In this document: in pieces, positions 1 to 64,000 of the stretch
Position numbering within the stretch: position 1 is the first letter of the stretch
How the letters are laid out: every line of letters starts with the position of its first letter
Source of the DNA: Auanema rhodensis
Taxonomy: Eukaryota > Animalia > Nematoda
DNA: 64,000 nucleotides
Reading direction: 5' to 3'
Assembly (NCBI GenBank): GCA_964057225.1
Contig: OZ059895.1
Location: 3,348,001-3,412,000 of the forward strand
Notes under the pieces: model-generated
The model's input: the letters and a program-made list of their open reading frames with translations, nothing else
What the model was told of the DNA's origin: nothing
The model's database searches: none
Program-made: the position numbers and the translations under genes

Positions 1-3000
1 GTTTGTTTTTTAAACTTTGATTAAGAACTTTGATTTTTGTACACCCATAAATTATACGCAGCACAGGTTATCCTTAAATAATGAACTGACCGACTAATAT
101 AGTAATATATCATATGTTGAACACTATGTTGGAAAGATTTTAATTCAGATTTTCTAACTTTTATTCAGTTTGTTTTTTAAACTTTGATTAAGAACTTTGA
201 TTTTCGTACACCCATAAATTATACGCAGCACAGGTTACCCTTAATTAATGAACTGACCGACTAATCAGACATGGATCTTTCCAAGTTCTGTTGCTTGAAC
301 GGATGTTTTCCTACGTAGGCTAGTAATACATGCCCTTCAAAGCATCAGAACATGTGACCACATTCCAATTTTTTTGTATCTATCTTGTAAAGATAGTAAT
401 ATATCATATGTTGAACACTATGTTGGAAAGATTTTAATTCAGATTTTTTCAACTTTCACTCAGTTTGTTTTCTAAACTTTGATTAAGAACCTTGAGTTTT
501 GTACACCCATAAATTATACGCAGCACAGGTTACCCTTAAATAATGAACTGACCGACTAATCAGACATGGATCTTTCCAAGTTCTGTTGCTTGAATGGATG
601 TTTTCCTACGTAGGCTAGTAAAACATGCCCTTCAAAGCATCAGAACATGTGACCACATTCCAATTTTTTTGTATCTATCTTGTAAAGATAGTAATATATC
701 ATATGTTGAACACTATGTTGGAAAGATTTTAATTCAGATTTTCTAACTTTTATTCAGTTTGTTTTTTAAACTTTGATTAAGAACTTTGATTTTTGTACAC
801 CCATAAATTATACGCAGCACAGGTTACCCTTAAATAATGAACTGACCGACTAATCAGACATGGATCTTTCCTAGTTCTGTTGCTTGAATGGATGTTTTCC
901 TACGTAGGCTAGTAAAACATGCCCTTCAAAGCATCAGAACATGTGATCACATTCCAATTTTTTTGTATCTATCTTGTAAAGATAGTAATATATCATATGT
1001 TGAACACTATGTTGGAAAGATTTTAATTCAGATTTACGAACTTTTATTCAGTTTGTTTTTTAAACTTTGATTAAGAACTTTGATTTTTGTACACCCATAA
1101 ATTATACGCAGCACAGGTTACCCTTAAATAATGAACTGACCGACTAATATAGTAATATATCATATGTTGAACACTATGTTGGAAAGATTTTAATTCAGAT
1201 TTTCTAACTTTTATTCAGTTTGTTTTTTAAACTTTGATTAAGAACTTTGATTTTCGTACACCCATAAATTATACGCAGCACAGGTTACCCTTAATTAATG
1301 AACTGACCGACTAATCAGACATGGATCTTTCCAAGTTCTGTTGCTTGAACGGATGTTTTCCTACGTAGGCTAGTAAAACATGCCCTTCAAAGCATCAGAA
1401 CATGTGACCACATTCCAATTTTTTTGTATCTATCTTGTAAAGATAGTAATATATCATATGTTGAACACTATGTTGGAAAGATTTTAATTCAGATTTTTTC
1501 AACTTTCACTCAGTTTGTTTTCTAAACTTTGATTAAGAACCTTGAGTTTTGTACACCCATAAATTATACGCAGCACAGGTTACCCTTAAATAATGAACTG
1601 ACCGACTAATCAGACATGGATCTTTCCAAGTTCTGTTGCTTGAATGGATGTTTTCCTACGTAGGCTAGTAAAACATGCCCTTCAAAGCATCAGAACATGT
1701 GACCACATTCCAATTTTTTTGTATCTATCTTGTAAAGATAGTAATATATCATATGTTGAACACTATGTTGGAAAGATTTTAATTCAGATTTTCTAACTTT
1801 TATTCTGTTTGTTTTTTAAACTTTGATTAAGAACTTTGATTTTTGTACACCCATAAATTATACGCAGCACAGGTTACCCTTAAATAATGAACTGACCGAC
1901 TAATCAGACATGGATCTTTCCAAGTTCTGTTGCTTGAACGGATGTTTTTCTACGTAGGCTAGTAAAACATGCCCTTCAAAGCATCAGAACATGTGATCAC
2001 ATTTCAATTTTTTTGTATCTATCTTGTAAAGATAGTAATATATCATATGTTGAACACTATGTTGGAAAGATTTTAATTCAGATTTTTTCAACTTTCACTC
2101 AGTTTGTTTTCTAAACTTTGATTAAGAACCTTGAGTTTTGTACACCCATAAATTATACGCAGCACAGGTTACCCTTAAATAATGAACTGACCGACTAATC
2201 AGACATGGATCTTTCCTAGTTCTGTTGCTTGAATGGATGTTTTCCTACGTAGGCTAGTAAAACATGCCCTTCAAAGCATCAGAACATGTGATCACATTCC
2301 AATATTTTTGTATCTATCTTGTAAAGATAGTAATATATCATATGTTGAACACTATGTTGGAAAGATTTTAATTCAGATTTTTTCAACTTTCACTCAGTTT
2401 GTTTTCTAAACTTTGATTAAGAACCTTGTTGTTTGTACACCCATAAAATATACGCAGCACAGGTTACCCTTAAATAATGAACTGACCGTCTAATCAGACA
2501 TGGATCTTCCCAAGTTCTGTTGCTTGAATGGATGTTTTCCTACGTAGGCTAGTAAAACATGCCCTTCAAAGCATCAGAACATGTGATCACATTCCAATAT
2601 TTTTGTATCTATCTTGTAAAGATAGTAATATATCATATGTTGAACACTATGTTGGAAAGATTTTAATTCAGATTTTTTCAACTTTCACTCAGTTTGTTTT
2701 CTAAACTTTGATTAAGAACCTTGAGTTTTGTACACCCATAAATTATACGCAGCACAGGTTACCCTTAAATAATGAACTGACCGACTAATCAGACATGGAT
2801 CTTTCCTAGTTCTGTTGCTTGAATGGATGTTTTCCTACGTAGGCTAGTAAAACATGCCCTTCAAAGCATCAGAACATGTGATCACATTCCAATTTTTTTG
2901 TATCTATCTTGTAAAGATAGTAATTATATCATATGTTGAACACTATGTTGGAAAGATTTTAATTCAGATTTTCTAACTTTTATTCAGTTTGTTTTTTAAA

Positions 3001-6000
3001 CTTTGATTAAGAACTTTGATTTTCGTACACCCATAAATTATACGCAGCACAGGTTACCCTTAAATAATGAACTGACCGACTAATCAGACATGGATCTTTC
3101 CTAGTTCTGTTGCTTGAATGGATGTTTTCCTACGTAGGCTAGTAAAACATGCCATTCAAAGCATCAGAACATGTGATCACATTCCAATATTTTTGTATCT
3201 ATCTTGTAAAGATAGTAATATATCATATGTTGAACACTATGTTGGAAAGATTTTAATTCAGATTTTCTAACTTTTATTCAGTTTATTTTTTAAACTTTGA
3301 TTAAGAACTTTGATTTTTGTACACCCATAAATTATACGCAGCACAGGTTACCCTTGAATAATGAACTGACCGACTAATCAGACATGGATCTTTCCTAGTT
3401 CTGTTGCTTGAATGGATGTTTTCCTACGTAGGCTAGTAAAACATGCCCTTCAAAGCATCAGAACATGTGATCACATTCCAATTTTTTTGTATCTATCTTG
3501 TAAAGATAGTAATAAACTTTGATTTTTGTACACCCATAAATTATACGCAGCACAGGTTACCCTTAAATAATGAACTGACCGACTAATCAGACATGGATCT
3601 TCCCAAGTTCTGTTGCTTGAACGGATGTTTTCCTACGTAGGCTAGTAAAACATGCCCTTCAAAGCATCAGAACATGTGATCACATTTCAATTTTTTTGTA
3701 TCTATCTTGTAAAGATAGTAATATATCATATGTTGAACACTATGTTGGAAAGATTTTAATTCAGATTTTTTCAACTTTCACTCAGTTTGTTTTCTAAACT
3801 TTGATTAAGAACCTTGTTGTTTGTACACCCATAAAATATACGCAGCACAGGTTACCCTTAAATAATGAACTGACCGTCTAATCAGACATGGATCTTCCCA
3901 AGTTCTGTTGCTTGAATGGATGTTTTCCTACGTAGGCTAGTAAAACATGCCCTTCAAAGCATCAGAACATGTGATCACATTCCAATTTTTTTGTATCTAT
4001 CTTGTAAAGATAGTAATATATCATATGTTGAACACTATGTTGGAAAGATTTTAATTCAGATTTTCTAACTTTTATTCAGTTTGTTTTTTAAACTTTGATT
4101 AAGAACTTTGATTTTTGTACACCCATAAATTATACGCAGCACAGGTTACCCTTAAATAATGAACTGACCGACTAAACAGACATGGATCTTACCTAGTTCT
4201 GTTGCTTGAATGGATGTTTTCCTACGTAGGCTAGTAAAACATGCCCTTCAAAGCATCAGAACATGTGATCACATTCCAATTTTTTTGAAATCTATCTTGT
4301 AAAGATAGTAATAAACTTTGATTTTTGTACACCCATAAATTATACGCAGCACAGGTTACCCTTAAATAATGAACTGACCGACTAATCAGACATGGATCTT
4401 TCCTAGTTCTGTTGCTTGAATGGATGTTTTCCTACGTAGGCTAGTAAAACATGCCCTTCAAAGCATCAGAACATGTGATCACATTCCAATTTTTTTGTAT
4501 CTATCTTGTAAAGATAGTAATATATCATATGTTGAACACTATGTTGGAAAGATTTTAATTCAGATTTACGAACTTTTATTCAGTTTGTTTTTTAAACTTT
4601 GATTAAGAACTTTGATTTTTGTACACCCATAAATTATACGCAGCACAGGTTATCCTTAAATAATGAACTGACCGACTAATATAGTAATATATCATATGTT
4701 GAACACTATGTTGGAAAGATTTTAATTCAGATTTTCTAACTTTTATTCAGTTTGTTTTTTAAACTTTGATTAAGAACTTTGATTTTCGTACACCCATAAA
4801 TTATACGCAGCACAGGTTACCCTTAATTAATGAACTGACCGACTAATCAGACATGGATCTTTCCAAGTTCTGTTGCTTGAACGGATGTTTTCCTACGTAG
4901 GCTAGTAATACATGCCCTTCAAAGCATCAGAACATGTGACCACATTCCAATTTTTTTGTATCTATCTTGTAAAGATAGTAATATATCATATGTTGAACAC
5001 TATGTTGGAAAGATTTTAATTCAGATTTTTTCAACTTTCACTCAGTTTGTTTTCTAAACTTTGATTAAGAACCTTGAGTTTTGTACACCCATAAATTATA
5101 CGCAGCACAGGTTACCCTTAAATAATGAACTGACCGACTAATCAGACATGGATCTTTCCAAGTTCTGTTGCTTGAATGGATGTTTTCCTACGTAGGCTAG
5201 TAAAACATGCCCTTCAAAGCATCAGAACATGTGACCACATTCCAATTTTTTTGTATCTATCTTGTAAAGATAGTAATATATCATATGTTGAACACTATGT
5301 TGGAAAGATTTTAATTCAGATTTTCTAACTTTTATTCAGTTTGTTTTTTAAACTTTGATTAAGAACTTTGATTTTTGTACACCCATAAATTATACGCAGC
5401 ACAGGTTACCCTTAAATAATGAACTGACCGACTAATCAGACATGGATCTTTCCTAGTTCTGTTGCTTGAATGGATGTTTTCCTACGTAGGCTAGTAAAAC
5501 ATGCCCTTCAAAGCATCAGAACATGTGATCACATTCCAATTTTTTTGTATCTATCTTGTAAAGATAGTAATATATCATATGTTGAACACTATGTTGGAAA
5601 GATTTTAATTCAGATTTACGAACTTTTATTCAGTTTGTTTTTTAAACTTTGATTAAGAACTTTGATTTTTGTACACCCATAAATTATACGCAGCACAGGT
5701 TACCCTTAAATAATGAACTGACCGACTAATATAGTAATATATCATATGTTGAACACTATGTTGGAAAGATTTTAATTCAGATTTTCTAACTTTTATTCAG
5801 TTTGTTTTTTAAACTTTGATTAAGAACTTTGATTTTCGTACACCCATAAATTATACGCAGCACAGGTTACCCTTAATTAATGAACTGACCGACTAATCAG
5901 ACATGGATCTTTCCAAGTTCTGTTGCTTGAACGGATGTTTTCCTACGTAGGCTAGTAAAACATGCCCTTCAAAGCATCAGAACATGTGACCACATTCCAA

Positions 6001-9000
6001 TTTTTTTGTATCTATCTTGTAAAGATAGTAATATATCATATGTTGAACACTATGTTGGAAAGATTTTAATTCAGATTTTTTCAACTTTCACTCAGTTTGT
6101 TTTCTAAACTTTGATTAAGAACCTTGAGTTTTGTACACCCATAAATTATACGCAGCACAGGTTACCCTTAAATAATGAACTGACCGACTAATCAGACATG
6201 GATCTTTCCAAGTTCTGTTGCTTGAATGGATGTTTTCCTACGTAGGCTAGTAAAACATGCCCTTCAAAGCATCAGAACATGTGACCACATTCCAATTTTT
6301 TTGTATCTATCTTGTAAAGATAGTAATATATCATATGTTGAACACTATGTTGGAAAGATTTTAATTCAGATTTTCTAACTTTTATTCTGTTTGTTTTTTA
6401 AACTTTGATTAAGAACTTTGATTTTTGTACACCCATAAATTATACGCAGCACAGGTTACCCTTAAATAATGAACTGACCGACTAATCAGACATGGATCTT
6501 TCCTAGTTCTGTTGCTTGAATGGATGTTTTCCTACGTAGGCTAGTAAAACATGCCCTTCAAAGCATCAGAACATGTGATCACATTTCAATTTTTTTGTAT
6601 CTATCTTGTAAAGATAGTAATATATCATATGTTGAACACTATGTTGGAAAGATTTTAATTCAGATTTTTTCAACTTTCACTCAGTTTGTTTTCTAAACTT
6701 TGATTAAGAACCTTGTTGTTTGTACACCCATAAAATATACGCAGCACAGGTTACCCTTAAATAATGAACTGACCGTCTAATCAGACATGGATCTTCCCAA
6801 GTTCTGTTGCTTGAATGGATGTTTTCCTACGTAGGCTAGTAAAACATGCCCTTCAAAGCATCAGAACATGTGATCACATTCCAATTTTTTTGTATCTATC
6901 TTGTAAAGATAGTAATATATCATATGTTGAACACTATGTTTGAAAGATTTTAATTCAGATTTTCTAACTTTTATTCAGTTTGTTTTTTAAACTTTGATTA
7001 AGAACTTTGATTTTTGTACACCCATAAATTATACGCAGCACAGGTTACCCTTAAATAATGAACTGACCGACTAATCAGACATGGATCTTTCCTAGTTCTG
7101 TTGCTTGAATGGATGTTTTCCTACGTAGGCTAGTAAAACATGCCCTTCAAAGCATCAGAACATGTGACCACATTCCAATTTTTTTGTATCTATCTTGTAA
7201 AGATAGTAATATATCAAATGTTGAACACTATGTTGGAAAGATTTTAATTCAGATTTTCTAACTTTTATTCAGTTTGTTTTTTAAACTTTGATTAAGAACT
7301 TTGATTTTTGTACACCCATAAATTATACGCAGCACAGGTTACCCTTAAATAATGAACTGACCGACTAATCAGACATGGATCTTTCCTAGTTCTGTTGCTT
7401 GAATGGATGTTTTCCTACGTAGGCTAGTAAAACATGCCCTTCAAAGCATCAGAACATGTGACCACATTCCAATTTTTTTGTATCTATCTTGTAAAGATAG
7501 TAATATATCATATGTTGAACACTATGTTGGAAAGATTTTAATTCAGATTTTCTAACTTTTATTCAGTTTGTTTTTTAAACTTTGATTAAGAACTTTGATT
7601 TTTGTACACCCATAAATTATACGCAGCACAGGTTACCCTTAAATAATGAACTGACCGACTAATCAGACATGGATCTTTCCTAGTTCTGTTGCTTGAATGG
7701 ATGTTTTCCTACGTAGGCTAGTAAAACATGCCCTTCAAAGCATCAGAACATGTGATCACATTCCAATTTTTTTGAAATCTATCTTGTAAAGATAGTAATA
7801 AACTTTGATTTTTGTACACCCATAAATTATACGCAGCACAGGTTACCCTTAAATAATGAACTGACCGACTAATCAGACATGGATCTTTCCTAGTTCTGTT
7901 GCTTGAATGGATGTTTTCCTACGTAGGCTAGTAAAACATGCCCTTCAAAGCATCAGAACATGTGATCACATTCCAATTTTTTTGTATCTATCTTGTAAAG
8001 ATAGTAATATATCATATGTTGAACACTATGTTGGAAAGATTTTAATTCAGATTTACGAACTTTTATTCAGTTTGTTTTTTAAACTTTGATTAAGAACTTT
8101 GATTTTTGTACACCCATAAATTATACGCAGCACAGGTTACCCTTAAATAATGAACTGACCGACTAATATAGTAATATATCATATGTTGAACACTATGTTG
8201 GAAAGATTTTAATTCAGATTTTCTAACTTTTATTCAGTTTGTTTTTTAAACTTTGATTAAGAACTTTGATTTTCGTACACCCATAAATTATACGCAGCAC
8301 AGGTTACCCTTAATTAATGAACTGACCGACTAATCAGACATGGATCTTTCCAAGTTCTGTTGCTTGAACGGATGTTTTCCTACGTAGGCTAGTAAAACAT
8401 GCCCTTCAAAGCATCAGAACATGTGACCACATTCCAATTTTTTTGTATCTATCTTGTAAAGATAGTAATATATCATATGTTGAACACTATGTTGGAAAGA
8501 TTTTAATTCAGATTTCTTCAACTTTCACTCAGTTTGTTTTCTAAACTTTGATTAAGAACCTTGAGTTTTGTACACCCATAAATTATACGCAGCACAGGTT
8601 ACCCTTAAATAATGAACTGACCGACTAATCAGACATGGATCTTTCCAAGTTCTGTTGCTTGAATGGATGTTTTCCTACGTAGGCTAGTAAAACATGCCCT
8701 TCAAAGCATCAGAACATGTGACCACATTCCAATTTTTTTGTATCTATCTTGTAAAGATAGTAATATATCATATGTTGAACACTATGTTGGAAAGATTTTA
8801 ATTCAGATTTTCTAACTTTTATTCTGTTTGTTTTTTAAACTTTGATTAAGAACTTTGATTTTTGTACACCCATAAATTATACGCAGCACAGGTTACCCTT
8901 AAATAATGAACTGACCGACTAATCAGACATGGATCTTTCCTAGTTCTGTTGCTTGAATGGATGTTTTCCTACGTAGGCTAGTAAAACATGCCCTTCAAAG

Positions 9001-12000
9001 CATCAGAACATGTGATCACATTTCAATTTTTTTGTATCTATCTTGTAAAGATAGTAATATATCATATGTTGAACACTATGTTGGAAAGATTTTAATTCAG
9101 ATTTTCTAACTTTTATTCAGTTTGTTTTTTAAACTTTGATTAAGAACTTTGATTTTTGTACACCCATAAATTATACGCAGCACAGGTTACCCTTAAATAA
9201 TGAACTGACCGACTAATCAGACATGGATCTTTCCTAGTTCTGTTGCTTGAATGGATGTTTTCCTACGTAGGCTAGTAAAACATGCCCTTCAAAGCATCAG
9301 AACATGTGATCACATTCCAATTTTTTTGAAATCTATCTTGTAAAGATAGTAATAAACTTTGATTTTTGTACACCCATAAATTATACGCAGCACAGGTTAC
9401 CCTTAAATAATGAACTGACCGACTAATCAGACATGGATCTTTCCTAGTTCTGTTGCTTGAATGGATGTTTTCCTACGTAGGCTAGTAAAACATGCCCTTC
9501 AAAGCATCAGAACATGTGATCACATTCCAATTTTTTTGTATCTATCTTGTAAAGATAGTAATATATCATATGTTGAACACTATGTTGGAAAGATTTTAAT
9601 TCAGATTTACGAACTTTTATTCAGTTTGTTTTTTAAACTTTGATTAAGAACTTTGATTTTTGTACACCCATAAATTATACGCAGCACAGGTTACCCTTAA
9701 ATAATGAACTGACCGACTAATATAGTAATATATCATATGTTGAACACTATGTTGGAAAGATTTTAATTCAGATTTTCTAACTTTTATTCAGTTTGTTTTT
9801 TAAACTTTGATTAAGAACTTTGATTTTCGTACACCCATAAATTATACGCAGCACAGGTTACCCTTAATTAATGAACTGACCGACTAATCAGACATGGATC
9901 TTTCCAAGTTCTGTTGCTTGAACGGATGTTTTCCTACGTAGGCTAGTAAAACATGCCCTTCAAAGCATCAGAACATGTGACCACATTCCAATTTTTTTGT
10001 ATCTATCTTGTAAAGATAGTAATATATCATATGTTGAACACTATGTTGGAAAGATTTTAATTCAGATTTTTTCAACTTTCACTCAGTTTGTTTTCTAAAC
10101 TTTGATTAAGAACCTTGAGTTTTGTACACCCATAAATTATACGCAGCACAGGTTACCCTTAAATAATGAACTGACCGACTAATCAGACATGGATCTTTCC
10201 AAGTTCTGTTGCTTGAATGGATGTTTTCCTACGTAGGCTAGTAAAACATGCCCTTCAAAGCATCAGAACATGTGACCACATTCCAATTTTTTTGTATCTA
10301 TCTTGTAAAGATAGTAATATATCATATGTTGAACACTATGTTGGAAAGATTTTAATTCAGATTTTCTAACTTTTATTCTGTTTGTTTTTTAAACTTTGAT
10401 TAAGAACTTTGATTTTTGTACACCCATAAATTATACGCAGCACAGGTTACCCTTAAATAATGAACTGACCGACTAATCAGACATGGATCTTTCCTAGTTC
10501 TGTTGCTTGAATGGATGTTTTCCTACGTAGGCTAGTAAAACATGCCCTTCAAAGCATCAGAACATGTGATCACATTCCAATATTTTTGTATCTATCTTGT
10601 AAAGATAGTAATATATCATATGTTGAACACTATGTTGGAAAGATTTTAATTCAGATTTTCTAACTTTTATTCAGTTTGTTTTTTAAATTTTGATTAAGAA
10701 CTTTGATTTTTGTACACCCATAAATTATACGCAGCACAGGTTACCCTTGAATAATGAACTGACCGACTAATCAGACATGGATCTTTCCTAGTTCTGTTGC
10801 TTGAATGGATGTTTTCCTATGTAGGCTAGTAAAACATGCCCTTCAAAGCATCAGAACATGTGATCACATTCCATTTTTTTTGTATCTATCTTGTAAAGAT
10901 AGTAATAAACTTTGATTTTTGTACACCCATAAATTATACGCAGCACAGGTTACCCTTAAATAATGAACTGACCGACTAATCAGACATGGATCTTTCCAAG
11001 TTCTGTTGCTTGAACGGATGTTTTCCTACGTAGGCTAGTAAAACATGCCCTTCAAAGCATCAGAACATGTGATCACATTTCAATTTTTTTGTATCTATCT
11101 TGTAAAGATAGTAATATATCATATGTTGAACACTATGTTGGAAAGATTTTAATTCAGATTTTTTTCCACTTTCACTCAGTTTGTTTTCTAAACTTTGATT
11201 AAGAACCTTGTTGTTTGTACACCCATAAAATATACGCAGCACAGGTTACCCTTAAATAATGAACTGACCGTCTAATCAGACATGGATCTTCCCAAGTTCT
11301 GTTGCTTGAATGGATGTTTTCCTACGTAGGCTAGTAAAACATGCCCTTCAAAGCATCAGAACATGTGATCACATTCCAATTTTTTTGTATCTATCTTGTA
11401 AAGATAGTAATATATCATATGTTGAACACTATGTTTGAAAGATTTTAATTCAGATTTTCTAACTTTTATTCAGTTTGTTTTTTAAACTTTGATTAAGAAC
11501 TTTGATTTTTGTACACCCATAAATTATACGCAGCACAGGTTACCCTTAAATAATGAACTGACCGACTAATCAGACATGGATCTTTCCAAGTTCTGTTGCT
11601 TGAATGGATGTTTTCCTACGTAGGCTAGTAAAACATGCCCTTCAAAGCATCAGAACATGTGACCACATTCCAATTTTTTTGTATCTATCTTGTAAAGATA
11701 GTAATATATCATATGTTGAACACTATGTTGGAAAGATTTTAATTCAGATTTTCTAACTTTTATTCAGTTTGTTTTTTAAACTTTGATTAAGAACTTTGAT
11801 TTTTGTACACCCATAAATTATACGCAGCACAGGTTACCCTTAAATAATGAACTGACCGACTAATCAGACATGGATCTTTCCTAGTTCTGTTGCTTGAATG
11901 GATGTTTTCCTACGTAGGCTAGTAAAACATGCCCTTCAAAGCATCAGAACATGTGATCACATTCCAATTTTTTTGTATCTATCTTGTAAAGATAGTAATA

Positions 12001-15000
12001 TATCATATGTTGAACACTATGTTGGAAAGATTTTAATTCAGATTTACGAACTTTTATTCAGTTTGTTTTTTAAACTTTGATTAAGAACTTTGATTTTTGT
12101 ACACCCATAAATTATACGCAGCACAGGTTACCCTTAAATAATGAACTGACCGACTAATATAGTAATATATCATATGTTGAACACTATGTTGGAAAGATTT
12201 TAATTCAGATTTTCTAACTTTTATTCAGTTTGTTTTTTAAACTTTGATTAAGAACTTTGATTTTCGTACACCCATAAATTATACGCAGCACAGGTTACCC
12301 TTAATTAATGAACTGACCGACTAATCAGACATGGATCTTTCCAAGTTCTGTTGCTTGAACGGATGTTTTCCTACGTAGGCTAGTAAAACATGCCCTTCAA
12401 AGCATCAGAACATGTGACCACATTCCAATTTTTTTGTATCTATCTTGTAAAGATAGTAATATATCATATGTTGAACACTATGTTGGAAAGATTTTAATTC
12501 AGATTTTTTCAACTTTCACTCAGTTTGTTTTCTAAACTTTGATTAAGAACCTTGAGTTTTGTACACCCATAAATTATACGCAGCACAGGTTACCCTTAAA
12601 TAATGAACTGACCGACTAATCAGACATGGATCTTTCCAAGTTCTGTTGCTTGAATGGATGTTTTCCTACGTAGGCTAGTAAAACATGCCCTTCAAAGCAT
12701 CAGAACATGTGACCACATTCCAATTTTTTTGTATCTATCTTGTAAAGATAGTAATATATCATATGTTGAACACTATGTTGGAAAGATTTTAATTCAGATT
12801 TTTTCAACTTTCACTCAGTTTGTTTTCTAAACTTTGATTAAGAACCTTGAGTTTTGTACACCCATAAATTATACGCAGCACAGGTTACCCTTAAATAATG
12901 AACTGACCGACTAATCAGACATGGATCTTTCCAAGTTCTGTTGCTTGAATGGATGTTTTCCTACGTAGGCTAGTAAAACATGCCCTTCAAAGCATCAGAA
13001 CATGTGACCACATTCCAATTTTTTTGTATCTATCTTGTAAAGATAGTAATATATCATATGTTGAACACTATGTTGGAAAGATTTTAATTCAGATTTTCTA
13101 ACTTTTATTCTGTTTGTTTTTTAAACTTTGATTAAGAACTTTGATTTTTGTACACCCATAAATTATACGCAGCACAGGTTACCCTTAAATAATGAACTGA
13201 CCGTCTAATCAGACATGGATCTTCCCAAGTTCTGTTGCTTGAATGGATGTTTTCCTACGTAGGCTAGTAAAACATGCCCTTCAAAGCATCAGAACATGTG
13301 ATCACATTCCAATTTTTTTGTATCTATCTTGTAAAGATAGTAATATATCATATGTTGAACACTATGTTTGAAAGATTTTAATTCAGATTTTCTAACTTTT
13401 ATTCAGTTTGTTTTTTAAACTTTGATTAAGAACTTTGATTTTTGTACACCCATAAATTATACGCAGCACAGGTTACCCTTAAATAATGAACTGACCGACT
13501 AATCAGACATGGATCTTTCCTAGTTCTGTTGCTTGAATGGATGTTTTCCTACGTAGGCTAGTAAAACATGCCCTTCAAAGCATCAGAACATGTGACCACA
13601 TTCCAATTTTTTTGTATCTATCTTGTAAAGATAGTAATATATCAAATGTTGAACACTATGTTGGAAAGATTTTAATTCAGATTTTCTAACTTTTATTCAG
13701 TTTGTTTTTTAAACTTTGATTAAGAACTTTGATTTTTGTACACCCATAAATTATACGCAGCACAGGTTACCCTTAAATAATGAACTGACCGACTAATCAG
13801 ACATGGATCTTTCCTAGTTCTGTTGCTTGAATGGATGTTTTCCTACGTAGGCTAGTAAAACATGCCCTTCAAAGCATCAGAACATGTGACCACATTCCAA
13901 TTTTTTTGTATCTATCTTGTAAAGATAGTAATATATCATATGTTGAACACTATGTTGGAAAGATTTTAATTCAGATTTTCTAACTTTTATTCAGTTTGTT
14001 TTTTAAACTTTGATTAAGAACTTTGATTTTTGTACACCCATAAATTATACGCAGCACAGGTTACCCTTAAATAATGAACTGACCGACTAATCAGACATGG
14101 ATCTTTCCTAGTTCTGTTGCTTGAATGGATGTTTTCCTACGTAGGCTAGTAAAACATGCCCTTCAAAGCATCAGAACATGTGATCACATTCCAATTTTTT
14201 TGAAATCTATCTTGTAAAGATAGTAATAAACTTTGATTTTTGTACACCCATAAATTATACGCAGCACAGGTTACCCTTAAATAATGAACTGACCGACTAA
14301 TCAGACATGGATCTTTCCTAGTTCTGTTGCTTGAATGGATGTTTTCCTACGTAGGCTAGTAAAACATGCCCTTCAAAGCATCAGAACATGTGATCACATT
14401 CCAATTTTTTTGTATCTATCTTGTAAAGATAGTAATATATCATATGTTGAACACTATGTTGGAAAGATTTTAATTCAGATTTACGAACTTTTATTCAGTT
14501 TGTTTTTTAAACTTTGATTAAGAACTTTGATTTTTGTACACCCATAAATTATACGCAGCACAGGTTACCCTTAAATAATGAACTGACCGACTAATATAGT
14601 AATATATCATATGTTGAACACTATGTTGGAAAGATTTTAATTCAGATTTTCTAACTTTTATTCAGTTTGTTTTTTAAACTTTGATTAAGAACTTTGATTT
14701 TCGTACACCCATAAATTATACGCAGCACAGGTTACCCTTAATTAATGAACTGACCGACTAATCAGACATGGATCTTTCCAAGTTCTGTTGCTTGAACGGA
14801 TGTTTTCCTACGTAGGCTAGTAAAACATGCCCTTCAAAGCATCAGAACATGTGACCACATTCCAATTTTTTTGTATCTATCTTGTAAAGATAGTAATATA
14901 TCATATGTTGAACACTATGTTGGAAAGATTTTAATTCAGATTTTTTCAACTTTCACTCAGTTTGTTTTCTAAACTTTGATTAAGAACCTTGAGTTTTGTA

Positions 15001-18000
15001 CACCCATAAATTATACGCAGCACAGGTTACCCTTAAATAATGAACTGACCGACTAATCAGACATGGATCTTTCCAAGTTCTGTTGCTTGAATGGATGTTT
15101 TCCTACGTAGGCTAGTAAAACATGCCCTTCAAAGCATCAGAACATGTGACCACATTCCAATTTTTTTGTATCTATCTTGTAAAGATAGTAATATATCATA
15201 TGTTGAACACTATGTTGGAAAGATTTTAATTCAGATTTTCTAACTTTTATTCTGTTTGTTTTTTAAACTTTGATTAAGAACTTTGATTTTTGTACACCCA
15301 TAAATTATACGCAGCACAGGTTACCCTTAAATAATGAACTGACCGACTAATCAGACATGGATCTTTCCTAGTTCTGTTGCTTGAATGGATGTTTTCCTAC
15401 GTAGGCTAGTAAAACATGCCCTTCAAAGCATCAGAACATGTGATCACATTTCAATTTTTTTGTATCTATCTTGTAAAGATAGTAATATATCATATGTTGA
15501 ACACTATGTTGGAAAGATTTTAATTCAGATTTTCTAACTTTTATTCAGTTTGTTTTTTAAACTTTGATTAAGAACTTTGATTTTTGTACACCCATAAATT
15601 ATACGCAGCACAGGTTACCCTTAAATAATGAACTGACCGACTAATCAGACATGGATCTTTCCTAGTTCTGTTGCTTGAATGGATGTTTTCCTACGTAGGC
15701 TAGTAAAACATGCCCTTCAAAGCATCAGAACATGTGATCACATTCCAATTTTTTTGTATCTATCTTGTAAAGATAGTAATATATCATATGTTGAACACTA
15801 TGTTGGAAAGATTTTAATTCAGATTTACGAACTTTTATTCAGTTTGTTTTTTAAACTTTGATTAAGAACTTTGATTTTTGTACACCCATAAATTATACGC
15901 AGCACAGGTTACCCTTAAATAATGAACTGACCGACTAATCAGACATGGATCTTTCCTAGTTCTGTTGCTTGAATGGATGTTTTCCTACGTAGGCTAGTAA
16001 AACATGCCCTTCAAAGCATCAGAACATGTGATCACATTCCAATTTTTTTGTATCTATCTTGTAAAGATAGTAATATATCATATGTTGAACACTATGTTTG
16101 AAAGATTTTAATTCAGATTTTCTAACTTTTATTCAGTTTGTTTTTTAAACTTTGATTAAGAACTTTGATTTTCGTACACCCATAAATTATACGCAGCACA
16201 GGTTACCCTTAAATAATGAACTGACCGACTAATCAGACATGGATCTTTCCTAGTTCTGTTGCTTGAATGGATGTTTTCCTACGTAGGCTAGTAAAACATG
16301 CCCTTCAAAGCATCAGAACATGTGATCACATTCCAATTTTTTTGAAATCTATCTTGTAAAGATAGTAATAAACTTTGATTTTTGTACACCCATAAATTAT
16401 ACGCAGCACAGGTTACCCTTAAATAATGAACTGACCGACTAATCAGACATGGATCTTTCCTAGTTCTGTTGCTTGAATGGATGTTTTCCTACGTAGGCTA
16501 GTAAAACATGCCCTTCAAAGCATCAGAACATGTGATCACATTCCAATTTTTTTGTATCTATCTTGTAAAGATAGTAATATATCATATGTTGAACACTATG
16601 TTGGAAAGATTTTAATTCAGATTTTTTCAACTTTCACTCAGTTTGTTTTCTAAACTTTGATTAAGAACCTTGTTGTTTGTACACCCATAAAATATACGCA
16701 GCACAGGTTACCCTTAAATAATGAACTGACCGTCTAATCAGACATGGATCTTCCCAAGTTCTGTTGCTTGAATGGATGTTTTCCTACGTAGGCTAGTAAA
16801 ACATGCCCTTCAAAGCATCAGAACATGTGATCACATTCCAATTTTTTTGTATCTATCTTGTAAAGATAGTAATATATCATATGTTGAACACTATGTTTGA
16901 AAGATTTTAATTCAGATTTTCTAACTTTTATTCAGTTTGTTTTTTAAACTTTGATTAAGAACTTTGATTTTCGTACACCCATAAATTATACGCAGCACAG
17001 GTTACCCTTAATTAATGAACTGACCGACTAATCAGACATGGATCTTTCCAAGTTCTGTTGCTTGAACGGATGTTTTCCTACGTAGGCTAGTAAAACATGC
17101 CCTTCAAAGCATCAGAACATGTGATCACATTTCAATTTTTTTGTATCTATCTTGTAAAGATAGTAATATATCATATGTTGAACACTATGTTGGAAAGATT
17201 TTAATTCAGATTTTTTCAACTTTCACTCAGTTTGTTTTCTAAACTTTGATTAAGAACCTTGTTGTTTGTACACCCATAAAATATACGCAGCACAGGTTAC
17301 CCTTAAATAATGAACTGACCGTCTAATCAGACATGGATCTTCCCAAGTTCTGTTGCTTGAATGGATGTTTTCCTACGTAGGCTAGTAAAACATGCCCTTC
17401 AAAGCATCAGAACATGTGATCACATTCCAATTTTTTTGTATCTATCTTGTAAAGATAGTAATATATCATATGTTGAACACTATGTTTGAAAGATTTTAAT
17501 TCAGATTTTCTAACTTTTATTCAGTTTGTTTTTTAAACTTTGATTAAGAACTTTGATTTTTGTACACCCATAAATTATACGCAGCACAGGTTACCCTTAA
17601 ATAATGAACTGACCGACTAATCAGACATGGATCTTTCCTAGTTCTGTTGCTTGAATGGATGTTTTCCTACGTAGGCTAGTAAAACATGCCCTTCAAAGCA
17701 TCAGAACATGTGACCACATTCCAATTTTTTTGTATCTATCTTGTAAAGATAGTAATATATCATATGTTGAACACTATGTTGGAAAGATTTTAATTCAGAT
17801 TTTCTAACTTTTATTCTGTTTGTTTTTTGAACTTTGATTAAGAACTTTGATTTTTGTACACCCATAAATTATACGCAGCACAGGTTACCCTTAAATAATG
17901 AACTGACCGACTAATCAGACATGGATCTTTCCTAGTTCTGTTGCTTGAATGGATGTTTTCCTACGTAGGCTAGTAAAACATGCCCTTCAAAGCATCAGAA

Positions 18001-21000
18001 CATGTGATCACATTTCAATTTTTTTGTATCTATCTTGTAAAGATAGTAATATATCATATGTTGAACACTATGTTGGAAAGATTTTAATTCAGATTTTCTA
18101 ACTTTTATTCAGTTTGTTTTTTAAACTTTGATTAAGAACTTTGATTTTTGTACACCCATAAATTATACGCAGCACAGGTTACCCTTAAATAATGAACTGA
18201 CCGACTAATCAGACATGGATCTTTCCTAGTTCTGTTGCTTGAATGGATGTTTTCCTACGTAGGCTAGTAAAACATGCCCTTCAAAGCATCAGAACATGTG
18301 ATCACATTCCAATTTTTTTGTATCTATCTTGTAAAGATAGTAATATATCATATGTTGAACACTATGTTGGAAAGATTTTAATTCAGATTTACGAACTTTT
18401 ATTCAGTTTGTTTTTTAAACTTTGATTAAGAACTTTGATTTTTGTACACCCATAAATTATACGCAGCACAGGTTACCCTTAAATAATGAACTGACCGACT
18501 AATCAGACATGGATCTTTCCTAGTTCTGTTGCTTGAATGGATGTTTTCCTACGTAGGCTAGTAAAACATGCCCTTCAAAGCATCAGAACATGTGATCACA
18601 TTTCAATTTTTTTGTATCTATCTTGTAAAGATAGTAATATATCATATGTTGAACACTATGTTGGAAAGATTTTAATTCAGATTTTCTAACTTTTATTCAG
18701 TTTGTTTTTTAAACTTTGATTAAGAACTTTGATTTTTGTACACCCATAAATTATACGCAGCACAGGTTACCCTTAAATAATGAACTGACCGACTAATCAG
18801 ACATGGATCTTTCCTAGTTCTGTTGCTTGAATGGATGTTTTCCTACGTAGGCTAGTAAAACATGCCCTTCAAAGCATCAGAACATGTGATCACATTTCAA
18901 TTTTTTTGTATCTATCTTGTAAAGATAGTAATATATCATATGTTGAACACTATGTTGGAAAGATTTTAATTCAGATTTTCTAACTTTTATTCAGTTTGTT
19001 TTTTAAACTTTGATTAAGAACTTTGATTTTTGTACACCCATAAATTATACGCAGCACAGGTTACCCTTAAATAATGAACTGACCGACTAATCAGACATGG
19101 ATCTTTCCTAGTTCTGTTGCTTGAATGGATGTTTTCCTACGTAGGCTAGTAAAACATGCCCTTCAAAGCATCAGAACATGTGATCACATTCCAATTTTTT
19201 TGAAATCTATCTTGTAAAGATAGTAATAAACTTTGATTTTTGTACACCCATAAATTATACGCAGCACAGGTTACCCTTAAATAATGAACTGACCGACTAA
19301 TCAGACATGGATCTTTCCTAGTTCTGTTGCTTGAATGGATGTTTTCCTACGTAGGCTAGTAAAACATGCCCTTCAAAGCATCAGAACATGTGATCACATT
19401 CCAATTTTTTTGTATCTATCTTGTAAAGATAGTAATATATCATATGTTGAACACTATGTTGGAAAGATTTTAATTCAGATTTACGAACTTTTATTCAGTT
19501 TGTTTTTTAAACTTTGATTAAGAACTTTGATTTTGTACACCCATAAATTATACGCAGCACAGGTTACCCTTAAATAATGAACTGACCGACTAATATAGTA
19601 ATATATCATATGTTGAACACTATGTTGGAAAGATTTTAATTCAGATTTTCTAACTTTTATTCAGTTTGTTTTTTAAACTTTGATTAAGAACTTTGATTTT
19701 CGTACACCCATAAATTATACGCAGCACAGGTTACCCTTAATTAATGAACTGACCGACTAATCAGACATGGATCTTTCCAAGTTCTGTTGCTTGAACGGAT
19801 GTTTTCCTACGTAGGCTAGTAAAACATGCCCTTCAAAGCATCAGAACATGTGACCACATTCCAATTTTTTTGTATCTATCTTGTAAAGATAGTAATATAT
19901 CATATGTTGAACACTATGTTGGAAAGATTTTAATTCAGATTTTTTCAACTTTCACTCAGTTTGTTTTCTAAACTTTGATTAAGAACCTTGAGTTTTGTAC
20001 ACCCATAAATTATACGCAGCACAGGTTACCCTTAATTAATGAACTGACCGACTAATCAGACATGGATCTTTCCAAGTTCTGTTGCTTGAACGGATGTTTT
20101 CCTACGTAGGCTAGTAAAACATGCCCTTCAAAGCATCAGAACATGTGATCACATTCCAATTTTTTTGTATCTATCTTGTAAAGATAGTAATATATCATAT
20201 GTTGAACACTATGTTGGAAAGATTTTAATTCAGATTTACGAACTTTTATTCAGTTTGTTTTTTAAACTTTGATTAAGAACTTTGATTTTGTACACCCATA
20301 AATTATACGCAGCACAGGTTACCCTTAAATAATGAACTGACCGACTAATATAGTAATATATCATATGTTGAACACTATGTTGGAAAGATTTTAATTCAGA
20401 TTTTCTAACTTTTATTCAGTTTGTTTTTTAAACTTTGATTAAGAACTTTGATTTTCGTACACCCATAAATTATACGCAGCACAGGTTACCCTTAATTAAT
20501 GAACTGACCGACTAATCAGACATGGATCTTTCCAAGTTCTGTTGCTTGAACGGATGTTTTCCTACGTAGGCTAGTAAAACATGCCCTTCAAAGCATCAGA
20601 ACATGTGACCACATTCCAATTTTTTTGTATCTATCTTGTAAAGATAGTAATATATCATATGTTGAACACTATGTTGGAAAGATTTTAATTCAGATTTTTT
20701 CAACTTTCACTCAGTTTGTTTTCTAAACTTTGATTAAGAACCTTGAGTTTTGTACACCCATAAATTATACGCAGCACAGGTTACCCTTAAATAATGAACT
20801 GACCGACTAATCAGACATGGATCTTTCCAAGTTCTGTTGCTTGAATGGATGTTTTCCTACGTAGGCTAGTAAAACATGCCCTTCAAAGCATCAGAACATG
20901 TGACCACATTCCAATTTTTTTGTATCTATCTTGTAAAGATAGTAATATATCATATGTTGAACACTATGTTGGAAAGATTTTAATTCAGATTTTCTAACTT

Positions 21001-24000
21001 TTATTCTGTTTGTTTTTTAAACTTTGATTAAGAACTTTGATTTTTGTACACCCATAAATTATACGCAGCACAGGTTACCCTTAAATAATGAACTGACCGA
21101 CTAATCAGACATGGATCTTTCCTAGTTCTGTTGCTTGAATGGATGTTTTCCTACGTAGGCTAGTAAAACATGCCCTTCAAAGCATCAGAACATGTGATCA
21201 CATTCCAATATTTTTGTATCTATCTTGTAAAGATAGTAATATATCATATGTTGAACACTATGTTGGAAAGATTTTAATTCAGATTTTCTAACTTTTATTC
21301 AGTTTGTTTTTTAAATTTTGATTAAGAACTTTGATTTTTGTACACCCATAAATTATACGCAGCACAGGTTACCCTTGAATAATGAACTGACCGACTAATC
21401 AGACATGGATCTTTCCTAGTTCTGTTGCTTGAATGGATGTTTTCCTATGTAGGCTAGTAAAACATGCCCTTCAAAGCATCAGAACATGTGATCACATTCC
21501 ATTTTTTTTGTATCTATCTTGTAAAGATAGTAATAAACTTTGATTTTTGTACACCCATAAATTATACGCAGCACAGGTTACCCTTAAATAATGAACTGAC
21601 CGACTAATCAGACATGGATCTTTCCAAGTTCTGTTGCTTGAACGGATGTTTTCCTACGTAGGCTAGTAAAACATGCCCTTCAAAGCATCAGAACATGTGA
21701 TCACATTTCAATTTTTTTGTATCTATCTTGTAAAGATAGTAATATATCATATGTTGAACACTATGTTGGAAAGATTTTAATTCAGATTTTTTCAACTTTC
21801 ACTCAGTTTGTTTTCTAAACTTTGATTAAGAACCTTGTTGTTTGTACACCCATAAAATATACGCAGCACAGGTTACCCTTAAATAATGAACTGACCGTCT
21901 AATCAGACATGGATCTTCCCAAGTTCTGTTGCTTGAATGGATGTTTTCCTACGTAGGCTAGTAAAACATGCCCTTCAAAGCATCAGAACATGTGATCACA
22001 TTCCAATTTTTTTGTATCTATCTTGTAAAGATAGTAATATATCATATGTTGAACACTATGTTTGAAAGATTTTAATTCAGATTTTCTAACTTTTATTCAG
22101 TTTGTTTTTTAAACTTTGATTAAGAACTTTGATTTTTGTACACCCATAAATTATACGCAGCACAGGTTACCCTTAAATAATGAACTGACCGACTAATCAG
22201 ACATGGATCTTTCCTAGTTCTGTTGCTTGAATGGATGTTTTCCTACGTAGGCTAGTAAAACATGCCCTTCAAAGCATCAGAACATGTGACCACATTCCAA
22301 TTTTTTTGTATCTATCTTGTAAAGATAGTAATATATCAAATGTTGAACACTATGTTGGAAAGATTTTAATTCAGATTTTCTAACTTTTATTCAGTTTGTT
22401 TTTTAAACTTTGATTAAGAACTTTGATTTTTGTACACCCATAAATTATACGCAGCACAGGTTACCCTTAAATAATGAACTGACCGACTAATCAGACATGG
22501 ATCTTTCCTAGTTCTGTTGCTTGAATGGATGTTTTCCTACGTAGGCTAGTAAAACATGCCCTTCAAAGCATCAGAACATGTGACCACATTCCAATTTTTT
22601 TGTATCTATCTTGTAAAGATAGTAATATATCATATGTTGAACACTATGTTGGAAAGATTTTAATTCAGATTTTCTAACTTTTATTCAGTTTGTTTTTTAA
22701 ACTTTGATTAAGAACTTTGATTTTTGTACACCCATAAATTATACGCAGCACAGGTTACCCTTGAATAATGAACTGACCGACTAATCAGACATGGATCTTT
22801 CCTAGTTCTGTTGCTTGAATGGATGTTTTCCTACGTAGGCTAGTAAAACATGCCCTTCAAAGCATCAGAACATGTGATCACATTCCAATTTTTTTGTATC
22901 TATCTTGTAAAGATAGTAATAAACTTTGATTTTTGTACACCCATAAATTATACGCAGCACAGGTTACCCTTAAATAATGAACTGACCGACTAATCAGACA
23001 TGGATCTTTCCAAGTTCTGTTGCTTGAACGGATGTTTTCCTACGTAGGCTAGTAAAACATGCCCTTCAAAGCATCAGAACATGTGATCACATTTCAATTT
23101 TTTTGTATCTATCTTGTAAAGATAGTAATATATCATATGTTGAACACTATGTTGGAAAGATTTTAATTCAGATTTTTTCAACTTTCACTCAGTTTGTTTT
23201 CTAAACTTTGATTAAGAACCTTGAGTTTTGTACACCCATAAATTATACGCAGCACAGGTTACCCTTAAATAATGAACTGACCGACTAATCAGACATGGAT
23301 CTTTCCTAGTTCTGTTGCTTGAATGGATGTTTTCCTACGTAGGCTAGTAAAACATGCCCTTCAAAGCATCAGAACATGTGATCACATTCCAATATTTTTG
23401 TATCTATCTTGTAAAGATAGTAATATATCATATGTTGAACACTATGTTGGAAAGATTTTAATTCAGATTTTCTAACTTTTATTCAGTTTGTTTTTTAAAT
23501 TTTGATTAAGAACTTTGATTTTTGTACACCCATAAATTATACGCAGCACAGGTTACCCTTGAATAATGAACTGACCGACTAATCAGACATGGATCTTTCC
23601 TAGTTCTGTTGCTTGAATGGATGTTTTCCTATGTAGGCTAGTAAAACATGCCCTTCAAAGCATCAGAACATGTGATCACATTCCATTTTTTTTGTATCTA
23701 TCTTGTAAAGATAGTAATAAACTTTGATTTTTGTACACCCATAAATTATACGCAGCACAGGTTACCCTTAAATAATGAACTGACCGACTAATCAGACATG
23801 GATCTTTCCAAGTTCTGTTGCTTGAACGGATGTTTTCCTACGTAGGCTAGTAAAACATGCCCTTCAAAGCATCAGAACATGTGATCACATTTCAATTTTT
23901 TTGTATCTATCTTGTAAAGATAGTAATATATCATATGTTGAACACTATGTTGGAAAGATTTTAATTCAGATTTTTTCAGCTTTCACTCAGTTTGTTTTCT

Positions 24001-27000
24001 AAACTTTGATTAAGAACCTTGTTGTTTGTACACCCATAAAATATACGCAGCACAGGTTACCCTTAAATAATGAACTGACCGTCTAATCAGACATGGATCT
24101 TCCCAAGTTCTGTTGCTTGAATGGATGTTTTCCTACGTAGGCTAGTAAAACATGCCCTTCAAAGCATCAGAACATGTGATCACATTCCAATTTTTTTGTA
24201 TCTATCTTGTAAAGATAGTAATATATCATATGTTGAACACTATGTTTGAAAGATTTTAATTCAGATTTTCTAACTTTTATTCAGTTTGTTTTTTAAACTT
24301 TGATTAAGAACTTTGATTTTTGTACACCCATAAATTATACGCAGCACAGGTTACCCTTAAATAATGAACTGACCGACTAATCAGACATGGATCTTTCCTA
24401 GTTCTGTTGCTTGAATGGATGTTTTCCTACGTAGGCTAGTAAAACATGCCCTTCAAAGCATCAGAACATGTGACCACATTCCAATTTTTTTGTATCTATC
24501 TTGTAAAGATAGTAATATATCAAATGTTGAACACTATGTTGGAAAGATTTTAATTCAGATTTTCTAACTTTTATTCAGTTTGTTTTTTAAACTTTGATTA
24601 AGAACTTTGATTTTTGTACACCCATAAATTATACGCAGCACAGGTTACCCTTAAATAATGAACTGACCGACTAATCAGACATGGATCTTTCCTAGTTCTG
24701 TTGCTTGAATGGATGTTTTCCTACGTAGGCTAGTAAAACATGCCCTTCAAAGCATCAGAACATGTGACCACATTCCAATTTTTTTGTATCTATCTTGTAA
24801 AGATAGTAATATATCATATGTTGAACACTATGTTGGAAAGATTTTAATTCAGATTTTCTAACTTTTATTCAGTTTGTTTTCTAAACTTTGATTAAGAACC
24901 TTGAGTTTTGTACACCCATAAATTATACGCAGCACAGGTTACCCTTAAATAATGAACTGACCGACTAATCAGACATGGATCTTTCCTAGTTCTGTTGCTT
25001 GAATGGATGTTTTCCTACGTAGGCTAGTAAAACATGCCCTTCAAAGCATCAGAACATGTGATCACATTCCAATATTTTTGTATCTATCTTGTAAAGATAG
25101 TAATATATCATATGTTGAACACTATGTTGGAAAGATTTTAATTCAGATTTTTTCAACTTTCACTCAGTTTGTTTTCTAAACTTTGATTAAGAACCTTGAG
25201 TTTTGTACACCCATAAATTATACGCAGCACAGGTTACCCTTAAATAATGAACTGACCGACTAATCAGACATGGATCTTTCCTAGTTCTGTTGCTTGAATG
25301 GATGTTTTCCTACGTAGGCTAGTAAAACATGCCCTTCAAAGCATCAGAACATGTGATCACATTCCAATTTTTTTGTATCTATCTTGTAAAGATAGTAATT
25401 ATATCATATGTTGAACACTATGTTGGAAAGATTTTAATTCAGATTTTCTAACTTTTATTCAGTTTGTTTTTTAAACTTTGATTAAGAACTTTGATTTTTG
25501 TACACCCATAAATTATACGCAGCACAGGTTACCCTTAAATAATGAACTGACCGACTAATCAGACATGGATCTTTCCTAGTTCTGTTGCTTGAATGGATGT
25601 TTTCCTACGTAGGCTAGTAAAACATGCCCTTCAAAGCATCAGAACATGTGACCACATTCCAATTTTTTTGTATCTATCTTGTAAAGATAGTAATATATCA
25701 TATGTTGAACACTATGTTGGAAAGATTTTAATTCAGATTTTCTAACTTTTATTCAGTTTGTTTTTTAAACTTTGATTAAGAACTTTGATTTTTGTACACC
25801 CATAAATTATACGCAGCACAGGTTACCCTTGAATAATGAACTGACCGACTAATCAGACATGGATCTTTCCTAGTTCTGTTGCTTGAATGGATGTTTTCCT
25901 ACGTAGGCTAGTAAAACATGCCCTTCAAAGCATCAGAACATGTGATCACATTCCAATTTTTTTGTATCTATCTTGTAAAGATAGTAATAAACTTTGATTT
26001 TTGTACACCCATAAATTATACGCAGCACAGGTTACCCTTAAATAATGAACTGACCGACTAATCAGACATGGATCTTTCCAAGTTCTGTTGCTTGAACGGA
26101 TGTTTTCCTACGTAGGCTAGTAAAACATGCCCTTCAAAGCATCAGAACATGTGATCACATTTCAATTTTTTTGTATCTATCTTGTAAAGATAGTAATATA
26201 TCATATGTTGAACACTATGTTGGAAAGATTTTAATTCAGATTTTTTCAACTTTCACTCAGTTTGTTTTCTAAACTTTGATTAAGAACCTTGAGTTTTGTA
26301 CACCCATAAATTATACGCAGCACAGGTTACCCTTAAATAATGAACTGACCGACTAATCAGACATGGATCTTTCCTAGTTCTGTTGCTTGAATGGATGTTT
26401 TCCTACGTAGGCTAGTAAAACATGCCCTTCAAAGCATCAGAACATGTGATCACATTCCAATATTTTTGTATCTATCTTGTAAAGATAGTAATATATCATA
26501 TGTTGAACACTATGTTGGAAAGATTTTAATTCAGATTTTTTCAACTTTCACTCAGTTTGTTTTCTAAACTTTGATTAAGAACCTTGAGTTTTGTACACCC
26601 ATAAATTATACGCAGCACAGGTTACCCTTAAATAATGAACTGACCGACTAATCAGACATGGATCTTTCCTAGTTCTGTTGCTTGAATGGATGTTTTCCTA
26701 CGTAGGCTAGTAAAACATGCCCTTCAAAGCATCAGAACATGTGATCACATTCCAATTTTTTTGTATCTATCTTGTAAAGATAGTAATTATATCATATGTT
26801 GAACACTATGTTGGAAAGATTTTAATTCAGATTTTCTAACTTTTATTCAGTTTGTTTTTTAAACTTTGATTAAGAACTTTGATTTTCGTACACCCATAAA
26901 TTATACGCAGCACAGGTTACCCTTAAATAATGAACTGACCGACTAATCAGACATGGATCTTTCCTAGTTCTGTTGCTTGAATGGATGTTTTCCTACGTAG

Positions 27001-30000
27001 GCTAGTAAAACATGCCCTTCAAAGCATCAGAACATGTGATCACATTTCAATTTTTTTGTATCTATCTTGTGAAGATAGTAATTATATCATATGTTGAACA
27101 CTATGTTGGAAAGATTTTAATTCAGATTTTCTAACTTTTATTCAGTTTGTTTTTTAAACTTTGATTAAGAACTTTGATTTTTGTACACCCATAAATTATA
27201 CGCAGCACAGGTTACCCTTAAATAATGAACTGACCGACTAATCAGACATGGATCTTTCCTAGTTCTGTTGCTTGAATGGATGTTTTCCTACGTAGGCTAG
27301 TAAAACATGCCCTTCAAAGCATCAGAACAAGTGATCACATTCCAATTTTTTTGAAATCTATCTTGTAAAGATAGTAATAAACTTTGATTTTTGTACACCC
27401 ATAAATTATACGCAGCACAGGTTACCCTTAAATAATGAACTGACCGACTAATCAGACATGGATCTTTCCAAGTTTTGTTGCTTGAATGGATGTTTTCCTA
27501 CGTAGGCTAGTAAAACATGCCTTTCAAAGCATCAGAACATGTGACCACATTCCAATTTTTTTGTATCTATCTTGTAAAGATAGTAATATATCATATGTTG
27601 AACACTATGTTGGAAAGATTTTAATTCAGATTTTCTAACTTTTATTCAGTTTGTTTTTTAAACTTTGATTAAGAACTTTGATTTTTGTACACCCATAAAT
27701 TATACGCAGCACAGGTTACCCTTAAATAATGAACTGACCGACTAATCAGACATGGATCTTTCCTAGTTCTGTTGCTTGAATGGATGTTTTCCTACGTAGG
27801 CTAGTAAAACATGCCCTTCAAAGCATCAGAACATGTGACCACATTCCAATTTTTTTGTATCTATCTTGTAAAGATAGTAATATATCATATGTTGAACACT
27901 ATGTTGGAAAGATTTTAATTCAGATTTTCTAACTTTTATTCAGTTTGTTTTTTAAACTTTGATTAAGAACTTTGATTTTTGTACACCCATAAATTATACG
28001 CAGCACAGGTTACCCTTGAATAATGAACTGACCGACTAATCAGACATGGATCTTTCCTAGTTCTGTTGCTTGAATGGATGTTTTCCTACGTAGGCTAGTA
28101 AAACATGCCCTTCAAAGCATCAGAACATGTGATCACATTCCAATTTTTTTGTATCTATCTTGTAAAGATAGTAATAAACTTTGATTTTTGTACACCCATA
28201 AATTATACGCAGCACAGGTTACCCTTAAATAATGAACTGACCGACTAATCAGACATGGATCTTTCCAAGTTCTGTTGCTTGAACGGATGTTTTCCTACGT
28301 AGGCTAGTAAAACATGCCCTTCAAAGCATCAGAACATGTGATCACATTTCAATTTTTTTGTATCTATCTTGTAAAGATAGTAATATATCATATGTTGAAC
28401 ACTATGTTGGAAAGATTTTAATTCAGATTTTTTCAACTTTCACTCAGTTTGTTTTCTAAACTTTGATTAAGAACCTTGAGTTTTGTACACCCATAAATTA
28501 TACGCAGCACAGGTTACCCTTAAATAATGAACTGACCGACTAATCAGACATGGATCTTTCCTAGTTCTGTTGCTTGAATGGATGTTTTCCTACGTAGGCT
28601 AGTAAAACATGCCCTTCAAAGCATCAGAACATGTGATCACATTCCAATATTTTTGTATCTATCTTGTAAAGATAGTAATATATCATATGTTGAACACTAT
28701 GTTGGAAAGATTTTAATTCAGATTTTTTCAACTTTCACTCAGTTTGTTTTCTAAACTTTGATTAAGAACCTTGAGTTTTGTACACCCATAAATTATACGC
28801 AGCACAGGTTACCCTTAAATAATGAACTGACCGACTAATCAGACATGGATCTTTCCTAGTTCTGTTGCTTGAATGGATGTTTTCCTACGTAGGCTAGTAA
28901 AACATGCCCTTCAAAGCATCAGAACATGTGATCACATTCCAATTTTTTTGTATCTATCTTGTAAAGATAGTAATTATATCATATGTTGAACACTATGTTG
29001 GAAAGATTTTAATTCAGATTTTCTAACTTTTATTCAGTTTGTTTTTTAAACTTTGATTAAGAACTTTGATTTTCGTACACCCATAAATTATACGCAGCAC
29101 AGGTTACCCTTAAATAATGAACTGACCGACTAATCAGACATGGATCTTTCCTAGTTCTGTTGCTTGAATGGATGTTTTCCTACGTAGGCTAGTAAAACAT
29201 GCCCTTCAAAGCATCAGAACATGTGATCACATTTCAATTTTTTTGTATCTATCTTGTAAAGATAGTAATTATATCATATGTTGAACACTATGTTGGAAAG
29301 ATTTTAATTCAGATTTTCTAACTTTTATTCAGTTTGTTTTTTAAACTTTGATTAAGAACTTTGATTTTCGTACACCCATAAATTATACGCAGCACAGGTT
29401 ACCCTTAAATAATGAACTGACCGACTAATCAGACATGGATCTTTCCTAGTTCTGTTGCTTGAATGGATGTTTTCCTACGTAGGCTAGTAAAACATGCCCT
29501 TCAAAGCATCAGAACATGTGATCACATTCCAATATTTTTGTATCTATCTTGTAAAGATAGTAATATATCATATGTTGAACACTATGTTGGAAAGATTTTA
29601 ATTCAGATTTTCTAACTTTTATTCAGTTTGTTTTTTAAACTTTGATTAAGAACCTTGAGTTTTGTACACCCATAAATTATACGCAGCACAGGTTACCCTT
29701 AAATAATGAACTGACCGACTAATCAGACATGGATCTTTCCTAGTTCTGTTGCTTGAATGGATGTTTTCCTACGTAGGCTAGTAAAACATGCCCTTCAAAG
29801 CATCAGAACATGTGATCACATTCCAATTTTTTTGTATCTATCTTGTAAAGATAGTAATTATATCATATGTTGAACACTATGTTGGAAAGATTTTAATTCA
29901 GATTTTCTAACTTTTATTCAGTTTGTTTTTTAAACTTTGATTAAGAACTTTGATTTTCGTACACCCATAAATTATACGCAGCACAGGTTACCCTTAAATA

Positions 30001-33000
30001 ATGAACTGACCGACTAATCAGACATGGATCTTTCCTAGTTCTGTTGCTTGAATGGATGTTTTCCTACGTAGGCTAGTAAAACATGCCCTTCAAAGCATCA
30101 GAACATGTGATCACATTTCAATTTTTTTGTATCTATCTTGTGAAGATAGTAATTATATCATATGTTGAACACTATGTTGGAAAGATTTTAATTCAGATTT
30201 TCTAACTTTTATTCAGTTTGTTTTTTAAACTTTGATTAAGAACTTTGATTTTTGTACACCCATAAATTATACGCAGCACAGGTTACCCTTAAATAATGAA
30301 CTGACCGACTAATCAGACATGGATCTTTCCTAGTTCTGTTGCTTGAATGGATGTTTTCCTACGTAGGCTAGTAAAACATGCCCTTCAAAGCATCAGAACA
30401 AGTGATCACATTCCAATTTTTTTGAAATCTATCTTGTAAAGATAGTAATAAACTTTGATTTTTGTACACCCATAAATTATACGCAGCACAGGTTACCCTT
30501 AAATAATGAACTGACCGACTAATCAGACATGGATCTTTCCAAGTTTTGTTGCTTGAATGGATGTTTTCCTACGTAGGCTAGTAAAACATGCCTTTCAAAG
30601 CATCAGAACATGTGACCACATTCCAATTTTTTTGTATCTATCTTGTAAAGATAGTAATATATCATATGTTGAACACTATGTTGGAAAGATTTTAATTCAG
30701 ATTTTCTAACTTTTATTCAGTTTGTTTTTTAAACTTTGATTAAGAACTTTGATTTTTGTACACCCATAAATTATACGCAGCACAGGTTACCCTTAAATAA
30801 TGAACTGACCGACTAATCAGACATGGATCTTTCCTAGTTCTGTTGCTTGAATGGATGTTTTCCTACGTAGGCTAGTAAAACATGCCCTTCAAAGCATCAG
30901 AACATGTGACCACATTCCAATTTTTTTGTATCTATCTTGTAAAGATAGTAATATATCATATGTTGAACACTATGTTGGAAAGATTTTAATTCAGATTTTC
31001 TAACTTTTATTCAGTTTGTTTTTTAAACTTTGATTAAGAACTTTGATTTTTGTACACCCATAAATTATACGCAGCACAGGTTACCCTTGAATAATGAACT
31101 GACCGACTAATCAGACATGGATCTTTCCTAGTTCTGTTGCTTGAATGGATGTTTTCCTACGTAGGCTAGTAAAACATGCCCTTCAAAGCATCAGAACATG
31201 TGATCACATTCCAATTTTTTTGTATCTATCTTGTAAAGATAGTAATAAACTTTGATTTTTGTACACCCATAAATTATACGCAGCACAGGTTACCCTTAAA
31301 TAATGAACTGACCGACTAATCAGACATGGATCTTTCCAAGTTCTGTTGCTTGAACGGATGTTTTCCTACGTAGGCTAGTAAAACATGCCCTTCAAAGCAT
31401 CAGAACATGTGATCACATTTCAATTTTTTTGTATCTATCTTGTAAAGATAGTAATATATCATATGTTGAACACTATGTTGGAAAGATTTTAATTCAGATT
31501 TTTTCAACTTTCACTCAGTTTGTTTTCTAAACTTTGATTAAGAACCTTGAGTTTTGTACACCCATAAATTATACGCAGCACAGGTTACCCTTAAATAATG
31601 AACTGACCGACTAATCAGACATGGATCTTTCCTAGTTCTGTTGCTTGAATGGATGTTTTCCTACGTAGGCTAGTAAAACATGCCCTTCAAAGCATCAGAA
31701 CATGTGATCACATTCCAATATTTTTGTATCTATCTTGTAAAGATAGTAATATATCATATGTTGAACACTATGTTGGAAAGATTTTAATTCAGATTTTTTC
31801 AACTTTCACTCAGTTTGTTTTCTAAACTTTGATTAAGAACCTTGAGTTTTGTACACCCATAAATTATACGCAGCACAGGTTACCCTTAAATAATGAACTG
31901 ACCGACTAATCAGACATGGATCTTTCCTAGTTCTGTTGCTTGAATGGATGTTTTCCTACGTAGGCTAGTAAAACATGCCCTTCAAAGCATCAGAACATGT
32001 GATCACATTCCAATTTTTTTGTATCTATCTTGTAAAGATAGTAATTATATCATATGTTGAACACTATGTTGGAAAGATTTTAATTCAGATTTTCTAACTT
32101 TTATTCAGTTTGTTTTTTAAACTTTGATTAAGAACTTTGATTTTCGTACACCCATAAATTATACGCAGCACAGGTTACCCTTAAATAATGAACTGACCGA
32201 CTAATCAGACATGGATCTTTCCTAGTTCTGTTGCTTGAATGGATGTTTTCCTACGTAGGCTAGTAAAACATGCCCTTCAAAGCATCAGAACATGTGATCA
32301 CATTTCAATTTTTTTGTATCTATCTTGTAAAGATAGTAATTATATCATATGTTGAACACTATGTTGGAAAGATTTTAATTCAGATTTTCTAACTTTTATT
32401 CAGTTTGTTTTTTAAACTTTGATTAAGAACTTTGATTTTCGTACACCCATAAATTATACGCAGCACAGGTTACCCTTAAATAATGAACTGACCGACTAAT
32501 CAGACATGGATCTTTCCTAGTTCTGTTGCTTGAATGGATGTTTTCCTACGTAGGCTAGTAAAACATGCCCTTCAAAGCATCAGAACATGTGATCACATTC
32601 CAATATTTTTGTATCTATCTTGTAAAGATAGTAATATATCATATGTTGAACACTATGTTGGAAAGATTTTAATTCAGATTTTCTAACTTTTATTCAGTTT
32701 GTTTTTTAAACTTTGATTAAGAACTTTGATTTTTGTACACCCATAAATTATACGCAGCACAGGTTACCCTTGAATAATGAACTGACCGACTAATCAGACA
32801 TGGATCTTTCCTAGTTCTGTTGCTTGAATGGATGTTTTCCTACGTAGGCTAGTAAAACATGCCCTTCAAAGCATCAGAACATGTGATCACATTCCAATTT
32901 TTTTGTATCTATCTTGTAAAGATAGTAATAAACTTTGATTTTTGTACACCCATAAATTATACGCAGCACAGGTTACCCTTAAATAATGAACTGACCGACT

Positions 33001-36000
33001 AATCAGACATGGATCTTTCCAAGTTCTGTTGCTTGAACGGATGTTTTCCTACGTAGGCTAGTAAAACATGCCCTTCAAAGCATCAGAACATGTGATCACA
33101 TTTCAATTTTTTTGTATCTATCTTGTAAAGATAGTAATATATCATATGTTGAACACTATGTTGGAAAGATTTTAATTCAGATTTTTTCAACTTTCACTCA
33201 GTTTGTTTTCTAAACTTTGATTAAGAACCTTGTTGTTTGTACACCCATAAAATATACGCAGCACAGGTTACCCTTAAATAATGAACTGACCGTCTAATCA
33301 GACATGGATCTTCCCAAGTTCTGTTGCTTGAATGGATGTTTTCCTACGTAGGCTAGTAAAACATGCCCTTCAAAGCATCAGAACAAGTGATCACATTCCA
33401 ATTTTTTTGAAATCTATCTTGTAAAGATAGTAATAAACTTTGATTTTTGTACACCCATAAATTATACGCAGCACAGGTTACCCTTAAATAATGAACTGAC
33501 CGACTAATCAGACATGGATCTTTCCTAGTTCTGTTGCTTGAATGGATGTTTTCCTACGTAGGCTAGTAAAACATGCCCTTCAAAGCATCAGAACAAGTGA
33601 TCACATTCCAATTTTTTTGAAATCTATCTTGTAAAGATAGTAATAAACTTTGATTTTTGTACACCCATAAATTATACGCAGCACAGGTTACCCTTAAATA
33701 ATGAACTGACCGACTAATCAGACATGGATCTTTCCAAGTTTTGTTGCTTGAATGGATGTTTTCCTACGTAGGCTAGTAAAACATGCCCTTCAAAGCATCA
33801 GAACATGTGATCACATTTCAATTTTTTTGTATCTATCTTGTAAAGATAGTAATTATATCATATGTTGAACACTATGTTGGAAAGATTTTAATTCAGATTT
33901 TCTAACTTTTATTCAGTTTGTTTTTTAAACTTTGATTAAGAACTTTGATTTTTGTACACCCATAAATTATACGCAGCACAGGTTACCCTTGAATAATGAA
34001 CTGACCGACTAATCAGACATGGATCTTTCCTAGTTCTGTTGCTTGAATGGATGTTTTCCTACGTAGGCTAGTAAAACATGCCCTTCAAAGCATCAGAACA
34101 TGTGATCACATTCCAATTTTTTTGTATCTATCTTGTAAAGATAGTAATATATCATATGTTGAACACTATGTTGGAAAGATTTTAATTCAGATTTTTTCAA
34201 CTTTCACTCAGTTTGTTTTCTAAACTTTGATTAAGAACCTTGAGTTTTGTACACCCATAAATTATACGCAGCACAGGTTACCCTTAAATAATGAACTGAC
34301 CGACTAATCAGACATGGATCTTTCCTAGTTCTGTTGCTTGAATGGATGTTTTCCTACGTAGGCTAGTAAAACATGCCCTTCAAAGCATCAGAACATGTGA
34401 TCACATTCCAATTTTTTTGTATCTATCTTGTAAAGATAGTAATTATATCATATGTTGAACACTATGTTGGAAAGATTTTAATTCAGATTTTTTAACTTTT
34501 ATTCAGTTTGTTTTTTAAACTTTGATTAAGAACTTTGATTTTCGTACACCCATAAATTATACGCAGCACAGGTTACCCTTAAATAATGAACTGACCGACT
34601 AATCAGACATGGATCTTTCCTAGTTCTGTTGCTTGAATGGATGTTTTCCTACGTAGGCTAGTAAAACATGCCCTTCAAAGCATCAGAACATGTGATCACA
34701 TTTCAATTTTTTTGTATCTATCTTGTAAAGATAGTAATTATATCATATGTTGAACACTATGTTGGAAAGATTTTAATTCAGATTTTCTAACTTTTATTCA
34801 GTTTGTTTTTTAAACTTTGATTAAGAACTTTGATTTTCGTACACCCATAAATTATACGCAGCACAGGTTACCCTTAAATAATGAACTGACCGACTAATCA
34901 GACATGGATCTTTCCTAGTTCTGTTGCTTGAATGGATGTTTTCCTACGTAGGCTAGTAAAACATGCCCTTCAAAGCATCAGAACATGTGATCACATTCCA
35001 ATATTTTTGTATCTATCTTGTAAAGATAGTAATATATCATATGTTGAACACTATGTTGGAAAGATTTTAATTCAGATTTTCTAACTTTTATTCAGTTTGT
35101 TTTTTAAACTTTGATTAAGAACTTTGATTTTTGTACACCCATAAATTATACGCAGCACAGGTTACCCTTGAATAATGAACTGACCGACTAATCAGACATG
35201 GATCTTTCCTAGTTCTGTTGCTTGAATGGATGTTTTCCTACGTAGGCTAGTAAAACATGCCCTTCAAAGCATCAGAACATGTGATCACATTCCAATTTTT
35301 TTGTATCTATCTTGTAAAGATAGTAATAAACTTTGATTTTTGTACACCCATAAATTATACGCAGCACAGGTTACCCTTAAATAATGAACTGACCGACTAA
35401 TCAGACATGGATCTTTCCAAGTTCTGTTGCTTGAACGGATGTTTTCCTACGTAGGCTAGTAAAACATGCCCTTCAAAGCATCAGAACATGTGATCACATT
35501 TCAATTTTTTTGTATCTATCTTGTAAAGATAGTAATATATCATATGTTGAACACTATGTTGGAAAGATTTTAATTCAGATTTTTTCAACTTTCACTCAGT
35601 TTGTTTTCTAAACTTTGATTAAGAACCTTGTTGTTTGTACACCCATAAAATATACGCAGCACAGGTTACCCTTAAATAATGAACTGACCGTCTAATCAGA
35701 CATGGATCTTCCCAAGTTCTGTTGCTTGAATGGATGTTTTCCTACGTAGGCTAGTAAAACATGCCCTTCAAAGCATCAGAACAAGTGATCACATTCCAAT
35801 TTTTTTGAAATCTATCTTGTAAAGATAGTAATAAACTTTGATTTTTGTACACCCATAAATTATACGCAGCACAGGTTACCCTTAAATAATGAACTGACCG
35901 ACTAATCAGACATGGATCTTTCCTAGTTCTGTTGCTTGAATGGATGTTTTCCTACGTAGGCTAGTAAAACATGCCCTTCAAAGCATCAGAACAAGTGATC

Positions 36001-39000
36001 ACATTCCAATTTTTTTGAAATCTATCTTGTAAAGATAGTAATAAACTTTGATTTTTGTACACCCATAAATTATACGCAGCACAGGTTACCCTTAAATAAT
36101 GAACTGACCGACTAATCAGACATGGATCTTTCCAAGTTTTGTTGCTTGAATGGATGTTTTCCTACGTAGGCTAGTAAAACATGCCCTTCAAAGCATCAGA
36201 ACATGTGATCACATTTCAATTTTTTTGTATCTATCTTGTAAAGATAGTAATTATATCATATGTTGAACACTATGTTGGAAAGATTTTAATTCAGATTTTC
36301 TAACTTTTATTCAGTTTGTTTTTTAAACTTTGATTAAGAACTTTGATTTTTGTACACCCATAAATTATACGCAGCACAGGTTACCCTTGAATAATGAACT
36401 GACCGACTAATCAGACATGGATCTTTCCTAGTTCTGTTGCTTGAATGGATGTTTTCCTACGTAGGCTAGTAAAACATGCCCTTCAAAGCATCAGAACATG
36501 TGATCACATTCCAATTTTTTTGTATCTATCTTGTAAAGATAGTAATAAACTTTGATTTTTGTACACCCATAAATTATACGCAGCACAGGTTACCCTTAAA
36601 TAATGAACTGACCGACTAATCAGACATGGATCTTCCCAAGTTCTGTTGCTTGAATGGATGTTTTCCTACGTAGGCTAGTAAAACATGCCCTTCAAAGCAT
36701 CAGAACATGTGATCACATTCCAATTTTTTTGTATCTATCTTGTAAAGATAGTAATATATCATATGTTGAACACTATGTTGGAAAGATTTTAATTCAGATT
36801 TTCTAACTTTTATTCAGTTTGTTTTTTAAACTTTGATTAAGAACTTTGATTTTTGTACACCCATAAATTATACGCAGCACAGGTTACCCTTAAATAATGA
36901 ACTGACCGACTAATCAGACATGGATCTTTCCTAGTTCTGTTGCTTGAACGGATGTTTTCCTACGTAGGCTAGTAAAACATGCCCTTCAAAGCATCAGAAC
37001 ATGTGATCACATTCCAATTTTTTTGTATCTATCTTGTAAAGATAGTAATATATCATATGTTGAACACTATGTTGGAAAGATTTTAATTCAGATTTTTTCA
37101 ACTTTCACTCAGTTTGTTTTCTAAACTTTGATTAAGAACCTTGAGTTTTGTACACCCATAAATTATACGCAGCACAGGTTACCCTTAAATAATGAACTGA
37201 CCGACTAATCAGACATGGATCTTTCCTAGTTCTGTTGCTTGAATGGATGTTTTCCTACGTAGGCTAGTAAAACATGCCCTTCAAAGCATCAGAACATGTG
37301 ATCACATTCCAATTTTTTTGTATCTATCTTGTAAAGATAGTAATTATATCATATGTTGAACACTATGTTGGAAAGATTTTAATTCAGATTTTCTAACTTT
37401 TATTCAGTTTGTTTTTTAAACTTTGATTAAGAACTTTGATTTTCGTACACCCATAAATTATACGCAGCACAGGTTACCCTTAAATAATGAACTGACCGAC
37501 TAATCAGACATGGATCTTTCCTAGTTCTGTTGCTTGAATGGATGTTTTCCTACGTAGGCTAGTAAAACATGCCCTTCAAAGCATCAGAACATGTGATCAC
37601 ATTCCAATATTTTTGTATCTATCTTGTAAAGATAGTAATATATCATATGTTGAACACTATGTTGGAAAGATTTTAATTCAGATTTTCTAACTTTTATTCA
37701 GTTTGTTTTTTAAACTTTGATTAAGAACTTTGATTTTTGTACACCCATAAATTATACGCAGCACAGGTTACCCTTGAATAATGAACTGACCGACTAATCA
37801 GACATGGATCTTTCCTAGTTCTGTTGCTTGAATGGATGTTTTCCTACGTAGGCTAGTAAAACATGCCCTTCAAAGCATCAGAACATGTGATCACATTCCA
37901 ATTTTTTTGTATCTATCTTGTAAAGATAGTAATAAACTTTGATTTTTGTACACCCATAAATTATACGCAGCACAGGTTACCCTTAAATAATGAACTGACC
38001 GACTAATCAGACATGGATCTTTCCAAGTTCTGTTGCTTGAATGGATGTTTTCCTACGTAGGCTAGTAAAACATGCCCTTCAAAGCATCAGAACATGTGAT
38101 CACATTTCAATTTTTTTGTATCTATCTTGTAAAGATAGTAATTATATCATATGTTGAACACTATGTTGGAAAGATTTTAATTCAGATTTTCTAACTTTTA
38201 TTCAGTTTGTTTTTTAAACTTTGATTAAGAACTTTGATTTTTGTACACCCATAAATTATACGCAGCACAGGTTACCCTTGAATAATGAACTGACCGACTA
38301 ATCAGACATGGATCTTTCCTAGTTCTGTTGCTTGAATGGATGTTTTCCTACGTAGGCTAGTAAAACATGCCCTTCAAAGCATCAGAACATGTGATCACAT
38401 TCCAATTTTTTTGTATCTATCTTGTAAAGATAGTAATAAACTTTGATTTTTGTACACCCATAAATTATACGCAGCACAGGTTACCCTTAAATAATGAACT
38501 GACCGACTAATCAGACATGGATCTTCCCAAGTTCTGTTGCTTGAATGGATGTTTTCCTACGTAGGCTAGTAAAACATGCCCTTCAAAGCATCAGAACATG
38601 TGATCACATTCCAATTTTTTTGTATCTATCTTGTAAAGATAGTAATATATCATATGTTGAACACTATGTTGGAAAGATTTTAATTCAGATTTTCTAACTT
38701 TTATTCAGTTTGTTTTTTAAACTTTGATTAAGAACTTTGATTTTTGTACACCCATAAATTATACGCAGCACAGGTTACCCTTAAATAATGAACTGACCGA
38801 CTAATCAGACATGGATCTTTCCTAGTTCTGTTGCTTGAACGGATGTTTTCCTACGTAGGCTAGTAAAACATGCCCTTCAAAGCATCAGAACATGTGATCA
38901 CATTCCAATTTTTTTGTATCTATCTTGTAAAGATAGTAATATATCATATGTTGAACACTATGTTGGAAAGATTTTAATTCAGATTTTTTCAACTTTCACT

Positions 39001-42000
39001 CAGTTTGTTTTCTAAACTTTGATTAAGAACCTTGAGTTTTGTACACCCATAAATTATACGCAGCACAGGTTACCCTTAAATAATGAACTGACCGACTAAT
39101 CAGACATGGATCTTTCCTAGTTCTGTTGCTTGAATGGATGTTTTCCTACGTAGGCTAGTAAAACATGCCCTTCAAAGCATCAGAACATGTGATCACATTC
39201 CAATTTTTTTGTATCTATCTTGTAAAGATAGTAATTATATCATATGTTGAACACTATGTTGGAAAGATTTTAATTCAGATTTTCTAACTTTTATTCAGTT
39301 TGTTTTTTAAACTTTGATTAAGAACTTTGATTTTCGTACACCCATAAATTATACGCAGCACAGGTTACCCTTAAATAATGAACTGACCGACTAATCAGAC
39401 ATGGATCTTTCCTAGTTCTGTTGCTTGAATGGATGTTTTCCTACGTAGGCTAGTAAAACATGCCCTTCAAAGCATCAGAACATGTGATCACATTCCAATA
39501 TTTTTGTATCTATCTTGTAAAGATAGTAATATATCATATGTTGAACACTATGTTGGAAAGATTTTAATTCAGATTTTCTAACTTTTATTCAGTTTGTTTT
39601 TTAAACTTTGATTAAGAACTTTGATTTTTGTACACCCATAAATTATACGCAGCACAGGTTACCCTTGAATAATGAACTGACCGACTAATCAGACATGGAT
39701 CTTTCCTAGTTCTGTTGCTTGAATGGATGTTTTCCTACGTAGGCTAGTAAAACATGCCCTTCAAAGCATCAGAACATGTGATCACATTTCAATTTTTTTG
39801 TATCTATCTTGTAAAGATAGTAATATATCATATGTTGAACACTATGTTGGAAAGATTTTAATTCAGATTTTTTCAACTTTCACTCAGTTTGTTTTCTAAA
39901 CTTTGATTAAGAACCTTGTTGTTTGTACACCCATAAAATATACGCAGCACAGGTTACCCTTAAATAATGAACTGACCGTCTAATCAGACATGGATCTTCC
40001 CAAGTTCTGTTGCTTGAATGGATGTTTTCCTACGTAGGCTAGTAAAACATGCCCTTCAAAGCATCAGAACAAGTGATCACATTCCAATTTTTTTGAAATC
40101 TATCTTGTAAAGATAGTAATAAACTTTGATTTTTGTACACCCATAAATTATACGCAGCACAGGTTACCCTTAAATAATGAACTGACCGACTAATCAGACA
40201 TGGATCTTTCCAAGTTTTGTTGCTTGAATGGATGTTTTCCTACGTAGGCTAGTAAAACATGCCCTTCAAAGCATCAGAACATGTGACCACATTCCAATTT
40301 TTTTGTATCTATCTTGTAAAGATAGTAATATATCATATGTTGAACACTATGTTGGAAAGATTTTAATTCAGATTTTCTAACTTTTATTCAGTTTGTTTTT
40401 TAAACTTTGATTAAGAACTTTGATTTTTGTACACCCATAAATTATACGCAGCACAGGTTACCCTTAAATAATGAACTGACCGACTAATCAGACATGGATC
40501 TTTCCTAGTTCTGTTGCTTGAATGGATGTTTTCCTACGTAGGCTAGTAAAACATGCCCTTCAAAGCATCAGAACATGTGATCACATTCCAATTTTTTTGT
40601 ATCTATCTTGTAAAGATAGTAATAAACTTTGAGTTTTGTACACCCATAAATTATACGCAGCACAGGTTACCCTTAAATAATGAACTGACCGACTAATCAG
40701 ACATGGATCTTTCCTAGTTCTGTTGCTTGAATGGATGTTTTCCTACGTAGGCTAGTAAAACATGCCCTTCAAAGCATCAGAACATGTGATCACATTCCAA
40801 TTTTTTTGTATCTATCTTGTAAAGATAGTAATTATATCATATGTTGAACACTATGTTGGAAAGATTTTAATTCAGATTTTCTAACTTTTATTCAGTTTGT
40901 TTTTTAAACTTTGATTAAGAACTTTGATTTTCGTACACCCATAAATTATACGCAGCACAGGTTACCCTTAAATAATGAACTGACCGACTAATCAGACATG
41001 GATCTTTCCTAGTTCTGTTGCTTGAATGGATGTTTTCCTACGTAGGCTAGTAAAACATGCCCTTCAAAGCATCAGAACATGTGATCACATTCCAATATTT
41101 TTGTATCTATCTTGTAAAGATAGTAATATATCATATGTTGAACACTATGTTGGAAAGATTTTAATTCAGATTTTCTAACTTTTATTCAGTTTGTTTTTTA
41201 AACTTTGATTAAGAACTTTGATTTTTGTACACCCATAAATTATACGCAGCACAGGTTACCCTTGAATAATGAACTGACCGACTAATCAGACATGGATCTT
41301 TCCTAGTTCTGTTGCTTGAATGGATGTTTTCCTACGTAGGCTAGTAAAACATGCCCTTCAAAGCATCAGAACATGTGATCACATTTCAATTTTTTTGTAT
41401 CTATCTTGTAAAGATAGTAATATATCATATGTTGAACACTATGTTGGAAAGATTTTAATTCAGATTTTTTCAACTTTCACTCAGTTTGTTTTCTAAACTT
41501 TGATTAAGAACCTTGTTGTTTGTACACCCATAAAATATACGCAGCACAGGTTACCCTTAAATAATGAACTGACCGTCTAATCAGACATGGATCTTCCCAA
41601 GTTCTGTTGCTTGAATGGATGTTTTCCTACGTAGGCTAGTAAAACATGCCCTTCAAAGCATCAGAACAAGTGATCACATTCCAATTTTTTTGAAATCTAT
41701 CTTGTAAAGATAGTAATAAACTTTGATTTTTGTACACCCATAAATTATACGCAGCACAGGTTACCCTTAAATAATGAACTGACCGACTAATCAGACATGG
41801 ATCTTTCCAAGTTTTGTTGCTTGAATGGATGTTTTCCTACGTAGGCTAGTAAAACATGCCCTTCAAAGCATCAGAACATGTGACCACATTCCAATTTTTT
41901 TGTATCTATCTTGTAAAGATAGTAATATATCATATGTTGAACACTATGTTGGAAAGATTTTAATTCAGATTTTCTAACTTTTATTCAGTTTGTTTTTTAA

Positions 42001-45000
42001 ACTTTGATTAAGAACTTTGATTTTTGTACACCCATAAATTATACGCAGCACAGGTTACCCTTAAATAATGAACTGACCGACTAATCAGACATGGATCTTT
42101 CCTAGTTCTGTTGCTTGAATGGATGTTTTCCTACGTAGGCTAGTAAAACATGCCCTTCAAAGCATCAGAACATGTGATCACATTCCAATTTTTTTGTATC
42201 TATCTTGTAAAGATAGTAATTATATCATATGTTGAACACTATGTTGGAAAGATTTTAATTCAGATTTTCTAACTTTTATTCAGTTTGTTTTTTAAACTTT
42301 GATTAAGAACTTTGATTTTCGTACACCCATAAATTATACGCAGCACAGGTTACCCTTAAATAATGAACTGACCGACTAATCAGACATGGATCTTTCCTAG
42401 TTCTGTTGCTTGAATGGATGTTTTCCTACGTAGGCTAGTAAAACATGCCCTTCAAAGCATCAGAACATGTGATCACATTTCAATTTTTTTGTATCTATCT
42501 TGTAAAGATAGTAATTATATCATATGTTGAACACTATGTTGGAAAGATTTTAATTCAGATTTTCTAACTTTTATTCAGTTTGTTTTTTAAACTTTGATTA
42601 AGAACTTTGATTTTTGTACACCCATAAATTATACGCAGCACAGGTTACCCTTAAATAATGAACTGACCGACTAATCAGACATGGATCTTTCCTAGTTCTG
42701 TTGCTTGAATGGATGTTTTCCTACGTAGGCTAGTAAAACATGCCCTTCAAAGCATCAGAACAAGTGATCACATTCCAATTTTTTTGAAATCTATCTTGTA
42801 AAGATAGTAATAAACTTTGATTTTTGTACACCCATAAATTATACGCAGCACAGGTTACCCTTAAATAATGAACTGACCGACTAATCAGACATGGATCTTT
42901 CCAAGTTTTGTTGCTTGAATGGATGTTTTCCTACGTAGGCTAGTAAAACATGCCCTTCAAAGCATCAGAACATGTGACCACATTCCAATTTTTTTGTATC
43001 TATCTTGTAAAGATAGTAATATATCATATGTTGAACACTATGTTGGAAAGATTTTAATTCAGATTTTCTAACTTTTATTCAGTTTGTTTTTTAAACTTTG
43101 ATTAAGAACTTTGATTTTTGTACACCCATAAATTATACGCAGCACAGGTTACCCTTAAATAATGAACTGACCGACTAATCAGACATGGATCTTTCCTAGT
43201 TCTGTTGCTTGAATGGATGTTTTCCTACGTAGGCTAGTAAAACATGCCCTTCAAAGCATCAGAACATGTGACCACATTCCAATTTTTTTGTATCTATCTT
43301 GTAAAGATAGTAATATATCATATGTTGAACACTATGTTGGAAAGATTTTAATTCAGATTTTCTAACTTTTATTCAGTTTGTTTTTTAAACTTTGATTAAG
43401 AACTTTGATTTTTGTACACCCATAAATTATACGCAGCACAGGTTACCCTTGAATAATGAACTGACCGACTAATCAGACATGGATCTTTCCTAGTTCTGTT
43501 GCTTGAATGGATGTTTTCCTACGTAGGCTAGTAAAACATGCCCTTCAAAGCATCAGAACATGTGATCACATTCCAATTTTTTTGTATCTATCTTGTAAAG
43601 ATAGTAATAAACTTTGATTTTTGTACACCCATAAATTATACGCAGCACAGGTTACCCTTAAATAATGAACTGACCGACTAATCAGACATGGATCTTTCCA
43701 AGTTCTGTTGCTTGAACGGATGTTTTCCTACGTAGGCTAGTAAAACATGCCCTTCAAAGCATCAGAACATGTGATCACATTTCAATTTTTTTGTATCTAT
43801 CTTGTAAAGATAGTAATATATCATATGTTGAACACTATGTTGGAAAGATTTTAATTCAGATTTTTTCAACTTTCACTCAGTTTGTTTTCTAAACTTTGAT
43901 TAAGAACCTTGAGTTTTGTACACCCATAAATTATACGCAGCACAGGTTACCCTTAAATAATGAACTGACCGACTAATCAGACATGGATCTTTCCTAGTTC
44001 TGTTGCTTGAATGGATGTTTTCCTACGTAGGCTAGTAAAACATGCCCTTCAAAGCATCAGAACATGTGATCACATTCCAATATTTTTGTATCTATCTTGT
44101 AAAGATAGTAATATATCATATGTTGAACACTATGTTGGAAAGATTTTAATTCAGATTTTTTCAACTTTCACTCAGTTTGTTTTCTAAACTTTGATTAAGA
44201 ACCTTGAGTTTTGTACACCCATAAATTATACGCAGCACAGGTTACCCTTAAATAATGAACTGACCGACTAATCAGACATGGATCTTTCCTAGTTCTGTTG
44301 CTTGAATGGATGTTTTCCTACGTAGGCTAGTAAAACATGCCCTTCAAAGCATCAGAACATGTGATCACATTCCAATTTTTTTGTATCTATCTTGTAAAGA
44401 TAGTAATTATATCATATGTTGAACACTATGTTGGAAAGATTTTAATTCAGATTTTCTAACTTTTATTCAGTTTGTTTTTTAAACTTTGATTAAGAACTTT
44501 GATTTTCGTACACCCATAAATTATACGCAGCACAGGTTACCCTTAAATAATGAACTGACCGACTAATCAGACATGGATCTTTCCTAGTTCTGTTGCTTGA
44601 ATGGATGTTTTCCTACGTAGGCTAGTAAAACATGCCCTTCAAAGCATCAGAACATGTGATCACATTTCAATTTTTTTGTATCTATCTTGTAAAGATAGTA
44701 ATTATATCATATGTTGAACACTATGTTGGAAAGATTTTAATTCAGATTTTCTAACTTTTATTCAGTTTGTTTTTTAAACTTTGATTAAGAACTTTGATTT
44801 TCGTACACCCATAAATTATACGCAGCACAGGTTACCCTTAAATAATGAACTGACCGACTAATCAGACATGGATCTTTCCTAGTTCTGTTGCTTGAATGGA
44901 TGTTTTCCTACGTAGGCTAGTAAAACATGCCCTTCAAAGCATCAGAACATGTGATCACATTCCAATATTTTTGTATCTATCTTGTAAAGATAGTAATATA

Positions 45001-48000
45001 TCATATGTTGAACACTATGTTGGAAAGATTTTAATTCAGATTTTCTAACTTTTATTCAGTTTGTTTTTTAAACTTTGATTAAGAACTTTGATTTTTGTAC
45101 ACCCATAAATTATACGCAGCACAGGTTACCCTTGAATAATGAACTGACCGACTAATCAGACATGGATCTTTCCTAGTTCTGTTGCTTGAATGGATGTTTT
45201 CCTACGTAGGCTAGTAAAACATGCCCTTCAAAGCATCAGAACATGTGACCACATTCCAATTTTTTTGTATCTATCTTGTAAAGATAGTAATATATCATAT
45301 GTTGAACACTATGTTGGAAAGATTTTAATTCAGATTTTCTAACTTTTATTCAGTTTGTTTTTTAAACTTTGATTAAGAACTTTGATTTTTGTACACCCAT
45401 AAATTATACGCAGCACAGGTTACCCTTGAATAATGAACTGACCGACTAATCAGACATGGATCTTTCCTAGTTCTGTTGCTTGAATGGATGTTTTCCTACG
45501 TAGGCTAGTAAAACATGCCCTTCAAAGCATCAGAACATGTGATCACATTCCAATTTTTTTGTATCTATCTTGTAAAGATAGTAATAAACTTTGATTTTTG
45601 TACACCCATAAATTATACGCAGCACAGGTTACCCTTAAATAATGAACTGACCGACTAATCAGACATGGATCTTTCCAAGTTCTGTTGCTTGAACGGATGT
45701 TTTCCTACGTAGGCTAGTAAAACATGCCCTTCAAAGCATCAGAACATGTGATCACATTCCAATATTTTTGTATCTATCTTGTAAAGATAGTAATATATCA
45801 TATGTTGAACACTATGTTGGAAAGATTTTAATTCAGATTTTTTCAACTTTCACTCAGTTTGTTTTCTAAACTTTGATTAAGAACCTTGAGTTTTGTACAC
45901 CCATAAATTATACGCAGCACAGGTTACCCTTAAATAATGAACTGACCGACTAATCAGACATGGATCTTTCCTAGTTCTGTTGCTTGAATGGATGTTTTCC
46001 TACGTAGGCTAGTAAAACATGCCCTTCAAAGCATCAGAACATGTGATCACATTCCAATATTTTTGTATCTATCTTGTAAAGATAGTAATATATCATATGT
46101 TGAACACTATGTTGGAAAGATTTTAATTCAGATTTTTTCAACTTTCACTCAGTTTGTTTTCTAAACTTTGATTAAGAACCTTGAGTTTTGTACACCCATA
46201 AATTATACGCAGCACAGGTTACCCTTAAATAATGAACTGACCGACTAATCAGACATGGATCTTTCCTAGTTCTGTTGCTTGAATGGATGTTTTCCTACGT
46301 AGGCTAGTAAAACATGCCCTTCAAAGCATCAGAACATGTGATCACATTCCAATTTTTTTGTATCTATCTTGTAAAGATAGTAATTATATCATATGTTGAA
46401 CACTATGTTGGAAAGATTTTAATTCAGATTTTCTAACTTTTATTCAGTTTGTTTTTTAAACTTTGATTAAGAACTTTGATTTTCGTACACCCATAAATTA
46501 TACGCAGCACAGGTTACCCTTAAATAATGAACTGACCGACTAATCAGACATGGATCTTTCCTAGTTCTGTTGCTTGAATGGATGTTTTCCTACGTAGGCT
46601 AGTAAAACATGCCCTTCAAAGCATCAGAACATGTGATCACATTTCAATTTTTTTGTATCTATCTTGTAAAGATAGTAATTATATCATATGTTGAACACTA
46701 TGTTGGAAAGATTTTAATTCAGATTTTCTAACTTTTATTCAGTTTGTTTTTTAAACTTTGATTAAGAACTTTGATTTTCGTACACCCATAAATTATACGC
46801 AGCACAGGTTACCCTTAAATAATGAACTGACCGACTAATCAGACATGGATCTTTCCTAGTTCTGTTGCTTGAATGGATGTTTTCCTACGTAGGCTAGTAA
46901 AACATGCCCTTCAAAGCATCAGAACATGTGATCACATTCCAATATTTTTGTATCTATCTTGTAAAGATAGTAATATATCATATGTTGAACACTATGTTGG
47001 AAAGATTTTAATTCAGATTTTCTAACTTTTATTCAGTTTGTTTTTTAAACTTTGATTAAGAACTTTGATTTTTGTACACCCATAAATTATACGCAGCACA
47101 GGTTACCCTTGAATAATGAACTGACCGACTAATCAGACATGGATCTTTCCTAGTTCTGTTGCTTGAATGGATGTTTTCCTACGTAGGCTAGTAAAACATG
47201 CCCTTCAAAGCATCAGAACATGTGACCACATTCCAATTTTTTTGTATCTATCTTGTAAAGATAGTAATATATCATATGTTGAACACTATGTTGGAAAGAT
47301 TTTAATTCAGATTTTCTAACTTTTATTCAGTTTGTTTTTTAAACTTTGATTAAGAACTTTGATTTTTGTACACCCATAAATTATACGCAGCACAGGTTAC
47401 CCTTGAATAATGAACTGACCGACTAATCAGACATGGATCTTTCCTAGTTCTGTTGCTTGAATGGATGTTTTCCTACGTAGGCTAGTAAAACATGCCCTTC
47501 AAAGCATCAGAACATGTGATCACATTCCAATTTTTTTGTATCTATCTTGTAAAGATAGTAATAAACTTTGATTTTTGTACACCCATAAATTATACGCAGC
47601 ACAGGTTACCCTTAAATAATGAACTGACCGACTAATCAGACATGGATCTTTCCAAGTTCTGTTGCTTGAACGGATGTTTTCCTACGTAGGCTAGTAAAAC
47701 ATGCCCTTCAAAGCATCAGAACATGTGATCACATTTCAATTTTTTTGTATCTATCTTGTAAAGATAGTAATATATCATATGTTGAACACTATGTTGGAAA
47801 GATTTTAATTCAGATTTTTTCAACTTTCACTCAGTTTGTTTTCTAAACTTTGATTAAGAACCTTGTTGTTTGTACACCCATAAAATATACGCAGCACAGG
47901 TTACCCTTAAATAATGAACTGACCGTCTAATCAGACATGGATCTTCCCAAGTTCTGTTGCTTGAATGGATGTTTTCCTACGTAGGCTAGTAAAACATGCC

Positions 48001-48339
48001 CTTCAAAGCATCAGAACAAGTGATCACATTCCAATTTTTTTGAAATCTATCTTGTAAAGATAGTAATAAACTTTGATTTTTGTACACCCATAAATTATAC
48101 GCAGCACAGGTTACCCTTAAATAATGAACTGACCGACTAATCAGACATGGATCTTTCCAAGTTTTGTTGCTTGAATGGATGTTTTCCTACGTAGGCTAGT
48201 AAAACATGCCCTTCAAAGCATCAGAACATGTGACCACATTCCAATTTTTTTGTATCTATCTTGTAAAGATAGTAATATATCATATGTTGAACACTATGTT
48301 GGAAAGATTTTAATTCAGATTTTCTAACTTTTATTCAGT
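1..48339 (+). repeat. Tandem satellite DNA array, 294/295-bp monomer with 209/210-bp and 167-bp deletion variants (roughly 170-180 monomers; begins before the window)
   Basis: The same unit (...GTACACCCATAAATTATACGCAGCACAGGTTACCCTTAAATAATGAACTGACCGACTAATCAGACATGGATC...CCTACGTAGG...) recurs continuously. Measured spacings: 391->686 = 295, 686->980 = 294, 3412->3621 = 209, 4210->4420 = 210, 4420->4881 = 294+167. The array stops mid-monomer at ...TTATTCAGT|48340. Confidence 0.99.
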
Positions 48340-48675
48340 CGTTCCATTCGGATGATCAATACGTAGCAGGCGGGTTAGAGCTAGACGACAAGAGACGAGA
48401 GGAGCTGACACGCCCTTTATATGGAACTCAGACTTTAGTTCTGTCTCATGGAATGACTAAGGATGGCTTGTCATCTCCTCAGAGCTCACCTATAGTTTAT
48501 ATCTCTTTATTTCTTATCGTAACTTATTGTAATCATTATGTAGAATAAACCTTTCTTTTCATGAGTCTTATGTTATCCATTATGCTCTATTAATACCGCT
48601 ACATCTGGAACACTATATCGCACATCTTATAGACTACATTGGTCTATAGGATAGATACGAGAGCATAACGGAACG
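48340..48675 (+). repeat. 5' LTR (336 bp)
   Basis: Direct repeat of 59498-59833 with 5 substitutions. Starts CGTTCC and ends GGAACG (6-bp terminal inverted repeat). TATA-like TTTATAT at 48416-48422 and AATAAA at 48544-48549. Confidence 0.97.
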
Positions 48676-48688
48676 TGGAGGTTCCACC
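48676..48688 (+). promoter_or_regulatory. Primer-binding site, tRNA-Gln
   Basis: TGGAGGTTCCACC directly abuts the 5' LTR and is the reverse complement of the 3' end of eukaryotic tRNA-Gln (...GGUGGAACCU-CCA), 13 nt. Confidence 0.9.
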
Positions 48689-49807
48689 TCGAACGTTTCT
48701 TTTACTATTCTCTTATTTTCTTAAATTTTATTCACTCTTGCAATATTCATTTTCTTTTCAACTTTCTCTTATCCATTGCCATCTTCTCCACGCTAAAACA
48801 CAAAACGGAGGGGCCAACATCGTTATAGGGAACAGATGCAAGGAACTCTCATAATAAGAGAGAAAAATTACACATTTTGGGAAGAATTTATTTTACTTGA
48901 TCCCGTTGTTCACAATTTTGTCATGTCTGAACCTAAGTCACATATCCTTGCTATTAACATCTGATTATACTGTTACCCGACCTCGAAGCCACATGAGGAC
49001 TTTAGGTTGAATTCGTGAACAGATTCACCTAAAGATTTTATATATATTTTGATTATTACCCACACCATTCTCCTTTTAAGGATTGATTTCGGCTTTGAGG
49101 AAAGAATAACTCCAGTTATTTCTTAAATTTTGTGGATGAAAAGCATGCCAATTTGAATTTTAAATAATTTTGCGATAAGGACTATTATATTTTGCGTTTA
49201 AAATCGTTCAGACAACTTTTAGCATTTACCATCCAAAAACATAACAAAACGCTTAAAAATCGTACGGGAAACCTCACAACAAGTGAGAGGATGTTTAATT
49301 TAATAACTTACATTCGCTATAGTCCGAAAAATCCTGCGATATTCTTACAAACTGATCTCCCAATTTAAATTTATTCGTCAGGTCGAGTTGGCTAAAGCAT
49401 ATTAGTTGGATTTTCTCCCCATACTATATGTCACCTTCCTCATACCGTTTTGTTGTTTAGAAACATGAGACTCAATTCCAAATCATCTTATTCTTTTTAT
49501 AATTTCGTATAGTTCTTGTAAATTTTAGTCAGCTATGTAACTTCAATATTATAAAACGAGATCTTTGGTTTGCAAAACGACTACGGTAGATTTCTTAAAA
49601 AAGATCCTTACTTCCCGTTGAACCATGAACGAACGAATTAAGTATGCAATTGGGACTAGTAATTCTTCTTGGATAGAGTGATGGATTACCAAAGTCTAAT
49701 TTTAATGCAACTTTTTGGAATGCCTAAGGGAGTTTGCGACTAAAAATCAAAAAATTCTATAAAAAAGAGAAGGGAATAAGCCCATTGAGACCAGGCAATC
49801 ATCCATA

Positions 49808-50011
49808 ATGCGTGCAAAGAGAAAAGAAAAATGCAAATGCTATACAAATTGGACCCAAAAGACCAAGATAACCAAAGTCCAATTTCAAAGTACGGTAGAA
49901 GGCGGATCTAAAGTTATGGCCAGAACCTTAGATTCATTCCTATCCTTCCGACTTGACCAAACCAGTTGTCAGTCTCAATCTAGCTTTTCCCAACTTACCA
50001 CCAACAACTAA
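49808..50011 (+). other. Short upstream ORF (67 aa) in the same reading frame as the polyprotein
   Basis: ATG at 49808, TAA at 50009-50011. The frame is then open from 50012 to 58771. No recognisable homology. Confidence 0.3.
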
Positions 50012-50101
50012 ACGTACATACCCACCCAATTACGTTCAAATTCCATCATCCCACACGTAATCAGACACTCGAGGTTTTTTCAAACCAAGAGTCCTAACAA
50101 G

Positions 50102-53100
50102 GTGGAGAGAAGGTATAACTCAGCAGTACCTCTCAGTACGCACTCCAACCCGGATCCCCGCGACTCAGCTCCAGTAACCAGAAGCCGAACTCGCGCGCAA
50201 AGTGTCGCCATTATCAACGAAGACACAGCAGAGGAGAAGCCTAACGTGGAAAAATTTTACACGCCCCGTGCAGGTACGTTTTCTCCTTCAGAACGTTCTA
50301 GTGATCCGGACTACATACCATCTGGAGACGACGAGCGACCCTTGGTGATAGACGAACAGACACCGAACACCACTACGAAAGAAAAGGTACGCTCTTCCAA
50401 TATACATAAAAATAAAAATAATAAAAATCTAAATAATTCTGATATCTCTCTCTCTCTCTCAAGTCAAGAACCTACTGGTTCACCTTCAACTACAGGCTTA
50501 CAATCTCTCAAAAACAAAGTCGTTGATTTATTGAATCGCTCACCCAAAGACCCAAACCCAAAATCTAGCCGAGCACAGCGACTTGCTACAATACCCAATA
50601 CATACACGCGCTATACGTTATCTCCAATCACCTCACCGGAGCAAAGAAAACTTTTGAAAAATAACCCACAAACATCAACCCCAATTCTCAATAGTCCAAG
50701 ATTAGACGAATTGACGACACCTAACCAATATAACCAAACAGAGCACATTACTCCTACGTCAGGAAGTTCAAGATCTGCACATACAGTAATAGCTGTTCCG
50801 AAAAAAATGACTGAGCCCGCAACCAATTTACCCGGAGCGGGGAAAACAACAATTGCCCAAGTTTTAACATCACCCTACTGCCCTGTTTATGACGGTAGCC
50901 GCAATTTCCGCGACTTTACCGCTAAATTTAATGTCTTCGCTAATGCACTTGGCCTAGTGATACCTGAAAGGTTGACTCTTCTGCCGTTGCTTCTTAAAAA
51001 TGATGCGGCAGAAGAAGCATACAAACAAACTCCTGAACACCTTAAAACGTCGGGTTCATGGAATGATTTGTTAGCAGCTTTAACATCAAAGCTCTGCCCT
51101 GAATATAATCAGGACCCAGCACTGATCAGCCTTCAAAACACTAGTCAAGGGGATCTTTCGATTGATGCCTTTGCTCAGGCTTTGCGAACAATAAGCCTTA
51201 GTGCTTTTGCCAGTGATGACCCACATAAGGATCACATACTAAGATCAACCTTCCTGAGAGGACTTAAAAATACTCTGAAGGCAGGAGTGATCCGAGCAAG
51301 GCCCAAAACCTTTGCTGAGGCGATTGAGGCTGCTCGCTGGGAAGAATCAATATTGAACCAGACAGCAGACACTCAGGCGATGCTAGTGAATGCAGTTAAC
51401 CAAGCACTAGCTCCCTTTACGCGCAATAAAGAGAGAAGAGATAACAGAACTTTTGACCGAAGTTACCAGCGCGGTAATCAAAATTATCAAAATTATCAAA
51501 ATTATCAAACAAATAAAAACCGTTCAAATTATAACAATTTCCAACAACGTAATAATAATTTTGGAAATAATCGCCGTCCAAATAATTTTGGAAGAAATAA
51601 CGAGCGTCAAAACAGCAATAATGGTACTAATTGGTACCAAAATAATTATAATCCTCGATATAACAATCAAGGAGGAAGAAATGGACAAAGGCGAGTACAA
51701 TTTAAAGAACGAAGAAACCAATCGAGAGGAAGAGATAGGAGCTCTTCAAGAGTTAACTCCATCTCTCTTTCACCACTCTCATTAACTGTTGTAATGGCAT
51801 TAGCAGCAGCAATACTGCTACCTTGTGCGTCAAGCTACCAAGCATGCACAAAAGCAACAGGGGGAGCACTACTCATGCCTCCAACATTAAAGAAATGCAA
51901 ATTAACAGAAGCAAACCACGTGATCCAAACACAAGTCCATCTATACACTCGCAATCACACAGCTCACGAGTGGGACGCGTGGCGCTGCTCGAAGGAAGTG
52001 CACAGGCTGTGTGTACGCGATTTATTATTCCTTCGCGACAGCAACAAAACAATCGATAGGATAGAGCCTATAAGCGTGCAGTCATGCAGGCAGGCAATTC
52101 GCGATCGAAAGTGGAATAATATGGAACTAGAAAGAATCGATAGTATTGCCCAAGCAACCCCTGAACCCTCCTTCGATCCGGCGCGAGCGTTTAGCCGCGA
52201 CGAGTGCGAGGAGCGGTCGCGTTTAGTACTGGAGCGGGGTGTTATGACCCGCATGCCAGACGATACCATCCTTTCAAACTTACTACTAAACACTGAAGGG
52301 TGCAGTGCGCATCATGGTAACTGCAAATCAAAAAATTCAATAATTATTTGGGATCCACAAACTACGGATTCCCGTTGCAATTACATAGATATGCACACAT
52401 ATGAAGCCATCATTAGCGGCGATACTATCCTAATTCCGAGCACACAATCTGCTCTTATCCTTTCGAACAAACCAACCCCAAAACCTATCGCTTCGTGTTT
52501 TAGACAATCAGCATTTCACACAACATCGGGGAACTACATCATACTCCCCAAATTTCCAAATGACAATAACATTACTATCCTCGTAGAAAGAGAGTTTAGA
52601 AAATTGCCGTTTAAAAGACAAAAACGCGCAATCGCTACAGGATGTTCATTCCCTTTAGACCAAGATAGAGTAATGGAAGTTGAAGATTTTGAGACTCATA
52701 CGCTTCACATATGCCCATATGCCTTTTTGAGACCAATTATGAGCAATCCGGGCATTACGCAGATTATCTCTTTAATCAAAGGAAGACGAATGGCAGATCC
52801 CACGTACTCTTTAAAAGAATGGATAACTGCTAATCGCGAGAAATTTGAATTTTTCTTTAAAATCCAAATTTATGATAAATCCTTAAGACATTTTCTTAAA
52901 CAATACGATTTTCGCGATAAAGATGAAGCAATCCTACAATATGTTGCACAAAGAGAACTGGCGTTAGCAACAAAGACAGGAATATCTTATCTAACACCCA
53001 AACAATTACTTCAACAAATATCTGATCGGTTAACTGTTATTGAATTCGATCGCATTCTTCATACCAAAGAAGGCACTTATCGGGAAAGAACTGAAAGTAT

Positions 53101-56100
53101 TGCGCTTGATTTAGCTAATACCCCAGTCATAATCGAAGAAAACCTCACTGTTCCATCTAGACAAGAAGTGTTACAATCTTTTGTGAAATTACCACCGATA
53201 CGACAAAAGATACTAACAAATGAAGAAGCACAAAAGAGCGAATTCATACAAGAAACAATTAATCTTGTAACCGAACTTAAAACTCTCATAAAAATTAGGA
53301 AAAACAAAACAGCAGCAGACATTGATGAGATGAAATTTATTAATCTTCCTGCATCACGAATGTTTGTACAAAATACTGATAAACTGTTCTACGATATCAA
53401 AAATAATTTTGGAATACCAATCGGTCCACACCCTAAGCTCATCAAGCCTAGTAAAATCTCTAAAGATTTATTATTGAAAATTTTCTTGCCACTACTTGCT
53501 GAAAAGAAATTGCCTTATACTTCAAGTAGAATATCACCAGAACACCTAAGGAGACTAATGGCAGAGAAACTCGAGCTTGAATCGCTGCAAACCACGACGC
53601 GTACGCCGAGCGTCGCTGCAGGCGGCGCGGCAGCAACATCAGCCCAACCCATAATCGATCGGAAGACGACCATCGAATCAGATCCCGCAATGCAGCCGCA
53701 TGCAATAACAAGCCCTCAAGCAACCGCAGCGACTACCGCGCGCGCGCCATCGTCGACAGCCGAGCCGAAAATAACAGAGAGCTACACAACCGCAACAACT
53801 ACCGCACGCGCGACAATATCGACTAGCCAGGCGCCAACATCAACAAAGCTCTACGCCACTTATAAAGATCAACAAATTCCAATAATGGACGAAATAACAT
53901 ACTTACCCACGACATTGATTCGAAAACAGAGAGCTTCATCAACACCAACAGCAAAAGAAATACAGTCTGTTCAGGCTCAAGCTCATTACATAGCTTCGAA
54001 AATTGACTCGGAAGAACAGTATCGCCAAAACATTACGAGCAAGATTGCACAAGATCATTTGCAATACGCCACAACAATGATTCAAAGCGAGCTACAGAAA
54101 CATTTCAAAGAGTCATACGAATCAATATGTGAGATCCAAAATAGATATCTAGAGCTATGGCGATCAATTTTACAAATCGAACCAACAATCGCTATGCGTA
54201 CTATCCTTGGAAGAGAAGACATAGCAGCTCGTTTTGTTGGAAGTGAGATATTACACGTACATGTTTGCCCAACAGTTTTCACAAAAACTATTTATCACAA
54301 TCACACGGTAAACAATACATGTTATCTCGAAACGCCAATTTTAACCGAAGAAGGCCAATTACTATTCGCAGCACCAGGATCAAAAGATCTTCTACCCCAC
54401 GGAAAAGAAATCAATTGTGATCACGTACCAACAGACGTATGGTCAGCAGACGGTGAATGGAAAGGAATCAATGGCACTGTAGATGTCAGTCTCATATCCA
54501 TGGGAGATGGACTGCATCACGAAAAGATCACACCATTAAAATTCACTGGAGCACACCTTTACACTAATTTAACATCACGTGTATACTCCATGACCACAGC
54601 CATTGCTTATGGTGCTAGTTTAGCGTCAATCCGTCAAAATCATGTACTTCATACAATTCACAATGATCCTAAAATATCAGCCGCCTATAGTGTTTTAAAG
54701 AAGAGTAGTGACTACATATCTAAAGCACACGAATTCACAAAAAACACTTGGAATTCATTCATTGATACGATGGTAGGGACAATCGAACGAACACTAATTA
54801 CAATTGGTGCAATCACATCTGTTATAATAATTGTGATCATACTAGCATTTATCATCAAGGTCTACTTCCTCAAATCAATTCCGATACCAGTCATGCACAT
54901 TGAACTGAAGGATCGAAATAGTAACCCACCTACATACGAAGAAACCTTAGAGCTAGTTACTCAACCTGATCAACCCATTCCAAGAAACATAATGAAGCAA
55001 TACTACCCATCAATACTGACGTATATACCAATTGCAATACCATTGGTTTGTTCAATTTCAAAAAGGAAAGATCAATCTTTACCACTATTATGGATGACTG
55101 TTAATGACAGATTAGTCCTCACCTTATGGGATTCAGGATCATCTATCAGTTATATCAGAGTATCAACACTACATTACTTGACTTTAAACGACTTTGTAAA
55201 GAACAATAAATCAAGTGCTACAACAGCAAACGGATCAGAATTTCGATTCATCGGTACAATAGATCTAACCGTCGAAATTGCCGGATATGAAATCGATCAT
55301 ACATTCTATATATCCAACGATGAAGACTGCCCTTCACCAGCATTAATTGGATTAGATTTCATGAAGACACTTGACAGTCAAAACATTGGCATGAAACTTA
55401 GACCATACAAAAGGACACTAGAAATTGGAAACCGCGTAGTACGGTTAGCTAATGGAATTGACGGAAGACTCAGCAAAACATCAACAACTGTCAATCTGAT
55501 TAACTTAAAACAGCGAGATATGCTTCCAAACGAAACTTGTACACTACAAGTTCAATTAGAAAAACCCATCAGAGACGATTCTTTCGCGATGCTCTCGATA
55601 GATAATAACAAAATGCTAACACCCAAATACCATACAGCATTTCGCGATGTTAATTCCATTGATATCACGTTCAAAAACAACTCCAACAAATTTATTGAAT
55701 TACCATCAGGACACGTAATTACTAAAGCTGAGATAGGAATCATGCCTGACTATGAAATCTTCACAACTGATCAAAAACAAGACTATATTCCACCTGAAGC
55801 TGATTGGGAAAGTAAATTACCTACTTTTCCAACTGATTTTATGAAAGAACTTGATCTAAAAGATGCCGATCTTACACAAAATCTTAAAGATCATTTACGT
55901 TCTATAATTCGCAGACGAAAAAAGGCTTTCCTCAATGAAGACAAAAATATAGGACTGTTCAAAGGCCCTGTAGAACACAGCATACCATTAAGAACTGACA
56001 TGGATATGCCTAAACCTAGGATCACTCGTATACCCTTAGGAAAACAAGAGGAAATTGAAAGACAAGTACAGGAAATGCTTCAACAAGGAATAATCGAACC

Positions 56101-58771
56101 ATCAACATCACTGTTCAATAGTCCTGTTGTATTAGTGAAGAAAAAGGACGATACATTTCGTTTTGTAACTGATTTCCGCGCCTTAAACAACGTTACACGG
56201 AAGCAAACATATGTAATTCCTAATATCTCCGACATTATTGATATGGCAGCTGGATCAAAATATTTTTCCAATTTTGATTTAGTTTCTGGATTTTTCCAAA
56301 TACCATTAAAGAAATCAGACCGATCCTTAACAGCCTTCACAACAAATACGGGAACGTATCAATACAGAAGGATGCCTATGGGATTATGTGGCGCTCCACA
56401 TACCTTCCAAACTGCGGTACGATATCTTCAAAGCAGATGCAAATGCAGACTATTCGTTTACTTAGACGATCTACTTGTTATATCAGATAATGCAGAACAA
56501 CACATATATGATATTGAAGAAGTACTCGAAAGAATTGAAGAACTAGGATTGAAGATAAAGCTCAAGAAATGCTCATTTGCTAGACCAGAAGTCAAATTTC
56601 TTGGGTTAATTGTTGGAAGAGATGGAGTTAAGCCTGATCCAAAGAAAGTTTCCGCCATCCAAGACTATCCTGCTCCACAGTCACCTACGGGAGTTAGAGC
56701 ATTTTTGGGAATGGTAGGATTCTTTCGGAAATTCATTAAAGACTTTGCTCACATCGCAAGCCCTCTATATGATCTCACAAAACTGGACACAGATTTCAAA
56801 TGGTCAGACCAGTGCCAACAAGCGCTAGAAAAATTAAAGAAAAGATTAATAGAAGCACCAGTACTGAAACCACCAAGAGCAGATCGTACTTTCATAATTG
56901 AAAGCGATGGCAGCAATATAGCCATCGGAGCAGTACTGTTACAACCTGAAGATCCGAATGAACCTTTGAAAAACTTACATCCTATTGCTTTTGCAAGTAG
57001 AAAATTAGTTAAAGCCGAACGAAACTATCCTCCTATTGAGATCGAAGCCCTAGGATTAGTATACGCGCTTGCTCAGTTTCGGACTTATATACTTGGATCA
57101 CACGCAATATGCATTACGGATCACCGACCATTAACAAGCTTAATGACACGAAGAGATTTGTTTGGAAGACTAGCAAAATTTCAATTAGTAATACAGGAAT
57201 ACAACATTGAGATCAGATATCGTGAAGGTAGACTAAACAAAGTCTGTGACGCTCTTTCACGATACATTGGAGACGAAGCTAATGATCCAAAGCCAGAAAA
57301 GAAAAAGAAAGTTAAAGAGCCTCAACTTGCTCAGGTTAACTTTGTTAACATACCAGACATTAAACAAATACAAGGCAATACACCTTGGATCAAAAAGACA
57401 ATTGCCGAAATTGAATACAGAACAAAGAAAAACATGCTCTCCAATGATCGTTATTGTGTAATTGATAACATGCTGTACACAAAACCGAGCACGAAAAGAC
57501 CACACCCAGCCTTAGTTTTACCACGAGAGAGCGAACTGATCAGCAAGATCATCGAAGAATTTCATGAAGACCCAGCAATCGGGGCACATCAAGGAATTAA
57601 TAAAACTAAAGAAGCCATATTACGAAGATTCTTCTGGACAAATATGCAAACGGACATAGCAATTTTTGTGAAACAATGCGTTAAATGCGCACAAAGGAAG
57701 AAAGACCCTCATGCTATGACCGTTCAGCCAATGGGTCAATTCGAAATACCATCTAAACCATTTGAGAGAATACATATGGATATCATGGGACCCTTCCCAA
57801 CATCAAAAAGAAACAACAACTACGTTCTTACAATCCAGGACTCTTTTTCCAAATGGGCGACAACTATTGCTATACCTACAATAGTTACGGACGTTGTCAT
57901 CGACAGATTCCTCAGAAATTTTGTATACATTTATGGACCTCCAAATCGACTAATAACAGATCGAGGTTCCAATTTTGTATCAAAGAAATTCGAAAATATG
58001 TGTGATAAACTCGGCATAAAACATGAACCAACACTCCCGCATCAGAAGAACTCTAACGGACAAGTGGAAAGACTACATAGGACGTTAGAAGAAGGATTAA
58101 CACATTATTTGAACGAAGAAATTACTGATTGGGACTTATTTTTGCCAAAAGTCACCTTTGCGTTAAACACCACAACACACTCAACAACAGGAATATCACC
58201 ATATATAGCTTTATTCGGAAAAGAAAGTCGTATGAGACTCGATAAAGAATTATCACCTGAAACACCGGAATCAGGAACAATATCCATTGATATAGAAAAC
58301 ATGGAACAACTTCGTCAAGAAAGAAAATCTCTCATTCAAGATAACTTGGAAAAACATCAGCAACAAGCAAAGAAGAAACACGATTCAAGACAACGAATTG
58401 AAGAAAGGGACATCCGTGAAGGAGACCAAGTTATGTTGACCATTAAGTCACATAAAATAGGTCAAAAGCTGAGGAAATGTTATGATGGACCCTTTGAGGT
58501 CATCAAAGTAAAAGGATCAATGGTACAAATCAAGAATCCTTTTGGAAAACTCCAAGATATACACAAAGACAACTTGAAACTTTTCAATCGAAGTTCAACA
58601 TGTGGAGCAGCACACAACACTCGCTCCAAAGCTAGAAACAGCGACTCAGATGACGACAGTGACATCGAAATTATCGAAGTTATACACGGAGACAATAACG
58701 AAGAATTAGACACCGAAATTGACTCAGAAGACCCATCAGATCATAATTGGATACCATCAAGAAGAAGATAA
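50102..58771 (+). CDS. Gag-Env-Pol polyprotein (single ORF, 2889 codons from GTG; first in-frame ATG at 50807)
   Basis: No stops or frameshifts over 8.67 kb; domain motifs are listed in the sub-features. The true start is uncertain (GTG 50102, ATG 50807 in an AAAAAAATG context, or spliced). Confidence 0.95.
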   Translation: MERRYNSAVPLSTHSNPDPRDSAPVTRSRTRAQSVAIINEDTAEEKPNVEKFYTPRAGTFSPSERSSDPDYIPSGDDERPLVIDEQTPNTTTKEKVRSSNIHKNKNNKNLNNSDISLSLSSQEPTGSPSTTGLQSLKNKVVDLLNRSPKDPNPKSSRAQRLATIPNTYTRYTLSPITSPEQRKLLKNNPQTSTPILNSPRLDELTTPNQYNQTEHITPTSGSSRSAHTVIAVPKKMTEPATNLPGAGKTTIAQVLTSPYCPVYDGSRNFRDFTAKFNVFANALGLVIPERLTLLPLLLKNDAAEEAYKQTPEHLKTSGSWNDLLAALTSKLCPEYNQDPALISLQNTSQGDLSIDAFAQALRTISLSAFASDDPHKDHILRSTFLRGLKNTLKAGVIRARPKTFAEAIEAARWEESILNQTADTQAMLVNAVNQALAPFTRNKERRDNRTFDRSYQRGNQNYQNYQNYQTNKNRSNYNNFQQRNNNFGNNRRPNNFGRNNERQNSNNGTNWYQNNYNPRYNNQGGRNGQRRVQFKERRNQSRGRDRSSSRVNSISLSPLSLTVVMALAAAILLPCASSYQACTKATGGALLMPPTLKKCKLTEANHVIQTQVHLYTRNHTAHEWDAWRCSKEVHRLCVRDLLFLRDSNKTIDRIEPISVQSCRQAIRDRKWNNMELERIDSIAQATPEPSFDPARAFSRDECEERSRLVLERGVMTRMPDDTILSNLLLNTEGCSAHHGNCKSKNSIIIWDPQTTDSRCNYIDMHTYEAIISGDTILIPSTQSALILSNKPTPKPIASCFRQSAFHTTSGNYIILPKFPNDNNITILVEREFRKLPFKRQKRAIATGCSFPLDQDRVMEVEDFETHTLHICPYAFLRPIMSNPGITQIISLIKGRRMADPTYSLKEWITANREKFEFFFKIQIYDKSLRHFLKQYDFRDKDEAILQYVAQRELALATKTGISYLTPKQLLQQISDRLTVIEFDRILHTKEGTYRERTESIALDLANTPVIIEENLTVPSRQEVLQSFVKLPPIRQKILTNEEAQKSEFIQETINLVTELKTLIKIRKNKTAADIDEMKFINLPASRMFVQNTDKLFYDIKNNFGIPIGPHPKLIKPSKISKDLLLKIFLPLLAEKKLPYTSSRISPEHLRRLMAEKLELESLQTTTRTPSVAAGGAAATSAQPIIDRKTTIESDPAMQPHAITSPQATAATTARAPSSTAEPKITESYTTATTTARATISTSQAPTSTKLYATYKDQQIPIMDEITYLPTTLIRKQRASSTPTAKEIQSVQAQAHYIASKIDSEEQYRQNITSKIAQDHLQYATTMIQSELQKHFKESYESICEIQNRYLELWRSILQIEPTIAMRTILGREDIAARFVGSEILHVHVCPTVFTKTIYHNHTVNNTCYLETPILTEEGQLLFAAPGSKDLLPHGKEINCDHVPTDVWSADGEWKGINGTVDVSLISMGDGLHHEKITPLKFTGAHLYTNLTSRVYSMTTAIAYGASLASIRQNHVLHTIHNDPKISAAYSVLKKSSDYISKAHEFTKNTWNSFIDTMVGTIERTLITIGAITSVIIIVIILAFIIKVYFLKSIPIPVMHIELKDRNSNPPTYEETLELVTQPDQPIPRNIMKQYYPSILTYIPIAIPLVCSISKRKDQSLPLLWMTVNDRLVLTLWDSGSSISYIRVSTLHYLTLNDFVKNNKSSATTANGSEFRFIGTIDLTVEIAGYEIDHTFYISNDEDCPSPALIGLDFMKTLDSQNIGMKLRPYKRTLEIGNRVVRLANGIDGRLSKTSTTVNLINLKQRDMLPNETCTLQVQLEKPIRDDSFAMLSIDNNKMLTPKYHTAFRDVNSIDITFKNNSNKFIELPSGHVITKAEIGIMPDYEIFTTDQKQDYIPPEADWESKLPTFPTDFMKELDLKDADLTQNLKDHLRSIIRRRKKAFLNEDKNIGLFKGPVEHSIPLRTDMDMPKPRITRIPLGKQEEIERQVQEMLQQGIIEPSTSLFNSPVVLVKKKDDTFRFVTDFRALNNVTRKQTYVIPNISDIIDMAAGSKYFSNFDLVSGFFQIPLKKSDRSLTAFTTNTGTYQYRRMPMGLCGAPHTFQTAVRYLQSRCKCRLFVYLDDLLVISDNAEQHIYDIEEVLERIEELGLKIKLKKCSFARPEVKFLGLIVGRDGVKPDPKKVSAIQDYPAPQSPTGVRAFLGMVGFFRKFIKDFAHIASPLYDLTKLDTDFKWSDQCQQALEKLKKRLIEAPVLKPPRADRTFIIESDGSNIAIGAVLLQPEDPNEPLKNLHPIAFASRKLVKAERNYPPIEIEALGLVYALAQFRTYILGSHAICITDHRPLTSLMTRRDLFGRLAKFQLVIQEYNIEIRYREGRLNKVCDALSRYIGDEANDPKPEKKKKVKEPQLAQVNFVNIPDIKQIQGNTPWIKKTIAEIEYRTKKNMLSNDRYCVIDNMLYTKPSTKRPHPALVLPRESELISKIIEEFHEDPAIGAHQGINKTKEAILRRFFWTNMQTDIAIFVKQCVKCAQRKKDPHAMTVQPMGQFEIPSKPFERIHMDIMGPFPTSKRNNNYVLTIQDSFSKWATTIAIPTIVTDVVIDRFLRNFVYIYGPPNRLITDRGSNFVSKKFENMCDKLGIKHEPTLPHQKNSNGQVERLHRTLEEGLTHYLNEEITDWDLFLPKVTFALNTTTHSTTGISPYIALFGKESRMRLDKELSPETPESGTISIDIENMEQLRQERKSLIQDNLEKHQQQAKKKHDSRQRIEERDIREGDQVMLTIKSHKIGQKLRKCYDGPFEVIKVKGSMVQIKNPFGKLQDIHKDNLKLFNRSSTCGAAHNTRSKARNSDSDDDSDIEIIEVIHGDNNEELDTEIDSEDPSDHNWIPSRRR
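50807..51751 (+). other. gag: Gag region: capsid-like domain followed by an N/Q/R-rich low-complexity nucleocapsid-position segment
   Basis: PVYDGSRNFRDFTAKF start and FLRGLKNTLKAGVIRARPKTFAEAIEAARWEE end are typical of Ty3/gypsy capsid. No CCHC knuckle; QNY x3 repeat at 51479-51505. Confidence 0.85.
51752..55045 (+). other. env: Envelope glycoprotein region, herpesvirus gB / class III fusogen-like
   Basis: Hydrophobic signal-like LSLTVVMALAAAILLPCASS (~51776-51835); Cys-rich ectodomain with about 10 N-x-T sequons; furin RQKR (52616-52627); S/T/A/P-rich stretch (53582-53850); gB-like CEIQNRYLELWRSILQIEPTIAMRTILGREDIAARFVGSEILHVHVC (54128-54268) followed by CYLETP; TM helix (54791-54871). Confidence 0.85.
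55058..55450 (+). other. Retropepsin-type aspartic protease domain
   Basis: LWDSGSSISYI (catalytic D at 55130), TANGS flap-like motif, ALIGLDFM. Boundaries approximate. Confidence 0.9.
55950..56850 (+). other. Reverse transcriptase domain
   Basis: IIEPSTSLFNSPVVLVKKKD, FVTDFRALN, FDLVSGFFQI, TAF, RMPMGL, YLDD (56459-56470), FLG. Boundaries approximate. Confidence 0.97.
56885..57265 (+). other. RNase H domain
   Basis: ESDGSNIAIGAVLLQ, PIAFASRKL..AERNY, EIEAL, TDHRPL, CDALSR. Confidence 0.95.
57540..58590 (+). other. Integrase (HHCC zinc-binding, DDE core, GPF/GPY module)
   Basis: FHEDPAIGAHQG...CVKC; IHMDIMGP, ITDRGSNF, NGQVERLHRTL; YDGPFEV. No chromodomain visible. Confidence 0.95.
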
Positions 58772-59461
58772 AACAACCACATTGATTATACTCTTGTTAA
58801 AAATTTTGCATAAAAATCGTTTTAAGGAAACTAGAGCTAAAAATTAATTTTACCAACACAAACAACAGATAGATGAGCAGTAAGCTATAACTTGATGAGC
58901 AGTCATGTTTCAAGCACATCGAAAAAAAAATATATATATAATAATAGCTACAAATTATCATAAAAGTTACTCCAATCTCAAATAATTTCCCCTAAAAACC
59001 CGAAGAAATGAAAGATGAGAGACATTATATTGCAATCAAAGCTGAGCAACAGTCATCATCAAGTAATTAATGATTCATTTCCGGAAATTATACGGGATTG
59101 TTTTAATAATTCCAAACAAATAATGTTTTCTTTCAAAACTGAAGAAACAGCCTAGCTTCATTGAGAGTATAACTTAGCTCTCGCTACTCTGCTCTATATT
59201 GGTTAGACATACAGCGTCGTGCCCAAAAAGCTACTTTCATGCACTTTCGCTGTCAAAATATAGCTCTAGTATTCTTAAAAGATTGTGCTTTTGCTTTATA
59301 CTCATGTATTATTTTATTTAAAACTTATTAAATCCTTTTTAGACAATATTGTTGAGGTTAATATTGTATAATTTTGTATTATTTGAACAACAACAATGTA
59401 TTTTAACAAGTAAATCCTCTAAACCTCTTGCTACGATTGAAACAAGCCACACATTTTGATA

Positions 59462-59477
59462 GTCGCGAGGACGCGAC
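59462..59477 (+). promoter_or_regulatory. Short hairpin GTCGCG-AGGA-CGCGAC upstream of the plus-strand priming site
   Basis: Perfect 6-bp inverted repeat with a 4-nt loop, 20 nt before the 3' LTR. Similar GAGGAC-centred hairpins precede the PPT in many gypsy elements. Confidence 0.55.
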
Positions 59478-59485
59478 ATAAACTC

Positions 59486-59497
59486 GAAAAAATGGCA
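59486..59497 (+). promoter_or_regulatory. Candidate polypurine tract (weak)
   Basis: GAAAAAATGGCA (10 of 12 purines) directly precedes the 3' LTR. Confidence 0.55.
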
Positions 59498-59833
59498 CGT
59501 TCCATTCGGATGATCAATACGTAGCAGGCGGGTTAGAGCTAGACGACAAGAGACGAGAGGAGCTGACACGCCCTTTATATGGAACTCAGACTTTAGTTCT
59601 GTCTCATGGAATGACTAAGGATGGCTTGTCATCTCCTCAGAGCTCACCTATAGTTTATATCTCTTTAATTTTTATCGTAACTTATTGTAATCATTATGTA
59701 GAATAAACCTTTCTTTTCATGAGTCTTATGTTATCCATTATGCTCTATTAATACCGCTACATCTGGAACACTGTATCGCACATCTTATAGACTACATTGG
59801 TCTAAAGGATAGATGCGAGAGCATAACGGAACG
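59498..59833 (+). repeat. 3' LTR (336 bp)
   Basis: CGTTCC...GGAACG; 331/336 identical to the 5' LTR; AATAAA at 59702-59707. Confidence 0.97.
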
Positions 59834-62800
59834 AGCCTACGTAGGAAAACATCCGTTCAAGCAACAGAACTTGGGAAGATCCATGTCTGATTAGACGGTC
59901 AGTTTATTATTTAAGGGTAACCTGTGCTGCGTATAATTTATGGGTGTACAAAAATCAAAGTTTATTACTATCTTTACAAAATAGATACAAAAAAATTGGA
60001 ATGTGATCACATGTTCTGATGTTTTGAAGGGCATGTTTTACTAGCCTACGTAGGAAAACATCCATTCAAGCAACAGAACTAGGAAAGATCCATGTCTGAT
60101 TAGTCGGTCAGTTCATTATTTAAGGGTAACCTGTGCTGCGTATAATTTATGGGTGTACAAAAATCAAAGTTCTTAATCAAAGTTTAAAAAACAAACTGAA
60201 TAAAAGTTAGAAAATCTGAATTAAAATCTTTCCAACATAGTGTTCAACATATGATATATTACTATCTTTACAAAATAGATACAAAAAAATTGGAATGTGA
60301 TCACATGTTCTGATGCTTTGAAGGGCATGTTTTACTAGCCTACGTAGGAAAACATCCGTTCAAGCAACAGAACTTGGGAAGATCCATGTCTGATTAGACG
60401 GTCAGTTCATTATTTAAGGGTAACCTGTGCTGCGTATAATTTATGGGTGTACAAAAATCAAAGTTTATTACTATCTTTACAAAATAGATACAAAAAAATT
60501 GGAATGTGATCACATGTTCTGATGTTTTGAAGGGCATGTTTTACTAGCCTACGTAGGAAAACATCCATTCAAGCAACAGAACTTGGGAAGATCCATGTCT
60601 GATTAGACGGTCAGTTCATTATTTAAGGGTAACCTGTGCTGCGTATATTTTATGGGTGTACAAACAACAAGGTTCTTAATCAAAGTTTAGAAAACAAACT
60701 GAGTGAAAGTTGAAAAAATCTGAATTAAAATCTTTCCAACATAGTGTTCAACATATGATATATTACTATCTTTACAAGATAGATACAAAAAAATTGGAAT
60801 GTGATCACATGTTCTGATGCTTTGAAGGGCATGTTTTACTAGCCTACGTAGGAAAACATCCGTTCAAGCAACAGAACTTGGGAAGATCCATGTCTGATTA
60901 GACGGTCAGTTCATTATCTAAGGGTAACCTGTGCTGCGTATAATTTATGGGTGTACAAAAATCAAAGTTTATTACTATCTTTACAAAATAGATACAAAAA
61001 AATTGGAATGTGATCACATGTTCTGATGTTTTGAAGGGCATGTTTTACTAGCCTACGTAGGAAAACATCCATTCAAGCAACAGAACTAGGAAAGATCCAT
61101 GTCTGATTAGTCGGTCAGTTCATTATTTAAGGGTAACCTGTGCTGCGTATAATTTATGGGTGTACAAAAATCAAAGTTCTTAATCAAAGTTTAAAAAACA
61201 AACTGAATAAAAGTTAGAAAATCTGAATTAAAATCTTTCCAACATAGTGTTCAACATATGATATATTACTATCTTTACAAGATAGATACAAAAAAATTGG
61301 AATGTGATCACATGTTCTGATGCTTTGAAGGGCATGTTTTACTAGCCTACGTAGGAAAACATCCATTCAAGCAACAGAACTAGGAAAGATCCATGTCTGA
61401 TTAGTCGGTCAGTTCATTATTTAAGGGTAACCTGTGCTGCGTATAATTTATGGGTGTACAAAAATCAAAGTTTATTACTATCTTTACAAGATAGATACAA
61501 AAAAATTGGAATGTGATCACATGTTCTGATGCTTTGAAGGGCATGTTTTACTAGCCTACGTAGGAAAACATCCATTCAAGCAACAGAACTAGGAAAGATC
61601 CATGTCTGATTAGACGGTCAGTTCATTATTTAAGGGTAACCTGTGCTGCGTATATTTTATGGGTGTACAAACAACAAGGTTCTTAATCAAAGTTTAGAAA
61701 ACAAACTGAGTGAAAGTTGAAAAAATCTGAATTAAAATCTTTCCAACATAGTGTTCAACATATGATATATTACTATCTTTACAAAATAGATACAAAAAAA
61801 TTGGAATGTGATCACATGTTCTGATGCTTTGAAGGGCATGTTTTACTAGCCTACGTAGGAAAACATCCGTTCAAGCAACAGAACTTGGGAAGATCCATGT
61901 CTGATTAGACGGTCAGTTCATTATTTAAGGGTAACCTGTGCTGCGTATAATTTATGGGTGTACAAAAATCAAAGTTTATTACTATCTTTACAAAATAGAT
62001 ACAAAAAAATTGGAATGTGATCACATGTTCTGATGTTTTGAAGGGCATGTTTTACTAGCCTACGTAGGAAAACATCCATTCAAGCAACAGAACTTGGGAA
62101 GATCCATGTCTGATTAGACGGTCAGTTCATTATTTAAGGGTAACCTGTGCTGCGTATATTTTATGGGTGTACAAAAATCAAAGTTCTTAATCAAAGTTTA
62201 GAAAACAAACTGAGTGAAAGTTGAAAAAATCTGAATTAAAATCTTTCCAACATAGTGTTCAACATATGATATATTACTATCTTTACAAGATAGATACAAA
62301 AAAATTGGAATGTGATCACATGTTCTGATGCTTTGAAGGGCATGTTTTACTAGCCTACGTAGGAAAACATCCGTTCAAGCAACAGAACTTGGGAAGATCC
62401 ATGTCTGATTAGACGGTCAGTTCATTATCTAAGGGTAACCTGTGCTGCGTATAATTTATGGGTGTACAAAAATCAAAGTTTATTACTATCTTTACAAAAT
62501 AGATACAAAAAAATTGGAATGTGATCACATGTTCTGATGTTTTGAAGGGCATGTTTTACTAGCCTACGTAGGAAAACATCCATTCAAGCAACAGAACTAG
62601 GAAAGATCCATGTCTGATTAGTCGGTCAGTTCATTATTTAAGGGTAACCTGTGCTGCGTATAATTTATGGGTGTACAAAAATCAAAGTTCTTAATCAAAG
62701 TTTAAAAAACAAACTGAATAAAAGTTAGAAAATCTGAATTAAAATCTTTCCAACATAGTGTTCAACATATGATATATTACTATCTTTACAAGATAGATAC

Positions 62801-64000
62801 AAAAAAATTGGAATGTGATCACATGTTCTGATGCTTTGAAGGGCATGTTTTACTAGCCTACGTAGGAAAACATCCATTCAAGCAACAGAACTAGGAAAGA
62901 TCCATGTCTGATTAGTCGGTCAGTTCATTATTTAAGGGTAACCTGTGCTGCGTATAATTTATGGGTGTACAAAAATCAAAGTTTATTACTATCTTTACAA
63001 GATAGATACAAAAAAATTGGAATGTGATCACATGTTCTGATGCTTTGAAGGGCATGTTTTACTAGCCTACGTAGGAAAACATCCATTCAAGCAACAGAAC
63101 TAGGAAAGATCCATGTCTGATTAGACGGTCAGTTCATTATTTAAGGGTAACCTGTGCTGCGTATATTTTATGGGTGTACAAACAACAAGGTTCTTAATCA
63201 AAGTTTAGAAAACAAACTGAGTGAAAGTTGAAAAAATCTGAATTAAAATCTTTCCAACATAGTGTTCAACATATGATATATTACTATCTTTACAAGATAG
63301 ATACAAAAAAATTGGAATGTGATCACATGTTCTGATGCTTTGAAGGGCATGTTTTACTAGCCTACGTAGGAAAACATCCATTCAAGCAACAGAACTAGGA
63401 AAGATCCATGTCTGATTAGACGGTCAGTTCATTATTTAAGGGTAACCTGTGCTGCGTATATTTTATGGGTGTACAAACAACAAGGTTCTTAATCAAAGTT
63501 TAGAAAACAAACTGAGTGAAAGTTGAAAAAATCTGAATTAAAATCTTTCCAACATAGTGTTCAACATATGATATATTACTATCTTTACAAGATAGATACA
63601 AAAAAATTGGAATGTGATCACATGTTCTGATGCTTTGAAGGGCATGTTTTACTAGCCTACGTAGGAAAACATCCATTCAAGCAACAGAACTTGGGAAGAT
63701 CCATGTCTGATTAGACGGTCAGTTCATTATTTAAGGGTAACCTGTGCTGCGTATATTTTATGGGTGTACAAACAACAAGGTTCTTAATCAAAGTTTAGAA
63801 AACAAACTGAGTGAAAGTTGAAAAAATCTGAATTAAAATCTTTCCAACATAGTGTTCAACATATGATATATTACTATCTTTACAAGATAGATACAAAAAA
63901 ATTGGAATGTGATCACATGTTCTGATGCTTTGAAGGGCATGTTTTACTAGCCTACGTAGGAAAACATCCGTTCAAGCAACAGAACTTGGGAAGATCCATG
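59834..64000 (-). repeat. Same satellite family in inverted orientation (continues beyond the window)
   Basis: AGCCTACGTAGGAAAACATCCGTTCAAGCAACAGAACTTGGGAAGATCC is the reverse complement of the left-array monomer. Unit starts at 59834, 60043, 60337, 60546, 60841 and onward. Confidence 0.99.

What the first reader, a model, noticed from the sequence alone, without database searches (positions are those of the whole stretch)
50102..58771. LTR retroelement with env embedded in frame between gag and pol: a single Gag-Env-PR-RT-RH-IN polyprotein
Seen: one stop-free ORF in which ~1100 aa with a signal-like hydrophobic segment, Cys-rich glycosylatable ectodomain, furin site and TM helix separate the capsid from the DSG protease. 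Established: retroviruses, insect errantiviruses and env-bearing BEL/Pao elements place env 3' of integrase, usually as a separate or spliced ORF. Inference: this is a distinct architecture of potentially infectious, enveloped gypsy-type virus. All catalytic motifs are intact and the LTRs are ~98.5% identical, so the family is probably recently active. I know of no described example of this order, but could not check the literature.
Basis: partly seen in the sequence, partly recalled or inferred. Interest (0 to 1): 0.95.

Follow-up and report, generated by a model that had tools for sequence, protein, structure and literature searches.

The report
Roundworm retrovirus with built-in envelope
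This is an intact virus-like jumping gene, likely of a roundworm, whose single long reading frame places a herpesvirus-type membrane-fusion protein between the capsid and the enzymes; that layout is already published, and the only possibly new part is an extra, predicted helical domain of unassigned kind inside the fusion protein.

Summary
One 2,919-codon frame (50012-58771) runs Gag, internal signal, glycoprotein-B-type (class III) Env, transmembrane helix, PR, RT, RNase H, IN, between 336-nt LTRs (98.5% alike) with a tRNA-Gln primer site. In-frame env between gag and pol was reported in 2019 for planarian Burro (PMC6431247), and GAG-ENV-POL order for nematode gypsy elements with gB-type env (PMC13524379, citing Sacco 2022). 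26 of 151 homologs carry gag-env-PR in one chain; the closest named are from Auanema and Caenorhabditis. This scan also found the layout before on other DNA. The LTR age argument is weak: no target-site duplication, and the flanking satellite flips orientation, so the two LTRs may come from different insertions. What remains of interest: a 435-residue insert behind the furin site, with a conserved (48% to an Auanema relative), predicted all-helical core and a mucin-like stalk; relatives fill the same loop with other, unrelated inserts. Predicted processing: signal peptidase, host convertase and the element's own protease. Verdict: new member of a known kind.

The parts
48340..48675 (+). 5' LTR, 336 nt, with 6-nt inverted ends that are CG...CG rather than TG...CA
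   Evidence: (local alignment of the two repeats)
48676..48687 (+). Primer-binding site, tRNA-Gln type
   Evidence: reverse complement equals the 12-nt Gln PBS listed for Clat_errantivirus_4 and Ctro_errantivirus_1 in PMC13524379 Supplementary file 1
50012..50806 (+). 265 stop-free codons without Met ahead of Gag (S/T/P-rich, likely disordered); how or whether translated is open
   Evidence: 0 of 20,000 shuffles stop-free, other frames 11 and 17 stops; no Pfam family
50807..51757 (+). Gag: capsid (aa 266-460) and an N/Q/R-rich region without zinc knuckle (aa 461-582)
   Evidence: weak Pfam; profile from homologs aa 296-447
51758..51835 (+). Internal signal sequence (predicted), aa 583-608
   Evidence: hydropathy; like segment in 40 of 45 gag-env chains, this one included
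51836..52627 (+). Env N-part (fusion and PH-like domains of a class III fusogen, predicted), ending in furin motif RQKR (aa 869-872)
   Evidence: model blocks pLDDT 83-98, Foldseek to herpesvirus gB
52628..53932 (+). 435-aa insert in the furin loop: conserved helical core (aa 873-1065), variable helices (to 1190), S/T-rich mucin-like stalk (1191-1300), second RxxR (RKQR, 1304-1307)
53933..54781 (+). Env C-part: long central helix, crown domain and stem of gB type
   Evidence: Pfam PF24664 and PF00606; model residues 710-890 pLDDT 82-98
54791..54871 (+). Transmembrane helix (stop-transfer, predicted)
   Evidence: KD 2.97; TM in 50 of 53 env-PR chains, this one included
54872..55054 (+). Cytoplasmic tail with PPTY (aa 1639-1642), a PPxY late-domain-like motif
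   Evidence: PPxY in only 3 of 53 tails
55055..55411 (+). Aspartyl protease (DSG at aa 1707)
56009..56671 (+). Reverse transcriptase (YLDD at aa 2150)
56795..57208 (+). RNase H
57341..58771 (+). Integrase: HHCC, D,D(35)E core, GPF motif, acidic tail; stop at 58769-58771
59498..59833 (+). 3' LTR, 336 nt, AATAAA at 59702

Best explanation
This is a Ty3/gypsy element, likely of a rhabditid nematode, whose single frame encodes Gag, a glycoprotein-B-type fusogen and Pol in that order, and which is predicted to be made as one membrane-threaded polyprotein that is then cut into capsid, envelope and enzymes. Shown: order, motifs, gB-like model, family-wide signal and TM segments. Inferred from established signal/stop-transfer biology: Gag stays in the cytosol, the internal signal (aa 583-608) threads Env into the ER, signal peptidase frees Env's N-terminus, the TM helix stops transfer, and tail-PR-RT-RH-IN stay cytosolic. 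Inferred from sequence: the element's protease cuts at V-N/C-x-I/V/L sites found at the CA/NC, NC/signal, tail/PR, PR/linker and RH/IN junctions, freeing Gag from its anchor and Pol from Env; a furin-type convertase cuts RQKR. The 435-aa insert likely forms a helical cap on a mucin stalk outside the trimer (attachment or shield). Particles would bud at a secretory membrane, carrying Env, and pass between cells; untested.
For: Frame and domains. Env: profile hits KSHV ORF8/gB E 8.7e-15; model matches HSV gB E 1.2e-10, prob 1.0, 115 PDB chains at E<=0.001. Family-wide: 26 of 151 homologs have gag<env<PR in one chain, 14 of 151 complete to IN, 13 of 151 have IN before env (the 151 are P0001 plus the best 150 of 283 hits). 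Signal-like segment 40 of 45, TM 50 of 53. [VI]N[AS][IVL] before the signal in 8 of 44, after CA 8 of 44, before PR 11 of 52, after RH 4 of 18 (60-aa window) relatives against 2.1% expected per 40 aa. P0001 (Auanema sp. JU1783) has the same chain incl. insert at 45-50%. Contigs of DNA runs X1, X3, X7 (three studies) each bridge env-TM-PR without gaps, and an X3 contig bridges gag-signal-env start. PBS matches nematode errantivirus Gln PBS. Published class.
Against: No protein or particle data. The cleavage motif was picked after seeing this protein, relatives are not independent, and most relatives lack it at each junction. A strict 1:1:1 Gag:Env:Pol output is unusual, so splicing or other control may apply, as in Cer1. 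TM-scores to gB are low (0.15/0.22, rmsd 26) because the monomer model has about 340 residues under pLDDT 50 and loose domain packing. Database chains are gene predictions and some may be spliced models. Signal and TM calls rest on hydropathy only. Host is inferred from relatives. The X3 contig that bridges gag-env belongs to a deleted derivative.
Confidence: 0.85

Rival explanations
1. The genome order is gag-env-pol, but the working messages are spliced, so that Gag, Gag-Pol and Env are made separately and the full polyprotein is minor (Cer1-like control).
For: Cer1 makes CERV from a spliced five-exon mRNA partly in the polyprotein frame (PMC10309623 passages). The 265 Met-less codons are open beyond chance and need an unusual start. 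Equimolar Gag:Pol is unusual (own knowledge).
Against: No TTTCAG-type acceptor in the element. The joints seen in DNA contigs are not GT..AG. The internal signal directly fused to Gag is kept in 40 of 45 chains.
Confidence: 0.25
2. The insert is cut at both ends (RQKR 872 and RKQR 1307) and released as a soluble protein rather than staying as a cap on the spike.
For: Both motifs are at the same places in P0001 (RTKR, RTLR); two further relatives have a dibasic pair there; the core is as conserved as the protease (48% vs 50%) and models as its own domain (pTM 0.68).
Against: A second RxxR occurs in only 8 of 30 long-spacer relatives against 15.5% background; P0004 lacks it; RxxR is only the minimal motif.
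Confidence: 0.3
3. This particular copy is a recombinant of two insertions (or a local inversion or mis-join in the satellite), so its LTR identity measures family divergence, not the age of one insertion.
For: Flanks TCAGT and AGCCT are not a duplication; satellite hits are all + left of the element (178 hits, 27-48070) and all - right of it (17 hits, 59831-63946) (inverted arms).
Against: No second LTR piece in the window; the partner junction would lie outside it and no genome was held. An aberrant integration could give the same picture.
Confidence: 0.6
4. One-off chimera or assembly artefact that joined an env to a gag-pol element.
For: The copy sits in a satellite array at an orientation switch; no laid contig spans the whole element.
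Against: Junctions bridged by contigs of three studies; same chain in P0001 and 26 of 151 homologs; base composition similar across gag, env and pol.
Confidence: 0.01

Closest known systems
Nematode GAG-ENV-POL errantiviruses with HSV/gB-type ENV (Chary and Hayashi, PMC13524379; read: abstract, section 5 part 1 of 2, section 6 part 1 of 2, sections 14 and 22, passages, Nematoda rows of Supplementary file 1, passages of file 6; figures not visible)
   Same: Gypsy Pol order, gB-type env between gag and pol, signal plus TM around the ectodomain, tRNA-Gln PBS as in 8 of 36 nematode rows, low copy number typical.
   Different: No Auanema row in their element table. The main text has no occurrence of 'polyprotein', 'in-frame' or 'mucin'; a large furin-loop insert is not mentioned in the parts read, though Figure 5-supplement 1 could show it.
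Nematode endogenous retroviruses of Sacco et al. 2022, J Gen Virol 103:1739 (seen only as citation in PMC13524379; paper not held)
   Same: Cited as nematode ERVs with ENV and POL flipped. Recalled, not from a call: described as one continuous gag-env-pro-pol ORF.
   Different: Could not be compared; whether they describe furin-loop inserts is unknown.
Burro/GYPSM1 of Schmidtea mediterranea (Arkhipova and Yushenova 2019, PMC6431247; passages of section 7 read)
   Same: Env in frame between gag and pol in one polyprotein, env similar to mononegavirus fusion glycoproteins.
   Different: Burro is over 30 kb with a 4,873-aa ORF, CCHC knuckles and many cargo domains; this element is 11.5 kb, 2,919 codons, without CCHC.
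Herpesvirus gB / mononegavirus class III fusogens
   Same: Profile and model matches.
   Different: About 10% identity in the structural matches; carries a 435-aa insert at the furin loop; embedded in a polyprotein.
Atlas virus and other nematode BEL/Pao elements (PMC9094657, search listing only)
   Same: Nematode endogenous element with an envelope gene.
   Different: Phlebovirus-like Gn/Gc envelope per the listing; env after integrase (recalled); here gB-type and before the protease.

Membership tests
GAG-ENV-POL gB-type errantivirus (PMC13524379) | Full-length RT and integrase in a continuous ORF, gypsy order PR-RT-RH-IN | tested here: met
GAG-ENV-POL gB-type errantivirus (PMC13524379) | POL classed Ty3/gypsy by GyDB profiles | not testable with these tools
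   No GyDB held. RT groups (100/99) with P0010 and P0017, Caenorhabditis env-pol elements, in a 21-row tree without named reference elements
GAG-ENV-POL gB-type errantivirus (PMC13524379) | GAG domain upstream | tested here: met
   Retrotrans_gag E 0.0012 and Ty3_capsid E 0.014, both under cut-off; homolog profile aa 296-447; relatives pass the Pfam gag cut-off
GAG-ENV-POL gB-type errantivirus (PMC13524379) | ENV of HSV/gB type | tested here: met
GAG-ENV-POL gB-type errantivirus (PMC13524379) | ENV between GAG and POL | tested here: met
GAG-ENV-POL gB-type errantivirus (PMC13524379) | Ectodomain flanked by signal peptide and TM | tested here: met
   hydropathy only; DeepTMHMM not available
GAG-ENV-POL gB-type errantivirus (PMC13524379) | LTRs and tRNA primer-binding site | tested here: met
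   LTR identity 98.5% is just under the paper's 99% search filter
GAG-ENV-POL gB-type errantivirus (PMC13524379) | Nematode cysteine-bridge configuration (C1a, C1d, C2a or C2c) | not tested
   Defined in a figure supplement that cannot be read
GAG-ENV-POL gB-type errantivirus (PMC13524379) | Host in Nematoda, Bryozoa or Platyhelminthes | tested here: inconclusive
   Closest named relatives are Auanema and Caenorhabditis; host itself not given
GAG-ENV-POL gB-type errantivirus (PMC13524379) | Several near-identical intact copies (typical, not required) | not testable with these tools
   No genome held; contig depth is no copy number
Ordinary LTR-element insertion | Target-site duplication | tested here: not met
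Canonical gag-pol-env errantivirus or BEL/Pao with env | env 3' of integrase | tested here: not met
   The frame ends 240 aa after the integrase core with an acidic tail; no ORF of 100 aa or more follows before the LTR
Burro giant elements | Over 30 kb, about 4,900-aa ORF with cargo domains and CCHC knuckles | tested here: not met
   11,494 nt, 2,919 codons, no CCHC
Any known protein family, for the insert core | Sequence or fold match | tested here: inconclusive
   See Tried and rejected

The most novel reading that the evidence does not exclude
The furin loop of GAG-ENV-POL envelopes is a swappable cargo slot: different lineages load it with unrelated folded domains on mucin stalks, and this lineage carries a helical domain of a not yet described kind, cut out at two convertase sites and shed into the worm's extracellular space or displayed as the receptor-binding cap of the particle.
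Probability: 0.25. Interest if true: 0.55.

Novelty: new member of a known kind. Interest (0 to 1): 0.25.

Why it matters
The layout itself adds one more member to a published class. It matters modestly because it yields a concrete, testable processing map for how one frame can make a cytosolic capsid, a luminal fusogen and cytosolic enzymes, a point not treated in the parts of the papers I read. If the insert is an attachment or shed domain, it would give a handle on how these elements pick target cells, since herpesvirus gB needs partner proteins for that (own knowledge) and these elements encode none.

Tried and rejected
Insert identity: no Pfam family at E<=10; no PDB sequence hit to the insert part, the listed hits being mostly to the gB part of the aligned relatives; Foldseek 0 matches at E<=0.001 in PDB and BFVD; VIA-align against 48,161 chains gave none at Z>=5, best Z 4.0, rmsd 15.5 over 111 residues; ESM Atlas gave only weak unnamed or DUF clusters with recognition below the bar and no usable hit for P0060. 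These blanks show neither absence nor a new fold. Word-index homolog searches returned 1 protein each, far fewer than the exhaustive search. Expression: no RNA holder listed; run X12 is only guessed RNA and held a deleted derivative; neither is evidence. Spliced-RNA origin of the deleted derivatives: rejected, joints are not GT..AG and stand in DNA runs. Double cleavage as a family trait: rejected (8 of 30 vs 15.5%). PPxY as a family trait: rejected (3 of 53). No clear homolog of the Met-less N-terminal stretch among 10 long N-termini. Copy number, dN/dS and the partner junction could not be examined: no genome held; a second read-laying on further runs gave no result, so the junction support rests on the three DNA runs. 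Papers: Sacco 2022 not held; searches for a described furin-loop insert, Auanema elements and 'gag-env-pro-pol' listed nothing relevant; most subscription papers are not searched. In one search one pol-env protein (P0049) was mis-sorted into the gag-env-pol class; one search counts are not affected.

Full report
1. Observation. A single frame runs 50012-58771 on the + strand, 2,919 codons from stop to stop. Pfam places a weak gag at aa 331-419, a viral fusion glycoprotein (PF24664, E 1.4e-13; PF00606 gB) at 1347-1621, then protease, RT, RNase H and integrase. Hydrophobic segments lie at 583-612 and 1588-1628, RQKR at 869, DSG at 1707. All catalytic motifs are present, with D,D(35)E spacing. 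The LTRs are 48340-48675 and 59498-59833, 336 nt with 5 differences, and the 12 bases behind the 5' LTR match the tRNA-Gln primer site listed for two Caenorhabditis errantiviruses. Its start (50102) is a GTG; the first ATG is codon 266.

2. The middle is a class III fusogen. A profile of 110 aligned sequences finds herpesvirus gB chains first (KSHV ORF8, E 8.7e-15). The AlphaFold2 model of aa 606-1590 is confident over the first 260 residues and over the central helix and crown (blocks 82-98) and poor over parts of the insert and stem (mean pLDDT 67.8, pTM 0.51). Foldseek returns gB in all listed rows (best E 1.2e-10, 115 chains at E<=0.001), with low TM-scores owing to loose domain packing.

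3. It is family-wide. The exhaustive search gave 283 proteins at E<=0.001, of which the best 150 were returned. With P0001, 26 of 151 have gag<env<PR in one chain, 14 of 151 run on to integrase, and 13 of 151 have integrase before env. A signal-like segment precedes env in 40 of 45 gag-env chains and a TM helix precedes the protease in 50 of 53 (this protein included). The nearest chain, P0001 from Auanema sp. JU1783, is 45-50% identical over the gag tail, env, protease and start of RT; the nearest full RT is 60% identical, from Caenorhabditis japonica. The host is therefore likely a rhabditid nematode (inference). Contigs from DNA runs of three studies bridge the env-protease junction without gaps, and one bridges gag-signal-env, so the order is no assembly artefact. 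Caveat: database chains are predictions.

4. It is published. [quoted passage not shown] PMC13524379 (eLife 2026, preprint 2023) states that errantiviruses of Nematoda, Bryozoa and Platyhelminthes carry only gB-type ENV arranged GAG-ENV-POL, and cites Sacco et al. 2022 for nematodes; its table has 36 nematode rows, 8 with a Gln primer site, none from Auanema. Sacco 2022 could not be read; I recall it describing one continuous gag-env-pro-pol ORF. Earlier notes of this scan report the same layout in other genomes; they gave me the Burro paper and the late-domain lead, both checked here.

5. How it likely works. Inferred from standard signal and stop-transfer biology: Gag cytosolic, internal signal at 583-608, Env luminal, TM at 1594-1620, tail and Pol cytosolic. 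Gag would remain tethered unless cut on the cytosolic side. A motif [VI][NC]x[IVL] occurs 7 times in the protein, 5 of them at domain junctions (459, 581, 1679, 1827, 2442), one in the insert and one in the PR-RT linker; the stricter form is enriched at the same junctions in relatives (8 of 44, 8 of 44, 11 of 52, 4 of 18; 2.1% expected per 40 aa). I read these as sites of the element's own protease; the motif was chosen after seeing this protein and relatives are not independent, so this is a lead at about even odds. The tail has PPTY, shared with P0001 but present in only 3 of 53 tails. How Gag is made in excess is open: splicing as in Cer1 or Gag-only deleted copies are candidates.

6. The insert. 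Between two anchor cysteines the spacer is 101-150 aa in 12 pol-env elements and 105-596 aa in the 51 sorted as gag-env-pol (one mis-sorted); here it is 583, second longest of 93. Its first 190 aa are 48% identical to P0001, against 57% and 63% for the env core, 50% for the protease and 17% for the S/T-rich stalk, so it is under constraint. Strong homologs of the insert are six proteins, all named Auanema sp. JU1783; two weak hits are a C. japonica and an unnamed protein. It models as a mostly helical domain (pLDDT 69.8, pTM 0.68, 7 sequences) and remains unassigned. The 30 long spacers fall into 16 BLAST groups, so the loop is filled differently by different lineages. A second RxxR before the central helix is shared with P0001, but is not a family trait (8 of 30 vs 15.5% background).

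7. Age. There is no target-site duplication, and the satellite reverses across the element. The simplest reading is recombination between two insertions, so 98.5% is not a safe date for this copy. The intact 8.7-kb frame and contigs with few differences across env and pol still point to a young family.

8. Verdict. Real, well formed, and a new member of a described class. Residual interest lies in the furin-loop insert and the processing map. Interest 0.25; novel case probability 0.25, interest 0.55 if true. Figure supplements of PMC13524379 and the unread Sacco paper may bear on the insert's novelty.

Noticed in passing
window 1-48339 and 59834-64000: The rest of the window is a satellite of mixed 294-295 and 209-210 nt units; it reverses orientation exactly across the element, with no target-site duplication.
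   Followed up: partly
window joints 50386>52615, 52688>58574 and 51922>58334: Two internally deleted derivatives stand in DNA runs of three studies, on contigs of higher depth than the env/pol contigs (X1 70-79 vs 25-28; X3 76-79 vs 12-15; X7 15-27 vs 9-16; depth is no copy number). The 51922>58334 form keeps Gag and the signal and joins in frame to the integrase tail: a possible Gag-only helper. The other keeps a 74-nt island over the furin site.
   Followed up: partly
window 48340-48345 and 59828-59833: Both LTRs begin and end with CG within a 6-nt inverted repeat, not the usual TG...CA (usual ends recalled).
   Followed up: no
window 49808-50011: An ATG-initiated 67-codon ORF in the same frame ends at the stop directly before the long frame; the leader from the LTR to the first Gag ATG is 2.1 kb with 18 upstream ATGs.
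   Followed up: partly
window 50278 and 50444: Other copies show a 1-nt and a 2-nt insertion in the Met-less stretch, and 6- and 18-nt deletions; if on one molecule the frame would be kept, a hint that the stretch is translated. Linkage not shown.
   Followed up: no
homologs P0013, P0014, P0022, P0025, P0144: Several relatives carry two or three protease domains or a long protease region in tandem after env.
   Followed up: no
homologs P0026, P0035, P0042, P0043, P0079, P0114, P0013, P0014; P0005, P0007, P0010; P0022, P0039, P0052: Three other conserved insert families occupy the same furin loop; none got a Pfam family there among those scanned.
   Followed up: partly
window 55412-55981: 190-aa linker between protease and RT, 36% identical to P0001, no Pfam family; resembles degenerate dUTPase-like linkers of gypsy elements (recalled, untested).
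   Followed up: no

Follow-up and report, generated by a model that had tools for sequence, protein, structure and literature searches.

How does an element that encodes Gag, an envelope protein and Pol in one continuous reading frame distribute these parts across a membrane? This question is posed by a locus of the nematode Auanema rhodensis, of which we analyzed a window of 64,000 nucleotides (contig OZ059895.1, positions 3,348,001 to 3,412,000; all features named below lie on its forward strand). A single uninterrupted gag-env-pro-RT-RH-IN ORF of 2654 amino acids (50807..58771) encodes, in this order, Gag, a signal, a gB-type Env, a TM, PR, RT, RH and IN and is flanked by LTRs. The 5' LTR (48340..48675) comprises 336 bp, ends in CGTTCC...GGAACG instead of TG...CA and differs from the 3' LTR (59498..59833) by 5 mismatches. 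The identity of 98.5% is just below the mark of >99% that, together with several near-identical copies, indicated recent activity in the eLife survey (PMC13524379). A primer-binding site of the tRNA-Gln type follows (48676..48687); its reverse complement is identical to the Gln 12-mer that Supplementary file 1 of that survey gives for two Caenorhabditis elements (PMC13524379). Pol comprises an aspartyl protease with a DSG motif (55094..55366; catalytic Asp1442), a reverse transcriptase core (56135..56611), an RNase H (56801..57202) and an integrase with H2C2, rve core and weak SH3 (57530..58519). It is uncertain whether ATG 50807 is the start codon. The frame is already open over the 265 preceding codons (50012..50806), an S/T/P/R-rich leader that lacks an ATG and any Pfam match and whose openness has a chance probability of about 1e-6. 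12 of the 22 listed differences in this leader fall on third positions and 11 are synonymous, and it could possibly be an N-terminal extension of the ORF.

The LTRs, the PBS and the PR-RT-RH-IN order are features of the Metaviridae (Ty3/gypsy), and together with the Pfam matches of a Ty3-type capsid and of RNase H they form the basis of our placement. Judged by its sequence, the locus is an intact LTR element of the Ty3/gypsy type and belongs to the GAG-ENV-POL kind already published for nematodes. Nematode GAG-ENV-POL elements were reportedly also described by Sacco and colleagues in J Gen Virol in 2022 and are said there to have one continuous ORF, as does the present element. The order itself has been published for nematodes (Chary & Hayashi eLife 2026, PMC13524379), and with these errantiviruses or NERVs the present element shares a Ty3/gypsy pol, nematode relatives, a tRNA-Gln PBS as in Caenorhabditis elements, and an HSV/gB-type Env between gag and pol whose ectodomain is bracketed by signal and TM and whose furin site is variably kept (PMC13524379). 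It differs from them by a longer ectodomain with a helical and mucin-like insert, by the ATG-less open leader, and by PPxY instead of P[ST]AP. The nearest relatives in protein searches are named from Auanema and Caenorhabditis; word-index searches returned 4 relatives only, and scanning metagenome and viral contigs for the locus returned none. Atlas virus, a hookworm LTR element of the Belpaoviridae, is likewise a single polyprotein with internal glycoproteins, but in the order Gag-Pol-Env (according to a passage in PMC9094657). Its Env comes last with no enzyme behind the TM, is class II and phlebovirus-like, and accompanies a BEL/Pao pol. Membership in the Belpaoviridae was ruled out as we found neither the Gag-Pol-Env order nor a class II Env nor CCHC fingers, and Cer1, whose gag and pol are not separated by an env, was ruled out as a match.

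An earlier note on this DNA had proposed that Gag is cytosolic, Env luminal and Pol cytosolic and membrane-tethered, with a basic stretch preceding a first hydrophobic segment that ends like a signal peptidase site. We recovered the stretch, RGRDRSSSR, at aa 307-315 just upstream of 51752, and the segment ends in L-P-C-A-S-S|Y with Y344 at 51836. The numbering has to be revised, from aa 555 to aa 324-343 counted from ATG 50807. This internal signal sequence (51776..51835) consists of an h-region and an A-S-S|Y c-region, and its hydrophobic stretch (aa 324-342, 51776-51832) reaches a Kyte-Doolittle (KD) 19-mer value of 2.18. Our membrane calls rest on hydrophobicity scales summed without position terms. 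Directly before the mature Env, a KD 12-mer of at least 1.9 is present in 37 of 38 Gag-Env relatives compared to 2% of 797 Pol windows, and no Gag-Env relative has two hydrophobic segments ahead of Env. The (-3,-1) rule of signal peptidase is obeyed in 34/38 relatives, a weak test given that 57% of control windows also obey it.

Behind the ectodomain, the strong TM that had been proposed is more hydrophobic than any other segment of the ORF (aa 1331-1350, 54797..54856; KD 2.97) and would act as stop-transfer anchor. The tail of about 60 aa also stood up: VCSI (55046-55057) follows the TM at a distance of about 65 aa, and the catalytic Asp at 91 aa. One TM is found in 64 of 66 Env-PR relatives, and the net charge after the TM exceeds that before it in 56/64. 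A different topology would follow if ILTYIPIAIPLVC at 55013-55051 were a third real TM, as the note had considered, since Pol would then lie in the lumen. The segment has a 19-mer KD of 1.48, and 15-mers exceed 2.0 in 3 of 27 full-length proteins (the present element, P0001 and P0005). However, it holds three prolines and scores about +6.5, where the real TM scores -4.0. Most relatives have a polar stretch in its place (FVPRIY, EEYPI), and a second TM-grade segment (score +2 or less) occurs in 0/64 relatives, whose median score is +10.5. From the lumen, RT and integrase could access neither RNA nor chromatin. A luminal Pol is thus highly improbable, and the stretch 55013..55057 is more likely a Pro-rich hydrophobic strand ending in VCSI, the putative N-terminal site of the protease. 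Comparison with relatives strongly supports the core of the proposal, and a two-pass topology that keeps Gag and Pol cytosolic and the gB-type Env luminal is very probably correct.

The luminal part (51836..54796) resembles the class III fusion ectodomains of gB and Monjiviricetes and contains 14 core cysteines and 10 sequons. A structure model built from 50 sequences reached a mean pLDDT of 69 (33 with four sequences) and matched herpesvirus gB in Foldseek (E 3e-11) and by VIA (Z 16.3, rmsd 4.9 over 362 aa), beginning at model residue 1 directly behind the signal. By phmmer against the PDB, gB matches were weak only (best E 0.002). As modeled, the ectodomain is of the HSV/gB-type class III fold. 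The core cysteines are conserved in every aligned relative covering them, and a hydrophobic segment inside the ectodomain was found in none of 27 full-length relatives. Sequons in 27 proteins occur at 1.45 times expectation in the ectodomain, 0.90 in Gag and 1.18 in tail plus Pol, although two Pol sequons are likewise kept in 4/4 sequences. With 984 aa, the ectodomain exceeds the median of 740 aa (27 full ectodomains) and carries an insert of about 450 aa (52628..53986) with a helical and then a Thr/Ser-rich mucin-like part, for which no Pfam match was obtained. Furin, one of three proteases invoked earlier, fits the present element, which has RQKR (52616..52627), but not the group in general, where R-x-[KR]-R occurs in 17/27 full ectodomains.

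On the Gag side, a Ty3-type capsid domain (50993..51364), a weak Pfam match below the curated cut-off that aligns with relatives P0001 and P0003, is followed by VNAV (51386..51397) and by an N/R/Q-rich basic region without zinc knuckle (51407..51751) that is likely NC-like and ends in RGRDRSSSR. VNSI (51752..51763) comes directly next and is likely the site at which the protease, on the cytosolic side, detaches Gag from its anchor. Behind the TM, VMHI (54890..54901) misses the strict pattern but aligns with the VN-type motif that relatives have near the TM, and VNFV (57335..57346) likely marks the RH/IN boundary. Compared to shuffled sequences, VN-type motifs are frequent after the capsid (13/38 relatives vs 1.2), before the signal (14/38 vs 0.9), after the TM (30/64 vs 2.8) and before the protease (29/64 vs 5.5), with patterns chosen post hoc after viewing the sequences and letter sets that differ per site. 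Motifs of the type V-N-x-[IVL] hence flank both membrane anchors on the predicted cytosolic side, and probably they, like VNAV, are sites of the element's own protease. The analogy to flaviviruses drawn earlier gains a matching feature in RVN|SI directly ahead of the signal. In flavivirus C-prM, the segment after the capsid is anchor and signal in one; signal peptidase cuts it on the luminal side, the viral protease on the cytosolic one (as outlined in PMC7601889). The likeness is one of working principle between unrelated proteins: in the present element, the cleavages are predicted from motifs, the protease is an aspartyl and not a serine protease, the fusogen is class III and not class II, and the enzymes are attached straight to the Env TM.

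The spacer between TM and protease contains PPTY (54926..54937), a PPxY late-domain-type motif. In relatives, P[ST]AP (Tsg101-type) is present in 13 of 64 spacers compared to 0.31 expected from shuffled sequences, our baseline, an about 40-fold enrichment, and in 11 of 38 clusters at 40% identity, again vs 0.31. 9 of 11 alternative orders of its letters score 0 in spacers. Carriers are scattered over the tree (a quick version without bootstrap, on which the scatter was judged by eye, with clustering as a check), PSAP occurs in the sister lineage P0002, and P[ST]AP frequently sits directly after the VN-type site. Among 40 further, mostly fragmentary, proteins we found 3 more P[ST]AP and one aligned PPQY. 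PPxY occurs within the subclade of the present element but by itself is not enriched (2/64 spacers vs 1.17, p 0.33), nor is the ALIX-type YPxL (3/64 vs 2.3). PTAP binds ESCRT-I and PPxY binds Nedd4 ligases (passage in PMC2958808). Both ESCRT-I and Nedd4 ligases work in the cytosol, the side on which the spacer is predicted. Retroviral p6-type late domains of Gag similarly occupy a short spacer that links NC to the protease and has protease-type sites at its bounds, whereas here the whole Env separates the spacer from Gag and the spacer hangs on the Env TM.

We lean towards a functional late domain that would recruit the host budding machinery. 49 of 64 spacers carry neither P[ST]AP nor PPxY, which would suit a reading of the Pro-rich motifs as relics of an ancestral Gag-protease spacer, or as signals for sorting or turnover of Env. 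Nedd4 and ESCRT also direct membrane proteins to degradation, and endosomal degradation of surplus Env-Pol would ease the problem of stoichiometry. The enrichment of exact P[ST]AP with its reorderings mostly absent, its recurrence in 11 clusters and its frequent position straight after the VN-type site speak against this reading, which we consider rather unlikely. The stoichiometry problem itself can be put in numbers. With a capsid count that we take to be 540, the same number of Pol copies would fill a sphere of 28 nm radius. Since the outer radius of Ty3 is about 25 nm (value given in PMC6525542), strict 1:1:1 packaging of Gag, Env and Pol is unlikely. The topology could therefore be true while other RNA forms supply most of the Gag, and perhaps the Pol, or surplus Env-Pol is degraded; capsids would form in the cytosol like those of Ty3 and join Env later, without tight coupling on one membrane. 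Ty3 builds its capsid directly in a mature-like form (as described in part of PMC6525542), and Cer1, a one-ORF element, yields a spliced second protein (as described in part of PMC10309623). Two AATAAA lie within the NC region, but a Gag-only RNA would be without stop codon, and between 50800 and 55100 there is no AG|GT[AG] donor and one weak acceptor-like site only; TTTCAG[GA] is absent from the whole element. For a related copy (~95% alike), contigs in 3/3 runs, presumed RNA, join 50386 to 52615, and as the skipped part begins with GT, the leader may hold a donor. However, the joined form drops gag, most of env and pol, and its second joint has a 4-nt microhomology and no GT-AG, resembling an internally deleted copy; most of the ORF has no coverage in these runs, which are uninformative on expression. 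Both the additional RNA forms (or degradation) and the separate cytosolic assembly are possible, if on the unlikely side.

Overall, the locus is likely explained as an element of the published kind with a polyprotein predicted to pass through the ER membrane two times. Translocation would begin at the internal signal once Gag has been made, and signal peptidase would cut A-S-S|Y; Env would then fold and be glycosylated and, in the present element, be cut by furin at RQKR. The TM would halt transfer and leave spacer and Pol in the cytosol, where PPTY, or P[ST]AP in many relatives, would likely recruit Nedd4/ESCRT for membrane scission. The element protease, likely dimerized by clustering of Env trimers, would cut the V-N-x-[IVL]-type sites. 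Gag would thereby come off the signal anchor and Pol off the TM, and the spacer would be released as a small p6-like peptide. The late-domain motif and the protease-type sites around the spacer suggest that env entered the element between NC and what had been the spacer from Gag to protease. A further reading, which we regard as doubtful, is an "inside-out" budding in which the Env-anchored polyprotein lines the membrane, Gag hung by its C-terminal and Pol by its N-terminal end, with the ESCRT-recruiting late domain in the Env tail and the capsid forming after protease release inside the envelope. If true, this would be a third assembly mode for reverse-transcribing viruses besides Gag-driven retroviral budding and cytosolic Ty3 capsids.

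As the gene order was already published for nematodes, what this study would add are the putative protease-type sites at both anchors and the late-domain motifs. The main text of the eLife article has no matches for polyprotein, late domain, PTAP, ESCRT, budding or cytoplasmic tail (PMC13524379), and a literature search by title and opening of the abstract, covering articles other than Sacco 2022, returned none on topology or late domains of these elements. The transmission mode of gB-type errantiviruses is stated to be unknown (PMC13524379 section 11). A two-pass polyprotein whose anchors are both flanked by protease-type sites and whose Env tail carries a late-domain motif provides peptide-level predictions of processing and cell exit that concern nematode GAG-ENV-POL elements generally and also point to the insertion site of env. 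That exact P[ST]AP has been retained in many lineages indirectly suggests that enveloped particles are still being produced by these elements.

The element's single ORF (50807–58771, 2,654 aa, numbered from the ATG) contains, according to Pfam, a weakly matching retrotransposon gag/Ty3 capsid (aa 63–186), a Monjiviricetes fusion glycoprotein together with herpesvirus gB (aa 1082–1356), an aspartyl protease (aa 1430–1520) and then RT, RNase H and integrase in that order. Only two strongly hydrophobic 19-mers occur in it, aa 324–342 (KD 2.18) and aa 1331–1350 (KD 2.97), and a third segment at aa 1400–1418 reaches KD 1.48 and contains three prolines. On an insertion scale summed without position terms, the three score +0.8, -4.0 and +6.5, respectively. 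The sequence agrees with the earlier note's description of the basic region, the A-S-S|Y end and the RQKR motif; the note's residue number 555 for the signal does not match the ATG-based numbering, which places the hydrophobic stretch at aa 324–342.

A profile search yielded 1,125 proteins, of which the best 150 were listed, and 155 proteins were examined; the counts in this and the next paragraph refer to these best 150 of 1,125. In 66/155, the C-terminal core of Env was accompanied by a protease D[ST]G no more than 500 aa away (13 were excluded for lack of the motif, 1 by distance and the remainder for missing one domain), and removal of two without a TM under the cut-off left 64 Env-protease proteins. 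Their TM scored a median of -3.2 and the best second segment +10.5. The earlier note had named a third TM behind the Env TM as the feature that would place Pol in the lumen. The third segment reaches the 15-mer cut-off in the element and two close relatives, but it is polar in most relatives, and second segments scored ≤+2 in 0/64 and ≤+4 in 2/64, which argues against such a TM. Net charge was higher after the TM than before it in 56 of the 64, equal in 5 and lower in 3.

At the other anchor, 38 of the 47 proteins having the Env N-terminus also had the capsid. A hydrophobic 12-mer directly preceded mature Env in 37/38, compared with 2% of 797 Pol windows, and a stricter 15-mer criterion gave one segment in 29, none in 8, three in 1 and two in 0. 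The (-3,-1) rule was satisfied in 34/38, yet 57% of control windows satisfy it too. No hydrophobic segment was found inside 27 ectodomains. Sequons exceed expectation in the ectodomain (202 vs 140) and mildly so in tail plus Pol (163 vs 138), but show no enrichment in Gag (112 vs 125). Because of these hydrophobicity, charge and sequon data and the mostly polar third segment, a two-pass topology is the simple and likely reading. The proposal of cytosolic Gag, luminal Env and cytosolic Pol is thus likely right as a prediction backed by the relatives' segment counts.

A 50-sequence model of the ectodomain (mean pLDDT 69) is confident in the N- and C-terminal cores and poorly resolved in the insert. 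The predicted fold matches herpesvirus gB and also mononegaviral G proteins; the match to prefusion EBV gB (Z 16.3, rmsd 4.9, 362 residues) begins at the first post-signal residue. Ten N-core cysteines are kept in 3/3 aligned sequences and four C-core cysteines in 4/4. Among the best 150 of 1,125, R-x-[KR]-R occurs in 17/27 ectodomains, whose length ranges from 526 to 997 aa in these 27 relatives. Downstream of the element's furin site, an insert of ~450 aa (52628–53986) is helical and then mucin-like; it could possibly be a receptor-binding or shield domain. A Gag CCHC zinc knuckle is kept in the relatives' proteins P0069, P0075, P0076, P0081, P0088, P0116, P0128 and P0143 of the same best 150, mostly with short ectodomains, and is absent from the element's clade.

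The domain borders of the polyprotein repeatedly carry a motif of the type V-[NH]-x-[IVLM], and the strict VN pattern occurs four times in the element's ORF, three of them at borders. Among the best 150 of 1,125, patterns chosen post hoc on sequences already inspected were found after the capsid in 13/38 (1.2 in shuffles), just before the signal in 14/38 (0.9), shortly after the TM in 30/64 (2.8) and before the protease in 29/64 (5.5). We infer that these motifs are likely cleavage sites of the element protease. The pre-signal site has a parallel in the anchored capsid of flaviviruses, which NS2B-3 cuts on the cytosolic side (PMC7601889).

The spacer between TM and protease, which holds the element's PPTY (54926–54937), can carry late-domain-type motifs. 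Among the best 150 of 1,125, P[ST]AP occurs in 13/64 spacers (shuffle mean 0.31, maximum 3) and in 11/38 clusters; nine of its 11 other letter orderings score 0 and the remaining two 5 and 3. The combined density of P[ST]AP and PPxY per 1,000 aa is 2.7 for the spacer, compared with 0.27 for the upstream part and 0.05 for Pol; PPxY alone is not enriched (2/64 vs 1.17). P[ST]AP was also present in 3/40 additional proteins. In a quick tree, over which P[ST]AP is scattered, the element and its relative P0001 (PPSY) are sister to P0002, which carries PSAP; in a third relative, PPQY stands at the position aligned with the element's PPxY. Since the motif frequently lies directly behind the TM-proximal VN-type site, the spacer would be cleaved off and released as a p6-like peptide.

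The earlier note had also proposed that capsid assembly, Pol packaging and envelopment would be coupled on one membrane, with a 1:1:1 stoichiometry unless splicing or early polyadenylation provided additional Gag. Predicted masses are 36 kDa for Gag, 115 for Env and 142 for Pol, and for packing we assumed a copy number of 540. So many Pol copies require a radius of 28 nm, compared with a Ty3 outer radius of ~25 nm (PMC6525542). Pol volume thus exceeds the Ty3 particle, so that extra Gag, Pol loss or another particle would be required. A search of the element for internal splice signals revealed no strong ones. In 3/3 runs of one study, presumed to be RNA, contigs of a related copy join 50386 to 52615 and 52688 to 58574, so that the leader is followed by 74 nt of env and then by the 3' end; gag and pol are skipped, and the contigs represent no form with Gag alone or Pol alone. 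This short form, without gag, most of env and pol, is likely a non-autonomous derivative, and the joint 50386–52615 is possibly a splice. According to the respective papers, the nematode element Cer1 can do without a gag/pol stop and splice a second protein (PMC10309623), and Atlas virus encodes one Gag-Pol-Env polyprotein (PMC9094657).

Upstream of the first ATG the ORF frame is open for 265 codons (region 49763–50806) and, beyond a stop at 50009–50011, for 82 more with two ATGs; it could possibly encode a leader protein or extended Gag. A contig of a more distant family member (depth 34–49) matches 50159–50335 in 3/3 runs, and the relative P0003 likewise carries an N-terminal extension that is basic, rich in S/T/P and contains RTRAQ. 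At the other end, the ORF carries a C-terminal HNTRSKARN (58610–58640), which appears similar to arginine-anchor nucleosome-binding motifs.

LTRs of 336 bp each (48340–48675 and 59498–59833) flank the ORF with 5 mismatches between them; their termini, CGTTCC...GGAACG, form an inverted pair and lack the usual TG...CA. The complement of the primer-binding site, immediately 3' of the 5' LTR, is the tRNA-Gln 12-mer of two Caenorhabditis elements (PMC13524379 Supplementary file 1). Satellite DNA lies on both flanks; positions 1–48339 and 59834–64000 are almost all one satellite (units 294/295, 209/210 and 167 bp), and the element is located at an orientation switch of the 295/209-bp array (48030–60400). 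No target-site duplication was found at the element, which, together with the 5 LTR mismatches, fits a recombination of two insertions or an assembly join.

Among relatives with a species name, the closest belong to Auanema and Caenorhabditis, and 20 further matches carried nematode names (13) or no species (7). Sacco 2022 reportedly described a 'continuous ORF' in such nematode elements and may cover topology; our literature search found no publication on the topology or late domains of these elements. Chary & Hayashi 2026 (PMC13524379) describe the GAG-ENV-POL order for elements of nematodes, bryozoans and flatworms, whose gB-type Env has either a signal and a TM or two TMs at its ends. The element is a real, intact and new example of this published kind. 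What these sequences newly suggest is family-wide support for the topology, a likely protease site next to each of the two anchors and a late-domain signal in the Env tail.

What the first reader, a model, noticed from the sequence alone, without database searches (positions are those of the whole stretch)
54050..54420. Env core resembles herpesvirus gB / class III fusion proteins
Seen: ICEIQNRYLELWRSILQIEPTIAMRTILGREDIAARFVGSEILHVHVC...NNTCYLETP. Established: the gB domain III central helix and following strand read approximately WCxxQNxExxLWxExxKxNPxxxxSxxxGRxVSARxxGDVxxVxxC...CYSRP. gB-like envelopes occur in chuviruses and in the Ascaris Tas (BEL/Pao) element. Inference: a class III fusogen was captured by a gypsy lineage. 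It is not the baculovirus-F-type env of insect errantiviruses.
Basis: partly seen in the sequence, partly recalled or inferred. Interest (0 to 1): 0.85.

Follow-up and report, generated by a model that had tools for sequence, protein, structure and literature searches.

The report
Nematode retrotransposon with herpes-gB-like envelope
This is an intact retrovirus-like jumping gene, likely of a roundworm, whose capsid, herpesvirus-gB-like envelope and enzymes lie in one long reading frame; that kind of element is already published, and the fresh detail is a large extra domain of no known family inside the envelope that may help it attach to cells.

Summary
Observation confirmed, and already known as a class. 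The motif (54125-54337) lies in one 2,919-codon frame, gag-env-protease-RT-RNaseH-integrase, between 336-bp LTRs (331/336 identical) in a satellite array. The envelope is a class III fusogen. It passes Pfam Monjiviricetes_fusion (50 bits, cut-off 27). A homologue profile hits herpes gB at E 1.5e-17 and rhabdovirus G at 1e-4. The AlphaFold model's best matches are gB, and a trimer model passes (0.53, best control 0.00) through the flagged helix. GAG-ENV-POL Ty3/gypsy elements with gB-type env are described for nematodes, flatworms and bryozoans (Chary and Hayashi, PMC13524379, citing Sacco 2022). This scan also met them before on other DNA. Named relatives are nematode proteins, and the tRNA-Gln primer site equals that of two catalogued Caenorhabditis elements. 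'Capture' is not shown; the paper argues for ancient inheritance. What I did not find described: gB's furin loop here holds 491 residues (median 38.5 in 88 proteins), made of a furin-like site, an orphan helical domain and a Ser/Thr/Pro-rich stalk. Relatives carry inserts there that look unrelated. It is a candidate attachment or capping head, untested.

The parts
48340..48675 (+). 5' LTR, 336 bp, ends CGTT...AACG (not TG...CA), AATAAA at LTR position 205
   Evidence: 331/336 identical to the 3' LTR
48676..48687 (+). Primer-binding site for tRNA-Gln
   Evidence: Directly follows the LTR; its reverse complement equals the 12-mer listed for Clat_errantivirus_4 and Ctro_errantivirus_1 in PMC13524379 supplementary file 1
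50012..58771 (+). Single open frame, 2,919 codons stop to stop; first ATG at 50807 (aa 266): gag-env-PR-RT-RH-IN
50993..51364 (+). Gag capsid domain (aa 328-451)
   Evidence: Pfam Retrotrans_gag E 0.0012 and Ty3_capsid E 0.014, both below cut-off; relatives pass Ty3_capsid or Retrotrans_gag
51758..51835 (+). Predicted internal signal peptide between Gag and Env (aa 583-608)
   Evidence: Hydropathy peak 2.18; a like stretch in 28 of 28 Gag-Env fusions, window included, no background control run
51836..52555 (+). Env N-half (aa 609-848): fusion domain and PH-like domain II; predicted fusion loops near aa 671-674 and 725-728; 10 conserved Cys
   Evidence: Model pLDDT about 80-98; VIA Z 9.1 to Chandipura G, rmsd 8.5 over 194; profile hit to rhabdovirus-type G E 1.2e-4; Cys and loop columns
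52616..52627 (+). Furin-like site RQKR (aa 869-872), in the loop that carries the furin site of cytomegalovirus gB
   Evidence: alignment to 7kdd; R-x-K/R-R in the first 45 residues of 17 of 25 long linkers, against 1 of 77 middle windows
52628..53596 (+). Inserted, mostly helical domain of no known family (aa 873-1195; best folded aa 915-1036)
   Evidence: No Pfam hit, no PDB sequence hit up to E 10; pLDDT about 66-81 over model residues 311-420; homologous inserts in P0004, P0007, P0014, P0062, P0081, P0109
53582..53851 (+). Ser/Thr/Pro/Ala-rich, predicted disordered mucin-like stalk (aa 1191-1280)
   Evidence: S+T+P+A 0.60-0.70; pLDDT about 30
53945..54511 (+). Env C-half: domain III long helix (aa 1312-1389) and domain IV (to aa 1500); holds the flagged motif 54125-54337
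   Evidence: VIA Z 10.1 to pseudorabies gB domain IV, rmsd 3.5 over 154; trimer interface at aa 1361-1398
54779..54895 (+). Env transmembrane anchor (hydrophobic aa 1590-1628), then a tail of about 74 aa running into the protease
   Evidence: Hydropathy 2.97; exactly one such peak in 33 of 33 Env-PR fusions
55094..55366 (+). Aspartic protease (aa 1695-1785, LWDSGS)
   Evidence: Pfam gag-asp_proteas above cut-off
56135..57202 (+). Reverse transcriptase (YLDD) and RNase H
   Evidence: Pfam RVT_1 E 1.9e-32, RT_RNaseH_2 E 2.7e-29
57530..58042 (+). Integrase (H2C2 and core), downstream of RT/RNase H (Ty3/gypsy order)
   Evidence: Pfam Integrase_H2C2 and rve above cut-off
59498..59833 (+). 3' LTR, 336 bp

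Best explanation
This is a coding-intact Ty3/gypsy LTR element, likely of a rhabditid nematode, that encodes Gag, a gB-type (class III) envelope and Pol in one frame, and the envelope likely works as the trimeric membrane-fusion protein that would let its particles pass from cell to cell. Shown: the frame, the domain order, the LTRs, the primer site, and the class III sequence and predicted-fold matches. Inferred, by hydropathy and by analogy to alpha- and flavivirus polyproteins (my knowledge): Gag is made in the cytosol; the internal signal peptide threads Env into the ER; the single anchor at aa 1590-1628 returns Pol to the cytosol; signal peptidase and the element's own protease then free the parts. 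Env would trimerise through the flagged domain III helix. Furin would cut RQKR, leaving the two halves disulphide-linked as in herpes gB, and the two hydrophobic loops would insert into the target membrane. After that cut the inserted helical domain would sit at the new N-terminus of the anchored half, on a mucin-like stalk. I think it is most likely an accessory head, for attachment or as a cap on the prefusion trimer; this last step is the weakest (about 0.35 for attachment).
For: One stop-free frame with all domains. 14 Cys are conserved in 41-55 of 46-59 aligned rows each. The profile matches gB from domain II to the anchor (E 1.5e-17) and rhabdovirus-type G in the fusion domain. Model pLDDT is about 80-98 in both halves. 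Foldseek: all 37 PDB rows shown are herpes gB, 117 matches at E<=0.001. VIA: the top 9 rows are all class III proteins (gB, Chandipura G, Bourbon virus GP), best Z 11.5. The trimer of aa 1318-1593 scores 0.53 against best control 0.00, with runs agreeing in at least 25% of contacts and pLDDT about 50; that mark was reached by 20 of 30 solved homo-pairs and 1 of 23 single chains, and on eukaryotes by 17 of 29 and 0 of 30. A signal-like stretch precedes Env in 28 of 28 and one anchor follows in 33 of 33 fusions. 9 of 150 hits hold gag-env-RT-IN in one protein. The same class is published, with AlphaFold trimers. A 2,167-nt contig across env, insert included, is in three DNA runs with 4-8 differences and no gaps.
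Against: No fusion, cleavage, particle or expression data exist here. The trimer pass may come from likeness to solved gB, and its calibration held two copies, not three. Whole-model TM-scores are low (TMq about 0.15; rmsd mostly 23-27 A, 42-45 A for the top three rows), so relative domain placement is not modelled (pTM 0.48). The Glycoprotein_B score (33.6) is below Pfam's cut-off of 43. The second predicted fusion loop is less aromatic than in most relatives. 63 of 88 proteins have a linker of 100 aa or less, so the insert is not needed by the family at large. A single frame implies equal amounts of Gag, Env and Pol, and no regulating signal was identified.
Confidence: 0.78

Rival explanations
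1. The envelope is as described, but the insert is a passive spacer or glycan shield (or is shed) and binds no receptor.
For: The matching gB loop is variable and carries the furin site. Linker length runs from 8 to 502 aa. Part of the insert is low-complexity. A second basic stretch, RKQR, lies near its end (aa 1305-1308).
Against: About 160 residues are conserved at 20-33% identity among related nematode elements and fold with pLDDT near 70-80. A strict second furin motif is in the last 45 residues of only 2 of 25 long linkers.
Confidence: 0.35
2. The envelope was captured fairly recently by a nematode gypsy lineage from a nyami- or chu-like RNA virus, not inherited from early animals.
For: The best Pfam family is Monjiviricetes_fusion. 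The top four BFVD rows are Keturi virus, a hemipteran rhabdo-related virus, Beihai rhabdo-like virus 3 and Nyavirus midwayense. Homologues also sit behind integrase in BEL/Pao elements, and those rows do not form one group in the quick env tree, so this gene does move between elements.
Against: The BFVD E-values are nearly tied with herpes gB (7e-14 against 1e-11), at 10-16% identity. None of the 20 top or insert-bearing hits looked up carries a virus name (18 named as nematode or hypothetical proteins, 2 unnamed). PMC13524379 finds the env across animals, with host-specific Cys patterns.
Confidence: 0.3
3. The envelope no longer drives cell entry; the element copies itself inside cells and keeps env only because it is locked in frame between gag and pol.
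For: Any stop in env would also remove Pol, so an open frame alone proves little. Internally deleted relatives exist as DNA (joints).
Against: All 14 family cysteines, the signal peptide, the anchor, the furin-like site and the fold are kept at 20-35% identity to relatives. In-frame loss of env would be tolerated if it were useless.
Confidence: 0.12
4. The match is a chance coiled-coil resemblance, or the region is a captured cellular protein.
For: Unrelated coiled coils reach Z about 6 on the long helix; a weak Ground-like Pfam hit, E 0.012.
Against: Independent matches in the beta-rich fusion domain and in domain IV; profile E 1.5e-17; every Foldseek row shown is a viral protein or unnamed viral entry.
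Confidence: 0.01

Closest known systems
GAG-ENV-POL, HSV/gB-type 'errantiviruses' of Nematoda (Chary and Hayashi, eLife 2026, PMC13524379); nearest listed row by eye: Clat_errantivirus_4
   Same: Ty3/gypsy pol, gB-type env between gag and pol, five-domain class III fold, tRNA-Gln primer site with the identical 12-mer. The env N-half resembles that row by eye (identity not computed).
   Different: Three 7-residue motifs of this env are absent from the paper's env table (the rows are gapped, so a miss is weak). The sections I read do not discuss a single polyprotein or large inserts in the furin loop; figures were not visible.
Non-canonical nematode endogenous retroviruses (Sacco et al. 2022, J Gen Virol, pmid 35550022)
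   Same: Env and pol in flipped order in nematode metaviruses (as cited in PMC13524379). From memory, not from a call: called NERVs, with one continuous gag-env-pro-pol frame.
   Different: Paper not held, so I cannot say whether it covers this lineage or the insert.
Herpesvirus glycoprotein B
   Same: Domain III helix, domain IV, the N-terminal Cys motif, a basic cleavage motif in the domain II loop, and a predicted trimer.
   Different: About 8-15% structural identity, below the Pfam cut-off; a loop of 491 aa where cytomegalovirus gB has a few dozen; part of a retroelement polyprotein, with no gD or gH/gL partner encoded.
Monjiviricetes G proteins (nyami-, chu-, borna-, rhabdo-like)
   Same: Passes Pfam PF24664; top BFVD rows; rhabdovirus-like fusion domain.
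   Different: Sits inside an LTR element; no donor family can be named at 10-16% identity.
BEL/Pao elements with gB-like env: Anakin (PMC7642597) and Ascaris Tas (PMC9094657)
   Same: Homologous env; 5 of 13 hits scanned carry Pao-type domains.
   Different: Their env follows integrase; this element has Ty3/gypsy pol, no Pao peptidase family hit, and env before the protease.

Membership tests
Class III viral fusion proteins (gB/G/gp64) | Long central domain III helix with gB-like sequence, followed by the domain IV beta crown | tested here: met
   Profile E 1.5e-17; Z 10.1, rmsd 3.5 over 154 to gB domain IV
Class III viral fusion proteins (gB/G/gp64) | Elongated beta fusion domain with two hydrophobic loops, nested in a PH-like domain | tested here: met
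   Model strands and pLDDT; Z 9.1 to Chandipura G and 8.8 to MHV68 gB over residues 25-248; loop columns 96% and 98% hydrophobic
Class III viral fusion proteins (gB/G/gp64) | Homotrimer through the central helix | tested here: met
   Predicted only: 0.53 against best control 0.00; mark reached by 20 of 30 solved homo-pairs and 1 of 23 single chains; may reflect likeness to solved gB
Class III viral fusion proteins (gB/G/gp64) | Type I membrane topology (signal peptide, one C-terminal anchor) | tested here: met
   Hydropathy only; no dedicated predictor run
Class III viral fusion proteins (gB/G/gp64) | Drives membrane fusion | not testable with these tools
   Needs a bench assay
Pfam Monjiviricetes_fusion PF24664 | Score at or above the curated cut-off of 27 | tested here: met
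   50.1 bits
Herpesvirus gB family, Pfam PF00606 | Score at or above the curated cut-off of 43 | tested here: not met
   33.6-37.4 bits: gB-like, not a herpes gB
Ty3/gypsy (Metaviridae) | LTRs, tRNA primer site, pol order PR-RT-RH-IN | tested here: met
Ty3/gypsy (Metaviridae) | RT groups with reference Ty3/gypsy elements | tested here: inconclusive
   The RT tree held only database hits, no references; the window groups with two Caenorhabditis proteins (99 SH-aLRT, 57-60% identity)
Ty3/gypsy (Metaviridae) | Target-site duplication | tested here: not met
   The flanks are different satellite positions in opposite orientation; this speaks to this copy's history, not to its family
Nematode GAG-ENV-POL gB-type errantivirus (PMC13524379) | gB-type env between gag and Ty3/gypsy pol, uninterrupted, within LTRs | tested here: met
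Nematode GAG-ENV-POL gB-type errantivirus (PMC13524379) | Nematode host | tested here: inconclusive
   Inferred from relatives: 17 of 20 looked up carry a nematode species name, closest Auanema at about 60%; no genome is held for the window
Nematode GAG-ENV-POL gB-type errantivirus (PMC13524379) | Cysteine-bridge type (C1a/d, C2a/c) | not tested
   Defined in a figure supplement that cannot be read here
Insect errantivirus F-type env (class I) | Baculovirus-F/gypsy env family match, env after pol | tested here: not met
   No such Pfam family up to E 10; env lies before pol and matches class III
BEL/Pao (Belpaoviridae) | Pao peptidase/DUF1759/DUF5641 domains, env after integrase | tested here: not met
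   Absent, present in true BEL/Pao hits

The most novel reading that the evidence does not exclude
Nematode gB-type retroelement envelopes use gB's furin loop as a slot for swappable attachment heads: an orphan globular domain on a mucin-like stalk, exposed by furin cleavage, does the receptor-binding or triggering job of herpes gD/gH-gL. That would answer how a lone gB-type fusogen enters cells, which PMC13524379 calls unknown. This element has the second-longest such insert among 88 proteins.
Probability: 0.3. Interest if true: 0.6.

Novelty: new member of a known kind. Interest (0 to 1): 0.22.

Why it matters
The flagged feature is real but adds only one more intact example to a published class. 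Its value is practical: a coding-intact copy with near-identical LTRs, whose env is present nearly unchanged in several DNA runs, suits structural and fusion work on envelopes whose entry mechanism is unknown. If the variable insert is an attachment head, it would show how a class III fusogen gains receptor specificity without partner glycoproteins, and how these elements might choose target cells in the worm.

Tried and rejected
Single-sequence fold: pLDDT 34, useless. Alignment A1 (110 rows) misplaced a conserved Cys and was dropped for A2 (65 rows). The word-index protein search found nothing for the env C-half among longer proteins or for the insert. It also missed known homologues of fitting length (P0062, P0007), so these blanks are no evidence. 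The ESM Atlas was never reached (8 tries), so the insert was not searched there. The insert could not be folded alone; no row of the whole-model fold search was specific to it, which is inconclusive. PPTY in the env tail as a late domain: PPxY in only 2 of 33 tails, rejected as a family trait. Double furin excision of the insert: strict motif near the end in 2 of 25, not supported. The env tree is a quick tree of 68 rows with long branches and no viral sequences, so it names no donor. Expression: no RNA holder listed; run X10 is only guessed to be RNA. The joints stand in DNA runs, so they are deleted copies, not splicing. No listed contig piece bridged the satellite-LTR junction (contigs short, table cut), inconclusive. 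No genome is held, so copy number was not measured. Print searches for the insert idea gave 1 irrelevant paper and 0 papers. Earlier scan notes: none by sequence or place.

Full report
1. Observation. The window is a satellite array with one LTR element in it. The element's only long frame runs 50012-58771 (+): 2,919 codons without a stop, first ATG at aa 266. The quoted peptides lie at aa 1372-1442, nt 54125-54337. Pfam places capsid, env, protease, RT, RNase H and integrase in that order. The env stretch scores 50.1 bits on Monjiviricetes_fusion (cut-off 27) and 33.6 on Glycoprotein_B (cut-off 43), and no F-type env family appears up to E 10. Against PDB sequences, 43 of 46 matches up to E 10 are gB-type chains on this stretch, best E 0.0024.

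2. The envelope is class III. A search of 1.84 billion representatives gave 294 hits to E 0.001, of which 150 were listed. I aligned 64 of the 150 with the ectodomain (A2), choosing shorter proteins; an earlier 110-row alignment was dropped for a misplaced cysteine. In A2, 14 cysteines are conserved, ten in the N-half and four in the C-half. The A2 profile matches herpes gB at E 1.5e-17 from domain II to the anchor, and rhabdovirus-type G chains at E 1.2e-4 in the fusion domain. The model folded with A2 has pLDDT about 80-98 in both halves, but pTM 0.48. All 37 PDB rows that Foldseek showed are gB. VIA gives Z 11.5 to HSV-1 gB (rmsd 42.7, 359 aligned, so domain placement differs), Z 10.1 to gB domain IV (rmsd 3.5, 154) and Z 9.1 to Chandipura G (rmsd 8.5, 194), above coiled-coil noise near 6. 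Among viral models the first four rows are mononega-like G proteins, with herpes gB close behind. Three copies of aa 1318-1593 score 0.53 against a best control of 0.00, with pLDDT about 50 and at least 25% of contacts shared between runs. That mark was reached by 20 of 30 solved homo-pairs and 1 of 23 single chains, and the interface is the flagged helix. The pass may come from likeness to solved gB.

3. The element. The LTRs are 336 bp and 331/336 identical. The 12 bases after the 5' LTR are the reverse complement of the tRNA-Gln 12-mer listed for 2 of the 36 nematode elements in PMC13524379; 8 of those 36 use tRNA-Gln. Of 20 hits looked up, 17 carry nematode species names; the closest (about 60% identity in the C-half) are Auanema proteins. 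The host is therefore likely a rhabditid; no genome is held. Nine of 150 hits hold gag, env, RT and integrase in one protein, and 5 of 13 hits scanned are BEL/Pao-type. Three DNA runs each hold a gap-free 2,167-nt contig over 51970-54136 with 4-8 differences (one may be the window's own source), so env and its insert are not an assembly error.

4. How it likely works. A hydrophobic stretch precedes Env in 28 of 28 Gag-Env fusions (no background control), and exactly one anchor lies between Env and protease in 33 of 33. This fits a polyprotein threaded once into and once out of the ER, then cut by signal peptidase and the element's protease; that is inference from alpha- and flavivirus polyproteins (my knowledge). 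Predicted fusion loops lie near aa 671-674 and 725-728; the second is less aromatic than in most relatives. Nothing here shows expression, cleavage or fusion.

5. The insert. Between the last domain II strand and the domain III helix, where cytomegalovirus gB has its short furin loop (furin use is my knowledge), this env has 491 residues. Among 88 proteins with both flanks (87 hits plus the window) the median is 38.5; 25 exceed 100 and only one is longer. It reads RQKR, then a helical domain, then a Ser/Thr/Pro/Ala-rich stretch. R-x-K/R-R is in the first 45 residues of 17 of 25 long linkers, in the last 45 of 2, and in 1 of 77 middle windows. In 10 of the 13 linkers of 223 aa or more, the most S/T/P-rich 40-mer is in the last quarter. 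The helical domain has clear homologues in six hits, five of them Auanema proteins, and a shorter form in a Caenorhabditis group (hhalign E 1.4e-5). Of 55 pairs among 11 insert groups, 2 matched at E under 1e-4 and 4 more only weakly, so several inserts look unrelated. No Pfam family covers this insert or the linkers of 11 further proteins, and no PDB sequence matches it. Its fold was not searched on its own. An attachment or capping role is my inference from this layout; a spacer or shield remains about as likely.

6. What is known. PMC13524379 (Chary and Hayashi, eLife 2026) reports gB-type env in Ty3/gypsy elements across animals, in GAG-ENV-POL order in nematodes, bryozoans and flatworms, with AlphaFold trimers. 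It argues for an ancient origin and calls the entry mechanism unknown. I saw the abstract, passages, section 6 whole, the first of two parts of the discussion, the supplement list, all 36 nematode rows of supplementary file 1 and the first 15 nematode rows of file 2; figures were not visible and may show inserts. Sacco et al. 2022 is not held: I saw only its title and one citing sentence, and the name NERV and its single frame are recalled. For Anakin (PMC7642597) and Tas (PMC9094657) I saw passages. The word 'polyprotein' does not occur in the eLife main text, and two searches for the insert idea found nothing relevant; that is limited evidence of absence. Four earlier notes of this scan reach the same verdict on other DNA; I had found the paper before reading them.

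7. Verdict. Interest 0.22. The insert-as-attachment-head reading has probability about 0.3 and would merit about 0.6.

Noticed in passing
window 1-48339 and 59834-64000: A satellite array with repeat spacing of mostly 294-295 bp (also 167 and 209-210) changes strand exactly at the element: 168 plus-strand probe copies before it and 16 minus-strand copies after it, with no target-site duplication and different satellite positions at the two junctions. Likely recombination between two oppositely oriented insertions, or an assembly join.
   Followed up: partly
window 48340-48675, 59498-59833: The LTR ends are CGTT...AACG instead of TG...CA.
   Followed up: no
window 50012-50806: 265 codons are open upstream of the first ATG (chance about 1.5e-6 from base composition). 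Some relatives have long N-terminal extensions. This may be a non-AUG start or an upstream exon; no TTTYCAG acceptor was found.
   Followed up: partly
window 48676-50011: A long leader of 1.3 kb between the primer site and the frame, without an ORF of 100 aa.
   Followed up: no
window 48700-59480, laid runs X1, X3, X7, X10: Internally deleted relatives, e.g. joints 50386-52615 and 52688-58574 in all four runs; probably non-autonomous copies.
   Followed up: no
P0012, P0013, P0020 (database hits): These relatives carry two or three protease-like domains in one polyprotein.
   Followed up: no
   Followed up: yes
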